Positions 1 through 64,000 of a DNA stretch of 64,000 bases are shown here, piece by piece; position 1 is the first letter of the stretch, and the number at the start of each line of letters is the position of its first letter. Origin of the DNA: Vulcanimicrobiota bacterium. Its GTDB lineage: Bacteria > Vulcanimicrobiota > Vulcanimicrobiia > Eremiobacterales > Eremiobacteraceae. Under the pieces are notes generated by a model that was not told the origin of the DNA, did not search any database, and worked only from the letters and a program-made list of their open reading frames with translations. The translations under genes were made by a program, and so were the position numbers. The DNA lies in NCBI GenBank assembly GCA_963812135.1, contig CAWETU010000001.1, positions 1,856,001-1,920,000 of the forward strand, given 5' to 3'.

Positions 1-1430
1 GCCTTGGCGACCGATGCGACGAGCGCGCCGTTGATGTAGAGCTTGCCGGTCGCGCCATCATAGGTGGACACGATGTAGTACGGCGTGTTCGGCTGCAGCC
101 CGGATGGGGATGGTACGATAAGCACGCCCGACGACAGGAAGAACTGTGCGGTGATGACGCCGTTGAACCCGAAATAGAGATCGTACGGCGCGTAGCCGCG
201 ATCGCTGCCATATGCCACCGGCACGGTGTACGCGGGTGGCGTCGCGTTGAATTTCAAGAACGTCTCGACGCTGACTTGCGGCGCTTGGAAGAGAGAATTC
301 GGCGCGACGGTGACGATGTTGGCGGCGGTGCGCAGCCCCGGGAACGACATCGCGGCATCCGAGCTCGTCGCGATAAGTCCGACGGCGTTCTTGATCACGT
401 TGGCGCCTGCGGTACCGTTGAGGTGGTCCGAGGAGCTGTCAAGCACCGTCGGGCCCGCATCGTCGAGGCGGTAATACGCGACGGGGCCGCTATTGAGCAC
501 CGCGTTGCTATAGGCGCTTGTCGAGGGCGGCGTTGGCGATGGTGACGGCGTTGGTGTCGGTGTGGGCGTTGGTGTCGGCGATGGCGTTGGCGACGGTCCC
601 GTGCCGGTCTGCGCGGCGTTGTAATGTGAGGTGACGTCCGCGGCGGTCAAGGTTTTCGCGTAGATGGCCACTTCGTCGATGGTGCCTGCGAAGCCGGGAT
701 CCGAGAAACTGGAATCGTCGCCGATCCCCAAGCCATACTTGTTGTCGTAGTTGGTCAGTGTTCCAGTCTTCGTGCCGGTCGCGACCTGCGCTCCGTTGAC
801 GTAGAGCCTGCCGGTCGTTCCGTCGTACGTCGAGACGATGTAGTATGACGTGTTCGGCTGCAAAGGAGTCGGATCGGTGACGATCAGCACGCCCGACGTC
901 AGGAAGAACTGCGCGTTGAGCGTGCCGTTCGTGTAGAAGTAGAGCGCGTAGGGAGAATAGTTATTGTCGTTGCCGTACGAGACAGGAACCGTCCACAGCG
1001 CCGGCGCCGAGGTGAACTTGAAGAAGCACTCGACGCTGAGCTGCGACCCGGCTTGAAAGAGCGGATTGGGCGGCACGATAACGCTGCCCGCAGCGGTCTT
1101 CGTACCGGGGAACGACATCGCGGTGTCTGGCGCGGTGGGGACGAGACCGGGGACGCTCTTGACGACGCTCGCGCCGATCGCCCCGTTCAGATGATTCGGA
1201 CCGCTGTCCAGCGCGGTCGAGCCGGTGTCGTCGAGGCGGTAGTACGCGATCGGACCGCTCGCGAGCACCGCATCGTGATACGCCGTCGTGACATCGAGTT
1301 TGTGAATGGTTCTCGGAGCGCTCGGTACGGCGGGCAGGAACGGCAAGCCGGAATGATGGCCGCAATTGGCGACCGACACGGCTGCCAAAGCGGCCGCGAC
1401 AAACATGAGCAGGCGACGTGAACGCTGCAC
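1..1430 (-). CDS. Secreted/lipoprotein with tandem LamG-like (ConA-like jellyroll) domains and a Pro/Thr linker; 3' end runs off the window
   Basis: Not in the ORF track; translated by hand from GTG 1430 (or ATG 1406): MFVAAALAAVSVANC... then two similar domains (SGPIAYYRLDD...TYDGTTGRLYVNG...GTIDEVAIY and SGPVAYYRLDD...) separated by PSPTPSPTPTPTPTP. Confidence 0.85.
   Translation of the reverse strand, partial: MQRSRRLLMFVAAALAAVSVANCGHHSGLPFLPAVPSAPRTIHKLDVTTAYHDAVLASGPIAYYRLDDTGSTALDSGPNHLNGAIGASVVKSVPGLVPTAPDTAMSFPGTKTAAGSVIVPPNPLFQAGSQLSVECFFKFTSAPALWTVPVSYGNDNNYSPYALYFYTNGTLNAQFFLTSGVLIVTDPTPLQPNTSYYIVSTYDGTTGRLYVNGAQVATGTKTGTLTNYDNKYGLGIGDDSSFSDPGFAGTIDEVAIYAKTLTAADVTSHYNAAQTGTGPSPTPSPTPTPTPTPTPSPSPTPPSTSAYSNAVLNSGPVAYYRLDDAGPTVLDSSSDHLNGTAGANVIKNAVGLIATSSDAAMSFPGLRTAANIVTVAPNSLFQAPQVSVETFLKFNATPPAYTVPVAYGSDRGYAPYDLYFGFNGVITAQFFLSSGVLIVPSPSGLQPNTPYYIVSTYDGATGKLYINGALVASVAK
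526..600 (-). repeat. Low-complexity coding repeat for the (PT/PS)n linker
   Basis: ggcgttggtgtc-type units encoding PSPTPSPTPTPTPTPTPSPSPTPP. Confidence 0.8.
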
Positions 1431-1538
1431 GGATTCAAGTGTAAATCACGCGGCGGCGCTGCGCTTGGTACCTTAGACCTATTGACGGTGAGCGACACCG
1501 CTCGAATTTATCCGCGGACTTTGGACCCGTAAAAGCGC

Positions 1539-2231
1539 TCAGTATTGTGGGCCGGCCATCACTTTGACGTCGAGGTGGCCGAAGTTGTCGTCGAATGCGC
1601 CAGGCGCTCCGTGGAAACCCTGACTGTCAGCGAAGCCGAGCACGAGCCGGTTCGCGCCTTGCGGGATGTGAAATTTCTGGAGCGTGCTGCCGTTGGTGAG
1701 CACTTTTCCAGTACCGATGTAAAACGTCTGATCGAGCATCGGATAGAGGTCTTGCTTGCCCGAATCATAGGTGACGTCGCGGCGTGCCGGGCCTGGCGCG
1801 CTCGGGCCTGGAGACCCGACGAATACGCCGACAAAGAACATCGTGCGTTTTTGATCGATGATCCCCGAAATGCCGCCCGACGACTGAATGTCGGTCACGC
1901 CGCCCGCGTTGATGCCGCCTTCGGGCCCATTGAACGTGCCGGGGGAGTTGCCGCAGCACGACACTTTGCCGAGCACGCTTGGGAACCACACCACCCCGTT
2001 ACGCATGTTGTTGAGCTGGAGGACGGTCGGCTTCTTGCCGCCGCCGTTCGCTTTGAGCCCGCCGACTCCGGCCGCGAACACGTTGCCTGCCGCATCGACG
2101 ACGACGGTGAAGTTCGCAACGCCTTTTTGATAGGCGTCGGCGCTGCGTGCGCGTTGGGCACTCGATGAGATGCAGACTATTGCGAAAGCAACCACGCCGA
2201 TGACTGCAAATGCGCGTCGGGGAAATCTCAT
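1539..2231 (-). CDS. Secreted hypothetical protein (Gly-rich, predicted beta-rich)
   Basis: Start moved to ATG 2231 (GGAGGAG RBS); signal peptide MRFPRRAFAVIGVVAFAIVCISSSA; C-terminal GANRLVLGFADS...DDNFG. Confidence 0.75.
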   Translation of the reverse strand: MRFPRRAFAVIGVVAFAIVCISSSAQRARSADAYQKGVANFTVVVDAAGNVFAAGVGGLKANGGGKKPTVLQLNNMRNGVVWFPSVLGKVSCCGNSPGTFNGPEGGINAGGVTDIQSSGGISGIIDQKRTMFFVGVFVGSPGPSAPGPARRDVTYDSGKQDLYPMLDQTFYIGTGKVLTNGSTLQKFHIPQGANRLVLGFADSQGFHGAPGAFDDNFGHLDVKVMAGPQY

Positions 2232-2253
2232 AGCTCCTCCATCGGGATCCCGG

Positions 2254-2288
2254 ACAAGAAAATGGGGCGCGTCCGAGGACGCGCCCCA
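2254..2288 (-). terminator. Intrinsic terminator / REP-like hairpin after the ABC operon
   Basis: 12-bp perfect inverted repeat tggggcgcgtcc/ggacgcgcccca followed by TTTTCTT on the minus strand. Confidence 0.65.
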
Positions 2289-2313
2289 ACATTCCACAGC
2301 CCGAGCGGGGCTC

Positions 2314-3531
2314 CTATTCGTGCCGCAACGCTTCGATCGGGTTGAGCAGCGAGGCGCGCCGTGCCGGATAGAATCCGAACAGAATCCCGATGAGCGCCGC
2401 GAAAGCGAAGGAGATCAGCACCGATTGCGGCGCGACGATCACGGTCCAGCCCGCCAACTTCGACGTGATGACCGACGCGGTCACCCCGAGCGCGACGCCG
2501 ATGAGGCCACCCACGCAAGCAAGCGTGACGGCTTCGACGAGGAACTGCATGAGCACGTCGCGGGTGCGCGCGCCGATCGACATGCGGATGCCGATCTCGC
2601 GGGTTCGTTCGGTCACCGAGACGAGCATGATGTTCATAATGCCGATGCCACCGACGATCAGCGATACCGCCGCCACGCCCGCGAGCAATAACGATTGGAT
2701 CTTGGCGGTCGCGCTGGCTGCCGCTTGGACGTCCGCGATGTTGCGCACGGAGAAATCATCCGGTTGACTCGGCGCGAGCCGGTGGTTGAGCCGCAGTAGA
2801 CCCTGTACGGAAGTGACGACACTTGCGACTGAATCCGGCGAGCTTGCCGAGATCACGATGGATGAAAGCCATTGGTTGCCGTTGATGCGCAGCTGCATCG
2901 AAGTAAGCGGCACGACGACTTGGTCATCCTGATCGCGCCCAAATCCGCTCTGACCTTTGGCCGCCAGCACGCCGATGACGGTGAAGGGCGCGCCCTTGAT
3001 GGTGACCGTGCTGCCGACCGCATCCCCCGCTGGGAAGAGGTTCTGCGCGACCGTGTTGCCGAGCACTACGGATTTCGACGCGTTCTTCATGTCGTCATTG
3101 GTAAAGAAATGACCCTGTGCGACCGTCCAGTTCTGGACCTGCAGCCACGCCGGCGTGGTACCTAGGATCGACGTTGCCCAGTTGTTGCCGGCGGCGACCA
3201 CCTGTCCATTGTCGTTGGACTGCGGTGCGACGCCCGCGATGCCCGGAATCTCGTTCGCGATCGCCGTGGCATCCTGGGGTTTTAGCGACGTGCGTGCTCC
3301 TGCGCCGAGGTTGACGCCGCCCGTGATGACGCTGCCCGGAACCACGATGATGAGGTTGCTGCCAAGGCGAGCGAGCTGCGCGGCGACCGCGGCGCTCGCG
3401 CCAGCGCCGATCGCCATCGACGTGATCACGGCCCCGACACCGATGATGATGCCGAGCATCGTGAGCAGCGAGCGAAACGCGTTGCGCACGAGTGCCTGCC
3501 ACGCGACGCGGAAGAGAGCGTTGATATTCAT
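2314..3531 (-). CDS. MacB/FtsX-family ABC transporter permease
   Basis: RSLLTMLGIIIGV and GGIGIMNIMLVSVTERTREIGIRM motifs; ATG 3531 overlaps the upstream stop (ATGA). Confidence 0.93.
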   Translation of the reverse strand: MNINALFRVAWQALVRNAFRSLLTMLGIIIGVGAVITSMAIGAGASAAVAAQLARLGSNLIIVVPGSVITGGVNLGAGARTSLKPQDATAIANEIPGIAGVAPQSNDNGQVVAAGNNWATSILGTTPAWLQVQNWTVAQGHFFTNDDMKNASKSVVLGNTVAQNLFPAGDAVGSTVTIKGAPFTVIGVLAAKGQSGFGRDQDDQVVVPLTSMQLRINGNQWLSSIVISASSPDSVASVVTSVQGLLRLNHRLAPSQPDDFSVRNIADVQAAASATAKIQSLLLAGVAAVSLIVGGIGIMNIMLVSVTERTREIGIRMSIGARTRDVLMQFLVEAVTLACVGGLIGVALGVTASVITSKLAGWTVIVAPQSVLISFAFAALIGILFGFYPARRASLLNPIEALRHE

Positions 3532-4265
3532 GCCGTCACCTTCGTGGGAGCCACGGTCGGCCGATCCTCGATGACCACGCCGTCGCGAAAAACGACCGTC
3601 CGCCGTGTCCACGTCGCGACATCGGGCTCGTGCGTCACCATCACGATAGTGATACCCCGATCATCATTGAGGCCGCGGAACACCGAGAGGATGTCTTTCG
3701 TGCTGCGGCTATCGAGGTTGCCCGTCGGCTCGTCAGCCAGGATCAGCGATGGTTCGTTCACAAGGGCGCGTGCGATCGCAACGCGTTGCTGCTGACCGCC
3801 CGAGAGCTCGTTTGGATTGTGATCCGCGCGGTCGGCCAATCCGACCATCTCGAGCGCCCGGCGCGCGCGCTCGTGCCGCTCCTCCGTGCTCACTCCCGCG
3901 TAGAGCAGCGGCAGCTCGACGTTCTCCAGCGCGGATGTGCGCGAAAGCAGATTGAAACCTTGGAAGACGAAGCCGAGCCGCTTGTTCCGGATGGCGGCAA
4001 GTTGATCGCTCGACATGCGCGAGACGTTTTCGCCCTCGAGATAGTAGTCGCCTGACGTCGGCCGGTCAAGGCAGCCGATCAGGTTCATGAAGGTGGACTT
4101 GCCCGATCCTGACGCGCCCATGATGGCGACGAACTCGCCGCGCTCCACGCGCAGCGTCACGCCGTTGACCGCGGCGACGTCGATCTCGCCGAGATGGTAG
4201 ATCTTGTGCAGGTCGCGGACGTCGATAACCGGCACCGCGGCGCCGGATGCGGTGAGTTGGCTCAC
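3528..4265 (-). CDS. ABC transporter ATP-binding protein (MacB/LolD-like)
   Basis: Walker A GASGSGKST, signature LSGGQQQRVAIARAL, ADEPTGNLD. Confidence 0.95.
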   Translation of the reverse strand: MSQLTASGAAVPVIDVRDLHKIYHLGEIDVAAVNGVTLRVERGEFVAIMGASGSGKSTFMNLIGCLDRPTSGDYYLEGENVSRMSSDQLAAIRNKRLGFVFQGFNLLSRTSALENVELPLLYAGVSTEERHERARRALEMVGLADRADHNPNELSGGQQQRVAIARALVNEPSLILADEPTGNLDSRSTKDILSVFRGLNDDRGITIVMVTHEPDVATWTRRTVVFRDGVVIEDRPTVAPTKVTA

Positions 4266-5638
4266 CGGCCACCTGCCAGCGGATTGGTCGTGCTGCCGGA
4301 CCGTGCCTGGAGCTGGCCCGTGATCACGCGGTCGCCTTCTTTGAGGTTTCCGCTTCGGATCTCGAAGTTCTGGCCGTCAGACATCCCTATGACGATCTGT
4401 ACGGGCTGCGGTCTCTTGTTCGCGCCCAACGTCCACACCACCGCACGCGAGCCGGGCGCGCCGGCCAGCGGCGGCGGGGTTGATGAGGTCGACGCCACCG
4501 CAAAGCCTCCCGCGCCGCCTGGGCCGGCCGGCGCGCTGCTCGGCGAGGCCGAACTGACGCGCGGCTTGTACAGCAACGCTGCGGTCGGCACGGCGAGCAC
4601 GTTGTTGCGCGTGGAGACGGCGATCGTCACGTTTGCGGTCATGCCGGGTTTGAGACGCGCGGAAGCGTCATGGATGGCGACCACGGCGTCGTACGTGACG
4701 ACATTGGCAATGGTCGTCGGGTTGACGCGGACCTGCGCGACCGTGCCTTTAAAACTCGTGTTCGGATATGCAGGTACCGTGATGATCGCGCTCTGGCCCT
4801 TGCGCAGCTGGCCGACGTCCGCCTCATCGACCGATACGTCGACTTGCATGTCCTTGAGCGTCGAGGCGATGACGAAGAGCGTCGGCGTTTGGAACGAGGC
4901 GGCGACGGTTTGCCCGATGCTCACTCCGCGGGAAACCACGATGCCGTCGATCGGGCTCGTGATCGTGGCGCGAGTGAGGTTATACGTGCTTTGCTGCAGC
5001 CCCGCCTCCGCGGATCCGACCTGGGCCTGCGACGCGGCCGATTGATGTTGCGACGCATTCGTCTGCGCTTTCGCCTCGTTGACAGCCATGGCGGCGGCAT
5101 CGACGTCAGCCTGCGCGGCTTGCACGGCCGAGGCATCGGTGTCTAACTGGCTTTGCGCGATGTAACCTTGCGCGAAGAGCGTGTGATCGCGCCCCACGGT
5201 CGTCTGCGCCAAGTTCAGCGCTGCTTGCGCCTTCGCATAGTTCGCCTGCGCGCTGGCAACCGAGGCCTGCATCTGCGCGATCGTCGCCTGGGATGCCGAT
5301 GCATTGGCCTGCGCTTGGCTCACTGCGGCCTGTGACTGCAACTCGGATGCCTGAAATGTGGTCGGGTCGATCGTGGCCAGGACCTGGCCTTTGTGCACGA
5401 TCGAATTATAATCCACGTAGAGGTTGTTGATCGTGCCCGAAACCTGCGTGCCCACCTGCACCTCGTTAACCGGGTTGACGGTTCCGGTCTCGATGATGGT
5501 CGCATCGATGTTGGTACGCGTGACCGGCGCGGTGATGTAGCGTGGCGTCGCGCGCTGCGAGGTGAGCGCTCGGATGCCGAAAAATGCGCCGAGCACCACG
5601 ACGATGACGACGATCGCGATGATGATTATTCGTTTCAT
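4262..5638 (-). CDS. MacA-like periplasmic adaptor (membrane fusion protein)
   Basis: N-terminal TM, VGTQVSGTI, coiled-coil hairpin, ITSPIDGIVVSR, GQTVAASFQTPTLF, LKPGMTANV. Confidence 0.92.
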   Translation of the reverse strand: MKRIIIIAIVVIVVVLGAFFGIRALTSQRATPRYITAPVTRTNIDATIIETGTVNPVNEVQVGTQVSGTINNLYVDYNSIVHKGQVLATIDPTTFQASELQSQAAVSQAQANASASQATIAQMQASVASAQANYAKAQAALNLAQTTVGRDHTLFAQGYIAQSQLDTDASAVQAAQADVDAAAMAVNEAKAQTNASQHQSAASQAQVGSAEAGLQQSTYNLTRATITSPIDGIVVSRGVSIGQTVAASFQTPTLFVIASTLKDMQVDVSVDEADVGQLRKGQSAIITVPAYPNTSFKGTVAQVRVNPTTIANVVTYDAVVAIHDASARLKPGMTANVTIAVSTRNNVLAVPTAALLYKPRVSSASPSSAPAGPGGAGGFAVASTSSTPPPLAGAPGSRAVVWTLGANKRPQPVQIVIGMSDGQNFEIRSGNLKEGDRVITGQLQARSGSTTNPLAGGR

Positions 5639-6120
5639 GAAACCTTTTGTACCTCAGTGTTGTCGACAGCGTCGAGGCGGCGTAGGCCATCGAGGAGCTT
5701 GGTCCGCTCGGCTACAGTCATGCGGCGCAACGCCGCTGAGAGCAGACCCGGATCGAGCGCTGGGCGCAACGCCGCTAACGTGCGCTCTCCCGCGGGCGTC
5801 AGTTCGATTTCGGTTCGGCTGCGGCCGATCACCCGGTAGCGCCGGCGCAACAGGCCTTTGCGTTCCAGGCCGGAGAGCACGATCGAGGCCGTGCTCGTCG
5901 TGACCAACATCTCCCGCGCGACGTTTCCCACAGTGGCTTGCGGCAACGCTGACACCGCGCGCAGCAGCATGGCGCCACGGACCGTGATGTCCGAGCCGCT
6001 CATGCGCCGCGCGTATCGAGATCGATACTTCTTATAGATGCGCGGCAGCAGCCGGCTGATCTCGCCGATCGGGTCTTGCTGTTCTGCCGTGCGCTTGCTT
6101 GTCATGGTCACACTCATCAT
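5635..6120 (-). CDS. MarR-family transcriptional regulator (start uncertain, 6105-6120)
   Basis: wHTH segment TVGNVAREMLVTTSTASIVLSGLERKGLL...ELTPAGE; coupled to the adaptor gene. Confidence 0.8.
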   Translation of the reverse strand: MMSVTMTSKRTAEQQDPIGEISRLLPRIYKKYRSRYARRMSGSDITVRGAMLLRAVSALPQATVGNVAREMLVTTSTASIVLSGLERKGLLRRRYRVIGRSRTEIELTPAGERTLAALRPALDPGLLSAALRRMTVAERTKLLDGLRRLDAVDNTEVQKVS

Positions 6121-6259
6121 ACGTGTTACCCATGCGAGAACGTTGAGACCGTTGATTAAAAGTGCGCTTGAATCAAACATAGAAAAGCCGGGGAATGCGA
6201 AGTCCCGGCCTCAAGACCGGGACTGCTGGCCTTTTGGGCCTTGGAAGCGCTTCTTGACC

Positions 6260-7648
6260 TTAAACGCGGGACGCGGCGGCGATCGCCGCGCGCACCATTT
6301 CGTTCTGTTCTTTCGGATCTTTCCAGCGCGCTTGGGCGGCCGGCGCCAGCTGGTCGATCGGATCGAAGTACAAGAACCACTGGCCAGGCTTCACGCTGGG
6401 TGCGCTGTATACTGCGATGCCGTTCTCCCGGTCGTAGTGGTCGTAGCTGTGCAGGTCGCGCTTGCCGCCACCGCCGGGCGCGTCGCACAAGAAGGTCGGC
6501 GTATTGAAGCCGGCCGTGGTGCCGCGCACGAATTTTTCGATGTCCACAGCGGTCTGGATGGTCGTGCGCAGGTCTTCGACGCCCTTGACCATGTCGTGCA
6601 TATAGACGTAGTACGCATGCACGTTCATGTAGCCGAGCTGCTTGATGAGCTTGCGCATGGTGTGCTTGTCGTCGTTGACGCCGCGGATCAGCACCGACTG
6701 GTTGCGCACCATGATGCCGCGCTCGAACAGCACCTGCATCGCCTGCTGCGTGATGTAGCTGATCTCGTTCGGGCTATTGAAATGCGTGTGGAGCATGACG
6801 TCTTTGCCGAGCTTGCGCCCTTGCTCGACGATCGACGTCAGCGCGTCGGTCCAGGCGGCGTCGGTCAGGATCTTCATGGGCATGACCGCCGGGCCTTTGG
6901 TGGCAAAACGCATGCGCCGGACATTGGGGATGGCGAGCAGCGCCTCGCCGATCTTCTTGAGGCTCTTGGCGGGCAGCTGGTACGCGTCGCCGCCCGATAC
7001 GACGATATCTTGGAGCTCCGGACGCGACGCGATGTATTCAAAAGCCTGTTCCCACAGTTTCGGATCGGTCGCGAGCTGCGCTTTCTCGACCGTGTCCGTG
7101 TCGCCGCCGATCGCGTACGAACGCGTGCAGAAACGGCAGTAAACGGGGCAGGTGTTGAGCGGTAAGAAGAGCGCTTTGTCGACGTAGCGGTGCGTGAGGC
7201 CCTGCACCGGCGAATCCTCGAGCTCGTGCAGCGAGTCGAGGCTCAAGCGCGGGTGGTCGGGCAACAGGCGTGACGCCAAGGGCAAGAACTGCGTGCGGAC
7301 TGGATCTTTGTACGGGTTCTTCCAATCGATCGAGGCGATCATGTACGGCGAGATGCGCACGGCCATCGGCGCGCGATGGAACCCCTGACGAACGTCTTCG
7401 AAGAATTCGGGTTCGACCAGATCTTGGATCGTCGCCATCAGCTCGTCGGGCGATTTCACCGAGTTCTTGCTCTGCCACAGCCAGTCCATGAACGTCTTCT
7501 CATCGACGTCTTTATAGGCGGGGATGTCGCGCCAGAAGTCGCCCTGGCGGAACTGCATGTGTTCGAACGCTTCGGGTCCGGCGGGCGGTTTCAACGCGTG
7601 AATGGTCGCCGCAGGCGCCTGCGTCACGGTGATGTCGGTCTTTGCCAT
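6260..7648 (-). CDS. KamA-family radical SAM aminomutase (lysine/arginine 2,3-aminomutase-like)
   Basis: CPVYCRFC cluster motif, GLTHRY, VVSGGD, NQSVLIRGVND, PLP-Lys motif DAPGGGGK. Confidence 0.9.
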   Translation of the reverse strand: MAKTDITVTQAPAATIHALKPPAGPEAFEHMQFRQGDFWRDIPAYKDVDEKTFMDWLWQSKNSVKSPDELMATIQDLVEPEFFEDVRQGFHRAPMAVRISPYMIASIDWKNPYKDPVRTQFLPLASRLLPDHPRLSLDSLHELEDSPVQGLTHRYVDKALFLPLNTCPVYCRFCTRSYAIGGDTDTVEKAQLATDPKLWEQAFEYIASRPELQDIVVSGGDAYQLPAKSLKKIGEALLAIPNVRRMRFATKGPAVMPMKILTDAAWTDALTSIVEQGRKLGKDVMLHTHFNSPNEISYITQQAMQVLFERGIMVRNQSVLIRGVNDDKHTMRKLIKQLGYMNVHAYYVYMHDMVKGVEDLRTTIQTAVDIEKFVRGTTAGFNTPTFLCDAPGGGGKRDLHSYDHYDRENGIAVYSAPSVKPGQWFLYFDPIDQLAPAAQARWKDPKEQNEMVRAAIAAASRV

Positions 7649-7659
7649 GGAACTCCTTA

Positions 7660-8166
7660 TCAGCTCACGCGCTGCAGCCGGCGCATCGGTTGCGCCTGCG
7701 CGCTGCCAAGCGCGATGCCGCCGCGTTCGAACGGCGTCGAGAGCACGATCATCGTCTTGCTGCGCACGAGGCCTTTGATCTGCTTGAGACGGCTTAAAAA
7801 ATCGTCGAGATGCGCGGTCGAGCGCGTCATCACTTTGAGGAAATACGTCTCCTCGCCGGCGACGCTGTGGACCTCGCAGACCTCCGGCAGCTGCTTGACG
7901 GCGTCGTTGAATTCGTCGTAGCCGGTGTCAGCCGACGTGTAGCAACTGACGAATGCGGTCAAGCTCAAACCCAAGCGCTGCCCATCGAGCTGGGCCGAGT
8001 AGCGGCGCACGTAGCCACGCGCTTCGAGGCGCTTGACGCGATCGTGCACCGACGACGCCTTGAGCCCCACGATGTCGCCGAGCTCGGCAAACGTCGACCG
8101 GGCATTGCTCTGCAACGCCTCCAGCAGCTTCAGGTCTAATGCGTCTATTTCAGGATTTTCTATCAT
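7660..8166 (-). CDS. Lrp/AsnC-family transcriptional regulator
   Basis: DALDLKLLEALQSNAR...SVHDRVKRLE HTH; RAM domain PEVCEVHSVAGE. Confidence 0.92.
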   Translation of the reverse strand: MIENPEIDALDLKLLEALQSNARSTFAELGDIVGLKASSVHDRVKRLEARGYVRRYSAQLDGQRLGLSLTAFVSCYTSADTGYDEFNDAVKQLPEVCEVHSVAGEETYFLKVMTRSTAHLDDFLSRLKQIKGLVRSKTMIVLSTPFERGGIALGSAQAQPMRRLQRVS

Positions 8167-8294
8167 ATAAGTGGCCTACATAGCGAAATATATTAGGTAA
8201 ATGTACTGTAACACAGAACAAATACCCTGTAAACACGTAAGAGTGGGACGGTGCCAAAAGGCCCGTGAGCGGCATCTCAAGCGGACGTTGAATC

Positions 8295-8369
8295 TGGAGC
8301 CGGCGGAGGGACTTGAACCCCCGACCCGCGGTTTACAAAACCGCTGCTCTACCTCTGAGCTACGCCGGC
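8295..8369 (-). tRNA. tRNA-Thr (anticodon UGU)
   Basis: GCCGGCG acceptor stem, TAGCTCAG D arm, anticodon arm GCGGT-TTTGTAA-ACCGC, GGTTCAAGTCC T arm, encoded CCA; 75 nt. Confidence 0.97.
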
Positions 8370-8428
8370 TGATGGTGGAAGGGTTCTCTCGCCAAACGCC
8401 CGCAACCTGGACGCGGGAGTTTGCGCGT

Positions 8429-8950
8429 TTGGACATCATTCAGGTCGCGTCGCTGGTCATCGCACTAGCAACTGTCGTCTTCACGACGTACATGCTGTCT
8501 CGGCAAGTGCGTCAGATGGAACACGAGCGCAATGCGCTCGCGATCCTTGACGCGACCGACCGTTTGACGTCATCGGAAGTCGTCAACGTCTTCCTGCAGC
8601 TGCGCGACGTCGACAAGCGCTATCCGACCGACAAGGACATCAGAGAGAGGTTCTTCGGATCGCCCGACGAGCACGCGCTCAATCAGGTGGGTCAATTCGT
8701 CGAGACGATCGCCTGCCTTGCGCGGCGCGAAGTGCTCGACGTGACGCTTATCGTGGACGCGGTCGGCTTTATGCTGCGCGAGCGCTGGGCCACGATCAAG
8801 CCGTTCGTGATGCATTGGCGCACGTACAACAACAACGAGTTCCTGTTCGAAAACTTCGAGTGGCTGGCCAACTACAGCGCCTGGTGGAGAGACATCCCGC
8901 GGCCAAGAGCGCCGAACTACGATCCGAAGCAATTCGCGGCGACTCGTTGA
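8429..8950 (+). CDS. Membrane-anchored hypothetical protein, DUF4760-like paralog 1
   Basis: Start moved to TTG 8429 because the longer ORF overlaps the tRNA; N-terminal TM then RQVRQ; ENFEWLA motif shared with four other genes here. Confidence 0.75.
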   Translation: MDIIQVASLVIALATVVFTTYMLSRQVRQMEHERNALAILDATDRLTSSEVVNVFLQLRDVDKRYPTDKDIRERFFGSPDEHALNQVGQFVETIACLARREVLDVTLIVDAVGFMLRERWATIKPFVMHWRTYNNNEFLFENFEWLANYSAWWRDIPRPRAPNYDPKQFAATR

Positions 8951-8961
8951 CCGGAGGTATC

Positions 8962-10521
8962 ATGCACCGATTTTCGACTACCCTGCGTTTTTGGGTTGCG
9001 TTTGCCGTACTGCTCGCGTGCTTCGTTCCCGCGCTCCAGGCACGCGCGGTCGAGCCCGACCCCAGTCCGACACACGGCGCGACCGCCTCTCCGAAACCGG
9101 AATCGTCGGAATCATCGGAGATCACGACGCATCATAGCGCGCAGATCGGCGGCCGCTCCATCGCCTACACGGCCACGGCCGGGACCATCACGCTGCGCGA
9201 CAACGACGGCACGCCCACCGCCTCCATGTTCTACGTCGCCTACACGGAAGATGGCGCTGACCTGCATCGCCGGCCGGTGACCTTCTTCTATAATGGCGGA
9301 CCGGGTTCGTCGACCATCTGGCTGCACATGGGGTCGTTCGCTCCCAAACGCGTCGCCGTCGGCAATCCGGGGTCGATTCCCGGCGCGCCGTATAAGCTCG
9401 TCGACAACGAATACAGCTTGCTGGATAGGTCCGATCTCGTCTTCGTCGACGCGCCTGCGACCGGTTTCTCCAAGCTGCTCGGCAAGTCCAAAGGCAAGGA
9501 TTTTTTTGGCATCGATCAGGACGCGGCCGCGTTCGGACAGTTCATCGAGCGCTTCCTGACCAAACACAGCCGTTGGAATTCCCCGAAGTTCTTGTTCGGC
9601 GAGAGCTACGGCACGACGCGTTCGTGCGCGCTTGCGGCGTGGCTGGAGACCCACGACATCGACGTCAACGGCGTGGTGCTGCTCTCATCGGCGCTCCACT
9701 TCTTGCAGTTCGCGGGCGGCGACGGCAACGACATGCCGTACATCACATACGTGCCGACCGAGGCGGCGGTGGCGTGGTACCACCACAAACTCTCGAATGC
9801 TCCCCAGGACGTGGCGACGTTGGTGCGCTCGGCCGAAGCCTTCGCCACCGGCGAATACGCCACCGCGCTCGCGCAAGGCAGCTCCCTGAATCCGGCGACG
9901 CGCGACGAGATCGTCCGCAAGCTGCACAACTACATCGGGATCAGCGAGAACTATCTGCGCCGGGCGAACTTACGCATTGAGCCTGAGGAATTCGAGAAAC
10001 AGTTGCTCGGATCGAGCTATCGGATCGCAGGGCGCTACGACGCTCGGTTCGTCGGCGTCGACATCAGCCCGAACGCGCAAGTGCCGGACTACGATCCGTC
10101 ATACACGTACGTCGCGTCGGCATTCCTGTCGACGTTCAACGATTATGTCCGCACCGACCTCGGCTATCACACCGACGCGATCTACGAGCCGCTGCACGAC
10201 CTCGGCGATTGGGACCTCAAGCGCACCGGTCAAGCGGGCAACCTCGCGACCGGCGACGTGCTGCCGGACCTCAAGCTGGCGATGACCACCAACCCGCATC
10301 TACGGGTCTTCTCGGCGAACGGCTACTACGACATGGCGACGCCGTTTTTTGCGACGCAGTATCTGATCGACCATGCGGGTCTGGACCCGTCGCTGCTCGG
10401 CCACGTGCAGTACGGCTACTATTCCGCCGGCCATATGGTCTATACCAACCCGTCAGCGCTCGCCGCGTTCAAGGCGGATCTTGGACGTTGGTACGACGCC
10501 GTGCTTTCTGAAGGTGGTTGA
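8962..10521 (+). CDS. Secreted serine carboxypeptidase, S10 family
   Basis: ATG 8962 with GGAGGT RBS; signal peptide; NGGPGSS, GESYG (catalytic Ser), GYYDMATP, AGHMVY. Confidence 0.92.
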   Translation: MHRFSTTLRFWVAFAVLLACFVPALQARAVEPDPSPTHGATASPKPESSESSEITTHHSAQIGGRSIAYTATAGTITLRDNDGTPTASMFYVAYTEDGADLHRRPVTFFYNGGPGSSTIWLHMGSFAPKRVAVGNPGSIPGAPYKLVDNEYSLLDRSDLVFVDAPATGFSKLLGKSKGKDFFGIDQDAAAFGQFIERFLTKHSRWNSPKFLFGESYGTTRSCALAAWLETHDIDVNGVVLLSSALHFLQFAGGDGNDMPYITYVPTEAAVAWYHHKLSNAPQDVATLVRSAEAFATGEYATALAQGSSLNPATRDEIVRKLHNYIGISENYLRRANLRIEPEEFEKQLLGSSYRIAGRYDARFVGVDISPNAQVPDYDPSYTYVASAFLSTFNDYVRTDLGYHTDAIYEPLHDLGDWDLKRTGQAGNLATGDVLPDLKLAMTTNPHLRVFSANGYYDMATPFFATQYLIDHAGLDPSLLGHVQYGYYSAGHMVYTNPSALAAFKADLGRWYDAVLSEGG

Positions 10522-10522
10522 C

Positions 10523-12109
10523 ATGCGGCGCACACTGTTGCTGGTTCTCGTGCTTTGCGTGCCGTCGCTGGCGAGTGCCAGCAGTATGAGCATGAACTCG
10601 TCTGCACCGTATGCGCGCCAACATCACGCCGTTTCCACGTCGAGCGCGCAGGCGCAGTCGTATTTCGATCAGGGCCTGACGTTGCTGTACTCGTTCAACC
10701 GCGCGGCGGCGCGCCACGCCTTCGAGCAAGCCGCGCACGCCGACCCGCACCTGGCGATGGCGCAGTGGGGCGTCGCGATGACCTATGGCTCTAACATCAA
10801 CGTGTCGGTTGATGAAGCAGGCGAGCGGTCGGCGTATGTCGCGTTGCAGCGCGCGAAGGCACTTGAACCCAGCGCGAACGAGTTGGACCGGGCGTGGATC
10901 AGCGCGCTTGCCGCGCGTTACACGAACGCGCCAAAAGCAGATTTCGCGAAACTGGACGCCGCCTATGCGGCCGCGATGAAAGCGCTGGTCGCCAAGTACC
11001 CGGACGATCTTGACGCAGCCACGATGTACGCCGAAAGCCTGATGGATCTGAAGCCATGGGCGCTGTATACCCCGCAGGGAACGCCGGTTTCGGGGACCCA
11101 GACGATCGTCGCCGTGCTCGAGTCGGTCATGCGGCGCGACCCCAATCATATCGGCGCGAACCACTTCTACATCCATGCGACCGAGGCGTCGACCGCGCCG
11201 GAACGCGCGCTCATCGCCGCGTCGCGGTTGAGTTCGATGTCGTTCGAGCCTGCTGCGGCGCATCTCGTCCACATGCCAGCGCATACCTACATGCGGACGG
11301 GCGCATTTGAGTCTGCGGTGATGAGCAACGAGCACGCGACGCAACACGACCGCGCATATCTGGCCGCGAACGAGGATCGTGAAGCGTCGGGCTATTACGC
11401 GCACAACCTAACGATGCTCGCGTACGGCTACGGCATGCAGGGCGTCAGCGCGGGCGCTGCTGCGACGCAAAAGCGTCTCGCGGATTCAGGCGCGATGGTG
11501 CCCGCCATGTACGTGCCGCTGCGCTTTGGAAACTGGAGCGAGATCCTCGCATCCTCGCAACCGGCCGAATCGCCGGACGAGCCCATGCGCGTCGCCTTTT
11601 GGCATTTCAGCCGCGGTATGGCGTATGTAGCGACCGGGGATCGCGCGCACGCGCGGATCGAGCTCGATGAGGTCAAGTCGGCGAGCGCCACCATCAAGAT
11701 GCCGCAGATCTCGGGCTATACCAACAGCTCGGCAAATCTGCTCGAGATCGCCCAAGACGAGCTCGGCGCGAAGATCGCGCAGGCAGGCGGGGATTCTGCC
11801 GCAGCGGTGGCGCTGCTCGAGGATGGCGTCAAGACGCAGGATGGGTTGATCTACATCGAGCCACCCGATTGGTACCACCCAGTACGCGAGTCGCTCGGCG
11901 GTTTGCTCGTGCAGTTACATCGCTATAGCGAGGCCGAAGCTGTCTTCCGCGCCGATCTACAGCACAACCCTCGCAATCCACGTTCGTTGTTCGGACTCGC
12001 CGCGGCGCTTGACGGCCTCGGCCGCACGAGCGATGCGCAGCTCGTACGCCAGCAATTCACCTCGGCGTGGCAATACGCCGACACGAAGCTGACGGTCGAC
12101 GCCCTCTAG
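10523..12109 (+). CDS. Secreted TPR-repeat protein
   Basis: Signal peptide from ATG 10523; AQSYFDQGL, HIGANHFYIHATE, HLVHMPAHTY, EPPDWYHPVRESLG. Confidence 0.85.
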   Translation: MRRTLLLVLVLCVPSLASASSMSMNSSAPYARQHHAVSTSSAQAQSYFDQGLTLLYSFNRAAARHAFEQAAHADPHLAMAQWGVAMTYGSNINVSVDEAGERSAYVALQRAKALEPSANELDRAWISALAARYTNAPKADFAKLDAAYAAAMKALVAKYPDDLDAATMYAESLMDLKPWALYTPQGTPVSGTQTIVAVLESVMRRDPNHIGANHFYIHATEASTAPERALIAASRLSSMSFEPAAAHLVHMPAHTYMRTGAFESAVMSNEHATQHDRAYLAANEDREASGYYAHNLTMLAYGYGMQGVSAGAAATQKRLADSGAMVPAMYVPLRFGNWSEILASSQPAESPDEPMRVAFWHFSRGMAYVATGDRAHARIELDEVKSASATIKMPQISGYTNSSANLLEIAQDELGAKIAQAGGDSAAAVALLEDGVKTQDGLIYIEPPDWYHPVRESLGGLLVQLHRYSEAEAVFRADLQHNPRNPRSLFGLAAALDGLGRTSDAQLVRQQFTSAWQYADTKLTVDAL

Positions 12110-12112
12110 GCG

Positions 12113-14125
12113 CTAATCGTTGTCGGGTTTTGCGCGCGGAGGTGGGCTCGGTTTATCTCCCTCGACCTTCTTCGCCGCTCCGCCGTCGCCAAGATAACGC
12201 ATCGCGCTGGCTGCCAGTCCCTCGAGCGCTCCGTTACCGCCTCCTGTGACGAGGATGTCGGGCACGAAGCGCGCGTTGCCCTCGGAGAGCGATGCGACGA
12301 CATTCACCAACGCCGTGGCGTTCGAGCCGAGCGCCTTCACCTGCGCCTCATAGCCGAGCGCGCGCGCGAGCCCGACGGCTTGCACCTCCGCGCCACGCGC
12401 GGTGCCGGTCTGGCGGATGTATTCGGCGTCGCCGCGACCTTCTTCGACGCGGCCGTTCGCATTGTTCGTCTTGATGTCGACGCCGACTTTTGATTTCGCA
12501 AGCTCGGCTTGCATCTCCGCAGTGCCTTTCGCGTTTTCCATAGAGATGCGCTCGTCTTGCGCCGCGCGCTGCTTCTGGAACGTCGCGATCTCTTGATTCG
12601 CGATCTCGCGCTGCGTGAGCACGCGGACGAGCTCTTCGGGCAAGATGACGTCCTGGATGTAGACGCCGCGCGTCTCGACCCGATATTGCTCGAGCTGTTC
12701 CCGGATATGGCGAAACGCTTCTTCTTGCACCATTTGGCGGGTCTCTATGAACTTGACCGCGGGCATGCTCTGTAGTTTGTCGCGGAAATGGTTGCCGACC
12801 GCCGCTTGCAGCACTTCGTTGACCAAGTTCATCATCGTGCCGACCATCGAGATCACGCGCGGCGCGTTCGTGTCCGGTACGTGGATCTGCACTTGCAGGT
12901 CGATATGGAACACGAAGCCTTCGCTGCTCTTGGCGACGATCTGCTGCAGCTGGGCGTCGAGGTTGTGCGCGGCCGACACCGCGTCTGCCCAGTTGAGCGT
13001 GAGGATCGACGTCGGTACGATCTCCGCTTGGTAGCAGCGCGGGTTGAGCGGATATTTTCCGGTGCGCAGCGGTTCTTGCCAGATGCCGCGATGGCCGGCG
13101 CGGACGAGCGAGCCGAACTTGAATTCGGCGCCGGATGTGTCTTGGGTGGGCAGTCCGACGTAGGCTTTGATCACGGCGACCTGTCCCTGTTGCACGACCA
13201 GCATCGGCACGATCTCCACGCCGACCAGGAACGGGTTCAGGGCGTATGCGCCGTAGAGCAGCGGATCGTGCTGCAACCCGATGCGGCCGCCGTTGTCGAG
13301 AAACGCTTGGAAGTCCTGATAGTTGTTATGCAGTTTGTTCTTGCTGCCGAGAAGGATTTCGATGATCTCGACATCCGAGGCCGACGCCTTCTCCATTTCT
13401 TGGACGTCGTTGAAACCGCCGAGCCTGCTTGCGATGTCGCCTGAGGGCAGCGGATCGCCTTCGTAGGTCGTGATGATGCCGACGCTGTCTTGCGTCGCGC
13501 CGTCCCTGTCCGTCGCCTTTGGGACGATGCGAACCAAACTGAGCTGTTCAGGCCGCAGTCCATAGTCTTCCGGCGCGAGATCCTCGCGGCGGTTGCGTTT
13601 GCCGCGCAGCTCCGGTGACATCGGCAGGCCGTATATCTGCCGCTTCGTCAAGACGATGAAACCCACCGGATGGATCGGCACAAGCGAGCCTGGCGGGAGC
13701 ACCGGGCGCTGGACGCCTTTTTGTCCGCCGCGCGTGATGAATGTTCTCAGATCGCCGAAGTTGTCGAATTCTTTCTTATAGACGGCTGACTTCGCGCCGA
13801 TCGGCAGCGGCCCGCCTGCTTGCGCGATGACGACGCCGATCTCTCCGGCGGGCACCTGCACCCACGGAAACTTTTCGACCTGATAAAGAATCCATGGCTT
13901 CCAGCGCAAGCCCGGCATCAACAGATCGGCTTGATATCCCGCTTCGCCGTGAAAGGCGATCGGATTGTCGTCTTTGAGCTTGCTCAGCGAAAAGCGCTTG
14001 AGGACAAGACCGACTTCGCTCGGCCCGATGCGCCGAATCGATAGGAAGAAGTGCAAAACGAAAAGACCGACCGCTAGCCATATGAAGAACCATAGCCAGT
14101 CGGCCGGCGCAAACCCGGAAACCAT
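12113..14125 (-). CDS. SPFH/band-7 (flotillin-like) membrane protein
   Basis: N-terminal TM, QKGVQRPVLPPG, SPFH core (FHIDLQVQIHVP...VYIQDV), C-terminal coiled coil; AAGGAG RBS. Confidence 0.85.
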   Translation of the reverse strand: MVSGFAPADWLWFFIWLAVGLFVLHFFLSIRRIGPSEVGLVLKRFSLSKLKDDNPIAFHGEAGYQADLLMPGLRWKPWILYQVEKFPWVQVPAGEIGVVIAQAGGPLPIGAKSAVYKKEFDNFGDLRTFITRGGQKGVQRPVLPPGSLVPIHPVGFIVLTKRQIYGLPMSPELRGKRNRREDLAPEDYGLRPEQLSLVRIVPKATDRDGATQDSVGIITTYEGDPLPSGDIASRLGGFNDVQEMEKASASDVEIIEILLGSKNKLHNNYQDFQAFLDNGGRIGLQHDPLLYGAYALNPFLVGVEIVPMLVVQQGQVAVIKAYVGLPTQDTSGAEFKFGSLVRAGHRGIWQEPLRTGKYPLNPRCYQAEIVPTSILTLNWADAVSAAHNLDAQLQQIVAKSSEGFVFHIDLQVQIHVPDTNAPRVISMVGTMMNLVNEVLQAAVGNHFRDKLQSMPAVKFIETRQMVQEEAFRHIREQLEQYRVETRGVYIQDVILPEELVRVLTQREIANQEIATFQKQRAAQDERISMENAKGTAEMQAELAKSKVGVDIKTNNANGRVEEGRGDAEYIRQTGTARGAEVQAVGLARALGYEAQVKALGSNATALVNVVASLSEGNARFVPDILVTGGGNGALEGLAASAMRYLGDGGAAKKVEGDKPSPPPRAKPDND

Positions 14126-14209
14126 TGTAAGTCCACTCCTTGCAGAAGCGGCAGCGTCCTTTTGTGGGGACTTTGGCTGGTCCTCTACCGCGCGGTGCGA
14201 CGCGTCGGG

Positions 14210-14279
14210 AAAGAAAAAGTCCTCGAGCTTCGCTCGAGGACCACACCCAGATGTTCGGTCGAGCGAGCTCGGCCTCTAC
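14210..14279 (-). repeat. REP-like hairpin doublet; the distal hairpin doubles as the sigH terminator
   Basis: GTAG-AGGCCGAGC-TC-GCTCGACC then GTCCTCGAGC-GAA-GCTCGAGGAC followed by TTTTTCTTT. Confidence 0.75.
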
Positions 14280-14285
14280 ATCATC

Positions 14286-14933
14286 CTAATAGAGCTCGAC
14301 TTCGCTGAGATTCTTTTCGATCTTGCGCTTGACGCGCTGTAGTGCGTTGTCGATCGACTTGACGTGGCGGTTGAGATCGCGCGCCATCTCTTGGTACGAC
14401 TTGCCCTCGAGATAGCTCAGCAGCACCTGCGACTCGAGGTCGCTCAGGTTCTCCTGGATCCGCTCCTTGATGTCTTCCGAAACCTCTTGGTTGATGACCA
14501 GTTCTTCCGGATCCGACATCTTGGCGCTCGCCATGACGTCAAGCAGCGTCCGCTCGCTGTCCTCGTCGTAGATCGGCTTGTTCAGCGAGATGTATTGGTT
14601 GAGCGGGATGTGCTTCTGCCGCGTGGCCGTCTTGATGGCCGTGATGATCTGACGCGTGATGCACAGCTCCGCGAATGCCCGAAAAGACGACAGTTTGTCG
14701 GCCCGGAAGTCACGGACGGCCTTGTACAGGCCGATCATGCCTTCTTGGATGATATCTTCGCGATCCGCACCGATCAGGAAGTAGCTCTTGGCCTTGATCC
14801 GGACGAAGTTCTTGTACTTGTTGAGCAGAAACTCCATGGCCAGATTGTCGCCGCACTTGGCCGCATTGACGAGTTCTTCGTCCGCTCGCTCGCTGTAGTC
14901 CAGGGTGTCTTCCGTTTGATGAAGAGCTCCCAA
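14286..14933 (-). CDS. sigH: RNA polymerase sigma factor SigH (Spo0H family)
   Basis: KAKSYFLIGADREDIIQEGMIGLYKA, TATRQKHIPLN, HVKSIDNALQRVKRK; follows rlmB as in Bacillota. Confidence 0.95.
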   Translation of the reverse strand: MGALHQTEDTLDYSERADEELVNAAKCGDNLAMEFLLNKYKNFVRIKAKSYFLIGADREDIIQEGMIGLYKAVRDFRADKLSSFRAFAELCITRQIITAIKTATRQKHIPLNQYISLNKPIYDEDSERTLLDVMASAKMSDPEELVINQEVSEDIKERIQENLSDLESQVLLSYLEGKSYQEMARDLNRHVKSIDNALQRVKRKIEKNLSEVELY

Positions 14934-15057
14934 AGTGTTGATGAACCTCCCAGCCCATGTCTGGCATTCTTATGCCTGCATTATGTCCCTACCGATTATA
15001 GGGGGAGGCTCCTCTTTCGTCAAGGATTGACGGGACTTTGCGCATTTGTGCCGATTT

Positions 15058-15810
15058 TCACAAGCCGGCCGCGCTACGCTGACGTAATACCTCATACAAC
15101 ACGACCGCAGTCGCCGCTGCCGCGTTGAGCGATGCGACCTTGCCGAGCATCGGGATCGAGACCAAAAAGTCGCAACGCTCAGACACCAGGCGCGATAAGC
15201 CTTTGCCCTCGCTGCCGACCACCAGGGTGCACTTCCCCTTGAAGTCCGCCTGCGTGTACGGGCGCGCCTCGGGGCGGTTGGAGAGCCCGCTTACCCAATG
15301 GCCGTCGGCCTTGAGGTCTTCCAGCACCCGCACCAAATTCGGGACAACAGCCACTGGCAGGTGGGACGCAGCCCCGGCAGCCGCCCGCCTGGTCGCTGCC
15401 GTCACCCCCGCCGCGCGGCGATCGGGAATCACGAGGCCATGGGCCCCCGCGCTTTCGGCGGCGCGCATGATCGCCCCCAAGTTCTGCGGGTCTTCGATAT
15501 GATCGGCTACCACGATCAGCGCGTCGTTCTTGCCGGCGATGCGCCGGCGCAGCTGCGCCCACTCTGCCGGCTCGAACGCGGCGACCGTCGCCGCGACGTG
15601 CTGATGGCGGACGTTTCCAAAACGCCTGAAAAAGCTCTCCGGTTCGATCTTGATGGCGATACCGCGGTGCTTGGCCTCGTTCACGATCTCTTTGAGCGCC
15701 GGGTCATTTTGACGGTGCTGCGCGATCGCGATCCGTTTCACCGACTCGCCGCCGGCAAGCGCTTCCGACACGGAGTGGATGCCGACGATCGTCTCGTCAG
15801 CTTCCGCCAT
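15058..15810 (-). CDS. rlmB: 23S rRNA G2251 2'-O-methyltransferase
   Basis: SPOUT motifs IEDPQNLGAIMR, GSEGKGLS, IPMLGKVASLN. Confidence 0.92.
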   Translation of the reverse strand: MAEADETIVGIHSVSEALAGGESVKRIAIAQHRQNDPALKEIVNEAKHRGIAIKIEPESFFRRFGNVRHQHVAATVAAFEPAEWAQLRRRIAGKNDALIVVADHIEDPQNLGAIMRAAESAGAHGLVIPDRRAAGVTAATRRAAAGAASHLPVAVVPNLVRVLEDLKADGHWVSGLSNRPEARPYTQADFKGKCTLVVGSEGKGLSRLVSERCDFLVSIPMLGKVASLNAAAATAVVLYEVLRQRSAAGL

Positions 15811-17272
15811 CGACGCTCCACTGCGAGCCTTGCGCGGTGTCTTTCACCGCGATGCCCGCGCGCGCGAGCGCATCGCGCAGCGTATCGGATTTCTTCCAAT
15901 CCTTGGCGAGGCGCGCTTTGTCGCGCAGCGCGACGACTTTCTCCACAAGCTCGATGTCCGGAGCGTCTCGCTCGCCCGCGATGATCGAGAGCGCGATGCG
16001 CGCGGCGTGATTCAACTTGACCTGTGAGGATTGCGGTGCGACCCCGGCGCGCTCGGCGTCCGGCGGCAAGCCCAGCCGCTCTAAAGACTGTTCGGCCGTC
16101 GCGACGACGTGCGCCGCGCGCGCCGCGTCCGCACCCGCTTTAAGCGCGCCTTTGATGTATGTCTGCAGCCATCCGACGGCGCCCGCGGTGTTGAGGTCGT
16201 CGTCCAAGAACGCGTTGAACTCCTCAATATCTGTAGCGGTCGAATTTATTCCGGCGGCCGACGACGCCGGTTTTGCATTCTCGCGCAGCTTTTCGAGATC
16301 CACGTACAATCCGCGCAGACCCTTGCCCGCGGCTTCGATCGATTCGGTCGTGAAGTTGGACGGCTTGCGATAACCGGTCTGCAAGAAGAGGTAGCGGATC
16401 ACCGCGGCGGGATAGCGGTCGAGCATCTGCGCGAGCGGGATGAAGTTGCCGAGCGATTTGCTCATCTTCTGCCCGTCGACGTTGAGCAAACCGGCGTGCA
16501 CCCAGAAATTGGCCATCGGGTGTTTACCGGTGAACGTTTCGGTCTGCGCGACTTCGTTCTCGTGATGCGGGAAGATCAGGTCAGCGGCACCGCCATGGAT
16601 GTCGATCTGATCGCCGAGATAATCGCGAACCATCGCCGAGCACTCGACATGCCACCCCGGACGGCCCGGACCCCAGGGGCTCGGCCAACTCGGCTCGCCG
16701 GGTTTGGCTTTTTTCCACAGCGCGAAGTCGAGCCGGCCGCGTTTGTCCTCGCGCACGGCCATGCGCACGCCCGCGCGCAGCTCTTCGATGCTCTGATTGC
16801 TGAGCTCGCCGTAACGCGGAAACACGCCCTCGTCGACCGCGAAGTAGACGCCATCGCCCGATTCGTACGCCGCGCCCTTGGCGACCAGCCCAGCGATCAG
16901 TTCTATAATGGAAGCGATTTCTTGCGTCGCGCGCGGTTCTCGGTCAGGCGGCGTCAGTCCAAGACGCTTGGCGCTCGCCTCATATTCGGCGAGATAACGC
17001 GTGGCGACGTCGTCCCATGGCACGCCTTCGGTCTTCGCGCGATCGATGATGCGATCGTCGATGTCGGTGACGTTCTGCACGTACTCGACGTTGTAACCCC
17101 GCGCTTTGAGGTGGCGGCGCAGGACGTCGAACGTCAAGAACGTGCGTGCGTGACCGAGATGCGGATGAAAGCTCGGCGTCATGCCGCAGACATAGACCGT
17201 CACCCGCTTCGGATCGAGCGGCTGGAACTCATCGAGAGAACGGGTCCGGCTATTGTAGAGTCGGACTGCCAT
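15797..17272 (-). CDS. cysS: Cysteine--tRNA ligase
   Basis: HLGH, GRPGWHVECS, DIHGGAADLIFPHHENE, KMSKS. Confidence 0.97.
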   Translation of the reverse strand: MAVRLYNSRTRSLDEFQPLDPKRVTVYVCGMTPSFHPHLGHARTFLTFDVLRRHLKARGYNVEYVQNVTDIDDRIIDRAKTEGVPWDDVATRYLAEYEASAKRLGLTPPDREPRATQEIASIIELIAGLVAKGAAYESGDGVYFAVDEGVFPRYGELSNQSIEELRAGVRMAVREDKRGRLDFALWKKAKPGEPSWPSPWGPGRPGWHVECSAMVRDYLGDQIDIHGGAADLIFPHHENEVAQTETFTGKHPMANFWVHAGLLNVDGQKMSKSLGNFIPLAQMLDRYPAAVIRYLFLQTGYRKPSNFTTESIEAAGKGLRGLYVDLEKLRENAKPASSAAGINSTATDIEEFNAFLDDDLNTAGAVGWLQTYIKGALKAGADAARAAHVVATAEQSLERLGLPPDAERAGVAPQSSQVKLNHAARIALSIIAGERDAPDIELVEKVVALRDKARLAKDWKKSDTLRDALARAGIAVKDTAQGSQWSVDGGS

Positions 17273-17927
17273 CCGGCTCTTCGAGTTTCCGTATCTGTGC
17301 TTCGAGCGCTTCGACGCGTTGCTGGAGCGCCGCGATCGCGTCCGCTTGCGGGTCCGGCATGTCGACCCGCGGGATCACCGACTCGACTTGCTTGCCATCC
17401 CGATAGATCACGCGTCCGGGCACGCCGACGACGGTGGAATTCGGCGGCACCGACTTGACGACGACTGCGCCCGCGGCGATCTTTGATCCGGCGCCGACGG
17501 TGATCGCTCCGAGCACTGCTGCGCCGGCGCCGACGACGACGTTGTCTTCGAGCGTCGGGTGGCGCTTGCCGCGTTGCAGCGTTGTGCCGCCGAGCGTGAC
17601 GCCTTGGTACAGCGTGCAGTTCCTACCGATCTCCGACGTCTCTCCCAAGACGACGCCCATGCCGTGATCGATGAACAGGCCCGAGCCGATCTCAGCACCA
17701 GGGTGGATCTCGATGCCGGTGAGGAAGCGCGACCAGTTCGACAAGACCCGAGGGATCACGGGTAGTCCAAGCCGATGCAGCGGATGGACGATCACCCGAT
17801 GCCACACGATCGCGTGGAAGCCGGGATACGCGAGCAGCACTTCGAGCCCATTGCGCGCCGCCGGGTCGCGTTCGAAGCACGCCCGCCAGTCGAGGCGGAT
17901 TTGCCGGAATATCGAGTCTCGTTGCAT
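17250..17927 (-). CDS. cysE: Serine O-acetyltransferase
   Basis: RDPAAR, TGIEIHPGA, FIDHGMGVV, GKRHPTL hexapeptide repeats. Confidence 0.96.
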   Translation of the reverse strand: MQRDSIFRQIRLDWRACFERDPAARNGLEVLLAYPGFHAIVWHRVIVHPLHRLGLPVIPRVLSNWSRFLTGIEIHPGAEIGSGLFIDHGMGVVLGETSEIGRNCTLYQGVTLGGTTLQRGKRHPTLEDNVVVGAGAAVLGAITVGAGSKIAAGAVVVKSVPPNSTVVGVPGRVIYRDGKQVESVIPRVDMPDPQADAIAALQQRVEALEAQIRKLEEPDGSPTLQ

Positions 17928-17931
17928 GGTG

Positions 17932-18040
17932 TCGTCCTGCTTGTGGCTCGGCCCGTTACGGCCGGCTATTTCTCACGTGCGCGCAGCGGGCGCGCGACCG
18001 GGCTTGTGGCGCGAAGCGCCGGTCAACAACAGCAGGACAA
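17932..18040 (-). promoter_or_regulatory. Anti-Shine-Dalgarno pairing between the leader Leu-Ser-Cys codons and the cysE RBS
   Basis: mRNA UUGUCCUGCU (18040-18031) pairs with AGCAGGACGA (17941-17932): 10 bp with one G-U. Confidence 0.7.
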
Positions 18041-18112
18041 GGCGATGGCCGGGCGGGTGCAGGCGGTGCGAACGTCGGCGGTGGCCATGATGCCCGTGAG
18101 TTCGCTCGCCAT
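18023..18112 (-). CDS. Putative cysteine attenuator leader peptide, 29 aa (MASELTGIMATADVRTACTRPAIALSCCC)
   Basis: GGAGGG RBS before ATG 18112; ends TGC TGT TGT TGA; 95 nt upstream of cysE. Confidence 0.8.
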   Translation of the reverse strand: MASELTGIMATADVRTACTRPAIALSCCC

Positions 18113-18163
18113 GCTTGGCCGCCCTCCGGCTTCACCGACCGGTGCAGGGCCGAACCGCTTCTT

Positions 18164-19675
18164 TCAGCCGGTTTGCGACAGCGCCGAACGCAGCCGAGAT
18201 GCCAGCCGGGCAGGGCCGAGCAACGGCAAGAGCACGGGGAGCTCGATGCCGTGCTCCTGTCCTGTTGCCGCGATCCGTATCGGTCTGAAAAGCGCGCGTC
18301 CTTTGACGCCGTGCTTGGCGCCGAGCGCAGCGAGCGCTTCCTTCGATAACGCGTTGCGGAGGGCTGCGCGATCCTTGCAACCTGCCGCTATGGCAGCGAT
18401 CTCTTCAACAAGCGCGCGGGACGTCGGATCTGCAAGCGCGTCTTGTGTGCCGGGCTCGAGGCGCATTTCATCTTCTAACACTTGCAACGCTAGTGCTGGA
18501 ACCTGATCGAGCGTCTCAACGTGATCGGTCATCGCGTCGGCGAATAACCCGCGCCAGAGCGGATCCTTGATATCCGACGAAGCGGCAACCGCCGGATCGC
18601 GCGCCGCCCATGAAGCGAATAACTCGGCGCGCTCATCGCGCGGCAGCGCGCGGATATAGTGCGCGTTGAACCAGCGCAGCTTCGCGTGATCGAACACCGC
18701 GGGACTCTTGGTCACGCGGTCCAGCGAGAAGGTCTCGATGAGCTCCTCGAGCGTGAAGAACTCCCGGTCATCGCCCGGCGACCAGCCGAGCAGCGCGAGA
18801 TAGTTGATGAGCGCCGCAGGCAGATATCCCTGTTCGCGATACTCCGCGACCGATGTGGCTCCATGACGCTTCGACAGTTTCTGATGGTCGGGCGCGAGGA
18901 TCATCGAGACGTGTGCGAACAGGGGCAACGGAAGCTCGAGCGCTTCGTAGAGCGCCACTTGGCGCGGCGTGTTCGGCAGATGCTCGTCGGCGCGGATCAC
19001 GTGCGTGATCGCCATCTCGGCGTCGTCGACGACTACCGCGAAGTTGTAGGCGGCGACGCCATCTGATTTCAAGATGACGAAGTCGCCGATCGATCCTGCC
19101 GGGAAATGCACCGCGCCGCGCACGAGATCTTCGACGTACACGTCACGCTGCGGCATCAAGAAGCGGATCGCCGGCTTGCGGCCTTCCGCTTCGAGCGCAA
19201 GGCGCTGTTCGCGGGTGAGATCGCGGCATTTGCCGGAATACTTCGGCGTTTGCCCAAGCCGCTCGGCGGCGCGACGCTCGGCTTCGAGCTCCTCGGGCGT
19301 GCAGTAGCACGGATACGCCTGCTCGATCTCGAGCAAACGCGCGACGGCGAGCCCGTAGAGGTCGATCCGATCGGTCTGCCGATACGGGCCGTACTCTCCT
19401 CCGACATCCGTGCCTTCATCCCACGTCAGGCCGAGCCAGCGCATGTCCTCTTGAATGGCGCGTTCGGATTCAAGCGTCGAGCGGCCGGTGTCGGTGTCTT
19501 CGGAGCGCAGCACGAGCACGCCGTGGTTGCGTCTCGCGAAGAGATAATTGAAGAGCGCCGTGCGAGCGCCGCCGACGTGCAGCGATCCGGTTGGCGCGGG
19601 GGCGAAGCGGACTCTCACGGCGCCTGAGCTCGGCTCAGGCGCGACACCCGAGCTGCGCTCGGGTTCTACGTTCAT
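18164..19675 (-). CDS. gltX: Glutamate--tRNA ligase (start ATG 19675 or GTG 19618)
   Basis: VRVRFAPAPTGSLHVGG, CYC/C zinc site, KLSKR. Confidence 0.96.
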   Translation of the reverse strand: MNVEPERSSGVAPEPSSGAVRVRFAPAPTGSLHVGGARTALFNYLFARRNHGVLVLRSEDTDTGRSTLESERAIQEDMRWLGLTWDEGTDVGGEYGPYRQTDRIDLYGLAVARLLEIEQAYPCYCTPEELEAERRAAERLGQTPKYSGKCRDLTREQRLALEAEGRKPAIRFLMPQRDVYVEDLVRGAVHFPAGSIGDFVILKSDGVAAYNFAVVVDDAEMAITHVIRADEHLPNTPRQVALYEALELPLPLFAHVSMILAPDHQKLSKRHGATSVAEYREQGYLPAALINYLALLGWSPGDDREFFTLEELIETFSLDRVTKSPAVFDHAKLRWFNAHYIRALPRDERAELFASWAARDPAVAASSDIKDPLWRGLFADAMTDHVETLDQVPALALQVLEDEMRLEPGTQDALADPTSRALVEEIAAIAAGCKDRAALRNALSKEALAALGAKHGVKGRALFRPIRIAATGQEHGIELPVLLPLLGPARLASRLRSALSQTG

Positions 19676-20148
19676 GTGTCTTTCTCGACGGTTGCCACCG
19701 CGTATGCTGCCATCCCGTCTCCTGTACCCGTGAAACCCAATCCCTCCGTGCGTTTGGCCTTGACGTTGCACGCGTTCTCCGCGACCCCCAACGCATTGGC
19801 CAGCACGGCGCGCATCGCGCCGACGTGTCCGGCGAGCGCGGGCTGCTCGGCCACGATCGTGCAGTCGACGTTATTGACGCGTAGGCCGGCCTGACGCAAC
19901 ATCACCGCGGTCTGTTCGAGCAACTTCACGCTGTGTGCGTTCGCGTACTTGGGATCGCCTGCTGGAAAGCGCGAGCCGCAATCGCCCAAACCTGCGGCTC
20001 CGAGGACCGCGTCGATGATCGCGTGCGTGAGCACGTCCGCATCCGAAAAACCCTCGAGACCTTTGATGAACTGGATACGCACGCCGCCCAAGATCAGCGG
20101 GCGATCGGCCACGAGTCGATGCGCGTCGAACCCGAAGCCGACCCTCAT
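19672..20148 (-). CDS. ispF: 2-C-methyl-D-erythritol 2,4-cyclodiphosphate synthase
   Basis: MRVGFGFDAH, SDADVLTHAIIDA, TEGLGFTG. Confidence 0.95.
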   Translation of the reverse strand: MRVGFGFDAHRLVADRPLILGGVRIQFIKGLEGFSDADVLTHAIIDAVLGAAGLGDCGSRFPAGDPKYANAHSVKLLEQTAVMLRQAGLRVNNVDCTIVAEQPALAGHVGAMRAVLANALGVAENACNVKAKRTEGLGFTGTGDGMAAYAVATVEKDT

Positions 20149-20834
20149 CGCAGCGGCGCCTGCATCTTCTCGGCCATCAGCCGCGCGAGTTCGAGGTCGT
20201 CCGGGGTCGTCACTTTGATGTTGCCGTACGATCCCATCACGAGTTTGACCGGCGCGCCCAAACGCTCCACGAGCGACGCGTCGTCAGTGCCGGTGAAACC
20301 GTCCTTCAGCGCCTGCACGTGCGCGGCCACGAGCACATCATAGGGGAACACCTGCGGCGTTTGCGCCGCCCACAACGAGGCGCGCTCGATCGTGCGCTCG
20401 ACCGCGGTGCCCTGCGCTTGTTTGATCGTGTCCTGCACCGGCACTGCGGCGATGGCGCTCACGCCGTGATGCGCCGCCGCGATCACCCGGTCCACAACGT
20501 CCAGCGTGAGAAACGGCCGCGCGCCGTCGTGCACCAACACGAGTTGCGGAGCGGGCAGCACCGCGGAGAGCGCCGCGTGCACGGATGCTTGCCGCGTGGC
20601 GCCGCCGGCGACGATGCCGCGCACCTTCGACGGCGCATATTCGGAGGCGACCTCTTGGAAACGCTCGCGGTCGTCCGCTTCGCAAGCGATGTAGATCGCC
20701 GAAATCGAACCTGCGCGTTCGAAGAGCTCGAGCGACCACGCCGCGAGCGGCTTGCCCCCAAGATCGAGCAATTGCTTCGGTTTGCCGAGCCGGTCGCCGC
20801 GGCCGGCGGCCGCGAGAATCGCGACAGTGCTCAC
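20145..20834 (-). CDS. ispD: 2-C-methyl-D-erythritol 4-phosphate cytidylyltransferase
   Basis: AAAGRGDR, KQLL, VHDGARP, AQTPQ, NIKVTTPDDL. Confidence 0.95.
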   Translation of the reverse strand: MSTVAILAAAGRGDRLGKPKQLLDLGGKPLAAWSLELFERAGSISAIYIACEADDRERFQEVASEYAPSKVRGIVAGGATRQASVHAALSAVLPAPQLVLVHDGARPFLTLDVVDRVIAAAHHGVSAIAAVPVQDTIKQAQGTAVERTIERASLWAAQTPQVFPYDVLVAAHVQALKDGFTGTDDASLVERLGAPVKLVMGSYGNIKVTTPDDLELARLMAEKMQAPLR

Positions 20835-21886
20835 GTCTTTTTCGGCCTGGCGAAGATCATCCGGCCCGCAGCCGTCTGCAGCACCGACGTGACCTGGACG
20901 CCGACCGTCTCGCCGATGAGCCGCTTGCCGTTCTCGACGACGATCATCGTGCCGTCCTCGAGATAGCCGACGCCCTGGTTCTGCTCCTTGCCGTCCTTGA
21001 CGATGCTGACCGTCATCTCCTCGCCCGGCAGCACGACCGGTTTGATCGCGTTGGCGAGCTCGTTGACGTTGAGAATCACGACGCCTTGCAGCCGCGCGAC
21101 GCGATTGAGATTATAGTCGTTCGTGAGGATCGGCGCTTCCATCTGGCGCGCCAGCGTCACGAGCTTGCTGTCGACGTCGCGTTCTGGCGCGTCTTGATCG
21201 ATGATCTCAAGGCGGCCGGAGATATCGCGCAAGCGATTGAGTATCTCAAGGCCGCGCCGGCCGCGCGCGCGCCGTATGCTGTCCGCCGAATCCGCGATCG
21301 ACTGCAATTCCTTAAGGACGAATTTGGGCACGAGCAGGCGGCCTTCGATGAATCCGGCCTGCACGACCTCGAGCACGCGGCCGTCGACGATGACCGACGT
21401 GTCGAGCAGCTTTGGCGGAGCGTCGGCGTCGTGCGGTCCGCTGCGCATCCAGCTCGAAAGGCGCTGACGCAATCCGATGCGGATGCCGGTGTACGCGAAG
21501 AACAGCGTGATGAGTGCGTAGATGACGATTGAAATGATCGGCCCGTAGCGCGGGATCTGGTTGATCGGCGCGAAGATCTCGCGCACGAGATAGGCGACCA
21601 ACAACCCGACGACCAGACCGATGGCGCCGGACAGCGCCTCGGCCGGCGCCATCTTGACGATCGACTCTTCGACCGAGCTTGAGACGCGTTCAAAGAAGTT
21701 GGCGAGATACGGCGACAACGCGATGCCGATGAGCGCGAAGAGCAACGGGATGCCGAGATCGCGCAGGTGCCCGAGCGTGCCGGTCTGGCCGGCGAGATAC
21801 GGAATATGCCCGAGCTCAATACCGCCTGCCAAGCCGAGCAAGCCGCACAACAGCGCGAAAATTATTCGAAGTAGTAATTTACCCAA
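20831..21886 (-). CDS. PIN/TRAM-domain membrane protein (YacL family)
   Basis: About four TM helices, KLLDTSVIVDGR, RARGRRGLEIL, TNDYNLN, GVGYLEDGTMIVVE; start probably TTG 21886. Confidence 0.9.
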   Translation of the reverse strand: MGKLLLRIIFALLCGLLGLAGGIELGHIPYLAGQTGTLGHLRDLGIPLLFALIGIALSPYLANFFERVSSSVEESIVKMAPAEALSGAIGLVVGLLVAYLVREIFAPINQIPRYGPIISIVIYALITLFFAYTGIRIGLRQRLSSWMRSGPHDADAPPKLLDTSVIVDGRVLEVVQAGFIEGRLLVPKFVLKELQSIADSADSIRRARGRRGLEILNRLRDISGRLEIIDQDAPERDVDSKLVTLARQMEAPILTNDYNLNRVARLQGVVILNVNELANAIKPVVLPGEEMTVSIVKDGKEQNQGVGYLEDGTMIVVENGKRLIGETVGVQVTSVLQTAAGRMIFARPKKT

Positions 21887-23036
21887 AACCGGCGGGGGCC
21901 GGGAAGAAAGAAGGATGTAAGAATTCGGAGCATGCGGTGTTGGCCAAAAGCCGTCCCCGCGAAGAAAGCCGTACCCCCTGTCCGCCCTCTTCGAGCAGAC
22001 CGGCCTGACGACATTTATTGATGGCAACCGCGAATATCAAGCGTGCGTCCACGCCGAACCGCGCGCGGAAATCCTCGTCCCGGATGCCCTCGCGCGTGCG
22101 CAATGCGAGCATGGCCGCCTCGCCGATGCGCGCCTGAATATCGAGCCGCTCTTCTTCTTCGCGCGGCGAGCGGCCGGCTTCGATCGCCGTGCAGTACCCG
22201 TCGAATGCACGCACGTTGCGGTATCGCAAGCCGTCTTCGTAGCCCGATGCCGACATGCCGAGCGCGACGCAATCTCGTTGCGCCCAATAGCCGCGATTGT
22301 GCCGGCTTTCAAAACCCGGCTTCGCATAGTTGGAGATCTCGTAGCGGTCGAATCCGGCGTGCGTCAACGTCTGCTCGGCCAATTCGAGCAGATCTGCCAT
22401 ACCATCGTCGTCCACGAACTGCTGCGGCGAGCGCTCGAACCAGCGCGCGTACGGCGTGCCGGCTTCGATCGTCAGTCCGTAGACAGACACGTGATCGGGC
22501 GCGCATGCGACGGCGCGCTCAAGCGACCGCGCGAACGAGGCGAGCGTTTGCCCCGGAACACCGGCGATCAGATCGATGCTGATGTTTTCGTGGCCGGCCG
22601 CGCGCGCGGCGGTGATGTATGCCGTGGCCTGCTCGGCGCTGTGATCTCGGCCCAGACGCTGCAGCTCGGCATCGTCGAACGATTGCACGCCGATCGAAAG
22701 ACGATTGATCCCCGCGGCGCGATAGTGCGCGAGATCTTCAGCGTTACGCGATGGATTTGCCTCGAGCGTGCATTCGATGGTGTGTGCGTCGAAGGCGAAA
22801 TGGCCTCTAATCGACGAGAGCAAGCCACTGATGTCATGCGCGCTCAGCGCCGATGGCGTGCCGCCGCCGAAATAGATCGTGGCGATCCCTTCGCTGGGCG
22901 TTGCGATCGTCGAGAGCTCAGCGCGCAGAGCGGCCAAGTATCGATCAATCCGCCCGCGCGCGAACTCCACCACCGCGAAGTCGCAATACGGACAGATGCG
23001 ATCGCAGAACGGCAGATGGACGTAACAACCGGCCAT
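21879..23036 (-). CDS. hemW: Radical SAM heme chaperone HemW (HemN-like)
   Basis: YVHLPFCDRICPYCDF, YFGGGTPS, YEISNYA, HNRGYW. Confidence 0.88.
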   Translation of the reverse strand: MAGCYVHLPFCDRICPYCDFAVVEFARGRIDRYLAALRAELSTIATPSEGIATIYFGGGTPSALSAHDISGLLSSIRGHFAFDAHTIECTLEANPSRNAEDLAHYRAAGINRLSIGVQSFDDAELQRLGRDHSAEQATAYITAARAAGHENISIDLIAGVPGQTLASFARSLERAVACAPDHVSVYGLTIEAGTPYARWFERSPQQFVDDDGMADLLELAEQTLTHAGFDRYEISNYAKPGFESRHNRGYWAQRDCVALGMSASGYEDGLRYRNVRAFDGYCTAIEAGRSPREEEERLDIQARIGEAAMLALRTREGIRDEDFRARFGVDARLIFAVAINKCRQAGLLEEGGQGVRLSSRGRLLANTACSEFLHPSFFPAPAGFG

Positions 23037-23044
23037 TGCCGCGG

Positions 23045-23524
23045 CTATTCCTCTCCGTCGAAGTAGTCGAGCGGATCTGAGCGCATCAGCTTGCGCTCGG
23101 GGGATCTCACGATGTGTTTGCCGCTGTCCGGATAGTGGCCGGACTCGCCGATCGGGTTGTCGGCGACGACATACACCTCCAACACGTCGGTGCCATCGTT
23201 GATCAACTGATGCGGCTGGCCCGGTTCGAAGATGAACGCGTCGCCGGATTCGATCGGCGTCGTGCCATCCTTGTGGCGGACTTTACCAGAACCGGAGATG
23301 ACGTGATAGAACTCCCACTGCGCGCTATGCGAGTGATACGGATAGGGCGTCTTGCCGGCGGGGATGCGCAATATTTCGACGTCGAACGGATGCCGTTCCA
23401 TGAGATCCGTCGACTGCGGCTTGCGGCCGAGCGCTTCGGAGACTTCGAGTCCCGCGCCGGCGAATTTGCCGCGCGGCGACGCCCATTTGAGCTCTGCGAT
23501 ATTCTTCGTGTTGACTTTTCGCAT
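23045..23524 (-). CDS. Cupin-domain protein
   Basis: PYHSHSAQWEFYHVISG...PHQLIN, YPDSGK, LDYFDGEE. Confidence 0.88.
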   Translation of the reverse strand: MRKVNTKNIAELKWASPRGKFAGAGLEVSEALGRKPQSTDLMERHPFDVEILRIPAGKTPYPYHSHSAQWEFYHVISGSGKVRHKDGTTPIESGDAFIFEPGQPHQLINDGTDVLEVYVVADNPIGESGHYPDSGKHIVRSPERKLMRSDPLDYFDGEE

Positions 23525-23544
23525 GAGGTGCCGTTCTTTTTAGA

Positions 23545-24387
23545 TCAGGGGATGAAGAACACGCCGACCGCGCCCGGCCCGGCGTGGGTGCCGACGGTCG
23601 GGCCGGCGATCGTGGTGATCATCGAAGCCGGCTCGATCGCCTGCTCCAGGCGGTCGCGCACTTTGGCGGCGAGCTCCGGCGCGACCGAGTGCATGACGGC
23701 GCAGCGCGCGTGCTTTTTTTGCGGCACCTTTGACTTGACGATCTCGATGATCTGATCCACCGCGCGCGCAAACGTGCGGACTTTGCTGTGCTCGGCCACG
23801 AGCCCGTCTTTGAGGGTGATGATCGGCACGATCTGCAGCACATTGCCGAGCATGCTCTGGAGCGCGCCGATCCTTCCGCCGCGCGCTAAAAACGTGAGCG
23901 TCGGGATCGCGGCGAAGAGCATATCGTTGGGGATGTCGGCCTGCGCTTTGGCGACGATCGCTTCAACGGATTCCCCACGTGCAGCCTGATCGCGTGCCTC
24001 GAGCACGAGCAATCCCTCGCCGGCCGACGCGTTTTGCGTGTCGATCACCGTGATGCGATCGGGCGCGACGTGCTGCGCGGCCAGCGATGCCGAATTGAAC
24101 GTACCTGACAGCGCTGCCGAGGCGTGTATCGAGACGATGTGCTCCGCGCCGGCGTCGAGCAATCCCCTATACGCCTGTTCGAACGCGGCGGGCGGCGGCT
24201 GGGACGAGGTTGGATGATGCGCGGTATCGTGCTGGAGGCGATCGTAGAACTGGTCCGCAGTGAGGTCGATGCCGTCGCGGAACTGCTCGTTGCCGAACCT
24301 GATCGTGAGCGGCACGACGGTGACGTCCACCGCGAGATCGCCCAGGTCCGAGATCGAGTCGGTGACGATCGCGATCTTCTGGCTCAT
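23545..24387 (-). CDS. DegV-family fatty-acid-binding protein (FakB)
   Basis: KIAIVTDSISD, SSQP, SAALSGTFNSA, LARGGRIG, GTHAGPG; ATG overlaps the plsX stop. Confidence 0.93.
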   Translation of the reverse strand: MSQKIAIVTDSISDLGDLAVDVTVVPLTIRFGNEQFRDGIDLTADQFYDRLQHDTAHHPTSSQPPPAAFEQAYRGLLDAGAEHIVSIHASAALSGTFNSASLAAQHVAPDRITVIDTQNASAGEGLLVLEARDQAARGESVEAIVAKAQADIPNDMLFAAIPTLTFLARGGRIGALQSMLGNVLQIVPIITLKDGLVAEHSKVRTFARAVDQIIEIVKSKVPQKKHARCAVMHSVAPELAAKVRDRLEQAIEPASMITTIAGPTVGTHAGPGAVGVFFIP

Positions 24388-25406
24388 CCCGACGCCTGCG
24401 CGGCAGATGGCGCGAGCATGCGCTCGATGGAACCGACCAGATCTTGACGGGCGGCGCGCAGCGCCATCTGACACGCGTGGTAGACGGTCAGCGCATCCGC
24501 GCGCCCATGTCCGATGATGCAATTGCCGCGCACGCCAAGCAGCGGCGCGCCGCCGTGGTAGCGGTGATCGAGGCGCGAGCGCACCGACCTGAACACGGGC
24601 TTCAACAGCGCGGCGCCTGCCTTGACGGTGAGCGGCGCGGCCTCGATGCCCTCGCGCAACAGCTTGAAGATGTACTCGCTCGTGCCTTCGGCGGTCTTGA
24701 GCGCGACGTTGCCGACGAAACCGTCCGCGACGACGACGTCCGCTTCGCCGAGCAGCAGATCGCGGCCCTCGACGTTGCCGATGAAGTGGATCGGCGCGGC
24801 GGCGAGCAGCGGAAATGTCTCCGCGGTCAGCGCGTTGCCTTTGGACTCCTCCTCGCCGACCGACAGCAAACCGACTTTCGGATCTGGGATGCCGAGCACC
24901 GCGCGCGCGTACGCCGTCCCCATGAGCGCGAATTGCACCAGCCACTCAGGCTTGCAGTCGACGTTCGCGCCCGCGTCGACGAGCAACATCGGGCCCCTAT
25001 GCGCGGGCCACGCCGTTGCGAAGCCCGGCCGCGCGATGCCCGGCAGGCGCGACAGACGGATCGTCGCGAGCGCGAGGAACGCGCCGCTATTGCCGGCGGA
25101 GAACGCGGCGTGCGCTTGTCCGTCGCGCACCAAGTCGATCGTCTTGCCCATCGAGGTGACGCCGCCGCGGCGCACCGCCGCAGCGGGCGCTTCATCCATG
25201 GCGACTTGTTCGACCGCTTCGACGATCGTCACGGTGGGCGGCGCACCGTCGCGCTGGAGGAGCGGCTGCAATCTGGCCGGATCGCCGACGAGCAGAATGC
25301 GGCAGCCCCACTCGCGCGCCGCACGGCACGCGCCGGCCGCGATCGCATCGGGCGCGAGGTCGCCGCCCATGCCATCGATCGCGATGGTGACGTCGCTATC
25401 GTTCAA
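24384..25406 (-). CDS. plsX: Phosphate acyltransferase
   Basis: IAIDGMGGDLAP, SAGNSGA, DAGANVD, ADGFVGNVALK, GGAPLLGV; start probably TTG 25406. Confidence 0.95.
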   Translation of the reverse strand: MNDSDVTIAIDGMGGDLAPDAIAAGACRAAREWGCRILLVGDPARLQPLLQRDGAPPTVTIVEAVEQVAMDEAPAAAVRRGGVTSMGKTIDLVRDGQAHAAFSAGNSGAFLALATIRLSRLPGIARPGFATAWPAHRGPMLLVDAGANVDCKPEWLVQFALMGTAYARAVLGIPDPKVGLLSVGEEESKGNALTAETFPLLAAAPIHFIGNVEGRDLLLGEADVVVADGFVGNVALKTAEGTSEYIFKLLREGIEAAPLTVKAGAALLKPVFRSVRSRLDHRYHGGAPLLGVRGNCIIGHGRADALTVYHACQMALRAARQDLVGSIERMLAPSAAQASG

Positions 25407-27015
25407 TCGAAACCACGTAATCTGATGTCGGTTGGCCGCCGTAATACGCCTCGACCGACGCCGTCGGGAATTGGGCTTTGAGCGCGGCGGCGAGTTCTTC
25501 GGCTTCGTTGCGCCGGCGCGCGTGCCCGTAATACAGCGTGATGAGCGACGGATCGGTATCCGTCGCGGCGCGGACCATCGCGAGTGCGATAGCGGTGGGA
25601 TCTGCTCCTTCCACCAGCCGCTCCGCGCTGCCGTCGCGCGCTTCGAGCGCGCCCACGAGTTGGTTGCGTTCGACGGCGACGCCGCCGATCTCCGCGTCGC
25701 GACCCGCTCGGAAGATCGAACCGCTTCCCACGACGAGCGATTCGGCGAGCAGGTCGTCCGGTTTGATGTTCGGATCGTCGGGCCGGTTGACCATGGCGAA
25801 GAGCGCCGCGACTCCATCGGCGACGGTGCGCGTGGGCACGACGACGACGCGTTTGTCGGTCAGCGCGTCGACCTCTTTGGCGGCGAGCATGATGTTCTTG
25901 TCGTTCGGCATCAGGTACACGACCGGCGCGAGCACTTTGTTGACCGCGACGAGCAGGTCTTTCACCGACGGGTTCATGGTCGCGCCGCCGATGACCACGA
26001 CGTCGGTGCCGAGCTCCTTGAAGATCTTCGCGAAGCCCTCGCCGGGCGCCACCGCGACGATGCCGCGCGGCTTGCTCTCGCGGTCGACGACGAGCACGTT
26101 GTGCTGCTCTTCCATGTTGTCGATCTTCAGCCGCGAGACGTCGCCCAGCTCGCGCGCCATGTCGGCGATTTTCTCCGGATAATCCGTGTGGATGTGCACG
26201 CGGATCGTGCCGTCGCCGCCGGCGACGATGAGCGAGTCGCCGTGCGGGGTGAGCAGCGCGCGCAGCGAGTCGGGTTCGGTCGCTGTCTTGGCGAGCACGA
26301 ATTCCGTGCAGAAGCGATGCGTCTCGACCTTCTGTTTCGCGGTGAACGTCGTGCGCCGCACCGGGTTGCGCGGGAACGCAGTGGTGTAGGGCGCGCGGCC
26401 GGGCAGCATGCGCAGCACGCCTTCCATGAAATAGACGAAGCCTTGGCCGCCCGCGTCGACGACTTTGGCTTCTTTCAAGATGGCGAGCTGTTCGGGCGTC
26501 TTCTCAAGAGCCTCGTTCGCGGCATCCACCGTCGCGTGCAGCACCGCATAAAAATCTTTTTCACCGGCAGCTTTCTTGAAGCACGCATTCGCTGCGCCGC
26601 TCGCCACCGAAAGGATCGTCCCCTCGACCGGCTTGAGCAGCGCTTTGCGCGCGGCTATCACGCCTTCGTTCAGCGCGCTCGCGAACTCGAGCGTGGTGAT
26701 GGCGTCTCGATGACGCACCTCGTGCGCGAAACCGCGGAACATCTGCGAGATGATGACACCCGAGTTGCCGCGCGCGCCCATCAGCGAGCCTTGCGCGGCG
26801 GCGGCCGCGACATCTTTGAGCGCATTCGAATGCTCTTTGCGGGCCTCGACCATCGCAGCGCGGACGGTGAAGAACATGTTCGTGCCGGTGTCGCCATCGG
26901 GCACGGGGAACACGTTGAGATCGTTGATCACCGAGCGGTACTTGCGCAAGAAAAACGTGCCGGCTACCAAGAAGTCGGCGAACAGCTTCCCGTCGCAGCT
27001 GGTTATCTGTTCCAG
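25396..27015 (-). CDS. DAK2-domain fatty acid kinase subunit A (FakA/YloV family); probable CTG start
   Basis: INDLNVFPVPDGDTGTNM, GARGNSG, VDAGGQG, FCTEF, GGATMNPS, YYGGQP. Confidence 0.92.
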   Translation of the reverse strand: MEQITSCDGKLFADFLVAGTFFLRKYRSVINDLNVFPVPDGDTGTNMFFTVRAAMVEARKEHSNALKDVAAAAAQGSLMGARGNSGVIISQMFRGFAHEVRHRDAITTLEFASALNEGVIAARKALLKPVEGTILSVASGAANACFKKAAGEKDFYAVLHATVDAANEALEKTPEQLAILKEAKVVDAGGQGFVYFMEGVLRMLPGRAPYTTAFPRNPVRRTTFTAKQKVETHRFCTEFVLAKTATEPDSLRALLTPHGDSLIVAGGDGTIRVHIHTDYPEKIADMARELGDVSRLKIDNMEEQHNVLVVDRESKPRGIVAVAPGEGFAKIFKELGTDVVVIGGATMNPSVKDLLVAVNKVLAPVVYLMPNDKNIMLAAKEVDALTDKRVVVVPTRTVADGVAALFAMVNRPDDPNIKPDDLLAESLVVGSGSIFRAGRDAEIGGVAVERNQLVGALEARDGSAERLVEGADPTAIALAMVRAATDTDPSLITLYYGHARRRNEAEELAAALKAQFPTASVEAYYGGQPTSDYVVSIER

Positions 27016-27091
27016 ATGCTTCCTCTTGAATGGTCGACTCTTATGTGATACTATACCGTGGTCATTCTTGTTCGTTTGAGAGGAACCCCTT

Positions 27092-27280
27092 ATGGCTAAG
27101 CGTTGCGACGTATGCGGCAAAGGGCCGGCATCGGGCAACAACGTCAGTCATTCGATGCGCAAGACGCGTCGTCGCTGGCTGCCCAATCTCCAGTCGGTGC
27201 GCATCAAGGAAAAAGGCACCGTGAAGACCGCGCGCGTGTGCACGGTTTGCTTGAAATCGCGGCGCGTCGTCCGAGCCTGA
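27092..27280 (+). CDS. rpmB: 50S ribosomal protein L28
   Basis: [10 protein letters not shown]...GNNVSHS...RRWLPNLQ...CTVCLK; GAGGA RBS. Confidence 0.97.
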
Positions 27281-27324
27281 TCAAGTCGCTCGATCAGATC
27301 ACCCGAGCTTCGCTCGGGCACTAC
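27277..27324 (-). repeat. REP-like hairpin doublet between convergent rpmB and thiL
   Basis: GTAG-TGCCCGAGC-GAA-GCTCGGGT then CTGATCGAG/CTTGATCAG. Confidence 0.75.
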
Positions 27325-27326
27325 AT

Positions 27327-28373
27327 TCAGGGTTTGATCCTTCGCAAGTGGTCGTAGCCTCCGGGCTCGACCGCTTCGCGTTTTCCGAGCCGCTCGAGCC
27401 ACACATGGCCTGCGCCGGGTTCGAAGCGCCCGATCGGCGTGAGCGGGCGGCCGAAGCGTTTTGCGAATGCCGCCGCGACATGCCGGAACGGCCGCGGCTC
27501 GATCGCGGCGAGCAGCTCGTAGTCGTCCCCGCCGTTGATGACGAGATCCATCGCATCCACGCCAAGCGCCTCCGCGGCAGCCGCCACTGGGCCGCTTGGA
27601 GCGAGCGCGGCCGCGTCGAGCACGAGATCCACTCCGGACGCTCGCGCCATGCGCGCGGCATCCGTCGACAGGCCGTCGGAGATATCGATGAGCGCGTGCA
27701 CGGCCGGACGCGTGCCGAAGAATTGACCTTCACGCACGCGCGCCTGCGGCGTGAAATACGCGGCGCTCAGCGTCTCGAGCATCGCGGCGTCCAGCTTGTC
27801 GGCTCGCGGCGCGCCGATCATTTTCAGCCCGGCGGCCGCCGTGCCCAGCGGGCCCGTGATGGCCGCGATGTCGCCTGGACGCGCTCCCGCGCGCGTGCGC
27901 AAGCGTGACGGACGCACTTCTCCCGCAACGGTCACGCCGAGCGTAAGCGCCGGTGTGCGCACGATGTCGCCGCCGGCGATCGCGCAGCGCACGCTTCGCG
28001 CGAGCGCTGCCAAACCTCCATACAACTCCCGCACCCAGGCTTCGTCGAGCTGCAGCGTCAGCCCAAGAGCGATCACCGCGACGGTCGGCGCACCGCCCAT
28101 CGCCGCGATGTCGGACAGGTTTTCGGCGAGCGCCTTGTGACCGAGCGCGCGCGCGCTGGTCTCAGCCAGTCTGAAATGAACGCCATCGACGAGCATGTCC
28201 GTCGTGAGCAAGCTCAGGTGATGCGGATTGGCTTTCCACGCCGCTGCATCGTCGCCGATCCCGACACGCAGCGAGCGCGGCGGCGCGCCGAGCGCTTCAA
28301 CCATCGTCGCGATCAGCTCGTCTTCGGTGAGAGGGTGCACGGTCGAATGAATTCGACCGCTGCTTAAGGACAT
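27327..28373 (-). CDS. thiL: Thiamine-monophosphate kinase (start 28373 or GTG 28340)
   Basis: GIGDDAA, TTDMLVDGVHF, NLSDIAAMGG, IDISDGL, GGDDYELL, GYDH. Confidence 0.94.
   Translation of the reverse strand: MSLSSGRIHSTVHPLTEDELIATMVEALGAPPRSLRVGIGDDAAAWKANPHHLSLLTTDMLVDGVHFRLAETSARALGHKALAENLSDIAAMGGAPTVAVIALGLTLQLDEAWVRELYGGLAALARSVRCAIAGGDIVRTPALTLGVTVAGEVRPSRLRTRAGARPGDIAAITGPLGTAAAGLKMIGAPRADKLDAAMLETLSAAYFTPQARVREGQFFGTRPAVHALIDISDGLSTDAARMARASGVDLVLDAAALAPSGPVAAAAEALGVDAMDLVINGGDDYELLAAIEPRPFRHVAAAFAKRFGRPLTPIGRFEPGAGHVWLERLGKREAVEPGGYDHLRRIKP
28340..28363 (-). repeat. REP class A copy
   Basis: GCAG-CGGTCGAA-TTCA-TTCGACCG immediately after the rpe stop. Confidence 0.8.
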
Positions 28374-29014
28374 TTCTTGCGGACCTGCGCGATCGTCGCA
28401 GCCGGATCCGCCGTGCCGTAGATCCCGGCGCCCATGACGACCGTGTCGGCGCCTGCCCGGCCGATGTCCGCGACATTGTCGAGCGTCACGCCGCCGTCGA
28501 CTTCCACTTCTATCTTGAGGCGGCGCTCGTCGATCAGCCGGCGCGCCGCGGCGATCTTGGCGGTCGACGTCGGGATGTACGACTGACCGCTGAAGCCCGG
28601 GTTCACCGACATGACGAGCAAGAGATCGATGTACGGCAATATCTCGTCGAGCACCAACAGCGATGTCGCCGGATTGATCGCCAGACCCGCGCGGGCGCCG
28701 AGCTCTTTGATGTGGTGGACGAGACGGTTGGCGTGCACGGTCGCTTCCCAATGCACCGTGACGATGTTCGCGCCGGCCTTCACGAAATCGGCGACGTAGC
28801 GTTCGGGTTCGACGATCATCAGATGGGCGTCGAACGTGAGCGGCGAGAGCGGACGGAGGTCGTGCACGATCTTGGGGCCCCACGTGATGTTCGGCACGAA
28901 GCGGCCATCCATGATATCCAAATGGAGATAGTCGGCACCGGCGCGCTCGACGATTTTGATCTGCTCGCGGATATCGGCGAAATCAGCCGACAGCAACGAA
29001 GGCGCGATCTTCAT
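28364..29014 (-). CDS. rpe: Ribulose-phosphate 3-epimerase
   Basis: IAPSLLSADF, HLDIMDGRFVPN, MSVNPGFSGQ, VDGGV. Confidence 0.97.
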   Translation of the reverse strand: MKIAPSLLSADFADIREQIKIVERAGADYLHLDIMDGRFVPNITWGPKIVHDLRPLSPLTFDAHLMIVEPERYVADFVKAGANIVTVHWEATVHANRLVHHIKELGARAGLAINPATSLLVLDEILPYIDLLLVMSVNPGFSGQSYIPTSTAKIAAARRLIDERRLKIEVEVDGGVTLDNVADIGRAGADTVVMGAGIYGTADPAATIAQVRKKCP

Positions 29015-29048
29015 ACGGCTGGCGTTCTTGGCGGCTCCGGCAGTTCCC

Positions 29049-30191
29049 TCAAAGCTGGTTCGTGTTCGTGAGCACGCCCTCGACGTAGGTCTGCACCGTG
29101 CCGGCGCCGGTCAGCGTGATGTCGAGCTGCAGCGTGAAGCCGCCTTTGGTCGTCTGGTCGTACAGATCGCGCGAGCCTGACGCATCCACTAGCACCACCC
29201 GCACTCGCTTTGGCGAGGGCAATGAGGGCAGCGCGACTTGCACGCGGATCGAGCGCGCGGCTGGCGCCGGCGATGGACTTGGCGCGCCGCTCGGGCCGGC
29301 GCTCGGCGGCGCGGATTCAGGCGCGGCGCTCGCCGCTTCTGTCGGGAGCGGCGTCGGCGACGGCGGCAACGTCGGCAGCGGCGTCGGGGTCGGCGGCGGA
29401 CCGCCGCTGACGTGCACAATGATCTTCTCTCCGACCTCGAGCGGCTGGCCGGGCAGTGGGTCTTGGGCGACGACGATGCCCCGCGGCTTGGCGTTCTTCG
29501 CGATCGGCAGCCACAGCGGCGGTCCAAGCGATACGCCGGTCTGTTTCGCGGCGACCTCCGAGAACGGCAAGCTGAGGCCGATAAAATTCGGCACGTATTC
29601 CTGCGGCCGGCCTTGGGCGACCGCGACGTCCACTTTGGTGCCGGCCGGCACGTTCGACGCAGCGATCGGGTTTTGCGACAAGATGCGTCCGGCAAAGACA
29701 GCGTCGCTGTGCTGGCTCGTCACTTTGCCGAGATCGAGCCGCGCGTTCGCGAGCGCGATCTGCGCGTCGCGCACCGACAAGCCGGTCACATCCGGCACCG
29801 CGGAGACGGTGGGACCGTCTGAGACGATCACGTCGACGATGCGGCCTTGGCGCACGTGCTCGCCGGGTGCGGGGAACTGTCCGAGTATCGCGTCCTTGGA
29901 GATCTTCTCGTCGTTGTGATGGGCGACGACGCGCAAGCTGACGCCGAACCGCACGGCGGACGCTTGCGCCGAGTCCACGTTCTGTCCGGTGAAGTCCGGC
30001 AGCACGACCACGTCGCCTGACGGCGAGAGCAGCCGGTATGCGGAGACCGAGACGACGATGATCATCACGACGAGCGCGACGAGCGCCAGTGCGAGCACCG
30101 GGATGCGGGGCATGCGAATCGTCGCCGGTCGCGACGGGGGTTGTGCGTAGCCGACGGTACGCCGGCGTTTGCGCGGTGGTCCGCTGCTCAC
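29049..30191 (-). CDS. PASTA-domain membrane protein (3 PASTA, Pro-rich linker, no kinase domain)
   Basis: TM helix then LPDFTGQ, VPDVTGLS, VPNFIGLS repeats with QxPxxG motifs. Confidence 0.88.
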   Translation of the reverse strand: MSSGPPRKRRRTVGYAQPPSRPATIRMPRIPVLALALVALVVMIIVVSVSAYRLLSPSGDVVVLPDFTGQNVDSAQASAVRFGVSLRVVAHHNDEKISKDAILGQFPAPGEHVRQGRIVDVIVSDGPTVSAVPDVTGLSVRDAQIALANARLDLGKVTSQHSDAVFAGRILSQNPIAASNVPAGTKVDVAVAQGRPQEYVPNFIGLSLPFSEVAAKQTGVSLGPPLWLPIAKNAKPRGIVVAQDPLPGQPLEVGEKIIVHVSGGPPPTPTPLPTLPPSPTPLPTEAASAAPESAPPSAGPSGAPSPSPAPAARSIRVQVALPSLPSPKRVRVVLVDASGSRDLYDQTTKGGFTLQLDITLTGAGTVQTYVEGVLTNTNQL

Positions 30192-30949
30192 GCGAGCGCT
30201 TCGAGCACGTCGACGGGGATCTCGGCGTTGGAGTACACGTGCGTCACGTCGTCGTGATCTTCAAGCGCGTCGAGGAGCTTCAGGACCGCAGGCGCGCTTT
30301 CGCGGGTCACATCGACCTGCGATTTGGCGAGCAGCTCGAGCGACGCGGCTGCAACGGTGAGTCCGCGCGGTTGGAGCAACGTGCGTTCGATTTCTGCACG
30401 GACGTGACCGAGCGCGCGCGGCTCCGTGATAATGTCCGCGCCGTCGCGCTCGAGCTTGACGTCGACGACGCCATCGACGATCGCGCAGTCGAGCAGTTCG
30501 CTCTCGGAGATGCCCGCGGTCGGAATGCTGATCACGCCGCGCTCTTCGAAGAGCCAGCCGACGCTGCCGGTCTCGCCGAGGTTGCCGCCGTTGCGCGAGA
30601 ACACGTAGCGCATCTCGGACGCCGTGCGGTTGCGGTTGTCGGTCACCGCATCCACGATCACCGCGACGCCGTTCGGGCCATAGCCCTCATAGCGGATCTC
30701 TTCGAACGCGTCGCCCTTGCCGGCGCCCGACGCTCGTGCGATCGCACGCTTGATGTTGTCCATCGGCATGTTGTTGTCGCGCGCTTTGGCGACCGCCATC
30801 TTCAGCTTGAAATTAGCTTCGGGATCCGGCGAGCCGGAACGCGCCGCGACGATGATCTCTTTGCTCAGCTTGGTGAAGAGCTGCCCGCGCTGCGCGTCGA
30901 CCTTGCCCTTCTTGAGCTTGATGTTGTGCCATTTGGAATGTCCGGACAT
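30188..30949 (-). CDS. YebC/PmpR-family protein
   Basis: MSGHSKWHNIK, YEGYGPNG, TDNRNRT, LEDHDDV. Confidence 0.95.
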   Translation of the reverse strand: MSGHSKWHNIKLKKGKVDAQRGQLFTKLSKEIIVAARSGSPDPEANFKLKMAVAKARDNNMPMDNIKRAIARASGAGKGDAFEEIRYEGYGPNGVAVIVDAVTDNRNRTASEMRYVFSRNGGNLGETGSVGWLFEERGVISIPTAGISESELLDCAIVDGVVDVKLERDGADIITEPRALGHVRAEIERTLLQPRGLTVAAASLELLAKSQVDVTRESAPAVLKLLDALEDHDDVTHVYSNAEIPVDVLEALA

Positions 30950-30955
30950 GGTGCG

Positions 30956-31690
30956 CTATGCCTGTTGGCGCTGTGCGACCGGCGGGTTGAGCGGCTTACC
31001 CATGCGCAAGCGCACGATGTCGCGGATCGTCCGCAGGATGACTTTGGGCGTCGCGCCCTTGGAGACGCCGGTGGTGCGGGGGTAGTGATGCACGCCGATC
31101 TCCTTGACCGGCACGCCGTTGCGCTTGAGTTTGATCAGCAGCTCCGAGCTGATGAACGCGCCGTTGGATTCGAGGTCGACCCCGCGCAGCGTCTCGCGTC
31201 GCAGAAGCTTCCAGGCGCAGTCGATGTCGCGGATGCGCAGCCCGAACACCATCCAAATGATGAAGCGATACGTCTTCGCGATGAACAGTCGATGCCATGG
31301 ATCGCTGCGCTTGATGCGATAACCGGCGACGACCGGCGTGCTGCGCGCCAGCTCGAGCGTCGCGGGCAGCTCGCCGAGGTCGAACTGACCGTCCGCATCG
31401 GAGAAGAACACGAGGTCTTTGGTCGCGCTGGCGAATCCCGTGCGCAGGGCGGCGCCATAGCCGCGGTTGACGTCGTGGAGCACCAGCCGGACGCGCGGGT
31501 CTTCGCCTGCCAGCGACTCGACGATCTGCGCGGTGCCGTCGGCGCTGCCGTCGTCGACGACGATCACTTCGAAGTCGGATACGTCGCGCTGCGCCGCGCC
31601 GACCGCATTGCGCACGGTGCGCTCGATGATGCCTTCCTCGTTGAACGCCGGGAAGAAGATGGAAAGCGACCGAGCGGCTACGTCGGCCAC
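30956..31690 (-). CDS. GT2 glycosyltransferase, DPM1-like (polyprenol-phosphate sugar synthase)
   Basis: PAFNEE, VDDGSAD, NRGYGAA, SDADGQF, DIDCAWK. Confidence 0.88.
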   Translation of the reverse strand: MADVAARSLSIFFPAFNEEGIIERTVRNAVGAAQRDVSDFEVIVVDDGSADGTAQIVESLAGEDPRVRLVLHDVNRGYGAALRTGFASATKDLVFFSDADGQFDLGELPATLELARSTPVVAGYRIKRSDPWHRLFIAKTYRFIIWMVFGLRIRDIDCAWKLLRRETLRGVDLESNGAFISSELLIKLKRNGVPVKEIGVHHYPRTTGVSKGATPKVILRTIRDIVRLRMGKPLNPPVAQRQQA

Positions 31691-31691
31691 G

Positions 31692-34600
31692 TCAGATCCA
31701 GCCGATACAATCTTGTTTTTGCCCGGGATTGCAAGCCCACGGCAGCCACATGTGCTCCGACCATGTCTTCTCTGGAATCACCACATATCCCAGAATCGGG
31801 TAGAAATAGGCGAAGCTGATCACGCACAGCGCGAGATAGGCGGCGGCCGCTATACGCACGGCAAACAGACGGTTCGGCTCTTCTTTCACTGCGGCACTCG
31901 CCCAACGCCAGAGTCGCAACAAGACATACGCGGTGCACAGGCATACCAATGCGGTGTTATTGTAGATGTTATATTGGAAGTCGATGCGCGGCGAGCCGAC
32001 CCACGGCAGCCAGTGCAAGAACGTGGCGCCGACGACGATCAGCATGCCTTTATGCCGTTCGCGCCAGGCCCAGATGCCGGCCAGCGGCACCGTGATCAGC
32101 CCGGCAATCCAGACGAATGGGTTGGGGAGGGCCAGCACTTCGGCGCGCAGCCCCAGCGGATTCGGGTTTACGACACTACCGTCGTAGGCGTACGCGACCG
32201 GCCGGATGTCGAGCGGCCACGTCCACCAGGGTGAGGCGTACACGTGCGTCGCGCGCAGGTTGTTGTGATATTCGTACATCGTATGCTGCAGATTGAGCAT
32301 GTCTTGGAACGTGCGGCCCAAGCTGAAGAACGGGATGTACGTCAGCACGTAGAGCGTCATGCCGAACAAAACGATGCCGCCGACGAACAGCGGGAGGCGC
32401 GAGCCGAGCGGATTGCCCCACAGCAGGCGACGCGGCAGATCGAGATCCAGCTTGAGATCGTGATCGCGCCAGCGCCAGAAGGTCGGCAAATAGCCCTGCA
32501 GCGTCACGAGCACTGCGGCGATGAGCAGCGTCGCGATGTCGAAGATGCCATACCACTTGCTCGCGCTCACCGCACCCAATGCGAGCCCCGTGAGGATAAG
32601 CCACACGACCCATTGCTGCTTGTCGAGGAACGACGCACCGGCGGCCGTGCCGGTGATGGCGCCATCCGCTTGCCAGCGCACGCTCGTCTCGCCTTCGGTC
32701 AGCGAGACGCCTTCCGCGCTCCACGCCGCCTTTTGGATCCCGTCATTGTAGCTCGCGCCCTTGATCGGCCGCTGCTCACCTGACGGGAATGTCAGAGTTC
32801 CGCTTTGGGCAACGCTGCCGTCCGGATAGACCGCGATTTTTCCGTCGACACGTTCGAGCGCGAGACGCCGGGCCCAAACCGCGCAAAACGCCGCAAGGAG
32901 CGCCATGAACGCGAGGAAGATATACCATGAGATCGCCGGCGGCGTCTTGGATGGATCGTAGAACGCCACTTCGAGCCCGACGAACACGATGATCCCGACA
33001 GCCACGCCGATCGTCGCGAGGGTCGACTGGTGGTCGGGATACGAGCCTTTGATGCGGCGCACGATCTGACCGGCGGTGAAGAACCGATAGCCGCAATACA
33101 GCGCGCACAGCGAGAACAGCCCGACGAAGATGTCAGGCAACGCGGTGCGTGCCTGCACGAAGAAGAATCCGCTCGTCATCAGCAGCAGCACTGATATCAC
33201 CGCCGCGGCGGTCGACGCGAACATCCGCTTGGCGAACGCGTACAGCACCGGCACGGTCGCGATGCCGGCGAGCGCGCACGCGATCCGCGAGCTGACTGGA
33301 TCGCCGATCTGGTTCTTCGCGAAGAAGCCGCCGAGCGAGGGTAGCCAGATCTGGAAGAACCACGACGTCGCCGCCATGAACAGCTTGGGCAGCGGCGGAT
33401 GGGTCCACTCGAAGACGTCGACGTGCTGCAGATATTCCTGCGCAGAGCGCGCGTAGTAGATCTCGTCAAAGATTCGACCGGGGGGCAACCCGATCCGATA
33501 CAGCAGCAAGAACGCGGTCGCGGCCGTCAGCCCCAAGAGGATGAGCCAATCGCGGCGCGTCATCGCGACGAGCCCCTCGATCAGCTGCGGCGAGCGGCGC
33601 GGGGGTGAGCGCGGCGCGCGCGCGCCGGAGGTGAACCACAGCTTGACCTTCTCGTCGAACTCCTCGATCAGATAGATGCTCGCGACCGCGAAGAAGCAGA
33701 GCACGTTGACGATCGAAAGCGAGTGCACGAGCAACGGGTTGAGGTCGGCGCTCGGCGTTTTGAGATATGCGAGCCCGTAGAACAGATCGACGATGAACGT
33801 CGCCGCCAAGGCGAGCGTCACGATGCGCTGCACCGCGCCAAGCGGCCGGACGAACACGATGAGCACGATCGCGGTGAAGATGTAGCGCTCGTGCATGCGC
33901 GTCAGCAACATGAAGTAGCCGAGCATGACGAGGAAGCAGGCGGACAAGAAGCTGTTCTCTGCCTCTTGACGCGAGACGTCCGGACCGGTGGTGCGCCACT
34001 GTCTGAGCGCGAACGCGACGAGGAAACCGAGGAAGATGCACACGCCCCACAGCCACAGTGGGCCGAGCGAAGCGCCGTTGAAGACCAGACGCACGGGGAT
34101 CGCGACGACCAGCCCCGCCACCGCGGCCGCGATCCACGACATGGTGGGGCTGACTTTCTCTCGGAACGCCTGGTACGAGAGAATGCCGACCAGCGCTCCG
34201 AAAAGCGCTGCGATGCTCCACGCGATGAGCGGCTCGAGGCGCGCGATGACGACATGCTGGAGATCAGACTGCCAGAAGTCGTTCTTCATCGAATACAGGT
34301 TGAACGCGTTGACCGAGTTATACGGATAACCGTCGCGCCCGTGCGCGTACGTTCCGTAGAGCCACTGGAACAGCGCGATCGGCGGTCTGAAGAACCAACT
34401 CAGGAAGGCCGCAGCGGTGGCGATAAAATGATTTCCGCTTTCCAAGAGATTCGAGAATCCCGGAATCGCCGCCAGCAGTGACGGGCCCGGATAGAACGGC
34501 GCCGTTCCGAGATACATGACGAGCAGCGCGACCGCTGGAATCGTCGCGAGCCGCCACGTGATGCCTTGGCGGCGGATCTGCCACAACAGGAAGAGCGGCG

Positions 34601-35276
34601 CAACGGCGATCGGGTGCGGTTTGATCAGCACCGCGAACGCGAGGCTCGCCCACGCCCATTCGTAGCGCTCGGTGAGCGCGAGATAGATCGCCCAGACGAG
34701 GAAGAGCGCGGCGACCGAATCGGCTTGGCCCCAGTACGCCGACAAGAATGCGATGTCGGGATTGAGGATCGTGATGATGGCGCCACCGACCAATGCGGTC
34801 TGCGTCGACCAGTTGCGCCGCATGATGAGATAGGTGAGGTAGACGAGGCCTACGTCGGCGAGAATCGCCGGCAATTTCACCGCGACGATCAGCGTGTCGA
34901 TGCCGTGGCGCGCCAGCCCCATCGCATCCATCAGCGAATGCAGTCCGGCGGCGCCCCACAAGAAGAGCATGTAGCCCGGTGGATAGTCGATGAACTGGAC
35001 GTGCGTGTAGAAGCCGCTCGGGCCGTACTGCGAGAGCACAAGCAGCCAGTTCTCGAACGTCGAGATGTCGGTCGCGTGGCCGATGAGCATGATCGGCAAC
35101 AGCCGCAAAACGAACGCCGCCGCGCAAAGGGCGGCGATGTTCACGATCTCGTTGCGGGTGAGCGGGGTGCCGGCAGCGCCAGCGCCGTCATTTCCCCCGG
35201 TGCTCACGGCTTTGGGGCGCCCATCAGCGCCGGAAGCGACTGCCGTTTTGGGCACCGCAGGATTGCGTTGTGACAC
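31692..35276 (-). CDS. Large polytopic glycosyltransferase: N-terminal GT-C domain plus C-terminal protein O-mannosyltransferase (PMT)-like domain
   Basis: N-half DYPPGY, KLPAILAD, WGQADS, MHERY; C-half IFDEIYYA, EWTHPPL, ASKW, HVYASPWWTWP. Confidence 0.85.
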   Translation of the reverse strand: MSQRNPAVPKTAVASGADGRPKAVSTGGNDGAGAAGTPLTRNEIVNIAALCAAAFVLRLLPIMLIGHATDISTFENWLLVLSQYGPSGFYTHVQFIDYPPGYMLFLWGAAGLHSLMDAMGLARHGIDTLIVAVKLPAILADVGLVYLTYLIMRRNWSTQTALVGGAIITILNPDIAFLSAYWGQADSVAALFLVWAIYLALTERYEWAWASLAFAVLIKPHPIAVAPLFLLWQIRRQGITWRLATIPAVALLVMYLGTAPFYPGPSLLAAIPGFSNLLESGNHFIATAAAFLSWFFRPPIALFQWLYGTYAHGRDGYPYNSVNAFNLYSMKNDFWQSDLQHVVIARLEPLIAWSIAALFGALVGILSYQAFREKVSPTMSWIAAAVAGLVVAIPVRLVFNGASLGPLWLWGVCIFLGFLVAFALRQWRTTGPDVSRQEAENSFLSACFLVMLGYFMLLTRMHERYIFTAIVLIVFVRPLGAVQRIVTLALAATFIVDLFYGLAYLKTPSADLNPLLVHSLSIVNVLCFFAVASIYLIEEFDEKVKLWFTSGARAPRSPPRRSPQLIEGLVAMTRRDWLILLGLTAATAFLLLYRIGLPPGRIFDEIYYARSAQEYLQHVDVFEWTHPPLPKLFMAATSWFFQIWLPSLGGFFAKNQIGDPVSSRIACALAGIATVPVLYAFAKRMFASTAAAVISVLLLMTSGFFFVQARTALPDIFVGLFSLCALYCGYRFFTAGQIVRRIKGSYPDHQSTLATIGVAVGIIVFVGLEVAFYDPSKTPPAISWYIFLAFMALLAAFCAVWARRLALERVDGKIAVYPDGSVAQSGTLTFPSGEQRPIKGASYNDGIQKAAWSAEGVSLTEGETSVRWQADGAITGTAAGASFLDKQQWVVWLILTGLALGAVSASKWYGIFDIATLLIAAVLVTLQGYLPTFWRWRDHDLKLDLDLPRRLLWGNPLGSRLPLFVGGIVLFGMTLYVLTYIPFFSLGRTFQDMLNLQHTMYEYHNNLRATHVYASPWWTWPLDIRPVAYAYDGSVVNPNPLGLRAEVLALPNPFVWIAGLITVPLAGIWAWRERHKGMLIVVGATFLHWLPWVGSPRIDFQYNIYNNTALVCLCTAYVLLRLWRWASAAVKEEPNRLFAVRIAAAAYLALCVISFAYFYPILGYVVIPEKTWSEHMWLPWACNPGQKQDCIGWI

Positions 35277-35334
35277 GACTGCTTCGGTTCTCCTGATGGG
35301 ACGTTTGGAACCTGCCGCGCGGGCGATCTATGCG

Positions 35335-36345
35335 TCAGGCACCCGGTGCGCTCCACTCTTGGATGAAGCGCTGTAACGCTTCGCTCGCGCGCGCCTGCTC
35401 GGACGCTTTTGCGAAGAATCCGGCCGCTGCGTCGTGTGCAGCCTCGCGCGCGCCGCAGCGCTCGAGCGCGTTTCGTATATCTTTGATATCGGCGTCAGCG
35501 ACGCCGGGCTCAACCCGCGCGTATGCGCGAGCGATGATGGCTCCCGCGCCGCTGCGGTCGTGCTCGGCGGCCCACACGATCGGATACGTGTGCTTGCGGC
35601 GCTCGATATCGCCGCTCGCGGTTTTCCCCGTGGCTTCGCGCGCCGCCCAGATGCCGAGCTCGTCGTCGCGGATCTGAAATCCGAGACCGAAAAGCCGACC
35701 GATCTCCGCACAGCGCTCGACTTCTGCTTCGTGTGCGCGCGCGAGCGACGCGCAGCGTGCGCCGAGCGACGCCGCGCACGCGAACAGCGCTGCGGTCTTC
35801 CCCTCGATCATCGCGAGATACTCGGCAAGCGTGACTTGCGACGCGCCTTCTGCGGCCAGGTCCAACGCTTGTCCTTCGCACATCTGCACGTGCGCGGTCG
35901 CCAGATCGGTCAGCATCGCGTGGGCAACGGTCGGGCCGAGCGCCGTCGCGCTGCGGGCGAGCGCAGCGTACGCGAGCGCGCCGACCGCGTCGCCGGCGTT
36001 GATGCCGTGCGCGATGCCGTATTTGGCCCACAGCGTCTCGCGGCCGCGCCGCAGACGGTCGCCGTCTTCGATGTCGTCGTGGATGAGCGAGTAGTTGTGG
36101 AGCAGTTCGATGGCGGCGCACGCGGGCAGCGCGTCTTCGAGCTTGGCGCCGAGCGCCGTCGCGGCGGCCAGCACGAGACGTGGTCGCAGGCGCTTGCCGC
36201 GCCGCGCGGCGGGCCCGGCGAAATGGTGCTCGATCTGCGCGGCGAGCGGGTTGCCGTGCGCTTGCGCTTCTAAGAAGTGCTTGAGATAAAACTCGAATGC
36301 TTCGAGCGCTTCTTCTTCCACCGCGCTCGCGGGGCTGCTGCCCAA
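35335..36345 (-). CDS. Polyprenyl diphosphate synthase
   Basis: GKRLRP, LIHDDIED..RRG, GKTAALF, FQIRDD. Confidence 0.92.
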   Translation of the reverse strand: MGSSPASAVEEEALEAFEFYLKHFLEAQAHGNPLAAQIEHHFAGPAARRGKRLRPRLVLAAATALGAKLEDALPACAAIELLHNYSLIHDDIEDGDRLRRGRETLWAKYGIAHGINAGDAVGALAYAALARSATALGPTVAHAMLTDLATAHVQMCEGQALDLAAEGASQVTLAEYLAMIEGKTAALFACAASLGARCASLARAHEAEVERCAEIGRLFGLGFQIRDDELGIWAAREATGKTASGDIERRKHTYPIVWAAEHDRSGAGAIIARAYARVEPGVADADIKDIRNALERCGAREAAHDAAAGFFAKASEQARASEALQRFIQEWSAPGA

Positions 36346-36349
36346 TGAG

Positions 36350-37207
36350 CTATCGAGCGACGGCTTGCGCCGCCGGGAACCAGTCGAGCAGCTTTTGCTC
36401 TACTTCGTCGGCCAAAAAGCCAGGCGTCGATGCGCCGGTGGCGATACCGACGCGCTCGTCGCCGGTGAACCACTCGCGCCGCACGTCGCCGGCGTTCTCG
36501 ACGAGGTGCGCCTTGGCGCCCTCGCCTTCCGAGATCTCGGCGAGGTGGCGCGTGTTCGCCGACTTCGATCCGCCGACGACGATCATCACGTCGACGTCGC
36601 GCGCCAGCTCGCGCGCTGAGAGCTGCCGGCCTTGCGTGTCGGGGCAGATCGTGTTGTAGATGCGCGTCTCGTAGTTGATCGCGGCGATCTTGGCGACCAG
36701 CTCTTTGAACTTGTCCTCGTTGAGCGTGCTCTGCGACACGATCGCGATGCGGCGCATCTTGCGGATCTGCGATTCATCTGCCGGCCATTCGTTGAGCACG
36801 ACCGCGCCCGGCACGTGGCCGGCGATGCCGCGCACTTCAGGATGGTTCGGATCGCCGAGGATGATGACGCTGCGGCCTTCTTCTTGCAGCTTCTTCGCGA
36901 GCTTTTGGGTGCGCGTGACCATGGGGCACGTCGCGTCGACCACTCGCAAGCCTTTTTGCTCCGCTTGCTCGAGGGTTTGGGGCGGCAGGCCGTGCGCCCG
37001 GACGAAGAGCGTGCCGGAATCGATGTCGTCGATGGACTCGGCGTTCTTGAGCCCGCGATCTTCGAGCTCTTTGACGATGAGCGGGTTGTGGACGATGTTG
37101 CCCATGGTGTGCACGTCGCCGCGGGTCGCCGTCTCGGCAAGCGCTTTCTTGTACGTCAGCTCGACGCCGAAGCAGAACCCTTGCGTGCGCGCCTTGAGAA
37201 TCTCCAT
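36350..37207 (-). CDS. ispH: 4-hydroxy-3-methylbut-2-enyl diphosphate reductase
   Basis: GFCFGV, IVHN, DATCP, TICPDT, SANT, GASTP. Confidence 0.96.
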   Translation of the reverse strand: MEILKARTQGFCFGVELTYKKALAETATRGDVHTMGNIVHNPLIVKELEDRGLKNAESIDDIDSGTLFVRAHGLPPQTLEQAEQKGLRVVDATCPMVTRTQKLAKKLQEEGRSVIILGDPNHPEVRGIAGHVPGAVVLNEWPADESQIRKMRRIAIVSQSTLNEDKFKELVAKIAAINYETRIYNTICPDTQGRQLSARELARDVDVMIVVGGSKSANTRHLAEISEGEGAKAHLVENAGDVRREWFTGDERVGIATGASTPGFLADEVEQKLLDWFPAAQAVAR

Positions 37208-37220
37208 GGGCCTCCAGTCT

Positions 37221-37814
37221 CTAGGGGTTGCTCAGCCGTGCAAGTTCGTCCGACAATTGGCTGGTCCACGCCTCGATTTCCGCTTTCGTGGCTTTTCGCG
37301 CGCTTCCCTGGAGCTCGATCGGCTTGCCGATGCGCACTTCGACATGACTCGCACGCCAGCGACGCGTGGCAAGCGACGTCCTGGCCAGTCCGACGGGCAC
37401 CAACGGACAACGTGCGGTCGCCGCGAGCAGCACCGCGCCGCCCTTCGCCTTCGCCTCGCCCGTGACGTTGCGCGTGCCCTCGGGAAAGATGCCGACCACG
37501 CCGCCTTCTTTGAGGATGCGCAGCGCACGCCGGAACGACCCGATGTCCGCCGTGTCGCGCGACACCGGAAACGCGTGGACCTTCGAGATGAGATACCCGA
37601 GGACGGGGATCTTGAAGAGCTCTTCTTTGGCCATGAAATGCACGACGCGCGGGAACCACGTGCCGAGCATCGGCGGGTCGAGAAACGAGCGGTGGTTGGC
37701 GGCAACCACGAGCGGCCCGCTCATCGGCACGTTGTCCTCGCCGTAGACTTTCGCGTCGAACAGCAATCGCGTCAGCGGACGAAGCACGCCCTTGACGAGA
37801 AGGTACAGGCTCAT
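37221..37814 (-). CDS. plsC: 1-acyl-sn-glycerol-3-phosphate acyltransferase
   Basis: NHRSFLD, FMAKEELF, IFPEGTR. Confidence 0.9.
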   Translation of the reverse strand: MSLYLLVKGVLRPLTRLLFDAKVYGEDNVPMSGPLVVAANHRSFLDPPMLGTWFPRVVHFMAKEELFKIPVLGYLISKVHAFPVSRDTADIGSFRRALRILKEGGVVGIFPEGTRNVTGEAKAKGGAVLLAATARCPLVPVGLARTSLATRRWRASHVEVRIGKPIELQGSARKATKAEIEAWTSQLSDELARLSNP

Positions 37815-38479
37815 GCGCGCACGCGCCGCTCGAGCTCGTTCACCACTTCGTCAAGCGTCATGTCGGTGGTGTCGATCTCGATCGCGTCGGGGGCTTTGAG
37901 CAGCGGCGAGATGTCGCGTTCGCTGTCGCGCGAGTCGCGCCGCTCGATCTGCGCGCGCAACTTGTCGCGATCGACCTCGACGCCACGCGCCTCGAGCTCG
38001 CGCAGCCGGCGGTCGACGCGCGATTCCAACCGTGCCGTGAGAAAAAATTTCCTCGATGCGTGGGGCAGAATCACCGTGCCGATGTCGCGTCCAGCCATCA
38101 CGACGCTGCGCTTGTCTGCGAATGCCCGCTGCGCCGGTACCAGGCGCTCGCGCACGCCAGCCATCGCAGCGATGGGCGAGACCGCGCGCGCGACCGCGCC
38201 GGTGAAGAGCTCGTTGCCGAGTTCGTTCCCATCCACCACGATGACGGCGCGACCCGCGGGCCCGGGCGCGGCGATCGAAGGCATGTCGCGTTCGAGCAAC
38301 GCGATGATGGCGGGCTCATCGGCCGGGCTCACGCCGCGTTCGAGCGCGAGCCACGCCACCGCGCGATATAACGCGCCTGTATCCAGGAACGCGCAGTGCA
38401 GCCGCTGCGCAAGCCGCGCAGCGACGGTGCTCTTGCCTGATGCGACGGGCCCGTCGATCGCGATTTGGAGCGGTTCCAT
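37811..38479 (-). CDS. cmk: Cytidylate kinase
   Basis: IAIDGPVASGKST, DTGALYR, GRDIGTVI. Confidence 0.95.
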   Translation of the reverse strand: MEPLQIAIDGPVASGKSTVAARLAQRLHCAFLDTGALYRAVAWLALERGVSPADEPAIIALLERDMPSIAAPGPAGRAVIVVDGNELGNELFTGAVARAVSPIAAMAGVRERLVPAQRAFADKRSVVMAGRDIGTVILPHASRKFFLTARLESRVDRRLRELEARGVEVDRDKLRAQIERRDSRDSERDISPLLKAPDAIEIDTTDMTLDEVVNELERRVRA

Positions 38480-38535
38480 CTTCCTCTTTTGCGAGCGGAT
38501 GCGCGCGCCTGCGGCGCGAATGTCGGAGCGTTCTA

Positions 38536-38576
38536 CGGTCGAAATAATTCGACGGTCGAATAAATTCGACCGCTAC
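38536..38576 (-). repeat. Tandem REP class A copies in the cmk/hutH divergent region
   Basis: GTAG-CGGTCGAA-TTTA-TTCGACCG fused to TCGAA-TTAT-TTCGACCG. Confidence 0.85.
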
Positions 38577-38589
38577 AAGGATACGGATT

Positions 38590-40122
38590 GTGCAGACTTC
38601 CTCCCTCGTCCATATCGACGGGACCAACCTGACGATTCCGCTGGTGAAACGCATCGCGAGCGGCGGCGTCGACGTCAAACTCGCCGAGAACGTGAGGCCG
38701 CTCGTGCGAGCGGGTCGCGAGGTGGTCGAGCGCACGGTCAAAGCGGGCCAGCAGATCTACGGCGTGACGACCGGTTTCGGGCGGCTCAAGAGCGTCATGA
38801 TCGATCCCAAAGACGCGATCGAGCTGCAACGTAATCTCGTGCTCAGCCACTGCACCGGCGTCGGTGCGCCGCTGCCCGACGACGCGGTGCGCGCATCCGT
38901 TTTGTTGCGCGCGCACTCACTGGCTCGCGGCTACTCGGGCGTGCGGCTCGACGTGATCGACTTGCTGCTCGAGATGCTCAACCGCCGCGTGACGCCGATC
39001 ATCCCATCGAAAGGATCGGTCGGTGCGTCGGGCGATCTTGCGCCGCTGGCGCACATGGCGCTCGTCCTGATCGGCGAGGGCGATGCGACGTTCGAGGGCA
39101 AGCGCATGAGCGGCGCGGATGCGCTCAAGGCCGCGAACCTCAAGCCGCTGGTGCTCTCATATAAGGAAGGTCTGGCGCTGATCAACGGCACGCAGATCAT
39201 GACCGGCATCGGCGCGCTGACCGCGTACCGCGCAGACCTGGCGTGCAAAGCGGCCGACATCGCCGGCGCGATGAGCCTCGAGGCGTTCTTCGGCACCGCC
39301 TCCGCGTTCGACGAGCGGCTCAACGCGCTGCGGCCACATCCTGGCCAAGCGCGCGTGGCGGCCAACATGCGCCACTTGTTGCGCGGCTCAGGCATCCTCG
39401 CGTCGCACGTCGATTGCGATCGCGTGCAAGACCCCTATTCGTTCCGCTGCATCCCGGTGGTGCACGGCGCCGTGCGCGACGCGATGCACGCCGTCGAGAA
39501 CACGCTCGTCATCGAGATGAATTCGGTGACGGACAACCCGATCGTCATCCCAGAGGACGGCTCCTTCATCACCGGCGGCAATTTCCACGGCGAACCGGTG
39601 GCGCTGGCGATGGACTATCTCGCCATGGCGCTCACCGAGCTCGGCTCGATCGCCGAGCGGCGCATCTACAAACTACTCGAAGGTCTTGAGGGGCTGCCGC
39701 CGTTTCTGTCCGAGGGCCACGGGCTGCACAGCGGCTACATGCTCGCGCAGTACACCGCTGCCGCACTCGTGTCGGAGAACAAGACGCTTTCGTATCCGGC
39801 GTCGGTCGACTCGATCCCGACGTCGGCCGGACAAGAAGATCACGTGAGCATGGGAACGATCTCCGCTCGGCAATGCGAGCAAGTCGTCGACAATCTGGAG
39901 AACGTCATCGCGATCGAGCTGCTCGAAGCGGCGCAAGCGCTGGACTTCCGCGCGCCGCTCAAGTGCGGACAGGGGACATCCGTCGCGCACAAGATCGTGC
40001 GCGAGCACGTGCCGCACCTCAAAGAAGATCGCAATCTCAGCAAAGACATCGAAGCAGCGCGCGACCTGGTCGCCAGCGGCGAGCTCGTCAACGCGGTCGA
40101 AGCGGAGATCGGCGTCCTTTGA
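38590..40122 (+). CDS. hutH: Histidine ammonia-lyase
   Basis: [17 protein letters not shown] motif [20 protein letters not shown]; coupled to hutU. Confidence 0.95.
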
Positions 40123-41777
40123 CCACCTCAGCGCCGCGCATCATCCACGCGCCCACGGGTCCAAAGCGCACGTGTCTTGGCTGGGGCCAAGAAGCGGCGA
40201 TGCGTATGTTGATGAACAACCTCGACCCCAACGTCGCAGAACGGCCGCAAGATCTGGTCGTCTACGGTGGCAGCGGCAAAGCCGCGCGATCGTGGGAGGC
40301 GTACGACGCGATCGTGCGCACGTTGCAACGCTTGCGCAACGACGAGACGTTGCTGGTGCAATCCGGCAAACCGGTCGCCGTCTTCACGTCGCATGAAGCC
40401 GCCCCGCGCGTCCTCATCTCCAACTCGATGCTCGTGCCCGCATGGGCGAACTGGAAGACGTTCCGCGAGCTCGAGGCGCAAGGCCTGACGATGTACGGCC
40501 AGATGACGGCCGGCTCGTGGATATACATCGGCACGCAAGGCATCCTGCAGGGGACATACGAGACCTTTGGCGCGCTTGCGGACAAGCATTTCGGCGGCTC
40601 GCTCAAAGGGCGCATCGTGTTGACGGCGGGTTTGGGCGGCATGGGCGGCGCGCAGCCGCTCGCCGTCACGATGAACGGCGGCGTCGCGATCGTCGTCGAG
40701 ATCGATCCTGCGCGCATCGAACGGCGCATCGCTGACCGTTATTGCGACGTGAGCGCTGCCAACGATCTTGACGAGGCGTTGCGGCTTGCGCAAGACGCGG
40801 CGATGGAGGAACGCCCGCTTTCGATCGCGCTCCTTGGCAACGCGGCTGAGGTCGTACCCACACTTTTGCAGATGGGCGCGCCGATCGACATCGTCACCGA
40901 TCAGACGGCCGCGCACGACGTGCTCACCGGCTACGTGCCTGCGGGCATGACGCTCGAGGGCGCCGACGAGCTGCGCCAGCAAGACCCGGCGCAGTACGAG
41001 CACCGGGCACTCGAATCCATCGCCAAACACGTCAACGCGATGCTCGGCTTCCAAAAACGCGGCGCCGTCGTCTTCGACTATGGCAACAACATCCGCAAGC
41101 AAGCGCAGCTGGCCGGCGTCAAGGACGCGTTCGCATTCCCAGGTTTCACACCGGCGTTCATCCGTCCACTTTTCTGCGAGGGCAAGGGACCGTTTCGCTG
41201 GGCGGCGCTCTCTGGCGATCCCGCCGACATCGCGGCGCTCGACGACGCGCTGCTCGAGACATTCCCGAACAACGAACGGCTGCATCGCTGGATCGCGCTC
41301 GCGCGCGAACGAGTCAGCTTCCAAGGCCTGCCGGCACGCATCTGCTGGCTAGGCTACGGCGAACGGCGCGAATTCGGATTGCGCATCAACGACATGGTGC
41401 GCTCGGGCGCGCTACGCGCGCCGATCGTGATCGGCCGCGATCATCTCGACACGGGCTCGGTCGCGTCGCCCTATCGAGAGACCGAGAGCATGCGCGACGG
41501 TTCGGATGCGATCGCGGATTGGCCCATCCTCAACGCGCTCATCAACGCGGTCAACGGCGCGCATTGGGTGAGCGTGCATCACGGCGGCGGCGTCGGCATC
41601 GGCTATTCGATCCACGCGGGCATGGTGGTCGTCGCCGACGGATCGGATGACGCGGCAGCACGTCTGTCGCGCGTGCTGACGAGCGATCCAGGCATCGGCA
41701 TCGTGCGTCACGCCGATGCGGGTTATCCCGAGGCTATCGCGGCGGCGGATAAACATCGCATCGATTGGCGATTGTGA
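40119..41777 (+). CDS. hutU: Urocanate hydratase
   Basis: TTG 40119 overlaps the hutH stop; [35 protein letters not shown]. Confidence 0.96.
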
Positions 41778-41909
41778 ACGCGCAATCCGAAAATTATTCG
41801 GCGACACGTTTGCAGCAGTGATGCAGGTCACGCCGTCCCGCGAGCAGTAAGCCCCACCTTAAGACTTCGTTATCATCTTTTTCACTGCGGTTGTTACCGG
41901 AGGCCTATC

Positions 41910-44900
41910 ATGTTTCGACGCTCGATGCAATGGGTGCTCGGTCTTTTCGCGTTGCTCGTACTCGTGCCGTTCCCAGGCGTTCGCCGGCACGACCGGGGTC
42001 ATCTCCGGCACGACCAAAGACGACCACGGTGTGCCCGTCGTGGCGGTCAGAGTCAGCGTCACTTCGCCGTCGCAGACGGCGTCGGCGCTCTCGTCGTCGA
42101 GCGGCTTCTTCGCGTTCCTCAACCTCTCGCCGGACACGTACCGCGTGACCGCCGTGAAGGACGGCTATGCGACCGCGAACTTTCCCGGCATCACGGTCCT
42201 CGCTGACCAAACGGCGCGCATCGATATCACCATGGCGCCCACCATCCGTACGATCGGACGAGTGACCACGACTGCAGCCGCAAGCCTTGTGAGCAAGAGC
42301 GTCACGGGCGATCTGTACACCGTCAGCGCGCAATCGATGGCCAAGTATCAGGGCAGCGTCGGCGGCGCCGAAACGTTATACAGCCAGAACGGCATCGTCG
42401 GTTCGCTGCCAGGCGTCACCCGGACGGTCGGCACCGGTGGTGGATACGCGGGCAACGGGTCGCTCTTCTTCCGCGGCGGCTCGAACGACCAAGTCGGCTT
42501 CGAACTCGAAGGCATCCCGCTCAACCGCGCGTTCGACTCGGCCAACGCCACTGCGTTCCTCACCAACGGCCTCTCGAGCCTTGAAGTCTACACTGGCGGC
42601 GAACCTGCCGACGCCGGCCGTTCGATGTCAGGCTATATCAATGAGATCATCCACCGCGGCAGCTTCCCCGGCGGCGCCGACCTGTCACTCGTGATCGGGT
42701 CGCCGCTGCTCACGAACGCCGTGGATATGGATCTCTATGGTGGCACACCGAGCAAGCACTTCACGTACTACGTGTCGACGCTGTGGGTCAACGGCGCCTA
42801 CAACTTCGGCGACCGAAGCAACCTCGACAACTCGTCGATAAGCGTCCCGGCCAACGACGTCGGCTGTCCGGCGGTCGCGTTCAACACCGGCAACATCACG
42901 TGTCCGAACGCTCAAACGAATTTCAACATACCGATCTCCCAAGGCGCATGGTCGAGCTTCGTCAATCCCTCCGCCCGGATGACGAACACCGTGTTCAACC
43001 TCAACTGGTCTCTCGACCACAACGGTTTATCCGACAATCTGCAGGCGTTGTACATGGTCGGCGCGACCGTGAACCCATTCAACTACTCGGGTCCGTTCGT
43101 CGATCCGACGACGATCGCGAACTGCGGCTATGAGACCGTGCTCTCAAATCCGTGCCCAACCCCGCCTGGCTCCGATGAGCTGGCCGTTCGGCATGCTCTA
43201 CAAAGGACAGGTCGGCCAGCCGTTCAACCCGACAGCGAATAACCTCTACACGCTCACCTGGCCGTCCGCGAATGGCAGCATAGGCGACATGCCGCCGAAC
43301 TACCTCGACACACAGCGCACGCAGTCGGCCATCGAGAAAATCGGCTACACGCGCGCGCTCACCAGCTCGTCGTTCTTGCGCCTCTACGCGTACTCGATCT
43401 ACTCGTTGTGGAACTTCGATCAAGCCACCAACGGGTACCAAGGCGACTCGTTCTACGATCTGCACGACAACGCCACGGGCGTCACCGCGAATTACCAGAA
43501 CCAGCTCAACCAGCAACACCTGCTGCGCTTCGACGTGGATTATTTGCAGGAGCGCAGCCTGCGCTACAACTACGCGAACAACTTCCCGTACCCCGATAAC
43601 TTCGTGAATTGCTTCCCATCGACGACGGTCGATTATTCGATCGGCGCCGGCAGCCTCGACTACGGCTGTACGGGATTCTTCAATTCGGCGACGCCTGAGG
43701 CGGTGGCGCAGATCAACGGCCCATTCGCCTACTACAACAACATCAGCCCGGTTTCGGAAGACGTCGCGATCGCCGACACGTGGCGCCCCAACGATCGTTG
43801 GACGTTTGACATCGGCGCTCGCTACGACGACTTCATCGTGCCGCTCATGCCCTTGCAGATCAGCGGACCAAACGGCATCGCCGAGCTGGCGCAGAACCAG
43901 TCCGGCACGTGTCTGCATGGGTATGCGTATGCGCCCGGTGAAATCTGTAACACATTCCTCAACTTTAGCGGCCCCCCATCATCGGTCTCGTGTCCGACTT
44001 GCGTCGGCGACGGCACGTTCGGAGCCTCCGCGCTGCCGGGCGCCGGCAACTGGGCCAACGTTTCCGGCAACCTGACGTACCAGTTCTTTAGTCCCCGCTT
44101 CGGCGTGACGTACGCGGCTGGTCCGAACGACGTCATCCGCTTCGCAGTCGGCCGATACGTGCAGCCGCCGGCGACGGCCTATGAGGAATACATCGCGGCG
44201 CCGCAGTGGGGCGCGACCGCGACCGTGGCCGTGCTCAACAACTTCTACGATGGCTTGGGGTTCACGGCCGTCCACAACGTCCAACCGCAGGACAGCACGA
44301 ACTACGACGCTTCCTACGAGCACGACTTCGCCAACGCGTTCTCGGTGAAAGTGTCGCCGTATTTCCGGGTCACCAGAGGCCAGATCCTCAACTTGCCTGT
44401 GAATCCGCTGCAGCCCACGTTCGAAACCGGTTACAACTTCGGCGCGGCGCGCGTCTCGGGAGTGGAGTTCCTGATGCGCGACTCGCATCAAGGCGACGGC
44501 TGGAGCGGCACGCTTGCCGCGACGTACACGGACTCGAAGATCCGGTTCGAAGCGCCGCTCGGCGGCGCCAACTTCATCGACACGATCAACAAACAGATCA
44601 CCGACTATAACAACTTCTACAGCACAAACTATCCGCTGTTCGACCCGAACGGCTACTACAAGCCGTCGCTCTTCGAGTCGCCGGGCAATACGGGTTCATC
44701 CTATGACGTGGCGTGGGTGGTCAACCTCAACGCGACGTACACAAGGCACGGTTGGGACGTCTCGCCGACGTTCAACTACCAGTCGGGCAACCCGTACGGC
44801 GATCCGCTCCTCTTCCCCGATCCGAATGGCGCCGCGAGCGGCCTGACGTACGGACCCGATCCCTACACGAAGAAGTTCGACGGCCTCGGCTCGTTCAACG

Positions 44901-45187
44901 GTCCGTGGTGGCTCACGATGAATCTCGCGATTGCGCATGACGTCGCCAAGAACATCAAGGCGAGCATCCTATACACGAATATCTTCACCGTCATCGGCAA
45001 CCGCGGCTATCCATGGGAGTACCCGACGAGCAAACAAGTGGTCTCGTACGAAGATAACTTCTTCTACTCGAACGCGCCGTTCGGCGCGCTCAATCCGGTC
45101 TATGTCGGCGAGAGCTACTACCCCTACGGACCGGGCTCGATCAACCCGTACCACCAGCTGGTGTTCAGCGTCTCGACCAAGATCTAG
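41910..45187 (+). CDS. TonB-dependent-receptor-like outer-membrane protein with N-terminal carboxypeptidase-regulatory-like domain; frameshifts at about 41970 and 43170
   Basis: Signal peptide...AGTTGVISG, FLNLSPDTY, plug-like RGGSNDQVGFELEGIP, GARYD, FSPRFGVTY; three frames join into one protein. Confidence 0.75.
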
Positions 45188-48100
45188 CGACGCGAGCTGA
45201 TGTAGGTCTTGTAGTCCGACATCAGCGCATCGAACTGAGCTCCGATCGCCGCCTGCTCCGCAAGTTGCGCGGCGGTCGGCGGCCCTTGTGAGTACGACGG
45301 CGGGATCATCAGGATCTGCAGCCGCTCGCGCAGCTGGTTGGCCCGCTGCAGGTCATCTTCTGAATTGATCGGGTTCGACGTGAGCCGATCGTAGATCGCG
45401 CGGCCGCGCGCGTCCAACTTGCCGTGCTTCGCGAGATCGTCGAGCGCGTTGAGCGCCACGTCGATGTCCGACAGCCAGCCATTGAGTTGGTGGAAGAACT
45501 GATAGCGCGCGGCGTAGTCGGCCTGCGTCCACGTCGCGCGCGGGTCCGCGTGCACGCTGAGCGGTTGCTCTTGCGTCACCGCTCCTGCGATCAGACGAAC
45601 TTTGTACGAACCGGGAACGACCTGGGCGCCATCGCTTGGGCCCTGGTTCCACTCCTTGACCGAATGCCACGACACCGGCGCCGGCTCGGTGAGACTCCAC
45701 GCAATCCGGTTGAGGCCGGGATGCGCTGAGCCGGTGAGCGTCCGGACCACTCGTCCGCTGCCATCCACGAACTGGAGGCGCGGCGCAGACGGCATCTTGG
45801 CGGCGAGGTAATAGGTGATGATGGCGCCGTCCGGCGGATTCTCGCCGACGAACTGGCCCGCCGGCGCGCTGCCTTCATGTTCGCCGACTCCATACATCGT
45901 CAGCCACCACCGATACCACGCAAACGTGAGACGCGGCGGAAAGAGATAGGCCGCTGCGGCGCGCGCCTGCGCGAGCTGCTGCAACGCCGTCAGATCGTCG
46001 AGCACGTAGAAGTCGCGTCCATGCGTCGCGACGATCAGGTCGTTCTTGTCCGGCTGCACCTGGAGATCGCGCACCGCGGTCACGGGCAGGTCGCCTTGCA
46101 AGCTGCGCCAATGCGCGCCTCGATCGAACGAGATCCAGATCCCCTGTTCCAACCCAGCGTATAAGATGTCCGGATTGTTCGGGTCTTGACGCACGACGTG
46201 CACGTATTGGCCGGATGGCAAACCGTGGGCGATGCTGCGCCACGTGGCGCCATAGTCGTCGGTGGCGAACGCGTATGCGGTCCGATCTCCCATGAAGTGA
46301 CGGTCGAGGGCGAGGAACGCGCTTCCCGGCTTGAACGGCGATGCATCGATGTTCTCGACACGCCCGTACGGAGGCGCGGGCGGCGAGACGTCGACCCAGT
46401 GCAAGCCGCCGTCGCGCGTGAGGTGGACAAGGCCGTCGTCCGCACCGGCCCAGATCACGCCTTGGCCGGTCTCTGCCGGTGAGGGCGCGATACTGAGCAG
46501 CGTATCGTAGAACTCCGCACCCGAAACGTCGAGCGTCACGTCCCCGCCGGCTCGTTGCTGGTGTGCGATCTCGTTGCGCGTCAGGTCGGGGCTGATGACC
46601 CGCCAATTTCGGCCGTGATCCATCGTCTTGAACACGACGTTGCCGCCGAAGAACACATACTCCCGATCGAGCGTGTCGACGGCGACGGGCGCTTCCCAGT
46701 TGAAGCGATATGGCAAACCGGCGAGCGCCGTGCCATTGGTGTCGCGAGCGTACGGCGAGACGTCATAGCTCTGACGCGAATCGAGCAAGAACGTGTTGAT
46801 CTGCCCGGTGAGAACGTTGACGCCAACGTTCCAGACGATGTTGTCGTCCATCAGGTCAGGTATGGTGAAGACGCCGTCGCTGTCGTTGCCGACGTCGCGC
46901 CAGTTCGCCGACAGGATGCCGAGCGGGTCGAGGCTGTTGCTCGGACCGCAAAACGAGTCGTTGTCCTGGAACCCGCCGCAGATGTTGTACGGATTTTGGC
47001 GATCGAAGCCCATATGGTAGATCTGGCCGATCGCGATGTTGTAACGCCACTCCCAGTTCGCGCCGCCGTCCACGCTGATCGGCGCGCCGCCATCGTTTCC
47101 TTCTATCATCCGTCTGCCGTCGGCCGAGATCCACAGTGCGTGATGGTCTTGGTGGACAGCGGTTTTCACTTGGGAAAAGGTCACGCCGCCGTCCTTCGAC
47201 TCGAACATATCTTCCGAGAGGAAGAACACATGGTTGGCGTCGTGGGGATCGACTTCGAGCCGGCTCATATAGAACGGCCGCTGGTTGAGCGCATCGTCAC
47301 GGTTGACCAGCCGCCAGTCGACGCCTGCGTCATCCGAGCGCCAGAGCACGCCGCTGCGCGATTCGATCAGCGCGTAGACGCGCCGCGGATCGCTGTGCGC
47401 CACCGCAAGTCCGATCCGCCCCATGTCGCCCGGCGGCAAACCGTGACCGGTGAGTTTGGCCCAGTGTTGCCCGCCGTCAATCGATCGATAGATGCCGTCC
47501 GCCGCTCCACCGCTGGTGAACGTCCACGGCTTGCGTCGGAACTGCCAGATAGCGGCGAACACGAGCTTGCCGCCCGCGTCGCTCGCGAGATCCGCGGCGC
47601 CGCTGCTGGGTCCGACGTAGAGCGTCTTGCGCCACGTGAGCCCGGCGTCGGTCGTGCGATAGACGCCCCGGGCGTCGCTGTCGGCAAACGGATTGCCCAG
47701 CGCGCCGGCAAGCACGGTCTTTGGGTTCGAAGGATCGATGAGAATGCGCGAGATGATGTACGAATCCGCCAGCCCGCGATGCAGCCACGTCGCGCCGGCG
47801 TCGCGCGAAAGCCAGACGCCGTCGCCATACGACGCGTCATTGCGCGGCTTCGACTCTCCCGTGCCGACCCAGACCGTGCGCTTATCGGCGGGATCGATGG
47901 CGAGCGAGCCGATCGCCGCCAACCGGCTGCCCTGACCAGGTGTCTTGCCAGGTGACGCCGCCATTGGTCGTCCGGAAGACGCCGCCGTCGGCCGCGCCTA
48001 TGTAGTAAAGCCATGGATCGGCGTTCGTTCCCGCGACCGCGGGGACGCGGCCGCCCGACTGGCCAGGCCCGATCGAGCGCCAATGGAGGTCGCCGAGCCA

Positions 48101-48190
48101 GCCACCGTCTGCGGCCGCGGCAACCGGGCATATTAAGAGAACGAGGCTGACGCCGCAGCCGATAAGCCGCCTGCTGGAATTGTGCGAGAT
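45184..48190 (-). CDS. Secreted BNR/Asp-box beta-propeller (sortilin/VPS10-like) protein; frameshift at about 47920
   Basis: WRSIGP..GGRV in the upstream frame; many S/TxDGGxxW boxes; ISPDLTRN, ATHGR. Confidence 0.82.
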
Positions 48191-48297
48191 CGTGCCCTCC
48201 GTCGCCGCGCGCCGTTCGCGTCACACTTCTTTTTTTCCGCTGAGATCCGCCTGAGGAGGGAGGACCACGCGCCGCTCATGGCCTAGCAAACACGGTC

Positions 48298-49048
48298 ATG
48301 GACAGCCCGAAGACGATGGACCCCAAAGCGACCACCTTTTCCATCCAGCGCGCAAAAGAGCGTTACTGCGCCGACCACGGTTGGCTGAGCAGCTGCTTTT
48401 CGTTCAGCTTCGCCGACTATTACGACCCGAAGAACCTCAACTGGGGCGCGCTGCGCGTGCTCAATGACGACACGATCGCGCCGAGCTCAGGGTTCCCGAC
48501 GCACCCGCACCGCGATATGGAGATCCTCACCTACGTGCTGAGCGGAGCGCTCGAGCACAAGGACAGCATGGGCAACGAGGGCATCGTCAAGGCCGGCGGC
48601 GTGCAATACATGAGCGCCGGCACCGGCGTGCGGCATTCGGAAGAGAATCCGTCGAAAGATGAAGCGCTGCACCTCGTGCAGATGTGGGTCTTGCCAGGGC
48701 GCAAGGGACTCAAGCCGACGTACGGCCAGTGCGACTTCACGCAAAAGGATCGCTTGAACAAGTGGCTGCATGGTCGCGAGCGGCATTCCCGGCGAGCGCG
48801 CGCCCGTCGCGCTCTCGCAGAACGGGTCGTTTCGCATCGCGCGGCTCGAGAACGGCGTGCTTGATTATTCCTTCGGCAACTCGCGGCTTGGGTTTCTGTT
48901 CGTCGCCGACGGCAGCGTCGCGGCGAACGGCTCGCGTCTCGACACGGGCGATGCAGTGCGCATTGCGAACGTGCCGTCGCTCGCGCTCAGCGGTGCCGGC
49001 GAAGTGCTGCTGTGGGACGTGCCGCCGACCGTCGACGTTCCGATCTAG
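48298..49048 (+). CDS. Pirin-family protein; frameshift at about 48768
   Basis: DHGWL, FSFADYYDP, LRVLNDD, HPHRDMEI, MSAGTGVRHSE; C-terminus in the 48770 frame. Confidence 0.88.
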
Positions 49049-49547
49049 TTTTTCACCCAGGGATTGATCGCTAGTCGCAACTGATTCACCGCGCTTCGCG
49101 CGGCGTAGTCGTCTGTGGAGGTCGCAGCGTAGGAATACAGACGATCGAGCAGCGCAGCACGTTTGCGATTTTTCTCGTCGCCCTCAGCCGTCGCAAGCCA
49201 ATCGCCGACCGCCGAATTGACCCAAGCTGGAACATGCGGCACGTTCCGCTTTGCGTGAGCTCGTCGTGTATTGCCAGCTCGTCGACGGGCCGAGTTGAAG
49301 CCGGAACCGACAGCGCGCTCGATTTCTTACCGAACCCCGAAGAAGCAGCGTGCGTACGTAAAGACCCAAAGGCGAGCTTCGGAGCCAGAAACAGCAGCAG
49401 GACGACGATCGCGACAGCGTGTTCTGCATCCATGTGTTTGCCGGTCACGGAGGCGATGGCCAAAAGCATCAGCCCCAATGAGCCGATGAGAAGACCATGA
49501 GGACAAGTCGTGAGCCTTCGGCGGCATCGGCTGAAATCATTGTGAGT

Positions 49548-50446
49548 TTATGAGACGGCTTGGTAGTATCTGCTCGTCGGGGCGTGATCGAGCGCGCCTG
49601 CGATCAACGTTGATGCGGCGACGACGCCTTCGAGCGAAACGCCAGTTTTGATGCTCATGCCGTGCAGCATGTAGAGCAGGTCTTCGGTCGCGAGATTGCC
49701 GCTCGCGCCGGGCGCGTACGGGCAGCCACCGAGACCCGCGGCGGATGAGTCGAAGGTTGAGATGCCGGCTTCAAGCGCCGCGAGCACGTTGGCCAGCGCG
49801 GTGCCGCGCGTGTCGTGGAAATGCATCGCGAGCCGCCCGATGTCCAGGCGATTCGGAGAGCAGCGCGACAAGCTCGACGACTTGGTTCGGCGTCGCGACG
49901 CCGATCGTGTCGCCGATGCTGATCTCGTCGATCCCCAGGGCGTCGAGGCGCATCGCGACCTCGACCACGCGCGCGAGGCGCGATCGTCTCCTCGAACGGC
50001 GAGCCGAAGCACATCGAGACGTAGCCGCGCACCCGAATCCCGTCTTGCTTCGCCCGTTTGATCACCGGAACGAAGCGGTCGATCGATTCATCGATCGTCG
50101 CGTTGATGTTGCGCCGGTTGAATTCTTCGGATGCGGCGGTGAAGACGGCGACTTCAGTCGCGCCGGCCGCCAGCGCTCGTTCCAACCCCCGTTCGTTCGG
50201 CACGAGTGCCGCGTAACGCGTGCCCGCGCGGCGCTTGATCGCGCGCATCACGTCTTCGGCGTCGGCGAGTTGGGGAATCGCCTTGGGGCTCACGAACGAC
50301 GTCGCTTCGATCACCGGTAAGCCGGCGTCGGAGAGCGCGTCGATGAAGCGCACTTTGGTCTCCGTCGGAATCGTCGTCTTCTCGTTTTGCAGTCCGTCGC
50401 GCGGGCCGACTTCAACGATCGTGACCTGCTTTGGAACCGACTTCAT
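49548..50446 (-). CDS. Hydroxymethylglutaryl-CoA lyase; frameshifts at about 49975 and 49855
   Basis: EVGPRDGLQNE, GDTIG, HFHDTRG, GLGGCPYAPGASGN across three frames. Confidence 0.9.
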
Positions 50447-50454
50447 GGCCGCGC

Positions 50455-52416
50455 TCACGCAGCCGGCTCGACTTCGACAAGCACGTCGCCAGCATCGACC
50501 CGGTCGCCGGGTCGCACGTTGATCGATTGGACCCGTCCGTCGAACGGTGCGGTGATCGCGTGTTCCATTTTCATCGCCTCGATGACGGCGAGCACCTGAT
50601 GCGCCTTCACGTGTGCGCCTGGCTCGCAATCCACCTTGACCACGGTGCCGCTCATCGGCGCGGTGGCCGATCCGGAACCGCCGTGACCGCTCGCGTGCGC
50701 GCCCGCATGCGTGACGTCTTCGAGCGCATCGAGCACGAACGCCCGTCGAACGGGCGGGTCGCCCACCGCGAGCTCGATGCCACGATCGGTGGGCCACGCG
50801 CGCAGCGATTCCGGTCGCCCGTTGGCGGTCAGCTCGAAGTCAGGAGCCGCGAGCGGTCGAACCGTGGCATCGGTTTGCCCATTTCCAACCAGCCATGCCG
50901 ATGTGCGCCAATCGAATTCGGCCTGCACCGAAGCCGTGGGTGCGCTGAAACGGACCGAGCGACGCTGCGACCCGAGACGCCATGACCCGAGCGACTGGAG
51001 CGCGCCCGCCGCCGCGAGCGTTTCGACGACCTCGCGTTCGGGCGACGTTTGCGGTGGCGCCCAATGATGTTTGTCCAGGAAGTCCGTCGTCGCTTTGCCC
51101 GCGACAAAATCGGGCTCACGCACCAGCCAGCGCAGGAATTCGACGTTGGTCGCGACGCCCGCCACATGGCAATCATGCAGCGCGGCCTGCAAACGCCCCA
51201 GTGCCTCAGCGCGCGATTCGCCATACGCGATCAGTTTTGCGAGCATCGGATCGTAGTCCGTTGTGACGATTGAGCCCGCGGCAATGCCCTCGTCGACGCG
51301 GATACCTGGACCGGACGGCGCGCGGAAGTCGAGCACGCGACCGCTCGACGGCAGAAAGCCGTTGCTCGGATCCTCCGCATAGATACGCACTTCGATCGCG
51401 TGACCGCGCGGTGCGACATCTTTCTGGCGCAGGCTAAGAGGAGCACCGGCCGCGATCTCGATCTGCTCGCGGACGAGGTCCGTGCCGGTGACCATCTCGG
51501 TGACCGGATGCTCCACTTGCAGCCGCGCGTTGACCTCGAGGAAATAGAATTCGCCGTCCGCGTCGAGCATGAACTCGACCGTGCCCGCGTTCTCGTAGCC
51601 GACCGCTTTGGCGATGGCGAGTGCCGCGCTGCCGAGCTTATCGCGCAACTGGGTCGTGACGGCCGGTGAGGGTGTTTCTTCGACGATTTTCTGATGTCGG
51701 CGTTGGATCGAGCAGTCGCGCTCGTTGAGGTGGATATACGCACCGTGACGGTCGCCAAGGATCTGCACTTCCACGTGACGCGGCGATTCCAAGTATCGCT
51801 CAAGAAACACGGTCGCATCGCCGAACGCTGAACGCGCCTCGCGCTGCGCGCCTTCGATGGCCTCACGCAGCTGCGCAGGCTCGCGCACCAGCCGCATGCC
51901 CTTGCCGCCGCCGCCCGCCGCCGCTTTGACGATGAGCGGCGTGCCGATGCGCCGCGCCTCCCTGGAGAACGCCTCGATGGTCTGATCCTCGCCGAGGTAG
52001 CCCGGCACCGTCGGCACGCCGACCTCGGCTGCGATCCGCTTCGCCGCGATCTTATCACCGACGGCTTGCATCGCCGATGGGGGTGGTCCGACGAAGATGA
52101 CGCCTGCATCGAGACAGGCTTGCGCGAAGCGCGCGTTTTCGGAAAGGAAGCCGTAGCCTGGGTGCACGGCGTCGGCGCGAGCGCCACGCACCGCGGCGAT
52201 GACGTTGTCGATGTTGAGATAGGATTCGCGCGCCGGCGCGGGTCCGATGCGGACGGCTTCGTCGCATTCCTGCGTGTGCAGCGCTCCCTCGTCCGCGTCA
52301 GAATAGACGGCGATCGACGTGATACCCATGGCGCGACACGTGCGCGCGATGCGCACCGCGATCTCGCCACGATTCGCGATGAGGAGCCGCTCGATGCGCC
52401 GGATTACGCCTTCCAC
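50455..52416 (-). CDS. Methylcrotonyl-CoA-type carboxylase alpha subunit (biotin carboxylase plus BCCP)
   Basis: IANRGEIA, HPGYGFLSEN, GGGGKGM, RLQVEHPVTE, biotin site EAMKM. Confidence 0.92.
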   Translation of the reverse strand: MEGVIRRIERLLIANRGEIAVRIARTCRAMGITSIAVYSDADEGALHTQECDEAVRIGPAPARESYLNIDNVIAAVRGARADAVHPGYGFLSENARFAQACLDAGVIFVGPPPSAMQAVGDKIAAKRIAAEVGVPTVPGYLGEDQTIEAFSREARRIGTPLIVKAAAGGGGKGMRLVREPAQLREAIEGAQREARSAFGDATVFLERYLESPRHVEVQILGDRHGAYIHLNERDCSIQRRHQKIVEETPSPAVTTQLRDKLGSAALAIAKAVGYENAGTVEFMLDADGEFYFLEVNARLQVEHPVTEMVTGTDLVREQIEIAAGAPLSLRQKDVAPRGHAIEVRIYAEDPSNGFLPSSGRVLDFRAPSGPGIRVDEGIAAGSIVTTDYDPMLAKLIAYGESRAEALGRLQAALHDCHVAGVATNVEFLRWLVREPDFVAGKATTDFLDKHHWAPPQTSPEREVVETLAAAGALQSLGSWRLGSQRRSVRFSAPTASVQAEFDWRTSAWLVGNGQTDATVRPLAAPDFELTANGRPESLRAWPTDRGIELAVGDPPVRRAFVLDALEDVTHAGAHASGHGGSGSATAPMSGTVVKVDCEPGAHVKAHQVLAVIEAMKMEHAITAPFDGRVQSINVRPGDRVDAGDVLVEVEPAA

Positions 52417-53183
52417 GAAGGATTGCGCTTTTCGAGAAATGCGCGCAGCCCTTCTTGCCCCTCGGCGCTCGTGCGTTGGTTCGCCAGACGACGCGCGGTC
52501 CATGGGCCGACCTGTTCGGGCGCAAGCCGCGGCACGTTGAGGGCGATCTCCTTGGCCAGCCGCGTCGCGGCCGGACCGCCGCTGAGCACTTCACCACAGA
52601 CCGCTTGCACGGCCGCATCGAGATTGGCGCCCGGCACGACGTCATGGACGAGGCCGATGCGCATCGCGCGTTGGGCGTCGAATCGTTCGCCCGTCGTGAA
52701 GAGCGCGCGGGCATGCGTCTCGCCGATCTTGGCGATGACGAATGGCGAGATGACGGCCGGCACAAGGCCGAGTTTCACTTCGGTGAAGCCAAACGTTGTG
52801 TCGTCGGCGGCGATCACGCGGTCGCATGCCGCCAGCACGCCCGCGCCGCCGCCCAATGCCGCACCGTGGACGCGCGCGATGACGGGCACCGGGCAGGCGT
52901 TTACGGCGTGCAGCATGCCGGCGAGCTTCATAGAATCCTCAAGATTCTGGTCGGCCGTCATGTCAAGACTGGTCTGCATGTAGTTGATGTCCGCGCCGCC
53001 GCAAAACACGGGGCCTTCTCCGGCGAGGACGACGACGCGCAGCGCATCGTCTTTGGAAAACCCGTCGAAGATGCCCCTGATCGTCTGGATCATGACCGGA
53101 TCGAACGCGTTGCGCTTCTCCGGATTGTTCAGCGTCACGCGCGCGACGCCGCCGTCGCGGGCGAGGGTCACAATGTCGGCCAT
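52404..53183 (-). CDS. Enoyl-CoA hydratase (methylglutaconyl-CoA hydratase-like)
   Basis: ATG 53183; NNPEKRNAF, FCGGAD, ALGGGAG, EVKLGLVPA, EGQEG. Confidence 0.88.
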   Translation of the reverse strand: MADIVTLARDGGVARVTLNNPEKRNAFDPVMIQTIRGIFDGFSKDDALRVVVLAGEGPVFCGGADINYMQTSLDMTADQNLEDSMKLAGMLHAVNACPVPVIARVHGAALGGGAGVLAACDRVIAADDTTFGFTEVKLGLVPAVISPFVIAKIGETHARALFTTGERFDAQRAMRIGLVHDVVPGANLDAAVQAVCGEVLSGGPAATRLAKEIALNVPRLAPEQVGPWTARRLANQRTSAEGQEGLRAFLEKRNPSWKA

Positions 53184-53200
53184 GTCTGCCCCTTTGTTTT

Positions 53201-53248
53201 CGGTCGAATAAATTCGACCGCTACATCCGAGTTTTGCTCGGGTCCTAC
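53201..53248 (-). repeat. Composite REP (class B followed by class A)
   Basis: GTAG-GACCCGAGC-AAA-ACTCGG-AT-GTAG-CGGTCGAA-TTTA-TTCGACCG. Confidence 0.85.
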
Positions 53249-54853
53249 ATCCGGAAAACGCCGAACGTCGTCGGCTCGAGCGGCGCGTTCGCCGCGGCGG
53301 AGATGCCCATCGCGAGCACGTGGCGCGTATCGGCCGGATCGATGATCCCGTCATCCCATAAGCGCGCGGTGCTGTAGTACGGGTTGCCTTCCGCCTCATA
53401 CTTCTCAAGTGTCGGGCGCATGAACTCCTCACGCTCTTGCGGCTGTCATCGTCTCGCCCTTCTTCTCGAGCGCCTCGAGCCGCACGGTGAGCAGCACGTT
53501 CGCGGCCTGCGGGCCGCCCATCACCGAAATGCGTGCGTTGGGCCACATCCACAGCTGGCGCGGCGAGAACGCGCGTCCGCACATGCCGTAATTGCCGGCG
53601 CCGAACGATCCGCCGATGATCACGGTGAATTTCGGCACGTTCGCGTTGGCGACCGCCATCACCAACTTGGCGCCGTCCTTGGCGATGCCGCCTTCTTCGT
53701 ATTTCTTGCCGACCATGAAGCCGGTGATATTCTGCAAGAAGATGAGCGGCACGCCGCGCTGGCACGCGATTTCGATGAAATGCGTCCCCTTGAGCGCACT
53801 CTCGGAGAACAAGATGCCGTTGTTCGCAAGGATGCCGACCGGGTTGCCTTCGATGTGCGCGAAGCCGCAGATCAGCGTCTCGCCGTAGAGCGCTTTGAAC
53901 TCGTGGAACTCGCTGCCGTCGACGATGCGCGCGATGACCTCGCGGACGTCGTACGGTTTGCGCCAATCGCGCTGCACGATGCCGTACATCTCGCGCGGGT
54001 CGTACTTAGGCGCACGCGGCTCGGTGACCGACCACGGCGTTTTTTTGCGCCGGTTGAGATTCGCCACGATCTCGCGGCACATCGCCAGCGCATGCCGGTC
54101 GTTGAGGGCCAAGTGGTCGCTCACGCCCGAGATGCGCGTATGGACGTCGGCGCCGCCAAGCTCTTCGGCGGTGACGATTTCGCCAGTCGCCGCTTTCACG
54201 AGCGGCGGCCCACCCAAAAAGATCGTCCCTTCGCCTTTGACGATGATCGACTCGTCGGACATCGCGGGCACGTACGCGCCGCCGGCGGTGCACGATCCCA
54301 TCACGGAGGCGATCTGCGGGATGCGTTTGCTCGACATCTGCGCTTGGTTGTAGAAAATGCGTCCGAAATGATCGCGATCGGGAAACACTTGGTCCTGAAG
54401 CGGCAAGAACGCGCCGCCCGAATCGACGAGATAGATGCACGGCAGGTGGTTCTGCTCGGCGATCTCCTGCGCGCGCAGATGCTTCTTGACGGTGATCGGG
54501 AAATACGTGCCGCCTTTGACGGTCGCGTCGTTGCCGACGATGACGCACTCGACGCCTTCGACGCTGCCGATGCCGGTCACGATGCCGGCGCTCGGCGCCT
54601 CGTTCTTGTACATCCCCCACGCGGCCAGCGGCGATAGCTCGAGAAACGAGGAGTTCGCGTCGACGAGCAGATCGATCCGCTCGCGCACCGGCAGCTTGCC
54701 GCGCGCCACGTGTTTGGCCAACGCTTCGGCGCCGCCGCCTTGGGAGACAAGCGTTTGGCGCTGCGCGAGCTCCTCGAGCAACGTCACGAAGTACTCGCGA
54801 TTGGCGGCGAACTCTTTCGAAGCAGTATCGACGCGCGATTGAATGACAGCCAT
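53245..54853 (-). CDS. Methylcrotonyl-CoA carboxylase beta (carboxyltransferase) subunit; frameshift at about 53440
   Basis: [28 protein letters not shown]-terminus STARLWDDG...FGVFRM in another frame. Confidence 0.92.
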
Positions 54854-54921
54854 CGTGCGCGGTCCACTTAACTCTCGCAAGGGACGGCGCCTGCTCGGGG
54901 CCAACGAGGAGCGTCGAAAGC

Positions 54922-55797
54922 ATGTCCAGCGTTTTTGAGTGCGTGCCAAACGTTTCAGAAGGGCGGCGCGCCGATGTCATCGCGGAGATCGCGCGCGACG
55001 CTGCAGGACGCGATGTCGTCCTGCTCGACACGCAAAGCGATAGCGCGCACAACCGCTCCGTCTACACGCTCGTCGGCACGGGTGACGGCGTGCTCGGCGC
55101 CGCGCTGCGGATCGCCGGCGCCGCGGTCAAGCTGATCGACCTGCGCACGCACACCGGCGAACACCCGCGCATGGGCGCGGTCGATGTCATCCCCTTCATC
55201 CCGGTGAGCGGCGCGACCATGGATGACGCGGTGGCACTGGCGCACTCGTGCGCGGAAGAGCTGTGGAAGCAGTATCGACTGCCTTCTTATTACTACGAGT
55301 TCGCCGCGACGCGGCCGGAGCGGCGCGACCTCGGCAACGTCCGCAAGGGACAGTTCGAAGGCTTGCTCGAGGCGGTCAAAGAGCCCGCGCGCCATCCCGA
55401 CGTCGGGGAGCCCGCGCTGCACCCGAGCGCCGGCATCGTCGCTGTCGGCGCCCGCAATTTCCTGATCGCCTTCAACGTGAACCTCGCGACCGGCGATCTC
55501 AAGCTTGCCGAACGCATCGCGCATGCAGTGCGGCGGCGCAGCGGCGGACTGCTCGGCATCAAGGCGCTCGGCTTCGCGCTCTCCGACTCGATCGTGCAGG
55601 TGTCGATGAACGTCGTCGACGTCAATGCGATTCCGCTCTACCGGGTGACCGAGCTCATCCGGCGCGAAGCCGCCGCGGCCGGCGTCGCCGTCAGCGGGTG
55701 CGAGCTCGTCGGGTTGTCGCCGCTGTCCGCGATCGCCGAATCCGCGGCGTACTACCTTCATCTCGAAGCGCTCGATCCGCGCGCGGTGACGTGGTAG
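54922..55797 (+). CDS. ftcD: Glutamate formiminotransferase
   Basis: [32 protein letters not shown]. Confidence 0.92.
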
Positions 55798-57051
55798 CAG
55801 GCCCAGGCGCGTCGTCGTACGCTTTGGTCAACGCAGTCGCCATCACGATGGCCCCGTTGGCCGCGCGCGTAGACGGCGACCCGCGCGTCAGCGACGATGA
55901 CCTTGGCATCGTGCGCGACGCGACGATCGTCGTGCGCGACGGTGTGATCGAATTCGTAGGACCCGAGCGAAGCTCGGGTGTCGCCGCGAGCGAAGCTCGC
56001 GGTCTCACGACCTACAATGCGGGCGGTTGCGTCGTCATGCCCGGGTTCGTCGACGCGCACACCCACGCGCTGTTCGCGGGCGATCGCGTTGCCGATTTCG
56101 AGGCGCTTGCGCGTGGCGAGCCGCCCTCGCTCGGCATCGGCTTCACCGTGGCGCAGACTCGCAAGCTCGACGAGGCCGCATTGGTCGCGAAAGGCAGACG
56201 CAAACTCGCAGCCATGCTCGCGCACGGCACGACGACCGCCGAGGTGAAGACCGGTTACGCCTTGAGTGCCGACGGCGAAGTCAGGCTGTTACGTGCACTC
56301 GCGCAGCTCGATGCCTTGGATGACACGCCGCACGTGATCGCCACCTTTTGCGGCGCGCACGCGCTGCCGCCGGAATTCACTTCATACGACGCGTTTGTGG
56401 ACGAGCTGGTCGCGCGGATCTTGCCGGCGGCCGCCGACACGAAGATCGCGCGCTTCGCCGACGCGTTTTGCGAACAGGGCTTCTTCAGCCCCGCTCAGAG
56501 CCGGCGCTTTCTCGAGGCGTGCGCCGCCCGCGGCCTACAGCTGCGCATCCACGCCGATGAGCTTTCGCATTCCGGCGGTGCGGCAGTCGCCGCGCAACTG
56601 CGTTGCACGTCGGCCGATCATCTCAACCATATCGCGAGCGCCGAGATCCCAGCGCTGCGCGAGTGCCGGAACATCTGCCGTCCTGTGTCCGGCGACGGCG
56701 CAATACATGGATCTGCCGTTCGCGCCCGCGCGAGCGCTCATCGATGGCGGCGTGCCCGTCTCGCTGGCGACCGACTTCAATCCGGGCACGTGCCCGTGCT
56801 TCTCATTGCAAGAGGTCGCGCATCTGGCTCGGCGGCGCATGCGCATGAGCATCGCCGAAACCATCGCCGGCGTCACCGTCTTCGCCGCGCGCTCGCTCGA
56901 CGCGGCCGGTGTGGCTGGCTGCATCGCACCAGGCCGGCCCGCCGATCTCGTCCAGCTCGAGACGCTAGATCATCGCGAGTTCGGCTATTATTTCGGGGTC
57001 AACCTCGTCACACGGTCATTCGTTGGACACAAGGGGGAGCATGTCGCTTGA
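55791..57051 (+). CDS. hutI: Imidazolonepropionase; frameshift at about 56660
   Basis: PGFVDAHTH, GTTTAEVKTGY, GAHA, HADEL, SADHL, then LATDFNPG in the next frame. Confidence 0.9.
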
Positions 57052-57613
57052 ACTGATCAGCGCTATTGCGAGTCTGACGACCGCGGTGGTCATCGGAGCG
57101 ACCGCGATCGCCGCGCTCATCCAGCTGCGTCACATGCGGGCCAGCAACCAGATCACCGGTTTCCTCACGCTGCGCAACATGCTCGACGACGACGCGCACC
57201 AGCGCGCGCTCGCGTTGCTCCACCGCGAAGGTGATCTTTCGCAAGACGAGGGGTATCGACGCTTCGTCGCGGACGATGCGGCCTTAAAACCGACCGGCGG
57301 TCAAACGCACTACGAGGAGATTCGCGCGGCCGTTCTGATAATGGCAAATTCGGTTGAGGTGATCGGCACGCTCGTTCGGAACGGCGTCGTCGATGACCGG
57401 ATGTTTTTCGAACAGTATTTTGGCACGATCGACGGATTGTGGTTGCGACTCCAAGGGCACGTCGCGTTGGAGCGTGGTATGCATCACGACGATGCCATTT
57501 GGGAGGACTTCGAATACCTCGCCGCTCGCTCGCGCCAGTTCGCCCAAGAGCACCCGAGCGTTTACCCGTCGGGCGTGCCGCGGCTCTTGCCTCCTCAAGC
57601 GAAAAAAGAGTGA
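57041..57613 (+). CDS. Membrane-anchored hypothetical protein, DUF4760-like paralog 2
   Basis: ATG 57041 with GGGGAG RBS; TAIAALIQLRHMRASNQ, WEDFEYLA, YPSGVPRL. Confidence 0.85.
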   Translation: MSLELISAIASLTTAVVIGATAIAALIQLRHMRASNQITGFLTLRNMLDDDAHQRALALLHREGDLSQDEGYRRFVADDAALKPTGGQTHYEEIRAAVLIMANSVEVIGTLVRNGVVDDRMFFEQYFGTIDGLWLRLQGHVALERGMHHDDAIWEDFEYLAARSRQFAQEHPSVYPSGVPRLLPPQAKKE

Positions 57614-57621
57614 CCGAACAG

Positions 57622-57649
57622 AGGTTTGATGCTGCAATCGCTAGGGTAT
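57622..57649 (+). promoter_or_regulatory. SigB/SigF-type promoter
   Basis: AGGTTT-N16-GGGTAT ending 13 nt before the start of an RsbW-like gene. Confidence 0.65.
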
Positions 57650-57662
57650 ATGGCGTCCAACT

Positions 57663-58082
57663 GTGCCTGAGTCATTAGGGCAAGACGGCTTCGACGCGCT
57701 TTTCCCGAGCGCGTATCGCTCCGTCGCCGAAGCCCGCCATGCGGTTGCCGACTATGCCATCGACTGCGGTTTCGACTATGCAGACGTTTGCGATATCGCG
57801 TTAGCCGTCGGCGAGGCATGCAACAACGCCGCGGAGCACGGCCACGTCGCGAGCGGCCACTTCCGGCTTGGGGCGACTTTTGATGGCGTTGACTTGAGCA
57901 TCGTGGTGTCTGATAAGGGAACCGGTTTTGACGTCCGCAAGGTTCCAGGTACGATTAAGCTCGACGCCATGGACCGCGGCATGGGCATGTTCCTGATGCG
58001 CGCGCTCATGGATCGCGTCGAGCACGATTGCACGGGCGACGGCACGACCGTCCGACTGGTGAAGCGTCGGCGGTTACATTAG
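57663..58082 (+). CDS. RsbW/SpoIIAB-like anti-sigma factor (HATPase_c domain)
   Basis: LAVGEACNNAAEHG, VSDKGTGF, RGMGMFLMRALMD, GTTVRL. Confidence 0.88.
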   Translation: MPESLGQDGFDALFPSAYRSVAEARHAVADYAIDCGFDYADVCDIALAVGEACNNAAEHGHVASGHFRLGATFDGVDLSIVVSDKGTGFDVRKVPGTIKLDAMDRGMGMFLMRALMDRVEHDCTGDGTTVRLVKRRRLH

Positions 58083-58085
58083 CAA

Positions 58086-58109
58086 CGGTCGAATAAATTC
58101 GACCGCTAC
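58086..58109 (-). repeat. REP class A copy between convergent genes
   Basis: GTAG-CGGTCGAA-TTTA-TTCGACCG; its TAG is the pfk stop codon. Confidence 0.85.
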
Positions 58110-59352
58110 ATCACGACGGGTTCGAAGCGGGTCTTGAAATCCGCCGCCGACATGCCGGCGGTTTTCGCCAGCTCGCCTAGGCGCGGCTGCTCGAAATCAT
58201 CTTTTTCGAGCCGGATCATATATTTGCGCGCGACCTCGTAGGCCTCGGTCGACGTGTCGACCTGCCGCACGCGGATGCGACCGGTGGCGGGGTCGAGCAT
58301 GTCCTGCAGCGTGACCGGCGTCACCTTGCCGCCGCGCAGCGCGATCATCGCGCCCGAGCCGCCGCTCATGAGGTAGCGCACCGCCCCGTAGCCCAGCGTG
58401 CGCGCGTACTCAACGTCGAACGCGACCGGTTTGGCGCAGCGCAGCTCGTAGCCGATCTCTTTCTTGATCACCGTGGCCTTGATGTGCAGCGCCTCCAAAC
58501 GCTGGCGCACGAATCCGCGCACGGCGTCGCCGACGTCGAGGTCGCTGATGCGGATATGGCCGTATTGGTCGCGCGGCAGGTTTTTCAACCCTTCGAGCGC
58601 CTGCTCGTCAAGCCGCTCGACAACGCCCTCGGCCACGATGGCGACGCCGTGATCGTGACCCATCCAGCGCCGCTTGATGATGCTGCCGATGATGATGTCG
58701 GCGACGCGCTCGAGCGAGACCTTCGAGTCCCCGAATTCCTCCGGGATGACCGCCAGCGTGCCGCCGGCCGATTTGCAGATGCCAAGCGCAAGCGCGCCCG
58801 ATTTGCGCCCCATGCAAACGGCGGTATACCAACGTGTCGTCGTCTTCGCATCTTCCATGAGGCTCTCGACGATGTCGGTGCCGACCTCTCGTGCCGTCTC
58901 GAAGCCGAACGTCGGCATGTTATCGGGCAACGGCAAGATCATTGTCGATCGTCTTGGGGACCGTGGCGACGTGGATGTCGCCGCCCGCGGCTTGCGCGAT
59001 CTTGGCCGCGCCGAACGTCGTGTCGTCGCCGCCGATGCAGATCAAGTGCGTGATGCCGAGCACGCGCAGCACCGAGACGCAGTTCGAGAGACTCTCGTCG
59101 TCCTTGGCCGGGTTGGTGCGAGACGTGCGCAGCAACGAGCCGCCGGTCCAATGGATGCGGCTCACGTCGTCGATGTGCAGCTCGGTGGCATGACTCTGCG
59201 TCGCGCTGCGCCAGCCATTGATAGCCGTCGTAGATGCCGAGCACGCGGCAGCCTTCATTGATGGCCTCAATCGTCGCGGCCGCGATGACGCCGTTGATGC
59301 CCGGCGCCGGCCCGCCGCCGACGAGAATGCCGAACGTCGGTATCGTTTTCAT
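58106..59352 (-). CDS. 6-phosphofructokinase, probably PPi-dependent; frameshifts at about 59195 and 58935
   Basis: GGGPAPGIN, IGGDDT, PKTIDNDL, MGR, IGYELRC across three frames. Confidence 0.88.
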
Positions 59353-59909
59353 GTCTGCTTACGCCTCGCGTCGGCGACGTCAAACTCAGCCATCCGCGGC
59401 GTGCCCTTGGGATAGGCGCCATCGGGGTAGCGCCGCTGCCACAGCATCGCTCGCGCGGCAAGATACTCGAAATTCTCAAACGCAGACAGGCCCGCGCGCG
59501 AGCGCATCGCCGTGATCGGGACTTCAAGCAGGCGCCACGCGGCCACGACCTGCGAGGAGAGGATGTCGAGCCACGAGCGCTCGTCGACGAGCTCCCATTT
59601 CGCGAAGGTGCCGATCTGCTCCCAAAAATCAGCGACTAGCATCTCCGGGTGGCTCGCGCGAGAGATACCGCCTGCCGCGTACTCGGCTAGGACCGCCGGA
59701 TCTTTGAGCTTTTCTGGCAGCACCGTGCGCGTATACTGGATGTGGTTCTGCATCTCGGGCGAATCCCACATCTGCATGAGCGTGAGGAGCGCGTTGAGTT
59801 GGTTGCCTGCGCGGAGATGGCGTAACTGAATGACCGCGGCGATCGCCGTCGCCGCGATGACGACGAACGTCGCGCCCGCAAATATCGTGTTCCACAACTC
59901 AAGTGGCAT
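59349..59909 (-). CDS. Membrane-anchored hypothetical protein, DUF4760-like paralog 3
   Basis: TAIAAVIQLRHLRAGNQ, FWEQIG, FENFEYLA, YPKGTPRM; stop overlaps the pfk ATG. Confidence 0.85.
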   Translation of the reverse strand: MPLELWNTIFAGATFVVIAATAIAAVIQLRHLRAGNQLNALLTLMQMWDSPEMQNHIQYTRTVLPEKLKDPAVLAEYAAGGISRASHPEMLVADFWEQIGTFAKWELVDERSWLDILSSQVVAAWRLLEVPITAMRSRAGLSAFENFEYLAARAMLWQRRYPDGAYPKGTPRMAEFDVADARRKQT

Positions 59910-60333
59910 GCGCGGCAAGGTCTCTTTCAACGAATGAGCTATACCTGTGCAAAACCCAAAGACCCCAAACCGCTACGGCTTCCCAAAGAACAGCGGCAGC
60001 GATCAGGGCAGCCGGGTGCGCGGCTGCAATCGGAATGTCCAGAATGCTCCACGTCGGTTGCACTCTACCACCGAAGACGATCAACAAAGCTAGTGGGGTG
60101 GCGATCGCGCTGATCCACGTGAAAACCCGAGCCCATGTCCACCAGCGCCGCTCTCCCCGAATGAGCCCGGGTCCGATCCACAAACTCAACACACCGAAAT
60201 CGAGATTGATATGCAGGATGAACGCGCCGACTAAAATGTGAAGAACGGAGACAACTCCTCCAAGAAAAAAGAGCACCCCAAGAACATACACCGGCCTAGG
60301 CACATCGTCTTGGGGGAGCACTCTAAGCGTCAT
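59899..60333 (-). CDS. Small multi-pass membrane hypothetical protein
   Basis: About four hydrophobic segments; overlaps both neighbours by 11 nt; visibly less GC-rich. Confidence 0.7.
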   Translation of the reverse strand: MTLRVLPQDDVPRPVYVLGVLFFLGGVVSVLHILVGAFILHINLDFGVLSLWIGPGLIRGERRWWTWARVFTWISAIATPLALLIVFGGRVQPTWSILDIPIAAAHPAALIAAAVLWEAVAVWGLWVLHRYSSFVERDLAAHAT

Positions 60334-60886
60334 GCGCCGAATCCTCCGGGTACGGATCGATCACCGGCAGACGCGGCGCGTCTTTCGGGTACGTGTCCGG
60401 GTTCTTCGCCTCCCAGATGAGCGCTCGCGACACCATGTACTCGAAATTGTCGTACGCGGTCGGCCCCCGTTTGCGGCGGATGATCGCGATCACGGGCATC
60501 ATCCTGTTCCAGGCTGCGGTTGCCGTCCAACCCCCGCTCTCCATGAAGGCCCGTTCCTCGAAGGAGCCCAACTTGAACATCCCGCCAAGCGACTCCCAGA
60601 AGTCGATATAGTTGATTTCCGGATACGCGACGCGATCGATCGGCTGGCGCATCAACCCCGCGCGGTACGCAGGGTCCTCAAGCTTCTTCTCGATCTCGCC
60701 GCTGAAGACGTACGCTTGCAGCTTCCTCGCTTCGGGGCCGGCCCATTTGTCGAAAAGGCCCAGCGTGGCGTTAATCTGATTGCCCGAGCGCATGTGCCGC
60801 AGCTGGATGACCGCCGCGATCGCTGACGCCGCGATCACAACGAGCGTGCCGAAGGTCGAAAGTGCGGAAAGTTCTTCCCAGCTCAT
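60323..60886 (-). CDS. Membrane-anchored hypothetical protein, DUF4760-like paralog 4
   Basis: SAIAAVIQLRHMRSGNQ, FWESLG, YDNFEYMV, YPKDAPRLP. Confidence 0.85.
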   Translation of the reverse strand: MSWEELSALSTFGTLVVIAASAIAAVIQLRHMRSGNQINATLGLFDKWAGPEARKLQAYVFSGEIEKKLEDPAYRAGLMRQPIDRVAYPEINYIDFWESLGGMFKLGSFEERAFMESGGWTATAAWNRMMPVIAIIRRKRGPTAYDNFEYMVSRALIWEAKNPDTYPKDAPRLPVIDPYPEDSAHDA

Positions 60887-61470
60887 CCTTGAGCCTCACC
60901 GACCGTCGCGCGGCCCTCCGCGGCGGTCGCGGCGCCGACATCCGGCAGCGGTAGCCGCTGCATGGTCGACGGGAACGAGCCCTGCGGATGGCGCCGCGTG
61001 AACTCCCTCCCGCGCGCGGCGAGGTATTCGAAGTTCTCCCAGAGCGCGGGGCCGCGCGCCCGGCGCATCAAAGCGACCGGCACGCCGAGGCGATCCCAAT
61101 CGTTACTCACCACCCCCGACGCGAGGTCGAGAAACGGATCCTCCTGGATGAGGCCGTGTTTGACCATGGTGCCGACCTGCTCCCACCAGGTGATGATTCG
61201 AACCTCGGGATGAACCGACCAGTCATTGGCCGCTGTGTCCAGCGATTGCGAATAGCCCGGTTCTTGTACTCGTTTGGCGAGCTCTACCCGCACGTAATGG
61301 GCAGCCGCGCGCATCGCGTCATCATCCCACATCTCGTTGAGCTTGAGCATCGCCTGCAATTGATTGCTCGCCTGTAGATGCCGCAGCTGGACGAGGGCTG
61401 CGATCGCAGTCGCCGTGATGACCACGAACGTGCCGACTGCGGCCAGCGTGTTGATCGTCTCTATCGGCAT
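60883..61470 (-). CDS. Membrane-anchored hypothetical protein, DUF4760-like paralog 5
   Basis: ATG 61470; TAIAALVQLRHLQASNQ, WWEQVG, WENFEYLA, FPSTMQRLP. Confidence 0.85.
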   Translation of the reverse strand: MPIETINTLAAVGTFVVITATAIAALVQLRHLQASNQLQAMLKLNEMWDDDAMRAAAHYVRVELAKRVQEPGYSQSLDTAANDWSVHPEVRIITWWEQVGTMVKHGLIQEDPFLDLASGVVSNDWDRLGVPVALMRRARGPALWENFEYLAARGREFTRRHPQGSFPSTMQRLPLPDVGAATAAEGRATVGEAQG

Positions 61471-61491
61471 CAGCGCCCTCATCAAGAGAAT

Positions 61492-61567
61492 GGCCTCGAG
61501 CATTCGCTCGAGGCCTTCACCCGAGCTGTCGCTCGGGTCCTACCTTCAGCCGTGGCTGGGGTCCCAC
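61492..61567 (-). repeat. REP class B cluster downstream of clpC
   Basis: GTGG-GACCCCAGC..., GTAG-GACCCGAGC-GACA-GCTCGGGT, GGCCTCGAGC-GAAT-GCTCGAGGCC. Confidence 0.8.
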
Positions 61568-61570
61568 ATG

Positions 61571-64000
61571 CTAGTTGTTTGCGGGACCTGTCTCCGTCGG
61601 TTCGGGCACCGGTGGTTTGAGCGGCTCGCCGATCTTGCGGAACGTCGACTTGCCCTCTTCAGCGTCGAGCAAGATGTGGTCGCCGACCTTGAACGTGCCG
61701 CGCAGCAGCTCTTCGGACAGCGGGTCTTCGACTAGCCGGCCGATCGCGCGCCGCAGCGGGCGGGCGCCGAACGCCGGATCCCAACCCTCTTTGGCGATCA
61801 GCTCGCGCGCCGCTTCGGTCGCTTCGAGCGTCATGTGCTGGTTCTCCAGCTCCTTGACGACCTTGGCGAGCTCGAGCGTGACGATCTGCTTGATCTGGTC
61901 CATGTCGAGCGAGTGGAAGACCACGACTTCGTCGACGCGGTTGAGGAACTCCGGCCGGAAGATGTGTTTGATCTCTTCCAGTATCTTGTTCTTCATGCGC
62001 TCGTAGCGCACCGCCGACGAGCCTTCTTCCTTCACCGGCCGGAAACCGATGTCGCTGCTCTTCTGCAGTCCCATCGCGCCGATGTTGCTCGTCATGATGA
62101 TGACCGTGTTTTTGAAGTCGACCGCGCGGCCTTGCGAGTCGGTGAGCCGGCCGTCTTCGAGCACCTGCAGCAGCAGGTTGAACACGTCCGGATGCGCCTT
62201 CTCGATCTCGTCGAGCAGCACGACCGCGTAGGGGCGACGGCGCACCGCTTCGGTGAGCTGTCCGCCTTCTTCGTAGCCGACGTAGCCGGGCGGCGCGCCG
62301 ACCAGCCGCGAGACCGAATATTTCTCCATGTACTCGGACATGTCGATGCGGATCATCGAATCGGCGTCGTCGAACATGAACTCGGCAAGTGTGCGAGCGA
62401 GCTCGGTCTTGCCGACGCCGGTCGGACCCAAGAAGATGAACGAGCCGATCGGCCGCTTCGGATTCTTCAAGCCAGCCCGGGCGCGCCGGATGGCGCGCGA
62501 GATGACTTTGATCGCTTCGTCTTGGCCGATGATGCGCTTGTGCAACGCTTGGTCCATGTTGAGCAGCTTGGAGGTCTCTTCTTCTTTGAGCCTGCTGACC
62601 GGAATGCGCGTCCAGGTTGAGACGATGTGCGCGATCTCCTCGGGGCCGACCGTGTTGGTCTTCTCGCCCTTGGCGTTGCGCTTCTCGATCCACTCGGCTT
62701 CCATGGTCGCCTTCTTGGCGCGCATCTTCTCCTCGCGGTCGCGGATCTGCGCCGCGCGCTCGAATTCTTGCGCCTTGATGGCGGCTTCTTTCTCAGCCTT
62801 GACCTTGCGGATCTCGGTCTCGACCTCGCGGATCTCCGGCGGCAACGAGGTTGATTGCAGCCGCACGCGCGATGCCGCTTCGTCCATCAGGTCGACGGCT
62901 TTGTCGGGCAGGAAGCGATCGGAGATGTAGCGCGCCGACAGCCGTGCCGCGGCTTCGAGCGCTTCATCTGAGATCTTGACGCGATGGTGCGCTTCGTAGC
63001 GGTCGCGCAGGCCCTTGAGGATCTCGACGGTCTCGTCGATCGACGGCTCGCCGACCATGATCGATTGGAAGCGGCGCTCGAGCGCTGAATCCTTCTCGAT
63101 GTGCTTGCGGAACTCGTTGAGCGTCGTCGCGCCGATGCACTGCAGCTCGCCGCGTGCGAGCGCCGGTTTGATGATGTTGCTCGCGTCGATCGCGCCTTCG
63201 GCGGCACCCGCCCCGACGAGCGTGTGGAGCTCGTCGATGAACAGGATGATCTCGCCGCTCGCGCCGCGGATCTCATCCATGACGCGCTTCATGCGCTCTT
63301 CGAACTCGCCGCGATACTTCGTGCCGGCCACCAGGCCCGCAAGATCGAGCGTGATGACGCGTTTGTCGCGCAGCAGCTCGGGCACGTCGCCGTTGATGAC
63401 GCGCTGTGCCAAGCCTTCGGCGATCGCCGTCTTGCCGACGCCGGGCTCACCGATGAGCGCCGGGTTGTTCTTGGTGCGCCGCGAGAGGATCTGCACGACG
63501 CGTTCGATCTCGGTGTTGCGGCCGATGACCGGATCGAGCTTGCCCTCGCGGGCGAGCTGCGTGAGGTCGCGGCCGTACGCGTCGAGCGTCGGCGTCTTGC
63601 TCTTGCCTTTGGACGCGGTCTGCGTCTGCGTCTCGGCGCCCAGCAACGAGGTCGTCTGCACGCGCACTTTGGCGGGGTCGACGCCCAGGTTGGTGAGCAC
63701 GCGCGCGGCAACGCCTTCGCCTTCGCGGATCAAGCCGAGCAGCAAATGCTCCGTGCCGATGTAGTTGTGGTTGAGCTGGCGCGCTTCTTCAAAAGCCAGT
63801 TCGATGACGCGCTTGGCCCTGGGGGTGAACACCATCTCCTGTTGCACGGTCTGGCCGCCGCGCCCGACGATCGCCTCGACTTCGGCCCGAACCTTCGCCA
63901 GGTTGACTCCTAAAGTTTCCAACACTTTGGCGGCAAGGCTCTCGCCTTCGCTGATGATGCCGAGCAGGATGTGTTCCGTTCCGATGTAGTTGTTGCCGAG
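61571..64000 (-). CDS. clpC: ATP-dependent Clp protease ATP-binding subunit ClpC (5' end outside the window)
   Basis: Clp-N repeats [19 protein letters not shown] coiled coil, [24 protein letters not shown]. Confidence 0.96.

Follow-up and report, generated by a model that had tools for sequence, protein, structure and literature searches.

A conserved cysteine-codon leader between gltX and cysE in the Eremiobacterota, a probable ribosome-mediated sensor of tRNA-Cys charging

In Bacillus-type operons the spacer between gltX and cysE carries a Cys T-box leader (RF00230; PMC4342826), and the locus examined here raises the question of what stands in that position in a member of an uncultured phylum with the same gene order. 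In the window, by which we mean the whole 64,000-nucleotide stretch of DNA that was analysed, the genes run ispD-ispF-gltX-leader-cysE-cysS-rlmB-sigH, and those adjoining the leader were assigned as follows.

18164..19771, minus strand: gltX (glutamate--tRNA ligase), the upstream gene; TIGR00464, 504.6 bits against a cut-off of 289.95
17250..17927, minus strand: cysE (serine O-acetyltransferase), the gene proposed to be regulated; TIGR01172, 226.4 bits against a cut-off of 210.65
15797..17272, minus strand: cysS (cysteine--tRNA ligase); TIGR00435, 457.8 bits, above the NCBIfam cut-off

Since the TIGR00464 match begins at residue 52, the true gltX start probably lies downstream of 19771. The genome has no strong cysE match besides this cysE, whose ATG is at 17927 and whose 23-nt overlap with cysS probably allows the two to be co-regulated through translational coupling. 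The DNA is not that of a Firmicute, the nearest named records being labelled Eremiobacteraceae, Vulcanimicrobiota and Eremiobacteraeota. The statement of the initial annotation that no T-box motif is present was borne out by a covariance-model search, in which RF00230 gave no match at E<=10 in 17700-18500. The T-box model likewise matched nothing in the whole genome, in 41 genomes of the class (0/41) or in nine related loci (0/9), while in a positive control 10/11 Bacillota cysE loci were matched upstream with 106-124 bits.

What occupies the spacer is a short minus-strand ORF ending in a run of Cys codons, as the same annotation had described, and all of its statements about the sequence hold. 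The parts of the leader are listed below.

18023..18112, minus strand: leader ORF, longer form; 29 codons, MASELTGIMATADVRTACTRPAIALSCCC followed by the stop, ending Ser-Cys-Cys-Cys-UGA
18127-18122, minus strand: GGAGGG, SD-like site of the longer form, 9 nt 5' of the ATG at 18112
18086..18088, minus strand: in-frame ATG, likely the real leader start, giving a 21-codon ORF MATADV...SCCC
18026..18034, minus strand: the proposed sensing codons TGC TGT TGT (three Cys), read from the sequence
18023..18025, minus strand: leader stop UGA, whose last two bases (GA) are part of the base of the next hairpin

The final codons read TTG TCC TGC TGT TGT TGA (TCC at 18037-35, TGC at 18034-32, TGT at 18031-29 and 18028-26, TGA at 18025-23), and the three Cys codons at 18034-18026 lie 95 nt upstream of cysE. 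The GGAGGG and the ATG at 18112, originally proposed as the leader start, are both present in the window and the GGAGGG is kept across the genus, but the start itself is not conserved, a start codon standing 9 nt 3' of the GGAGGG in only 2/6 members. All genus members (6/6) retain the in-frame ATG at 18088, and in L004 and L025 its equivalent is the sole start, opening ORFs of 9 and 10 codons; by comparison among relatives, this ATG is likely the real leader start. The leader ORF lies 13-75 nt 3' of the gltX stop, inside the operon, and most leaders show no recognisable SD 5' of their start. No promoter-like site was called between gltX and the leader by the site scan. A TTGAC at the stop was considered as a -35 box and rejected, as no -10 could be seen by eye and the scan calls no promoter there. 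Contigs from four soil RNA libraries cover the leader region at a depth of 2-3, and pieces at 17749-18021, 17977-18179 and 17908-18089 connect the leader with the cysE start, although such contigs reveal neither strand, ends nor level, may stem from DNA carry-over and are uninformative in their uncovered parts. An RNA end at 18089 seemingly shared by two contigs was discarded because one of the contigs continues unaligned, leaving no common end.

Several coding signatures demonstrate a constraint on the frame and, on this comparative footing, the leader reading frame is under selection. In 15/16 leaders the ATG that comes first after the gltX stop shares the frame of the Cys run and leads into it without an intervening stop codon, and 23/25 of the ATGs between the gltX stop and the Cys run (intervals of 64-161 nt) are in frame. 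In the Cys codons TG is invariant while the third base alternates between C and T among close relatives. TGT had been expected to be the rarer Cys codon, and so it is, accounting for 315/2417 (13%) in 651 long high-GC3 ORFs of the genome; in the leaders it makes up 51/99 Cys codons (52%, 25 leaders). The last sense codon is TGT in 24/25 leaders and the stop codon TGA in 25/25, and Ser is encoded in the leader by TCC, which is not the preferred codon (7.65 per 1000; TCG, 25.4). The run itself comprises 3 to 11 of the last 12 residues (11 in L019) and varies by whole codons. The peptide ranges from 9 to about 34 residues and its sequence outside the terminal Cys run drifts freely, the sole conserved feature being a C-terminal Ser-Cys-(Arg)-Cys-Cys followed by UGA.

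These signatures bear directly on two other readings of the element. The first is a structured RNA acting without translation, such as a protein- or ligand-binding leader, in which the Cys codons would be a by-product of pairing. The UCCUGC/GCAGGA core is indeed nearly invariant in nucleotides, long open frames are common in DNA of 64% GC and a clear SD is absent from most leaders; against this, variation follows a three-base period with TG fixed and the third base free, the Cys run changes by whole codons with the stop always immediately after it, the ATGs keep to the frame, and no Rfam family match was obtained. We consider such an RNA very unlikely. The second reading, that of a small Cys-rich peptide made for a metal or redox function of its own, or else of a chance ORF, is extremely unlikely. 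A C-terminal Cys cluster could bind metal and the peptide is conserved as an ORF, but this conservation is limited to the terminal Cys run at such variable length, rare codons are favoured in the leader, and there is one copy per genome, always at cysE. A genome-wide search for a Cys regulon found 19 short Cys-tailed ORFs, among which only the cysE leader precedes a gene start with an SD; judged by eye, the others resemble additional reading frames within coding DNA. Recoding of the UGA as selenocysteine was considered because the genome has a tRNA-Sec, and was rejected: the read-through frames end after 3 to >130 codons and are unconserved, and the hairpin loops differ between leaders.

The RNA between the Cys codons and cysE contains the following predicted elements.

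18031..18040, minus strand: anti-SD segment, the Leu-Ser-Cys codons and the first base of the second Cys codon; minimum-energy and centroid folds
17932..17941, minus strand: cysE ribosome-binding region, partner of the anti-SD, with AGGA 7 nt 5' of the ATG; sequence
17996..18024, minus strand: hairpin H1, directly after the leader ORF and including its stop; genus consensus fold, -17.9 kcal/mol
17979..17995, minus strand: hairpin H2, six G/C-only pairs closing a loop of five bases; genus consensus fold
17946..17966, minus strand: hairpin H3, just 5' of the SD; minimum-energy fold

The complementarity of 18040-18031 to 17941-17932, first pointed out in the initial annotation, amounts to 10 pairs, one of them G-U, and sets the leader UCCUGC against the cysE SD GCAGGA, which is retained in 17/20 leaders (those having CAGGA). 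This anti-SD/SD duplex is helix 1 of our covariance models, and a hairpin homologous to H1 recurs in other genera with compensatory changes as helix 2. The H2 sequence is invariant in the genus and, with zero variation, offers no covariation test; in the H3 region genus members have another sequence than the window, which by eye could also form a hairpin. An upstream GGCAGGAG copy was dismissed as a third pairing partner: it lies within the last gltX codons, where coding explains it, and is absent in the window's genus.

Within a single sequence the element does not exceed chance. The window fold has a z-score of -1.66, with 12/200 shuffles folding equally well, and 11% of shuffled SD regions match the pairing of its duplex with the leader tail. 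Tested in this way against shuffled SD regions, the duplex reaches p<=0.05 in 6/20 leaders (window 0.11; mean z -1.55), and an upstream control region gives -17.4 kcal/mol against -19.2 for the SD duplex, which is nearly equal. The element is judged to be above chance because it is conserved across the family.

A short Cys-run ORF closed by TGA lies upstream of cysE in 26/29 assessable family genomes and 8/10 genera, 55-100 nt 5' of the gene; L005 and L011 are cut by contig ends and G041 was left out of this count. What is conserved is the set of the Cys-run ORF with its UGA, a GC hairpin with the stop in its base, and an SD whose sequence is the complement of the Ser-Cys codons. Two unpublished genomes, G016 (L010) and G010 (L021), are included in the conservation, pairing and folding counts. 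Covariance model R1 matched 16/32 family genomes exactly once each, at cysE loci or at places followed by a cysE-like start. On 23 aligned leaders 96.8% of cells were paired, where shuffles gave 87.7% and sliding the partner 35-55%, and both-side changes occurred in 8/15 pairs, with a like result from a 19-sequence alignment; helix 1 by itself was 96% paired over the 23 leaders with both-side changes in 5/9 pairs. The fitting of alignments A4 and A5 to the model structure biases them in its favour. A motif-anchored table made without a structure model gave C:G to U:A inside and C:G to G:C outside. Since g1 and g4 fall into one clade on a quick tree, the change between U:A and C:G counts as about one event, and the covariation rests on few events. 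MAFFT with RNAalifold on ten non-genus leaders missed the helix and misaligned one genus by a codon; the covariance-model alignment was used in its place. The alignment of intergenic regions thus bears out the expectation that relatives keep the terminal Cys codons and the anti-SD/SD pairing, with few covariation events.

There are exceptions within the family. In g8 the short ORF is kept with 0 or 1 Cys, in g6 the spacer is absent entirely, and in both the GCAGGAC SD is absent; these two genera, as read from their sequences, have lost the Cys run along with this SD, in a count that includes the unpublished genome G013 (L023). In g10 (L017) the pairing is unsupported (z +0.58), and in g3 a segment rich in CAG, 10-18 nt away from the ATG, serves as the partner in place of a clear SD.

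Model R2, run on 151 phylum genomes, gave weak matches in 8 genomes outside the family. Among the 7 such loci inspected, with two matches left uninspected, 6/7 lie in coding DNA and 1/7 (L129) is a real look-alike at another gene. This locus, from a distantly related family of the phylum, has an sORF with nine Cys, the codons of which match the SD of a gene resembling gamma-glutamyl hydrolase, a hint of more than one origin of the design in the phylum. A pattern of at least 5 Cys codons and TGA matched 52 of 401 phylum genomes, and its reversed control matched too; inspection of 50 such loci revealed the anatomy at the g3 cysE leader (L143) alone, the remainder resembling coding DNA or its antisense. 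Among 80 cysE loci sought in other phyla, a Cys-run ORF stood directly upstream only in L031, which itself belongs to this family.

Folding with a mock ribosome, as the initial annotation had advised, indicates how translation could act on the cysE SD. In 17 leaders, the unpaired probability of CAGGA was 0.09 in free RNA and 0.07 with the ribosome 12 codons upstream, and rose to 0.35 when the first Cys codon occupied the A site. Placing the ribosome at the stop codon likewise unmasks the SD in silico (0.30), and regulation must therefore depend on dwell time.

Taken with the conservation, pairing, frame and co-loss, this comparative evidence supports the idea put forward at the outset, that a ribosome stalled on a Cys-codon leader frees the cysE SD, and the leader is probably a ribosome-mediated sensor of charged tRNA-Cys controlling cysE translation. 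Translation of the leader, stalling of ribosomes on it when Cys is limiting, and repression of initiation by the helix are inferred. The UCCUGC of the Ser-Cys codons, with its flanks, is predicted to pair with the cysE SD region GCAGGAC, closing a helix over one to three GC hairpins of which the first holds the leader stop codon. When Cys-tRNA is plentiful, ribosomes would pass the Cys codons and leave at the UGA, after which the helix would re-form and cysE initiation would be low. When it is scarce, a ribosome would park on the Cys codons, enriched as they are in the rare, wobble-read UGU, and mask the anti-SD; the cysE SD would then be open and cysE-cysS made. As cysS is essential, repression must be leaky or bypassed.

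A different output is conceivable, in which the main switch is transcription attenuation, with the post-stop hairpin as an intrinsic or Rho-assisted terminator and the SD pairing secondary. A ribosome on the last Cys codons would then cover the 5' arm of the hairpin and RNA polymerase would read into cysE. The placement of the hairpin suits this scheme, as it begins within the stop in 22/26 leaders and within or 1-2 nt after it in 26/26, and helix 2 keeps its pairing through compensatory changes. In g2, g5, g7 and g9 the hairpin tail has 5-9 T in 12 nt, where the base composition predicts about 2, a consensus scan calls the hairpin terminator-like in L007 and L010, and a Rhodobacterales Cys uORF before cysS ends in a terminator (PMC8632094). 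The earlier statement that there is no U-tract terminator holds for the window; given the T-rich tail after the hairpin in sister genera, termination of transcription may contribute in those. Within the window's own genus, by contrast, the tail has 0-1 T in 12 (1 after H1 in the window) and no terminator-like site is called, although the genome uses canonical terminators elsewhere, for example at 14242-14218. Consensus folds revealed no alternative antiterminator pairing, with the proviso that the GC-rich repeats could pair in many ways, and RNA-library contigs continue from the leader into cysE, as weak evidence. Moreover, in g2-type leaders a ribosome on the first Cys codon would, by its estimated footprint, miss the hairpin, while one that has reached the stop codon would block it too; because of these two points the terminator logic would require unproven polymerase pausing. 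We therefore regard transcription attenuation as an unlikely main switch and retain SD unmasking as the preferred reading, to which the same hairpin with its T-rich tail in g2, g5, g7 and g9 may add intrinsic termination, blocked by a ribosome on the last Cys codons.

The closest published counterpart is Ms5788A of Mycobacterium smegmatis, whose Cys codons base-pair with the SD region and for which translational attenuation is demonstrated by compensatory mutants (Canestrari et al., bioRxiv 10.1101/834739). There too an sORF ends in Cys codons upstream of cysteine-metabolism genes, a ribosome stalled for want of Cys-tRNA frees an SD paired with Cys-codon RNA, as is proposed here, and neither system has an obvious terminator. 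The present locus likewise has three consecutive Cys codons, where the type calls for at least 2-3, in cis before a cysteine-metabolism gene, and a computed SD pairing; the intrinsic terminator of a classical trp/his-type attenuator is lacking in the window. The Ms5788A sORF is leaderless, whereas the ORF described here is internal to an operon, with no promoter-like site called between gltX and it, and probably does not start at a transcript 5' end; the sequences are unrelated, the phyla differ, and the target here is cysE-cysS. In addition, the anti-SD here consists of the Ser codon and the first Cys codon rather than the whole tract, and the stop codon is built into a conserved hairpin, unlike in Ms5788A.

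Other likenesses are looser. Rhodobacterales have a Cys-codon uORF before cysS, the uORFC-8-2 motif (PMC8632094), and the cysS of Deinococcus deserti has a Cys leader of 10 residues (PMC4007540). Both are tandem-Cys uORFs before a cysS-containing unit and proposed ribosome-mediated attenuators, as here. They show that the novelty of the element was at first overrated, since Cys-codon uORFs before cysS are already in print. They differ from it in lineage and sequence and carry two Cys codons inside the ORF or stem, whereas here Cys are the last codons and pair with the SD; uORFC-8-2 also has a U-run terminator and the window has no U run. The Cys leader peptides predicted before cys genes in Actinobacteria (Seliverstov et al. 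2005, PMC1262725) similarly have Cys runs near the short-ORF stop and no conserved terminator, but they belong to another phylum and precede the cys operon and cbs, and the accessible part of that report suggests Rho and does not describe SD pairing. In ermC and cat a leader-stalled ribosome also remodels RNA and opens the SD of the next gene; there the stall is caused by antibiotic and nascent peptide and acts through a chain of alternative hairpins, as opposed to the direct anti-SD masking proposed here (10.1101/834739). The Bacillus Cys T-box shares the place, the gene order, the regulation of cysE-cysS and, as proposed here, the sensing of tRNA-Cys charging, but it binds uncharged tRNA directly and controls a terminator, whereas the proposed sensor here is the translating ribosome and the output SD access.

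The gltX-cysE spacer of these bacteria thus holds a candidate 9-34-codon gene passed over by ORF callers. The polycysteine/SD-pairing design, of which the only proven cases are mycobacterial, would with this element reach a further phylum and a place inside an operon where the sORF would not be leaderless. The family offers 26 natural variants that differ in the number of Cys codons (3 to 11) and in the presence of a T-rich tail, plus two natural losses. A broader version, which we hold to be doubtful, is a family-wide two-in-one attenuator in the Eremiobacterota, combining gltX-fed re-initiation and SD opening with, in T-tailed genera, a terminator block. If true, ribosomes re-initiating 13-31 nt after gltX would feed the leader, cysE-cysS output would integrate GluRS translation with Cys-tRNA charging, and a single ribosome stalled at the terminal Cys codons would open the SD and, in the T-tailed genera, block a terminator whose stem holds the leader stop. 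At the operon position of the Bacillus T-box, this uncultured phylum has a well-supported case of probable amino-acid sensing by a leader peptide, and with a T-box and a leader peptide in one gene order, the same need, for CysE and CysRS on uncharged Cys-tRNA, would be met by two unrelated devices.

The 236-nt spacer between gltX and cysE contains a short leader ORF within a minus-strand gene cluster whose named members (ispD, ispF, gltX, cysE, cysS, rlmB and a SigH-type sigma factor) all score above the NCBIfam cut-offs. The features considered here are:

18164-19771, minus strand: gltX (NCBIfam)
18023..18112, minus strand: leader ORF, peptide MASELTGIMATADVRTACTRPAIALSCCC followed by stop
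17250-17927, minus strand: cysE (NCBIfam)
15797-17272, minus strand: cysS, with a 23-nt overlap with cysE

A GGAGGG motif lies 9 nt upstream of the leader ATG, the 3' codons of the leader are TCC TGC TGT TGT TGA, and the leader segment 18040-18031 (anti-SD) is complementary to 17941-17932, which includes AGGA 7 nt 5' of the cysE ATG, the Shine-Dalgarno (SD) region. The initial annotation was correct in every sequence statement on the ORF, its RBS, its codons and this pairing. Among short Cys-tailed ORFs genome-wide, the leader is the only one of its kind in this genome. The order at 14286-22027 (PIN-domain ATPase-like ORF, ispD, ispF, gltX, cysE, cysS, rlmB, SigH-type sigma factor) mirrors a Bacillus subtilis region in an Eremiobacterota-like lineage, and the sigma factor scores 362 bits against the sporulation SigH model. 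Despite this Bacillus-like gene order the organism is not a Firmicute, as judged from the labels of the closest named public records with a similar CysE, which are Candidatus Eremiobacteraceae (70% identity), Vulcanimicrobiota and Candidatus Eremiobacteraeota; the first of these bears the same leader as locus L016 of the family. ARAGORN made calls outside the window at contig C1:612205-612298 and C1:1985591-1985684 of the same genome, where it reports a tRNA-Sec (tca) and, in addition to the genome's normal 74-nt tRNA-Cys (gca), a second, 94-nt 'tRNA-Cys (gca)'.

The absence of a T-box upstream of cysE was confirmed with the Rfam models. A search of 17700-18500 at E<=10 gave no match, and the T-box model found none in the whole genome, in 41 genomes of the class or at nine related cysE loci. 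The model does work, since it detected T-boxes upstream of cysE at 10 of 11 Bacillota control loci, at 106-124 bits.

Taken as a single sequence, the window makes a weak case for the pairing. The anti-SD:SD helix is seen in both the centroid and the minimum-energy fold, the fold has a z-score of -1.66, a stability equalled by 12 of 200 shuffles, and the leader tail finds an equally good partner in 11% of shuffled SD regions. The case for the leader therefore depends on relatives, and cysE neighbourhoods were taken from 40 related genomes and six further family genomes. The family genomes viewed numbered 31, two of them interrupted by contig ends, and 26 of the 29 assessable ones carry a short ORF with a terminal Cys run and TGA, 55-100 nt 5' of cysE; these counts and the models below take in the unpublished genomes G016, G010 and G013. 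Peptide tails read SCCC, SCRCCC, SSCCCC or CCCSC, one leader has 11 Cys among its last 12 residues, and outside the tail the peptide drifts in sequence, with total lengths between 9 and about 34 residues. The element is present in eight of the ten genera of the family (g1-g10). Genus g6 is without the spacer, its gltX stop lying 17 nt upstream of cysE, and g8 retains at the same site a short ORF that has at most one Cys; neither genus keeps GCAGGAC as its cysE SD. On a quick-method, midpoint-rooted tree from fragments of GltX, CysE and CysS, carriers are found in the basal genus g3 as well as in the two remaining clades, so the family ancestor probably had the element, with two losses since. 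Two further families of the class were looked at, and neither has it.

Three signatures agree in saying that the reading frame matters in these leaders, namely in-frame ATGs, third-base variation around a fixed TG, and an excess of TGT, with the frame and codon counts being drawn from related, not independent, sequences. At 15 of the 16 loci where the gltX stop could be placed, the first ATG past it shares the frame of the Cys run with no stop codon in between, and 23 of 25 ATGs in the 64-161 nt between gltX stop and Cys run are in frame. Within the run TG is invariant, the third base alternates between C and T even among close relatives, and leaders differ in Cys-codon number by whole codons. 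TGT, expected to be the rarer codon and indeed 13% of Cys codons genome-wide, supplies 51 of 99 in the leaders. Of 25 leaders, 24 have it as their final sense codon and all 25 stop at TGA. Where the leader begins is less clear: only two of six genus members have a start codon homologous to ATG 18112, with its GGAGGG, while all six retain an in-frame ATG at 18088, which is the sole start in two. Leaders of other genera start 13-31 nt past the gltX stop, most of them lacking a recognisable SD, which would fit re-initiation by ribosomes leaving gltX. The GGAGGG itself is conserved in the genus, with a start codon 9 nt after it in only 2/6. Around the conserved ATG, some 26 nt (18086-18112; L002-L006 and L025; GCGCGCGAACCCAYTGTCAYCATGGC in relatives) are conserved as nucleotides, with non-synonymous changes, and they could base-pair with the 5' arm of the H2 hairpin (17979..17995).

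The alignment of gltX-cysE spacers, proposed initially as a check, revealed conservation of the pairing as well as of the Cys run. In a motif-anchored table that uses no structure model, the CCUG:CAGG core is invariant and is flanked by positions whose two partners change in step: on the inner flank C:G in g2, g5, g7 and g9, U:A in g1 and g4 and U:G in one g2 genome, and on the outer flank C:G in g1 and G:C or G:U in g2 and g5. The quick tree suggests approximately one event for the inner-flank change. The covariance model R1, built on an alignment of seven leaders (A3), matched exactly once in each of 16 genomes out of 32 in the family, at cysE every time. With 23 leaders aligned to the model, and thus fitted to its structure, 96.8% of cells are paired, compared with 87.7% in a column-shuffle control of the same leaders (0/500 as high as the real value) and only 35-55% after a shift of the partners by 1-3 columns; both-sided changes occur in 8 of 15 pairs. 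A 19-sequence alignment including one doubtful match gave a similar outcome. Duplex energy is better than shuffles in only 6 of 20 leaders, the duplex test does not support the pairing in g10, and in g3 the partner of the anti-SD is a CAG-rich stretch and not a clear SD.

A GC hairpin follows the Cys run in 26/26 leaders, beginning inside the stop codon in 22 and 1-2 nt later in the others; many have UGA:UCA as the base of the stem, and the stem still pairs through compensatory changes. The window and its genus have 0-1 T in the 12 nt after the hairpin, and a scan that finds canonical terminators elsewhere in the genome calls none there, in agreement with the reported lack of a U-tract terminator. 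The same hairpin has a T-rich tail (5-9 T in 12 nt) in g2, g5, g7 and g9, where it may therefore end transcripts, and the scan rates the site terminator-like at loci L007 and L010. In the window it more likely acts as a clamp that would join anti-SD and SD, or as a brake at the entrance of the Cys-reading ribosome, both roles that we infer.

These comparisons support the interpretation of the ORF as a Cys-sensing leader, and we consider a translational mechanism likely in the window. With plentiful Cys-tRNA, ribosomes would cross the Cys codons and exit at UGA, upon which the anti-SD:SD helix would re-form and cysE initiation would be low. When Cys-tRNA is scarce, a ribosome parked with a Cys codon in its A site would cover UCCUGC and leave the SD open, and the overlapping cysS would presumably follow through coupling. 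Folding of 17 leaders with a 29-nt mask as a mock ribosome supports this predicted unmasking: the probability of CAGGA being unpaired was 0.09 in the free leader, 0.07 with the mask 12 codons upstream and 0.35 with the mask on the first Cys codon. Since the stop position also opens the SD (0.30), the switch would have to act by dwell time.

Contigs from four soil RNA libraries cover the locus at low depth, some spanning leader to cysE start; they give no strand, ends or level and may include DNA carry-over, and at most they agree with co-transcription. Over the leader and the cysE start (17908-18179), contigs of soil RNA libraries from as many as three studies match at 99% or about 92% identity, so close relatives of this genome are present in the RNA preparations of those soils.

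A broader model (R2) run over 151 phylum genomes gave only weak matches outside the family, six of the seven inspected being in coding DNA. The seventh, L129 (genome G084, from a distant family within this phylum), resembles the leader and stands at a different gene: a 34-codon ORF (1441-1545) ends in nine TGT codons and TGA, and its UUUCCUGUU matches AACAGGAAA just 5' of ATG 1592, the start of a gamma-glutamyl hydrolase-like (class I amidotransferase) gene. It may be a second, independent Cys-sensing leader, whose target might release cysteine from gamma-glutamyl compounds. A paralogue lies downstream of that gene, and a promoter-like TTGTCA-17-TAAACT occurs at 1386 (region of interest 1386-1600). 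Among 50 loci inspected with at least five Cys codons plus TGA in 401 genomes, no more of this anatomy was found, nor was any among 80 cysE loci of other phyla except a record of the family itself. At L027:1294-1485 (genome G038, family f3), a short ORF 5' of cysE has 4 Cys among its last 15 residues (ending CSSFHRPCCRRCKR before its stop), a GC hairpin after it and a TATAAA-containing promoter-like site just upstream; it may be a diverged relative of the leader and shows no evident pairing with the start region of cysE. In family f2 (L026, L028, L029) cysE directly follows ispF, and the last 40 nt before cysE hold a conserved promoter-like TTGACG…TTACACT/TAAACT that stops only a few bases short of the cysE start codon, so that in f2 cysE may be leaderless.

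Our full-text literature searches, with most subscription journals outside their coverage, returned neither this element nor any Cys leader for the gltX-cysE-cysS architecture, of which the initial annotation likewise knew none. Earlier reports describe related systems: terminator-less Cys leader peptides, a 2005 prediction for Actinobacteria (PMC1262725), uORFC-8-2, a Cys uORF with a terminator 5' of cysS in Rhodobacterales (PMC8632094), a Cys uORF 5' of cysS in Deinococcus deserti (PMC4007540), and swaps of T-box and leader peptide at the same gene as a documented theme (PMC2965389). In Ms5788A of Mycobacterium smegmatis, polycysteine codons pair with the SD region and the mechanism is demonstrated, with disruptive and compensatory mutants behaving as predicted and several Cys loci responsive (10.1101/834739). 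Our leader resembles Ms5788A in the pairing of a Cys-codon run with a downstream SD region, demonstrated there by mutants and supported here by comparison of relatives. Low charged tRNA-Cys would raise both the Cys-making and the charging enzyme, by the same logic as the Bacillus T-box, and on this comparative evidence the candidate element is an extension of the known class of Cys-codon ribosome-mediated attenuators to a new phylum and operon context.
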